This document shows, piece by piece, positions 1 to 16,987 of a DNA stretch of 16,987 nucleotides. Under the pieces are notes generated by a model, which saw nothing but the letters and a program-made list of their open reading frames with translations, did no database searches and had not been told where the DNA came from. This DNA comes from Candidatus Asgardarchaeum abyssi (GTDB taxonomy: Archaea > Asgardarchaeota > Asgardarchaeia > Asgardarchaeales > Asgardarchaeaceae), in contig JBECUL010000046.1 in the NCBI GenBank assembly GCA_040225955.1, forward strand, positions 1-16,987. The letters run 5' to 3'. Position 1 is the first letter of the stretch. Each line of letters opens with the position of its first letter. The translations under genes and the position numbers were made by a program.

Positions 1-665
1 ATGATATCATTTGGTTTGGGATCCAAGATGTAACTAACTAAAATGGCTGGCAAACTTTGTGGAAAGTAAAGCCCCTTATAGTATTCCTTGAGACCTCTAA
101 GGTTTGGTGTTCTGTATATTGATTGGGTAACCTCTACCGCTATGCCCCTTCTTATCGAAAAAATCTCTTTATGATTCATTTTTGCTATACCTGAACCAAC
201 AAGATTTTCAGCTCTATCAAAAATGGATACATTATCTCCTCTATTAATAGGATCACATTTAATAACTCCCGGGGCATATAGATTACTTCCTAGAAAAACA
301 GATTCTGCAGCTATCTTATCAGCAATTATTTTCTTTCTGTATTCAGCTATCTCAAAGGGTCCTTTAACTTCAAAATAGATAACATTTTCTAATTTTTCAT
401 ATATCTTAAAATTAGTTGATGTTCCTTTTTCTATTTTACTAATAAGATCATTTATATCTTTCACTTTAAGTTTGTTAATTCTCAAAAAATATCTACTAGG
501 TGGTCTTTTTAAAGCTTCTACTACTTCAATTGCCTTTTTTTGATATGTGTTATAGATTTTAGCTATTACATCAATACTAAATTTAGTTTTACTTGCTATC
601 TCTTCTAAATCAGTTTCTAGCATATGTCCAACCGTTCTATTTTTATATCCGATTTTACTATTCAT
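1..665 (-). CDS. RsmB/NOP2-family RNA m5C methyltransferase with PUA domain (NSUN6-like tRNA C72 methyltransferase), 3'-truncated by window edge
   Basis: Manual translation from ATG 665 (alternative ATG 623) is open to the window edge: ...ALKRPPSRYFLRINKLK...IIADKIAAESVFLGSNLYAPGVIKCD (PUA)...GLYFPQSLPAILVSYILDPKPNDII. The last segment is the Q-S-x-x-x..L-D-P-x-P region that precedes the SAM-binding motif. Not in the ORF track because the stop lies outside the window. Confidence 0.85.
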   Translation of the reverse strand, partial: MNSKIGYKNRTVGHMLETDLEEIASKTKFSIDVIAKIYNTYQKKAIEVVEALKRPPSRYFLRINKLKVKDINDLISKIEKGTSTNFKIYEKLENVIYFEVKGPFEIAEYRKKIIADKIAAESVFLGSNLYAPGVIKCDPINRGDNVSIFDRAENLVGSGIAKMNHKEIFSIRRGIAVEVTQSIYRTPNLRGLKEYYKGLYFPQSLPAILVSYILDPKPNDI

Positions 666-734
666 GTTCAAAAAGTTTTGCCATGGATGATGACAACAAG
701 AAGTTTTATTACATATATATTTTAGGTGATCTCT

Positions 735-2171
735 ATGTCTCAAAAGAGACTTTTTGGTACATCTGGCTTACGTGGAATTGTAGGTATTAGCTTATTTCCA
801 GAAATGTTTTTAAAAATGGGTTTAGCATATGCGAATTTTTTAAAAAATAGTGGGCAGATCATTATTGGTTCGGATGTGAGGGCTTCTTCACCTGCATTTA
901 AATATGCTTTCATCTCAGGTTTATTAAGTGGTGGAATTGACGTTATCGATGTTGGTATCGCGCCCACGCCTGCGGTTTTATATGTATTGAAGGATACTGG
1001 TGCCGATGGAGCTGCTGTGATAACGGGAAGTCATGCGCCACCAGATATAAATGGACTTCTCATCTTTTTAGAAGATACTTCTGAAATTTATGGTGAATAT
1101 GAAGAAGAGCTCGAGAAGATATATCATTTAGATTCAAATAAGTTATATCCAAAGATAAATCAGCCTGGATTTCTTGAAGAGGAGGATTTCTTTGATATAT
1201 ACTTGGATGCTATACAAAATAGTGTAAATGTTAAAAAAATAGCAGGATATGAAATTGTAATTGATCCAGGAAATGGTGCTATGTCAAAAGTGATGGGTGA
1301 TATTTTAGAACTCTTAGATGTGAAAGTTATTAGAATTAATGATAATCCAAATGGAACTTTTCCCAATAGGGATCCATACCCTAGAAAAGAAAATTTAATT
1401 CAATTATCTCGGTTATCGGGGAAGCTTAACATATTAGGAGCTGCTACGGATGGTGATGGTGATAGAGTTATTTTTACTGATGAATCAGGACAAGTAGTAG
1501 AGGGAGACATAATTGGAACAATTTTTTCTATTGAAGAAATTAAAAAATCGAGATGTAAAGTTATAGTAACTCCAATAAATGCCTCAATGGTATTAGAAGA
1601 GGCAATTTCTAATTATGGTGGTAAAGTGATATATACCAAAGTAGGGCCTCCCGCCATAATTCAAGGTCTTAAGGAAAACAATGGTGTTTTTGGATTCGAA
1701 GAAACAGGAAAATATATATGGCCAAGGAATCTTTTTTATGGGGATGCTCTTCTTTCAACAGTAAAATTACTAGAACTTATAAGTAGAAAGAATGAATCTT
1801 TGAGCTCCATGATAAACTCTTTGCCTGTTTATTTTTCGTTTAAAAAAGCTATAAAATGCCCAGATGAGCTCAAACAGAAAGTTCTTGTTGAGATATTAAA
1901 TCATTGGAGTAAAAAAATAGAAAATAAGCAATTAAAGGATGTTAATATCATTCAAATTGATGGATTAAAAATACTATTTGAAAAAGAAAATATGTGGGTT
2001 CTATTTAGACCGTCAGGAACAGAGCCTGTATTCAGAGTTTACGTCAATGGAAAGATAAAAGAAAAATCTAAATCCTTATTTGATAAAAGCGTTCAACTTG
2101 TTAAGAATGTAATTTATAATCTAAAGAATAATGAAAATAAAAACAAAAATAAATCTTTATCATCCCCGTAA
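735..2171 (+). CDS. Alpha-D-phosphohexomutase (phosphomannomutase/phosphoglucomutase/GlmM-like)
   Basis: Motifs FGTSG, ITGSHAP (phosphoserine loop), DGDGDR (metal loop), GFEETG and RPSGTEP. The track's GTG start at 726 lies inside the SD-like AGGTGA (724-729), so ATG 735 is the likelier start. Confidence 0.92.
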   Translation: MSQKRLFGTSGLRGIVGISLFPEMFLKMGLAYANFLKNSGQIIIGSDVRASSPAFKYAFISGLLSGGIDVIDVGIAPTPAVLYVLKDTGADGAAVITGSHAPPDINGLLIFLEDTSEIYGEYEEELEKIYHLDSNKLYPKINQPGFLEEEDFFDIYLDAIQNSVNVKKIAGYEIVIDPGNGAMSKVMGDILELLDVKVIRINDNPNGTFPNRDPYPRKENLIQLSRLSGKLNILGAATDGDGDRVIFTDESGQVVEGDIIGTIFSIEEIKKSRCKVIVTPINASMVLEEAISNYGGKVIYTKVGPPAIIQGLKENNGVFGFEETGKYIWPRNLFYGDALLSTVKLLELISRKNESLSSMINSLPVYFSFKKAIKCPDELKQKVLVEILNHWSKKIENKQLKDVNIIQIDGLKILFEKENMWVLFRPSGTEPVFRVYVNGKIKEKSKSLFDKSVQLVKNVIYNLKNNENKNKNKSLSSP

Positions 2172-2240
2172 AATTAAAAAATAATATGGTGAAGATAAAT
2201 TCGTAGTAATTTAAAGTAATAATATATTACTTTATACTTT

Positions 2241-2326
2241 GCCGCGGTGGCCGAGTGGTTAAGGCGCGAGACTCGAGATCTCGTTCCGCTTTATGCGGAG
2301 CGCCGGTTCAAATCCGGCCCGCGGCG
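2241..2326 (+). tRNA. tRNA-Ser(CGA), intronless, CCA not encoded
   Basis: Acceptor GCCGCGG/CCGCGGC, anticodon arm CGAGA-CTCGAGA-TCTCG, long variable arm TCCGC-TTTAT-GCGGA, T-arm GCCGG-TTCAAAT-CCGGC, discriminator G. Confidence 0.96.
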
Positions 2327-2388
2327 TTAAACAATATTATCTTTGACTATGATATCATTTGAAATTACTAATAGGCAGTGGTGATTTT

Positions 2389-2457
2389 ATGAGAGCAAAG
2401 TGGAAGAAAAAACGACGAAGACGTTTAAAAAGAAAATTAAAGAGAAGAAAGAAATAG
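2389..2457 (+). CDS. rpl41e: Ribosomal protein eL41 (L41e/eS32), 22 aa
   Basis: Translates MRAKWKKKRRRRLKRKLKRRKK*, compared with eukaryotic eL41 MRAKWRKKRMRRLKRKRR. SD-like GGTGA at 2380-2384. Below the ORF-track cutoff. Confidence 0.9.
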   Translation: MRAKWKKKRRRRLKRKLKRRKK

Positions 2458-2458
2458 C

Positions 2459-2466
2459 TTTATATA
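2459..2466 (+). promoter_or_regulatory. Putative TATA box for rps30e
   Basis: TTTATATA preceded by a purine-rich BRE-like stretch, about 35 nt upstream of ATG 2501. SD GAGGTG at about 2488-2493. Confidence 0.45.
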
Positions 2467-2500
2467 CTAAATAATCAAAAGTGTTTTGAGGTGTATAAAA

Positions 2501-2662
2501 ATGCCAGGTTCGCACGGTTCTCTTACGAAGGCAGGAAAAGTAAGGGCTCAAACTCCTAAGGTAGAAGGTAGGCCACATATTCATCCCATTCCAAGAGTAA
2601 GAAATAAACGAAATTATATTAAGAGAGTAATTCTTGGTAAAAAAGTAGGACAGCCAGCATAA
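2501..2662 (+). CDS. rps30e: Ribosomal protein eS30 (S30e), 53 aa
   Basis: Translates [53 protein letters not shown]. HGSLxKAGKVRxQTPK is the S30e signature. Confidence 0.96.
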
Positions 2663-2665
2663 TAT

Positions 2666-2980
2666 CTATTTCTCTCTGTTCATGCTAAGTTGCTCAAAAA
2701 TTTCTATTAGGCTCTTTATAGCTTTTCCTATCACATTTTCATCTTTAAAACGATATATTCTTATTCGTCCAAATCTTTTTTCTTCGATTAAATCTATGCT
2801 TTTTAAAAAATCCAAATGTTTTTTTACTGTAGAAAAATTTAAGTTTACTTGTCTTATAATTTCGGAAATATTAAGCTCTGATTGCTTTGCAAGCAGCACA
2901 AGCAATCTAGTTCTACCTTTTGATGAGAACAGCTCCTCAATTAGTTTATATTTTTCTCTACTAAATGAATTTTTAATCAT
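2666..2980 (-). CDS. ArsR-like winged-helix DNA-binding protein
   Basis: LFSSKGRTRLLVLL...LNISEIIRQVNLNFSTVKKHLDFLKSIDLIEEKRFGRIRIYRF is an HTH plus wing. 4-bp ATGA overlap with the cdc6 stop. Confidence 0.85.
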   Translation of the reverse strand: MIKNSFSREKYKLIEELFSSKGRTRLLVLLAKQSELNISEIIRQVNLNFSTVKKHLDFLKSIDLIEEKRFGRIRIYRFKDENVIGKAIKSLIEIFEQLSMNREK

Positions 2981-4185
2981 AAAGATCCCTCTCTTAATGA
3001 TGATAATAATATTTTTTCTATAGTTTCTGCTGGAACGTCCTCTAATGATATCAGAGTCGTTTTTCCTCTATAACCACTGCCAGATCTCTTACTTCTTATG
3101 TATCCAAGCTCTGTCAGTTCATTCACATACTTCCAAAGTTGTGTATGTTTAACTGGCTGTATTTCAAATTCTTCACATATTAGTTTGTATTCTCTCTTTA
3201 ACTCCCCCGTTGTAATATATGCTCTTTTCTTATTCCGTAAAAATTTAGCAATTGCAAATAATATTAATTTTTGTTGTAAAGGAAGCATGTATATATCATC
3301 ATATGCGATATTAGGACATATATCTGACTGGGCTTTTCTTACATGCTCAGGTGTAATAATTTCCGAACATTCCAACTCGGCATACTTCCCAGCCCTCCAA
3401 AGTAAATCTATTGCATATCTCGCATCTCCTTTTGATGAAGCAAGATCAGATATTAATTTTATTGTTTCACCTTTTACTACTCCATCAAAAAAGGCATCCT
3501 TAACTCTCATTTTTAGAATATCATAAAGTTGGTTAGCAGAATATGGTTTTAAATTAATAATATTATGCTGTAAAGTGCTTGATGTGCTCTTATCTAGAAA
3601 TAAATGAACCGATACATCTCTGACTATTAAAATTAAAGATAGCCTTTCTATTGGATTCAATTTTGTATCATTTAATCTGGTTAATCTGTAAATTAAATCA
3701 GGACCTTGAAGCCTAATAGTATAATCTACTTCATCTAATGCTGTTATTAAAAATAAGTTCTCTTTTTCTAAGACATCTAGCATTACTTCATATAGTTCAT
3801 TGGTAGAAAGTCCTCTATCAGGCAGTGATGGTAAAAGCTCTTTAAGAATTGTTTTTAGAATCATATATTCTTTTCTCGCCAATCTACAGTTCACATGTAT
3901 ATATCTTAGATTAATCCCAATATTACTTGCATAATTTTGTAATCTATTCCCAAATAATTTAGAAACGGCAGTTTTCCCAACTCCCACACTACCTGTTATT
4001 ATGACATTTTTAGATATTTTCCCTGGGAATCTTATTACTGTATGAAATAATCTTGCTAAGAATCTCAGCTCCTTTTCACGATGAGGAAGATAAAATGGAA
4101 CATAATCAATAGATAGTTTACTCTCATCTTTAAAAATACCTGAAGTTCTTTTTAACTCATCAATGATAATGTCCTTTCTATACAT
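2977..4185 (-). CDS. cdc6: Orc1/Cdc6 replication initiator (AAA+ plus C-terminal wHTH)
   Basis: N-terminal IFKDESKLSIDYVPxxLPHRE, Walker A GSVGVGKT, HVNC, Walker B ALDEVD, GDARYAIDLL, and a wHTH ending GYRGKT. Confidence 0.96.
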   Translation of the reverse strand: MYRKDIIIDELKRTSGIFKDESKLSIDYVPFYLPHREKELRFLARLFHTVIRFPGKISKNVIITGSVGVGKTAVSKLFGNRLQNYASNIGINLRYIHVNCRLARKEYMILKTILKELLPSLPDRGLSTNELYEVMLDVLEKENLFLITALDEVDYTIRLQGPDLIYRLTRLNDTKLNPIERLSLILIVRDVSVHLFLDKSTSSTLQHNIINLKPYSANQLYDILKMRVKDAFFDGVVKGETIKLISDLASSKGDARYAIDLLWRAGKYAELECSEIITPEHVRKAQSDICPNIAYDDIYMLPLQQKLILFAIAKFLRNKKRAYITTGELKREYKLICEEFEIQPVKHTQLWKYVNELTELGYIRSKRSGSGYRGKTTLISLEDVPAETIEKILLSSLREGSL

Positions 4186-4287
4186 TTTAACTCATCTACA
4201 AAAACTATATGAAAAATAAGTTTTATATTTTTTGGATAAAAGTACATTAGATTGTACTAATATACATAGAGTAAAGTGAAAGTATTC

Positions 4288-5796
4288 TTAAGAAAACTTT
4301 ATAGAATTTATCTGGAATGTTTTTAAGTTGACCACTGTAACAATTCCAGGCGTAGGGTCGATTCCACTTAATCTTTGATAATCTGTTTGAGCTTGAAAAC
4401 AACCACTATTTATTATAATAACATTTCTGTATTTGCCTATACCATTTACATGAAGATGTCCCATATGAAAAATCTCTGGTATCTCTTCAATTACTAATGG
4501 ATCGTCCTCGCATGGTGCAATGGGCGTTTTCCCCCCCCAGATTGGTGCTAAGTGTCTTACTTTTAGTAGATACATCATAATTCTTTCAGGTTTATTAACT
4601 TTAAGATTCGGAACAGCACTCATAATATCCTCAAGACTTCTTCCATGAGCCATTAATACTCTAACGTTATTTATCTCAATAAGTGATGGATTCCCTAACA
4701 TTATCACATTTTTCATTTTATATAAAGCCTTTGCATATTCCTCTGGTATTTTTGGTTGGGGGAGTGCTTGAAGTGTAGGATCATGGTTTCCTGGGATTAT
4801 CACTATTTTTATATCTTTGGGAATTTCGGAAAGAAGATTCGCGGCATATTCATATTGCTCAAATATATCTTTTATTATGAGATCTTCATCCTGATTTGGA
4901 TAGACACCTATTCCATCAACAAGATCCCCACCTATGAGTAAAAATCCAATTTTGGAAGCTAAGTTCTTTAAATCCTCATTTCCATATTTTTGATTAATCC
5001 ATTTTAAGAAGTTCTTAAAGGGAGATTCAAGAAATTCTTTACTTCCTATATGAATATCTGAAATAAAAACAGCCGCTACATCATCGTCACTTTTTTTAAT
5101 AATTTTATTTGTAGGAATGTCTGGAAATTCAATTCCTTCCACCTTTAACAAATCTCGCCTTACAATATGCCCTTTTATAAGTACTACGGAATCAAGAATC
5201 GGTGGTGTTTTTTCAATAAGATACATATTGTTATTTAGAACTCCTTTGATCTCACCTGTTGAATCTTCAAGCGTAAGGATAATGTTTTTACCTTTATTAT
5301 CCGTTTTGATTTCTGTAATTATAGAAATTGTTCTCACTTCTTGCAAATTACCTCTTCTCTCATAATTCCTTTTAATTTCCTCTATAGTTAATATTCGCTT
5401 TGCATCAATTCTCTCTTCAAGGATTTTTCTTAATTTTTTAAATCTGCTATTGAAGTATTTAACAAATCCTTGAATAGAAGCTGTTTTGTATTTACATAAA
5501 CTAAAATCTCTAACTATAGATATATGGCATCTTTTTCTTATTTTATTTACTTCGCTAAAATTACCTTTTTCCTTAAACAAAAGAAAGTCCCTTAGCTTTT
5601 CTTTTGTTACTATTTTAATTTTCCTTTCTTCGAAAAATTGAATAATTTTATTTATTTCTATGCCTTGATAAATTAGATTTACAATAATGTCTAAAGCCTT
5701 TGGTGATACCTGTAACCCCTCTTTAAGAAAATATCTCACAATAGACGATTTTTCTCTTATTCTTACATTTTCCTCTGAAATACTCACCAATAACAC
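4288..5796 (-). CDS. polB: DNA polymerase D small (proofreading exonuclease) subunit DP1
   Basis: OB-fold region (LTLEDSTG) and intact calcineurin-like phosphoesterase motifs ISDIHIGS, GGDLVDGIGVYPNQ, PGNHD, AHG, GHLH, RHLAP. Exact start uncertain (5796, 5790 or 5787). Confidence 0.96.
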   Translation of the reverse strand: MLLVSISEENVRIREKSSIVRYFLKEGLQVSPKALDIIVNLIYQGIEINKIIQFFEERKIKIVTKEKLRDFLLFKEKGNFSEVNKIRKRCHISIVRDFSLCKYKTASIQGFVKYFNSRFKKLRKILEERIDAKRILTIEEIKRNYERRGNLQEVRTISIITEIKTDNKGKNIILTLEDSTGEIKGVLNNNMYLIEKTPPILDSVVLIKGHIVRRDLLKVEGIEFPDIPTNKIIKKSDDDVAAVFISDIHIGSKEFLESPFKNFLKWINQKYGNEDLKNLASKIGFLLIGGDLVDGIGVYPNQDEDLIIKDIFEQYEYAANLLSEIPKDIKIVIIPGNHDPTLQALPQPKIPEEYAKALYKMKNVIMLGNPSLIEINNVRVLMAHGRSLEDIMSAVPNLKVNKPERIMMYLLKVRHLAPIWGGKTPIAPCEDDPLVIEEIPEIFHMGHLHVNGIGKYRNVIIINSGCFQAQTDYQRLSGIDPTPGIVTVVNLKTFQINSIKFS

Positions 5797-6014
5797 CTTA
5801 GGGATTTATATGTTAATCATATTAATCATAAATATTCAAATTGTTACAAAACTACGATACATATCAGATTATAATAATTTTATTTTATATCCACATCACA
5901 TCTTCGCTTTTTCTCCACAATACATAATCACTCTAAATATTCATAAGTAAAAACATCAAAATTTCCATATAAATTAATACTTGTACTTTCTCATTCGATG
6001 AGGTGACCTGATAA

Positions 6015-6341
6015 ATGGTATCCTTTGAAAAATTTTTTCACATAATGAAGAAGATACTTAACAAAGAGATTCATGACCCATGGCCGTTATTTGAGAGATT
6101 GGATAGTAAAAGTAAAGATTATGCTTATATAGAAAAAATGGAACATCTTGGTAGAGTTTTATTAGTAAATTGTGGAGACTGTGATGGGCCATCATATATA
6201 GGTCATAAAACGTGTTTATTATGTATTAAAGATATATTACAAGAGATAAACCTTGATGGAAAAAAGAATCCCGATTATATAATTCTATCAAGAATAATTC
6301 CTACGTCGTCCATTAAAATATTTATAAAAGAGCATAAATGA
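6015..6341 (+). CDS. Small Cys4 (CxxC-x10-CxxC) putative metal-binding protein of unknown function
   Basis: 108-aa ORF with strong SD GAGGTGA (6000-6006) and motif VNCGDCDGPSYIGHKTCLLC. Directly upstream of and co-oriented with DP2. Confidence 0.75.
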   Translation: MVSFEKFFHIMKKILNKEIHDPWPLFERLDSKSKDYAYIEKMEHLGRVLLVNCGDCDGPSYIGHKTCLLCIKDILQEINLDGKKNPDYIILSRIIPTSSIKIFIKEHK

Positions 6342-6372
6342 GTGGCGTCGAGCATAATAATCGGTGATGTAT

Positions 6373-9300
6373 ATGAAATATCTCACAAAGGAATACATAG
6401 AAGAATCTATGAAAAGATACTTTTCCTATATTAAACAAAAAGTATATGAAGCATATAATATCGCAAGAGAAGCAAGAAAAAAAGGTTTAGATCCTAGTCA
6501 TGAGGTTGAAATAATTCCTGCCGCTGATGTAGCATCTAGAATAGAAGGTTTATTGGGTCCGCCTGGTATTGCTAAGAGAATAAATGAACTACTAGAAAGT
6601 ATGTCACGTGAGGAAGTTGCTTATAAAATAGCTGTAGAAATAGTATCTGGGAAACTTGGGAGTCTCTCTACTGAAAAAGCTGCGGATAAAGCTTTAAGAG
6701 TCGCACTTGCTATTTTGACTGAAGGAATTACCGCAGGTCCTTTAGAAGGAATAGCCCAAGTTAAGATAAAAGAAAACTTTGATGGAACAAAATATCTTGC
6801 AGTTTATTACTCAGGTCCTATTAGAGCAGCTGGAGGAACTGAAGCCGCACAAACAGTTGTAATCGCAGATTGTATAAGGCAAGCACTAGGCCTTGAAAAA
6901 TATAAACCAACAGCAGATGAAATAAATAGATATGTAGAGGAAATAGAGCTCTATGAACGAAGAGTAACTCATTTGCAATATTCTTCTAGTAGAGAAGAGA
7001 TAGAATTTGCTGTAAAAAATATTCCAGTTGAAATAACTGGCGAACCGACAGACCCTGTAGAAGTATCTGGGTATCGTAACTTACCTAGGGTTGAAACAAA
7101 TAGACTCCGTGGTGGTGCCATTCTAGTTTTAAATGATGGTATTATTGGTAGAGCGCATAAATTACAAAAGATAATAAAAGAATTAAAGATAACTGGATGG
7201 GATTGGCTAGATACACTCGTAGAGATGCGTAAGGAGGGGAACAGTGAAGAGAATGAAAATACGAAAAGTAAGGTAGGTCCAGATTATAAATATCTTTCAG
7301 ATGTTATTGCTGGTAGACCTGTTTTTTCACATCCTATGAGAATTGGTGGATTTAGACTTAGATATGGACGTTCACGTAACACTGGGCTTGCAGCCGTAGG
7401 CCTAAATCCAGTAACAATGTATGTTCTAGATGGATTTCTTGCACCTGGTACTCATATTAGAACGGAACGACCTGGTAAAGGAGCTATTGTTATGCCAGTT
7501 ACTACAATTGAAGGTCCTACAGTCCTTTTAAGTGATGGTTCTGTTGTAAAAGTAAATAAGCTTTCAGAGTTAAAAGAGCTTCTTAAGAAGAATCTCAAAG
7601 TGAAAAAAGTACTATATCTTGGAGACATTCTAATAGGATTTGGTGAGTTTTTAGAAAATAACCACATACTTTTGCCATCACCATACGTAGAAGAGTGGTG
7701 GATCTCAGATCTAGAAAGAAATTTTAAGAAGATACCCACTTCAAAAGTTCCGGAGGTTATACTAGAAAAAGTAAAGCGTTTATTGGAAAATCCATTTTAT
7801 GATGGTATATCCTTCGAAGAAGCATTTACTATATCGAAACTATATCAAGTCCCTTTGCATCCTAAATTTCTATATTATTGGAATATATTGCAACCTGATG
7901 ATGTTGTTTTACTGTACGATTTTCTTTTCCTTAACCGCGAATCTTTAGAAAAAAATAATGAAATACCACTTGATCTCAATATTAAGAATATTTTAGAGCG
8001 AGCTGGGATTCCTCATAGGCTGGATGATGAGAAAAAGAAAATCATATTTGATAATGACGTTTCTAGAATGCTTTTTACGGTTTTCTCTTTGTCATCAGAT
8101 AAAAAGTATTTTGATAAAAGTAGCTTGCAGTCAATGTCATCAATTGAAATTTTAAATAAAATTTCGCCAGTCTGTATACGCTCTAAAGGAGAAGTTTTTA
8201 TCGGCGCTAGAATGGGACGACCAGAAAAAGCAAAGCCTCGAAAAATGTCCCCTCCTGTTCATGGTCTTTTTCCAGTTGGTAGTGCGGGTGGTAAATCACG
8301 GGATATACTTGAGGCTATTAAAAAAGGGAAAATAGTAGTTGAAACATATACTAGAAAATGTACTACTTGTGGTCTATTAATTCCATTTCCAATATGCCCA
8401 GTTTGCAAAAACAAAACAGTTCCCATAAAATATTGTTCAGATTGTAAAATAATAGTAAATGAAGATAAGTGTCCAAAGTGTGGTAAGCCACTAAAAGAGT
8501 ACTCAAAAATGGAATTGGATATCAGAAAAATTTTTGAAACCTCCGAAAAAAGAGGTATTCTTATCAATAAATCAAAAATGCATGTAAAAGGAGTAAAAGG
8601 ATTATCAAGTGCTAAAAAAATACCTGAAATCTTAGATAAAGCGATCTTGCGAGCTAAATATAATATTTTCGTATTTAAGGATGGCACTGTTCGTTTTGAT
8701 GCTACAGATGCACCACTTACTCATTTTAGACCAAGAGAAATCGGTGCGTCTATAGAAACATTGAAAAAGTTAGGTTATACTCGTGATATTTACGGCGATC
8801 CATTAACATCTGAGGATCAAATTTTGGAGTTGAAGGTGCAAGATATAATAATTTCTAAACATGCGGGTGACTATTTACTTCGAGTTTCTAAGTTTATAGA
8901 CGAGTTATTAGAAAAAGTATACGGGCTACCATCATATTATAATTGTAATAAAAAAGAGGATCTTATAGGACACCTTGTTATCGGATTGGCACCTCACACA
9001 TCTGCAGGTATCATTGGAAGAATTATCGGCTTTACAAAATCTCAAGTCACCTTTGCACACCCATTCTGGCATGCGGCCAAGCGAAGGAATTGCGATGGTG
9101 ACGAAGATAGTATTATTCTACTACTTGATGGCTTTTTGAATTTTTCTAAATCATTTCTTCCAAAAAAAAGAGGAGGTACTATGGACGCTCCATTAGTTTT
9201 GACTATATATCTTAATCCATTTGAAGTCGATGATGAATCATGGAATCTTGATGTAATGAAACGATATCCCTATGAGTTTTATCAACTCACTCATAAGTTT

Positions 9301-9855
9301 GTATCTCCAAAGGAGGCACTTGAGTATATTGAAATAGCTGAAAAAAGATTAGGAACTCCTTTCCAATATGGCGGTTTTCTCTTCACCCACGATACGGATC
9401 AGATAGATATAGGTCCTGACGAAACTACCTACAAAAGACTTAAAACCATGACTGAGAAGGTAAATGCACAATTAAACTTAGCACAGAAAATAAATGCAGT
9501 GGATGTGTGTGACGTTGCTAGAAAAGTAGTTACTTCTCATTTTCTACCAGATATAATTGGAAGTTTAAGATCATTTTTAACACAATCTTTTCGATGCTTG
9601 AATTGTAATACAAAGTATAGAAGAGTCCCACTTTCTGGTACTTGCTTAAAGTGTGGAGGGAAAATCGCATTAACGGTACCAAAAGGCTCCGTAACTAAAT
9701 ATTTATCATTGGCTAAAAAAATAGCTGAAGATTACAACCTTGATACCTACCTAAAAGAACGATTATTAATGATAGAGAAAAATATAGAGGCGCTCTTTAA
9801 AGAACTATCTGAAGAAGAAACTAAAGCTCTCTCGTTAGAGGACTTCTTTTCATAG
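6373..9855 (+). CDS. polC: DNA polymerase D large catalytic subunit DP2, no obvious intein
   Basis: YYSGPIRAAGGT, RLRYGRSRNTG, GARMGRPEKAK, Zn-finger Cys clusters, catalytic HAAKRRNCDGDED, C-terminal CLNC/CLKC and a PIP-like LEDFF. The track's GTG 6364 lies in the SD GGTGA, so ATG 6373 is preferred. Confidence 0.97.
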   Translation: MKYLTKEYIEESMKRYFSYIKQKVYEAYNIAREARKKGLDPSHEVEIIPAADVASRIEGLLGPPGIAKRINELLESMSREEVAYKIAVEIVSGKLGSLSTEKAADKALRVALAILTEGITAGPLEGIAQVKIKENFDGTKYLAVYYSGPIRAAGGTEAAQTVVIADCIRQALGLEKYKPTADEINRYVEEIELYERRVTHLQYSSSREEIEFAVKNIPVEITGEPTDPVEVSGYRNLPRVETNRLRGGAILVLNDGIIGRAHKLQKIIKELKITGWDWLDTLVEMRKEGNSEENENTKSKVGPDYKYLSDVIAGRPVFSHPMRIGGFRLRYGRSRNTGLAAVGLNPVTMYVLDGFLAPGTHIRTERPGKGAIVMPVTTIEGPTVLLSDGSVVKVNKLSELKELLKKNLKVKKVLYLGDILIGFGEFLENNHILLPSPYVEEWWISDLERNFKKIPTSKVPEVILEKVKRLLENPFYDGISFEEAFTISKLYQVPLHPKFLYYWNILQPDDVVLLYDFLFLNRESLEKNNEIPLDLNIKNILERAGIPHRLDDEKKKIIFDNDVSRMLFTVFSLSSDKKYFDKSSLQSMSSIEILNKISPVCIRSKGEVFIGARMGRPEKAKPRKMSPPVHGLFPVGSAGGKSRDILEAIKKGKIVVETYTRKCTTCGLLIPFPICPVCKNKTVPIKYCSDCKIIVNEDKCPKCGKPLKEYSKMELDIRKIFETSEKRGILINKSKMHVKGVKGLSSAKKIPEILDKAILRAKYNIFVFKDGTVRFDATDAPLTHFRPREIGASIETLKKLGYTRDIYGDPLTSEDQILELKVQDIIISKHAGDYLLRVSKFIDELLEKVYGLPSYYNCNKKEDLIGHLVIGLAPHTSAGIIGRIIGFTKSQVTFAHPFWHAAKRRNCDGDEDSIILLLDGFLNFSKSFLPKKRGGTMDAPLVLTIYLNPFEVDDESWNLDVMKRYPYEFYQLTHKFVSPKEALEYIEIAEKRLGTPFQYGGFLFTHDTDQIDIGPDETTYKRLKTMTEKVNAQLNLAQKINAVDVCDVARKVVTSHFLPDIIGSLRSFLTQSFRCLNCNTKYRRVPLSGTCLKCGGKIALTVPKGSVTKYLSLAKKIAEDYNLDTYLKERLLMIEKNIEALFKELSEEETKALSLEDFFS

Positions 9856-9876
9856 TGATGAGGAAAATAGTAGCAA

Positions 9877-10206
9877 TTATTTAAAGCGTATAGTTCTATC
9901 TTTTATCTCCTCATTTAACTCTTTTTGTAACTTTATGATATCTTCAATTTCTACAGTATCTATACTCTCCATAGGAACTTTTAGTCTAACTACGTTTCCC
10001 ACAGCATCTATATTTTGAACATCTACGGGTATTTCAACATCAATTCCTTTTATTACAAGCTCAACTTTAAACGTAGGTATTGTAATTCTAATATTCCTTA
10101 CAATTCCAACCATACGCGCTTTGCTGTCTATTACGATCCTACCCAATAATACTCCTGGTATATTATCTAGTTCGTATAATTCAACTTCATATTCCGCGTT
10201 CTCCAT
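9877..10206 (-). CDS. PRC-barrel domain protein with C-terminal helical tail
   Basis: LLGRIVIDSKARMVGIVRNIRI...IPVDVQNIDAVGNVVRLK fits the PRC-barrel pattern. SD GGAGG upstream. Confidence 0.75.
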   Translation of the reverse strand: MENAEYEVELYELDNIPGVLLGRIVIDSKARMVGIVRNIRITIPTFKVELVIKGIDVEIPVDVQNIDAVGNVVRLKVPMESIDTVEIEDIIKLQKELNEEIKDRTIRFK

Positions 10207-10382
10207 ACTTCAACCTCCTTACACCATAATACAAACCAATAAAAACAATAGCAACATATACTCTGCATAAATAAAAACATTTTTTATTTCAATCCTATCC
10301 TATCTACACATATTTGGCAAAAATATAAAAAATAATTCTTAAAAAATACCCACAAATCAATAATCATCATTGGTGAGAATAA

Positions 10383-10661
10383 ATGAATGAAATTAATGTA
10401 AATGTGAAACTTCTTGCATCCCTTAAATATTATTTCAACAATCAACATTTGACTCTTAAATTGAGGGAGGGCGCTAATATTAATGACCTTCTGAATACTC
10501 TAAATAATATTCTAAAAGAAAAGGGTGTTAATGTTAGAATTAATGATATGGAACACTTAATTTTGATAAATAAGATACATATTTCTGCGCTGAACGGATT
10601 AAAAACCTCACTGAAAAATGGTGACGAAGTTACAATAATTCCATTAATCCATGGAGGATAG
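10383..10661 (+). CDS. Beta-grasp ubiquitin-like sulfur carrier/modifier (MoaD/SAMP/Urm1-like)
   Basis: 92 aa, C-terminal ILINK...LKTSLKNGDEVTIIPLIHGG with a terminal di-glycine. SD GGTGA upstream. Confidence 0.9.
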   Translation: MNEINVNVKLLASLKYYFNNQHLTLKLREGANINDLLNTLNNILKEKGVNVRINDMEHLILINKIHISALNGLKTSLKNGDEVTIIPLIHGG

Positions 10662-11312
10662 CTCTTTGAAACCTCTTTCTGTTAATATGGCTCTGATTCT
10701 AACACCTATTGGAGAGATTAAAAATTCTCTAAGTTCCGAATTTCCAAAAACTCTAAAAACTCCTATATCCAAATCGGTCCAAAAATTAATTAGGTTGTGG
10801 AAAAGAGGCAGTTTTCGATCAAAAGACGTAATCATATTTGTAATTATTATCTTAACTCCAAGCTTATCTGAAAAAAATCTAAAAAATCCTAACTCCCTAT
10901 TAAGTTCAAGAAAATAAGGCATTGGATTATTCTTTTCAATAACACATCTCTCCCATATAAAATGTGTAAAGTCGTCGAAAATTATTAGACTTGATTTCTT
11001 TGCCAAAAAGGGTATGTAGTCTACAATCTCTATTTGTTCCTTATAATTCTTAGGAGATAACATAACAATTTTTCTTGCTACGTACGAAAAATGTTCCTTA
11101 TTCATAATCTTAAGTCTTCTTGGGTCAAATCTGCCAGCACAATCCACATAAACAACCTTTTTCCCTCTATGTGTGAGTACAGCATTTATTGAAGCTTGTA
11201 GTGCCAAAGTAGTCTTCCCAGATCCCAGATCCCCATAAATGTGAATAACTTTTTCCCTTGATACTATTTTATCAAGGTTCGGCAATCCAAATAAAATTTC
11301 CAGTGCCCCCAA
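10644..11312 (-). CDS. RecA/RAD51-superfamily paralog lacking the N-terminal domain (RadB-like)
   Basis: GLPNLDKI, Walker A IYGDLGSGKT, VVYVDCAGRFDPRRL, Walker B-like LIIFDD, IIITN and a C-terminal LTERG. 222 aa, TTG start. Confidence 0.82.
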   Translation of the reverse strand: MGALEILFGLPNLDKIVSREKVIHIYGDLGSGKTTLALQASINAVLTHRGKKVVYVDCAGRFDPRRLKIMNKEHFSYVARKIVMLSPKNYKEQIEIVDYIPFLAKKSSLIIFDDFTHFIWERCVIEKNNPMPYFLELNRELGFFRFFSDKLGVKIIITNMITSFDRKLPLFHNLINFWTDLDIGVFRVFGNSELREFLISPIGVRIRAILTERGFKELSSMD

Positions 11313-11342
11313 TATGGTATTTCGCTCAATATGTCAAAACGT

Positions 11343-11414
11343 AATACTTAAGGTAATTCTAAAATATTCTACTCATAAAGTTATTAAAAACTCATTTTTA
11401 TTACCTTAAGTATT
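11343..11414. repeat. Perfect 15-bp inverted repeat with 42-bp spacer
   Basis: AATACTTAAGGTAAT (11343-11357) and ATTACCTTAAGTATT (11400-11414) are exact reverse complements. Confidence 0.85.
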
Positions 11415-11971
11415 TTTAATGAAATAGAATCCTCAAATACTCATTTAAGAAAATTATTAGATGGCTGTAAAAGATAAAAAACATATTGAAATTCATCTAA
11501 ATTTCAAGGATAATTATTATTTTATGATGGAGAATGAGGGTTATTTGGGTGCTGAATTATGTTAATTATGAGTATAATTCCCACTAATACTTTCTTTCTT
11601 CTTTTTACAACAGAGTTCTCAAGCTACTTTCAAATATTAAGTATATATATGTTATTTTCGTGAGTTCACTTTAAAAATACCTATCGGCTTTTATTTTCGT
11701 TTTTCCTACTAGGAGGGAAAAAATTTACAGCTTCCCTAGATTCATTCTAGCTCTTTTTTAAGCCATTTTTAAGAGCACCTTTAGTATTTTTATCATTTTC
11801 ATTTTTCATCATCCGCTAGAATACCTCTAAACCCTTTTGTCGGGCTTTTTAAGTGAGTTATAGAAAGTAGTAGTAAGGTTTTTAAATAAACTTTCAAGGT
11901 TGAGGCTTTTTGAGGTGCTCGGTGTGAGAGTGGTGAGAGTTTTCTGTTCGAATAGAATAAAAACGAATATA

Positions 11972-13186
11972 ATGAATATTAAGTACAAGAATCTCCGCAA
12001 GAGGGTCTTCATAATCTTCGTTATATTCTCACTACTCTATGCCGAGCTTATAATTACATACACTTCACCAATTGGTCCTATGAATAGCCTGGCTATCTTT
12101 GTTGATGAGAAAGGCAATGAAATAGAAAATGCAATTGGGTATTTCACAATAACTGATCGTGTACATTTCTTAATCAAAGGTCAAGGGAGATACCGTTTTA
12201 AAGTTTTATTTGATCTATTTGACTCAATTTCTTTAAAACGCAATGTTGCAGAGATTATTTACAAATATGAAATAATAATGTCGCACTTTATCAAACAAGC
12301 GTATGAAATAAAAAAGAAAATCGATAGCGAAAAAGATAAAGTAGTAAAAGAAAAACTCAAAGAACAATATATTTCTCTCTTAAAACAGAGCGAAAGTTGG
12401 ATTAGCGATTTAAAAGATTTACTGCTCAGTAAAACTGAATATGTTAAGAATAAACCGGAAGTTAATTTGCTCATACAACTTACGCGAATATATCTCCTTG
12501 GAGAAAAAACTGCAAGACAGTTTACTAAAGGATTACAGAAAGCATTGGAGTTTAAAATTTTTGGAATTTTCTCAGTATACTTTGTTACTGCTTTTGCTAT
12601 AACTTTACTGCAACATGACTCCAAACTTTATTTATCTATCACAACAGATAAAACGTTTTTAGAGTCCTTTGGAATACTACTTACAATTCTTAACCTTGTT
12701 ATCTTTAACTGTGATCTAGACCATTTAGATGGTATTTTTAATGGAGACAAAAAACCTGAGACCTTAATAATAACCAATAATAATAATGAAGAAGTAGAAA
12801 CTAGCGACAAACTATACAAGATCGAACAAGTTCTTCAATTTTTAGGAATATTTCTTGTAAGTTTAGGTATGTTTCTTAAATCCTTTGGCGCACCATTTTA
12901 TATGGGCCTAGAACTAGTACATAAAATAGGAGAAATAATAGGACAGCATCTAGGAGAACAGGCAGAGTATGTATGGAATACAGTTGCAGGATTTGAGATT
13001 CCTCTTATAGGACAAACAGTATTTGAGTTTGTAGTAAATCTTGCACTTGGTGGATGGATGGATGCTGTTATTAACAACATAGTAGGCATGGTTCTATCAT
13101 ATATAGCTGATATGATAATGAATTATATAGCTAATTTCATAGGAGATATAACTGTGGACTTCTTACTCTACAATACTATTAATTAA
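11972..13186 (+). CDS. Orphan multi-pass membrane protein with coiled-coil segment
   Basis: Long ORF (track start TTG 11900). ATG 11972 gives a basic then hydrophobic N-terminus MNIKYKNLRKRVFIIFVIFSLLYAELII. Charged helical stretch (AYEIKKKIDSEKDKVVKEKLKEQY) and several hydrophobic segments. No family recognised. Confidence 0.7.
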   Translation: MNIKYKNLRKRVFIIFVIFSLLYAELIITYTSPIGPMNSLAIFVDEKGNEIENAIGYFTITDRVHFLIKGQGRYRFKVLFDLFDSISLKRNVAEIIYKYEIIMSHFIKQAYEIKKKIDSEKDKVVKEKLKEQYISLLKQSESWISDLKDLLLSKTEYVKNKPEVNLLIQLTRIYLLGEKTARQFTKGLQKALEFKIFGIFSVYFVTAFAITLLQHDSKLYLSITTDKTFLESFGILLTILNLVIFNCDLDHLDGIFNGDKKPETLIITNNNNEEVETSDKLYKIEQVLQFLGIFLVSLGMFLKSFGAPFYMGLELVHKIGEIIGQHLGEQAEYVWNTVAGFEIPLIGQTVFEFVVNLALGGWMDAVINNIVGMVLSYIADMIMNYIANFIGDITVDFLLYNTIN

Positions 13187-13264
13187 TCCGCCTTTGGTGA
13201 ACACTTTTATTTTATTCTTTATTTCATAAATAATTAGGGGGTTGTACTATTAGGCGGTATAATT
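13181..13264. repeat. Imperfect intergenic inverted repeat/hairpin
   Basis: AATTAATCCGCCT (13181-13193) pairs imperfectly with AGGCGGTATAATT (13252-13264). Pairing extends inward with several G-T wobbles. Confidence 0.45.
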
Positions 13265-13278
13265 CTGAAAAATTTGTA

Positions 13279-14745
13279 ATGAGTGAAAAAGTAAGGAAAA
13301 TGATCTATATTGCAGAGAAACTTGTAAAAAACAAAGATTTAGTAGGTGCCTTACATTTCTATAATAGAGCTTATAGACTGTCACCTTACGATAAGGAAAT
13401 AGAAAGTAAAATTCTTAGACTTATGAATATGATTTCCGAGAAAATAAAAAATAAACATGAAGGAAATGCAATTGAAATTGATGTTAAAAAATTACTAAGA
13501 TATGCATCAGATCTAGAAAAAGATGGCGATATAGATGGAGCATCTTACTATTACAGTAGAGTGCTATATGTAGATCCTGAAAATAAAATCGCTTTAAGAA
13601 AAATACAAGAACTAAAGCAAATCTATTTCATAAGAAAACAAATGACTCTGGAAAATAAACAAAAGAAAAATCTGATAGGTATAAAGAAAGTTCAATGTTC
13701 TCCAGATGGTAAATACATCGCTTACGCTGGTTATCACTTATACCGTGATAACTTTAAAAATAAAATCATACAAGTAATAAACCTTAAAACAAAGAAGAAT
13801 GTTATAAAGATAGATACTGAAGTGGCTTTTACGGATTTTACGTGGAGCCCAGATAGTAAATATATTGCTATTGCAACCGAAAATGGTGTACTTACAATTT
13901 TTGATCTTAAAAAGAAAAAATTTTCTAAGAAATTCGATATTTCTAAGCTAATTAAATATGTTTCCCCTATTAATGACCTTTGCTGGTCTGCTGATTACAG
14001 TAAAATTGCAATGTGGATCGAAGGTGGTTTTATTTTAATAAAAAATCCACTAAAAAGCAATTGTACTTTTTATATTAAGAGATACCGTAATAATGTAGTC
14101 TCTGGTGTAAGTCTCCATCCAAATGGAAATTATCTGGCAGTTTGTGTAACTGCTGGATTATCCTCAGATGAAATCCCCTATGATCTTCTTCATATTTGGG
14201 ACTTAAAGAGAAAACGTGTGATCGCAGTATTTGAGACTCATATCAATAATAAAATCGATCACTTTCTATGGTCTTCTGATGGTAAGCACTTAATCTATAA
14301 CGAAGATAACTATATAGTAGTTGTTAATTTTGAGAAATTTGAAAAAGACTACCTCTCAGGGAAGTTTAATCACTTCTTTGAATTAAATAAAAAGCGATAT
14401 TTTCAAGGTATTCCTGGAGATAACTATATTGCGGGGGTTATTGATATTAGACCCTTAGATATAATCGAAAAATTTGAAGAGGAAATAATAAAGATTAAAA
14501 GCATTGCTTCTAGTCCAGATGGAAAATATGTTGCAGTAATTTGTAGCGATAACAGACTCGAGCTGATAAATCTTAATGATTTGAAGATTACAAATAGTTT
14601 CGACTTAAGCTGGAAATATTACTATAATGATTCTGATGATGCCCCCTCACAAGTAGAGTGGTGTCCTAGCGATAGTAAAAAACTAATTTTAAGTTGGTTG
14701 TCAGATATCACAATTATTTATTTTAACAAAGATTTCACTACATGA
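13279..14745 (+). CDS. TPR-repeat plus WD40 beta-propeller protein
   Basis: Two N-terminal TPR-like units (GALHFYNRAYRLSP, GASYYYSRVLYVDPEN), followed by WD40-type blades (CSPDGKYIA, WSPDSKYIA..IFD, WSADYSKIA, LHPNGNYLA..IWD, WSSDGKHL, SSPDGKYVA, WCPSDSKKL). Confidence 0.85.
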   Translation: MSEKVRKMIYIAEKLVKNKDLVGALHFYNRAYRLSPYDKEIESKILRLMNMISEKIKNKHEGNAIEIDVKKLLRYASDLEKDGDIDGASYYYSRVLYVDPENKIALRKIQELKQIYFIRKQMTLENKQKKNLIGIKKVQCSPDGKYIAYAGYHLYRDNFKNKIIQVINLKTKKNVIKIDTEVAFTDFTWSPDSKYIAIATENGVLTIFDLKKKKFSKKFDISKLIKYVSPINDLCWSADYSKIAMWIEGGFILIKNPLKSNCTFYIKRYRNNVVSGVSLHPNGNYLAVCVTAGLSSDEIPYDLLHIWDLKRKRVIAVFETHINNKIDHFLWSSDGKHLIYNEDNYIVVVNFEKFEKDYLSGKFNHFFELNKKRYFQGIPGDNYIAGVIDIRPLDIIEKFEEEIIKIKSIASSPDGKYVAVICSDNRLELINLNDLKITNSFDLSWKYYYNDSDDAPSQVEWCPSDSKKLILSWLSDITIIYFNKDFTT

Positions 14746-14843
14746 TGACATCCAAGAATGGGTGATACGATATTGTTTTTTATGCTTAAGAGTTAGAAAG
14801 TCATGATGATTCATCTATTAATCATCCACTCTCTGATGTTACC
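14744..14843 (+). repeat. ~100-bp doublet element copy A (two inverted ~23-nt hairpin motifs; REPIN/MITE-like)
   Basis: Left arm GATGACATCCAAGAATGGGTGAT, right arm ATCATCCACTCTCTGATGTTACC. The interior aligns by eye with the reverse complement of 14988-15086. Confidence 0.7.
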
Positions 14844-14987
14844 TTGTCTTGATAAATTTTGAAAATTTGTAATTAGACTCCATTTCATCACTCATTAGAA
14901 GATTCAGATTCGTGTACAAATGTAGGCTTTTCGGTATTGAGAGAAGGTCTTCTTTTCGTCATCTCTTCTTACTTCTGGTTATTATAT

Positions 14988-15086
14988 GACAACATTTAGA
15001 AAATGAGTGATTTATAAATGATCTACGGCATTTTAACTTTTGACCAGCAAAAAACAGTGTTATATCACCCATTCTCGGATGTTACC
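14988..15086 (-). repeat. ~100-bp doublet element copy B, inverted relative to copy A
   Basis: Its reverse complement GGTAACATCCGAGAATGGGTGATATAACACTGTTTTTTGCTGGTCAAAAGTTAAAATG...TCATTTATAAATCACTCATTTTCTAAATGTTGTC aligns along the full length of copy A. Confidence 0.72.
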
Positions 15087-15087
15087 A

Positions 15088-15185
15088 AGATCATTTATAT
15101 TTAGGGGTACGACGATACTTGTTTTCTCGCGCATATACTAACTATTGTCGTACCCTTTTTAAATCACCCATTCTTGGATGTTACT
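15088..15185 (+). repeat. Partial third copy (3' end) interrupted by an unrelated palindrome
   Basis: AGATCATTTATA (15088-15099) plus AATCACCCATTCTTGGATGTTACT (15162-15185) reconstitute the element's 3' end. Between them lies GGGTACGACGATA (15105-15117)...TATTGTCGTACCC (15143-15155). Confidence 0.62.
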
Positions 15186-15240
15186 AAAACAAAACCAAAA
15201 AATTTTTATTCACCTATTCATCTTAAATATTGAGCTAAAT

Positions 15241-15318
15241 GCCCAGGTGGTGTAGCCAGGCCTAGCATGCGGGACTGTCACTCCCGCGACCCGGGATCGA
15301 AGCCCGGCCTGGGCGCCA
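15241..15318 (+). tRNA. tRNA-Asp(GTC), CCA encoded
   Basis: Acceptor GCCCAGG/CCTGGGC, anticodon arm CGGGA-CTGTCAC-TCCCG, T-arm CCGGG-ATCGAAG-CCCGG, G73 then CCA. A T-rich tract follows. Confidence 0.95.
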
Positions 15319-15412
15319 AATTTCTATTATTTACTTTAAACTTTGTACTTTTTACTTGACGCCTTTCTGTACCATTAATTTGTGGTGTAGAGACCATAAT
15401 TCCTTTTCCTTA

Positions 15413-15426
15413 GAAAAATTTATAAG
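15413..15426 (+). promoter_or_regulatory. Putative BRE/TATA promoter of tRNA-Lys
   Basis: GAAAAA followed by TTTATAAG, ending about 32 nt upstream of the mature tRNA 5' end. Confidence 0.55.
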
Positions 15427-15458
15427 TGAAACATTGAGACTTAACACAAACCCACATA

Positions 15459-15595
15459 GGGCCCGTAGCTCAGTCGGCAGAGAAATCACCGAAAGCGCCG
15501 GATTCCACGCCGGAGGGTGTGGAAGGTGAAGCTTTTAACCGATATGATGCCGGGAAGAAACCCGGCGGTCGGGGGTTCGATTCCCCCCGGGCCCG
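15459..15595 (+). tRNA. tRNA-Lys(TTT) with three introns (15481-15493 at 22/23; 15502-15530 at 30/31; 15538-15559 at 37/38)
   Basis: Joining exons 15459-15480, 15494-15501, 15531-15537 and 15560-15595 gives a perfect 73-nt cloverleaf: GGGCCCG TA GCTC AGTCGGCA GAGC G CCGGG CTTTTAA CCCGG CGGTC GGGGG TTCGATT CCCCC CGGGCCC G. Introns 2 and 3 form canonical BHB motifs and intron 1 a relaxed BHL. Confidence 0.9.
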
Positions 15596-15706
15596 CTATG
15601 GTTTTGTGGGAGGCGGATACTTGAATATTGAAAATAACAAAAGAATTTTATTTGAAGTTTTGAAGTTTAAGGAGGTAAATCATTATTCTTATAGGTGAGT
15701 ATGTAT

Positions 15707-16987
15707 ATGTCTGAATCTGCGCTTACTCCAGATGATTTGTGGGAATTAATTAAGGCTCAACTTATTGAGAAAGGTCTAGTAAGACAGCATCTTGATTCAT
15801 TCAACGAGTTTGTTGAACATGGTCTTCAGCAAGTTATAAATGAAATAGGTATAATCGAACCAGAAATTACTAGAAGGACAAACAGAGAGGAGCGAGCATC
15901 CTTCTATGTAAGATTAGGACGAATAAGAGTAGGTCGTCCATCTATTAGAGAGCCCACAGGTACTATGGTTCCAATATATCCCTCTGAAGCACGGTTACGA
16001 AATTTAACATATGCCGCGCCCTTATATCTAGAAATGACTCTTGTTTATAGGTCGGAAAACGGAATTGAAAGTCCAGAACAAACAGAGGAAGTTTTTATTG
16101 GGATGCTTCCGATAATGCTTAAATCAAAATATTGTCTTCTACACGGCTTAAGTGATGAAGAGCTTATTAAACTTGGTGAGGACCCAAAAGATACTGGTGG
16201 TTACTTTATTATAAATGGGTCTGAAAGAGTGCTTGTGGCTCAAGAAGATTTAGCTCCAAATAGAGTACTTGTTGATGAAGCTGATAAATCTGGAAATATT
16301 ACTCATGTAGCTAAAGTTTTTTCCGTTCGTAGAGGTTTTAGGGCTCCTCTATTGATCGAACGGAAAAAGAATGGAACGTTACAAGTATCAATGCCATCTG
16401 TTCCTGGTAAAATCCCATTTGCAATTTTATTAAGGGCATTAGGTGTTGTTTCAGATAAAGAGATTGTAGATGTTGTAGGCGGAGATGAGGATATCGTTAG
16501 AGAATTAGTTCCATCTTTAGATGAAGCTAAACATATTTTTGTACCTGGAAATAGGATACAAACCGAAGAAAATGCTTTAGACTATATAGGAAAACGTGTA
16601 GCTGTGGGTCAAATGAGGGAGTATCGTATACAAAGGGCGCAACAAGTTATAGATTATTACTTATTACCACATATTGGTACACTCCCCGAAGATAGACTCA
16701 AGAAGGCATATTTCTTAGGGCATATGGCTCGAAAGTTAATCGAATTGGCTCTCGGTAAAAGAAAACCTGATGATAAAGATCACTATGCAAATAAAAGATT
16801 AAGGCTCGCTGGCGATCTTTTAATGAGTCTATTTAGAGTAGCTTTTAATAACTTGGCAAAAGATATAAAATATCAATTGCAACGAGCCATTACAAGAGGT
16901 AAACCGATTCTTACCAAAACAACGGTTCGTGCTGACCTAATAACTGAGCGGCTAAAGCATGCTCTTGCTACTGGAAATTGGGTAGGT
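15707..16987 (+). CDS. rpo2: DNA-directed RNA polymerase subunit Rpo2 (B), 3'-truncated by window edge
   Basis: MSESALTPDDLW...GLVRQHLDSFNEF...YPSEARLRNLTYAAPLY...GGYFIINGSERV...DDKDHYANKRLRLAGDL...HALATGNWVG. SD GGTGA at 15694-15698; alternative in-frame ATG at 15701. Confidence 0.97.
   Translation, partial: MSESALTPDDLWELIKAQLIEKGLVRQHLDSFNEFVEHGLQQVINEIGIIEPEITRRTNREERASFYVRLGRIRVGRPSIREPTGTMVPIYPSEARLRNLTYAAPLYLEMTLVYRSENGIESPEQTEEVFIGMLPIMLKSKYCLLHGLSDEELIKLGEDPKDTGGYFIINGSERVLVAQEDLAPNRVLVDEADKSGNITHVAKVFSVRRGFRAPLLIERKKNGTLQVSMPSVPGKIPFAILLRALGVVSDKEIVDVVGGDEDIVRELVPSLDEAKHIFVPGNRIQTEENALDYIGKRVAVGQMREYRIQRAQQVIDYYLLPHIGTLPEDRLKKAYFLGHMARKLIELALGKRKPDDKDHYANKRLRLAGDLLMSLFRVAFNNLAKDIKYQLQRAITRGKPILTKTTVRADLITERLKHALATGNWVG

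Follow-up and report, generated by a model that had tools for sequence, protein, structure and literature searches.

Positions 15459-15595 on the forward strand of the window, i.e. of the complete 16,987-nt stretch of DNA that was analysed, very probably constitute a working tRNA-Lys(UUU) gene, the only one in the assembly, which is interrupted by three BHB-type introns at the tRNA positions 22/23, 30/31 and 37/38. The sequence as we read it (137 nt) agrees with its earlier description, and the removal of inserts of 13, 29 and 22 nt leaves a 73-nt molecule that ARAGORN calls as tRNA-Lys(ttt), with anticodon UUU. Making the tRNA for the commonest codon, AAA, would thereby take six exact cuts as well as three ligations, and exons of 8 and 7 nt would be joined in two of these.

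Anatomy of the gene and its splice motifs

The spliced product forms a cloverleaf in which ARAGORN finds an acceptor stem of 7 bp, a D-stem of 4 bp, an anticodon stem of 5 bp and a T-stem of 5 bp, with no mismatches. It is this exact 73-nt fold that bears out the original prediction of a three-intron tRNA-Lys(UUU) gene with internal exons of 8 and 7 nt. For the unspliced gene, the Rfam tRNA covariance model yields a score of 39.2 bits across the full 137 nt (gathering score 29). The exons have lengths of 22, 8, 7 and 36 nt (Table 1). The two outer ones are recovered by BLAST as 100% matches, namely at mature-query positions 1-24 (exon 1) and 37-73 (exon 4), the latter ending without an encoded CCA. 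The mature sequence is 89% identical to that of the compact Lys(CUU) gene of the same genome and 88% identical to that of a compact Lys(UUU) gene from a different Asgard genome.

Table 1. Coordinates of the tRNA-Lys(UUU) gene and of the other features discussed. Positions refer to the window, unless another contig or locus is named.
Feature	Position	Strand	Remarks
BRE/TATA-like element, gaaaaatttataa	15413..15425	+	46 to 34 nt upstream of the tRNA 5' end; recognised by its sequence only
Exon 1, 22 nt	15459..15480	+	acceptor 5' strand, D-stem 5' strand, D-loop, G22
Intron 1, 13 nt, position 22/23	15481..15493	+	relaxed bulge-helix-loop type
Exon 2, 8 nt, AGCGCCGG, tRNA positions 23-30	15494..15501	+	ARAGORN fold
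Intron 2, 29 nt, position 30/31	15502..15530	+	full hBHBh', 9-bp intron hairpin
Exon 3, 7 nt, GCTTTTA, tRNA positions 31-37	15531..15537	+	anticodon UUU inside; ARAGORN fold
Intron 3, 22 nt, canonical position 37/38	15538..15559	+	BHB motif
Exon 4, 36 nt	15560..15595	+	A38, anticodon stem 3' strand, variable loop, T-arm, acceptor 3' strand, discriminator G
T4 run	15602..15605	+	7 nt past the gene; T runs also just downstream of other tRNA genes
tRNA-Asp(GUC)	15241..15315	+	intron-less; 143 nt upstream of the Lys gene, same strand
Cdc6/Orc1 (-), DP1 small subunit (-), DP2 large subunit (+)	2977..9855		clustered
ORF, 108 aa	6015..6341	+	no Pfam match
ORF, 428 aa	11900..13186	+	no Pfam match
tRNA-Leu(UAA)	C8:47255..47375	+	labelled Glu(ctc) by ARAGORN; apparently two introns, in the D-loop (~21 nt) and near 38-44 (~15 nt)
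tRNA-Leu(GAG)	C150:1934..2052	+	labelled Ala(cgc) by ARAGORN; one D-loop intron, ~33 nt
tRNA-Ser(GCU) candidate, 99 nt	C79:3634..3732	-	~13-15 extra nt in the D-arm
tRNA-Lys(CUU)	C51:3380..3453		compact
EndA homologue	C8:5192..5785 (L011:1195..1785)	+	PF01974, 60.9 bits; sole one in the assembly
RtcB ligase	C33:6582..7889		PF01139, 594 bits
f6 Lys(UUU) genes	L056 (G075), L057 (G016), L058 (G005)		123, 129 and 133 nt

Splice motifs were scored for every deletion of 10-70 nt within the locus, which amounts to 5551 (start, length) pairs, on the basis of the published BHB geometry, that is the pairing of the four exon nucleotides before the 5' bulge with the four intron nucleotides before the 3' bulge, supplemented by the intron and outer helices. 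As a control for chance, each intron was shuffled in place 20000 times. In the case of intron 2, the central helix CGCC/GGTG has 4/4 pairs, the bulges are GG^A and AA^G, the outer helix measures 4-5 bp and the intron hairpin is formed by TTCCACGCC/GGTGTGGAA (9 bp). It is the sole one of the 5551 candidate deletions in which a 4/4 central helix is accompanied by flanking helices on both sides (hBHBh'), and none of the 20000 shuffles equalled its motif. Intron 3 has a central helix CTTT/GAAG (4/4), an intron stem CCG/CGG of 3 bp and the bulges TA^A and AA^A; its outer helix extends over 7 bp after the removal of intron 2, as compared to 1 bp while intron 2 is present, and its motif was equalled in 0.3% of the shuffles. 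Intron 1 has a central helix CGGC/ACCG with 3/4 pairs, the bulges AG^A and AA^A, an outer helix of 2 bp and an intron-stem value (h') of 1, i.e. no real stem, and its 5' site is situated inside what is effectively an 11-nt loop. At least 3/4 central pairs were found in 3% of its shuffles and a match on all three measures in 0.4%. The motifs had been described before, and the description holds for each of them: at 30/31 a full hBHBh' with exactly the central helix, bulges and intron stem that had been proposed, at 37/38 a canonical motif, and at 22/23 a relaxed motif with one mismatch and no proper stem.

The positions of the motifs coincide with the boundaries that are set by the cloverleaf alone. 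Chance produces relaxed motifs at many boundaries (Goswami preprint, 10.64898/2026.10.13.758758), and it is therefore chiefly the cloverleaf, together with the other genomes described below, that speaks for intron 1. As such, intron 1 is a bulge-helix-loop mini-intron, a kind that is also found at canonical sites in the host genome.

With respect to the precise register, cutting intron 1 at 22/23, 23/24 or 24/25 gives an identical product, and the motif is present at 22/23 alone. The registers 23/24 and 24/25 of intron 1, as well as the registers 36/37 and 38/39 of intron 3, were rejected for having poorer motifs or none.

Two further characteristics of the intron sequences can be mentioned. 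All three introns start with A and end in GAA, as do the 30/31 introns of a related gene family (f6, see below), and each 3' bulge therefore reads AA^N. In addition, the heptamer CGCCGGA at the junction of exon 2 and intron 2 (15496-15502) recurs inside intron 2 (15509-15515), and GGTG is also found twice (15519-15522 and 15525-15528), so that intron 2 holds a nested copy of its own 5' junction. The nested copy creates a decoy 5' site, and it could reflect the growth of a mini-intron by internal duplication.

Genomic setting and need for the tRNA

The window represents an entire 17-kb contig (C46) of a MAG of 2.64 Mb and 34% GC that consists of 189 contigs, with an estimated completeness of 93.5% and contamination of 7.8%. 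The contig carries Cdc6/Orc1, the PolD subunits DP1 and DP2 and the start of rpoB, and the actin encoded in the genome reaches 448 bits against Pfam Actin and more than 500 bits against eukaryotic actins in the PDB. The combination of an actin of the eukaryote type and PolD implies that the host is an Asgard archaeon, as had been supposed at the outset. Within the 25 nearest species genomes and the 150 genomes that were sampled from the phylum, none was found to be closer than 'same phylum', and the identity of DP2 to its Asgard relatives is 54% at best. Hence, close relatives of the host seem to be lacking from the species genomes that were searched. The place of the contig itself in the Asgard bin, which rests on the binning and on the 54% DP2 identity, appears weaker than the support at the level of the genome.

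The clustering of Cdc6/Orc1 and PolD genes in the window is the usual neighbourhood of an archaeal replication origin. The DP2 protein of the host (1163 aa) is free of inteins; in many Asgard relatives DP2 is encoded in frames of 1550-1730 aa in which the match is split near residue 910, and the intervening part looks like an intein.

Introns are found in about 18 of the roughly 44 tRNA genes of the host (about 21 introns, ~0.5 per gene). Most of the intron-bearing genes have a single short intron (12-62 nt) at or near 37/38, mostly of the canonical kind, and the only multiply interrupted genes are those for Leu(UAA), with two introns, and Lys(UUU), with three. The 'heavily intron-invaded tRNAs' of the original prediction are thus not what this genome contains, the burden being moderate and most interrupted genes being interrupted once. 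Because the burden of the host is modest, the Lys(UUU) gene is an outlier in its own genome. Inserts in the D-arm occur elsewhere in the host in Leu(GAG), Leu(UAA) and Ser(GCU). The Ser(GCU) candidate was recovered by a scan for T-arm/acceptor combinations only, having been missed by both the genome-wide Infernal search and ARAGORN. A search for copies of the introns elsewhere in the genome, as could result from a Thermoproteales-like transposition, yielded just chance matches of at most 12 nt.

The BRE/TATA-like element upstream of the Lys gene has counterparts of the type RAAAAAnTTtAtAAA that precede many of the host's other tRNA genes by a similar distance, such as those for Asp, His, Tyr, Ile, Val and Leu. 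The T4 run downstream is a likely transcription stop. Since the neighbouring Asp gene has its own BRE/TATA-like element, the Asp and Lys genes are apparently transcribed as two separate units.

A second Lys(UUU) gene was not found in the assembly by Infernal, by ARAGORN, by BLAST of the mature sequence or by the T-arm/acceptor scan, and the question that had been raised, namely whether this is the genome's only Lys(TTT) gene, can thus be answered affirmatively for the 93.5%-complete assembly on the basis of four search methods. The codon AAA is the most frequent one (5.24% of the codons in 603 long ORFs, twice the share of AAG) and tRNA-Lys(UUU) must therefore be needed in quantity. The gene is missed by ARAGORN with default settings and is reported as 'tRNA-Stop(tta) i(31,44)', with one 44-nt intron, when introns are allowed; in the whole-genome Infernal search it is lost at the first filter. 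That standard scanners would miscall the gene, as was expected, holds for the scanners that were run (ARAGORN and genome-wide Infernal), and an automated annotation of this genome would be devoid of tRNA-Lys(UUU).

Related genes and alternative readings

For a comparison with other Asgard archaea, the mature sequence served as a BLAST query on 150 further genomes of the phylum, and 50 loci were subjected to spliced alignment. The architecture of Lys(UUU) genes proved to be variable. Compact genes are present in the families f4, f8, f16 and f19, an intron at 37/38 is found in four families (f2, f9, f19 and f20), D-loop introns occur in f3, f7 and f17, and introns in the variable region or the T-arm are found in other families. 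In family f6 (three genomes of two genera) the Lys(UUU) gene has three introns, at 15/16, 22/23 and 30/31, and it includes two 8-nt exons, CTAGGTAG and AGCGCCGG. The second of these, between the introns at 22/23 and 30/31, is identical to the 8-nt exon of the host. The similarity extends to the splice sites, in that the central helix CGCC/GG[CT]G and the bulges GG^A/AA^G at 30/31 as well as the bulges AG^A/AA^A at 22/23 are like those of the host. The f6 genes differ from the host gene in that the third intron is located at 15/16 instead of 37/38, the 30/31 introns are mini-introns of 12-19 nt without the 9-bp hairpin, and the 22/23 introns are longer (21-23 nt) and have a 4/4 helix. The recurrence of two intron positions together with the micro-exon, in genomes that were assembled independently, is the strongest evidence that the inserts are introns and not artefacts. 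In a quick DP2 tree, of which the deep forks are weakly supported, the host is not placed beside f6.

The same recurrence bears upon the possibility that the locus is a pseudogene, that is a decaying or silent copy, with the working Lys(UUU) gene hidden in the ~6% of the genome that is unassembled. Given an assembly of 189 contigs with a completeness of 93.5%, in which other expected tRNA genes like those for Gln(UUG) and Arg(CCU) were not found, such a hidden gene is conceivable, and yet we consider a pseudogene very unlikely: all stem pairs of the spliced product are intact, motifs have been kept at all three junctions, the promoter resembles that of other tRNA genes, and orthologues with a similar architecture are present in the three genomes of another family (f6).

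The exact partition of the inserts has been examined separately. A motif-free spliced alignment of the mature sequence (by a dynamic programme) returned the three inserts and also a second parse of 25 + 17 + 22 nt, which exists because CGCCGG(A) occurs twice, in exon 2 and inside intron 2. According to this parse the CGCCGG copy at 15509-15514 is the true exon, flanked by introns of 25 and 17 nt instead of 13 and 29 nt. It leads to the same mature sequence and the 17-nt piece retains the CGCC/GGTG helix (H 4/4). Nevertheless, the 17-nt piece is without an intron or outer helix, and the parse was rejected on account of the 25-nt piece, which has no BHB (H 2/4) and no flanking helices. In contrast, the parse of 13 + 29 nt comes with the full hBHBh' and the 9-bp hairpin and agrees with the f6 positions 22/23 and 30/31, which makes the 25 + 17 nt partition highly improbable.

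We attach just as little probability to a two-intron gene in which the 13-nt insert is retained in an enlarged, irregular D-arm. The motif of intron 1 is a relaxed one (H 3/4) and annotators commonly keep such D-arm inserts in the 'mature' tRNA (10.64898/2026.10.13.758758). However, the insert sits in the 3' strand of the D-stem, where it would disrupt the C13-G22 pair and the continuity of the stem, and it is absent from the compact relatives. Moreover, this site also bears an intron in f6, one with a 4/4 helix and identical bulges, and mini-introns of 12-15 nt with a 5' site in a loop are common in the host genome. Finally, although the source is a short-read MAG, an assembly artefact or chimeric contig has a negligible probability, as a misassembly would not yield three motif-flanked inserts that leave a perfect tRNA, and independent Asgard assemblies show the same intron positions. 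The reading that we retain is therefore that of a working gene with introns of 13, 29 and 22 nt.

Maturation and comparison with known multi-intron systems

Of the splicing machinery, the RtcB ligase is encoded in the genome, and so is a single EndA homologue (Table 1). Compared to the enzyme of M. jannaschii, the latter has kept the catalytic Tyr and Lys and has a Pro in place of the His. It shares 35-43% identity with the beta subunits of the relatives and 26-34% with the alpha subunits, and it is without the L1 loop and the His. Judged by these characteristics, the host protein is a beta-type, non-catalytic structural subunit, i.e. the orthologue of the second, His-less paralogue of the relatives. 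Alpha and beta subunits were both found in 22 of 25 relatives, and an alpha was found in all 25. The alphas of the relatives score about 89-111 bits, and the ten that were translated all have a loop insertion of the PLGIRKPK type and the GIDH motif; the betas score 37-83 bits and the aligned copies are without the loop and without GIDH. An alpha was not found in the 93.5%-complete assembly of the host with PF01974, PF02778 or tblastn with ten Asgard alphas. Weak tblastn matches on the contigs C72, C7 and C48 were discarded as unrelated proteins. The gene for the catalytic alpha most likely resides in the unassembled part of the genome.

A broad-specificity EndA had been predicted for this lineage, and on this point the typing of the subunits provided no direct confirmation, since it gave the beta-type only, with no catalytic His and no L1 loop. 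An (alpha-beta)2 EndA with the L1 loop has been assigned to Asgard archaea (Kaneta et al. 2018, PMC5829648), and from this published assignment and from the relatives we infer that the host possesses the same type of enzyme. In the Kaneta system the L1 (Crenarchaea-specific) loop EndA is reported for both TACK and Asgard archaea (PMC5829648). The ten translated alphas of the relatives, having the RKPK loop and the catalytic His, conform to that system; the host differs in that the alpha is absent from its assembly.

Taken together, the elements described suggest the following route of maturation. The precursor would be transcribed from its own BRE/TATA promoter, after which EndA, expected to be an (alpha-beta)2 enzyme with the L1 loop, would cut in the two 3-nt bulges (or the loop) of each motif, at six sites in all. 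RtcB would then ligate the exons of 22, 8, 7 and 36 nt to yield the 73-nt tRNA, and CCA would be added after ligation, an addition that is needed because none is encoded. The anatomy of the gene, its motifs, the conservation of intron positions across genomes and the presence of EndA-beta and RtcB are shown by the sequences, whereas we infer that the gene is transcribed, that it is cut at these sites, that its introns leave in a certain order and that an alpha subunit exists.

With respect to the order of removal, some clues may be derived from the predicted folding. The hairpin of intron 2 is present in ~99% of the full-precursor ensemble, and its whole motif can be enforced at a cost of 2 kcal/mol over the MFE, which suggests that intron 2 may present its motif autonomously. 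The motif of intron 3 costs 7.6 kcal/mol in the full precursor, because GCCGGG within intron 3 pairs with CCCGGC of the exon. Deletion of intron 2 allows the anticodon stem to close, and the intron 3 motif then appears in the minimum-energy fold. The modelling thus suggests that the intron 3 motif would be hidden in a competing hairpin until intron 2 has been removed. The short helix of intron 1 forms in several intermediates, regardless of the other introns. The presentation of all three motifs at once lies 16 kcal/mol above the MFE, and the MFE fold of the full precursor is not BHB-presenting. Such thermodynamic reasoning is weak evidence, and it is evidence for the order of removal only.

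The above can be extended to a joint scenario in which the introns at 22/23 and 30/31 and the exon AGCGCCGG between them are old and have been inherited vertically in two Asgard lineages separated by a deep split, rather than having arisen by parallel insertion, and in which intron 2 must be removed before intron 3, the order being fixed by a decoy hairpin in which the intron 3 motif of the unspliced RNA is trapped. As a whole we find this scenario doubtful. Positions that are common to different Asgard classes generally need at least two events (Goswami preprint, 10.64898/2026.10.13.758758). If true, sequential splicing would gate the maturation of the sole tRNA that reads the most used codon.

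Multiple introns are not confined to a single archaeal group. In Thermoproteales, tRNA genes with three introns have been on record since 2007-2008 (Sugahara 2007/2008; review PMC4033280), and the original prediction took multi-intron tRNAs to be typical of that order, a premise that is out of date now that both the multi-intron tRNAs (PMC11291895; 10.64898/2026.10.13.758758) and the L1-loop EndA (PMC5829648) of Asgard archaea have been published. The host gene resembles those of Thermoproteales in that they also have up to three BHB or relaxed introns per gene at non-canonical positions, and their multi-intron tRNAs depend on an (alpha-beta)2 EndA with a specificity loop. It differs from them in that Thermoproteales are Crenarchaeota without PolD, whereas the host has PolD and a eukaryote-type actin and belongs to another phylum. 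Furthermore, intron families are reported for Thermoproteales, whereas no intron copies were seen elsewhere in the host genome.

The closer parallel is provided by the Asgard archaea themselves. Valentin-Alvarado et al. 2024 (PMC11291895) found introns in 92-95% of the tRNA genes of three complete Asgard genomes; over half of these genes have more than one, frequently at positions other than the canonical one. As many as five intervening sequences in a single tRNA gene have been reported, the D-arm inserts being systematically missed by tRNAscan-SE and the positions recurring between lineages (Goswami et al. 2026 preprint, 10.64898/2026.10.13.758758). The host gene shares with these published cases the short inserts, the positions in the D-arm and the anticodon stem, the BHB boundaries, a D-arm insert that is missed or miscalled by scanners, and positions that recur across lineages. 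At the level of the genome there is a difference, as the focal families of the published phenotype have 2.2 introns per tRNA gene and the host has about 0.5. In other words, the gene fits the published, heavily interrupted Asgard phenotype and the genome does not.

The phenomenon as such has been described before, so that what is gained here is incremental. The gene offers a compact natural substrate for studying the tolerance of Asgard EndA for relaxed motifs and for introns that lie close together, as well as the order of splicing, and the fact that a second family has the 22/23 + 30/31 architecture is one further observation bearing on the question whether Asgard introns are old or have been gained repeatedly. 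As compared to the known systems, the gene is a clean further example of a phenomenon that has been published for Asgard archaea, and not a new kind.
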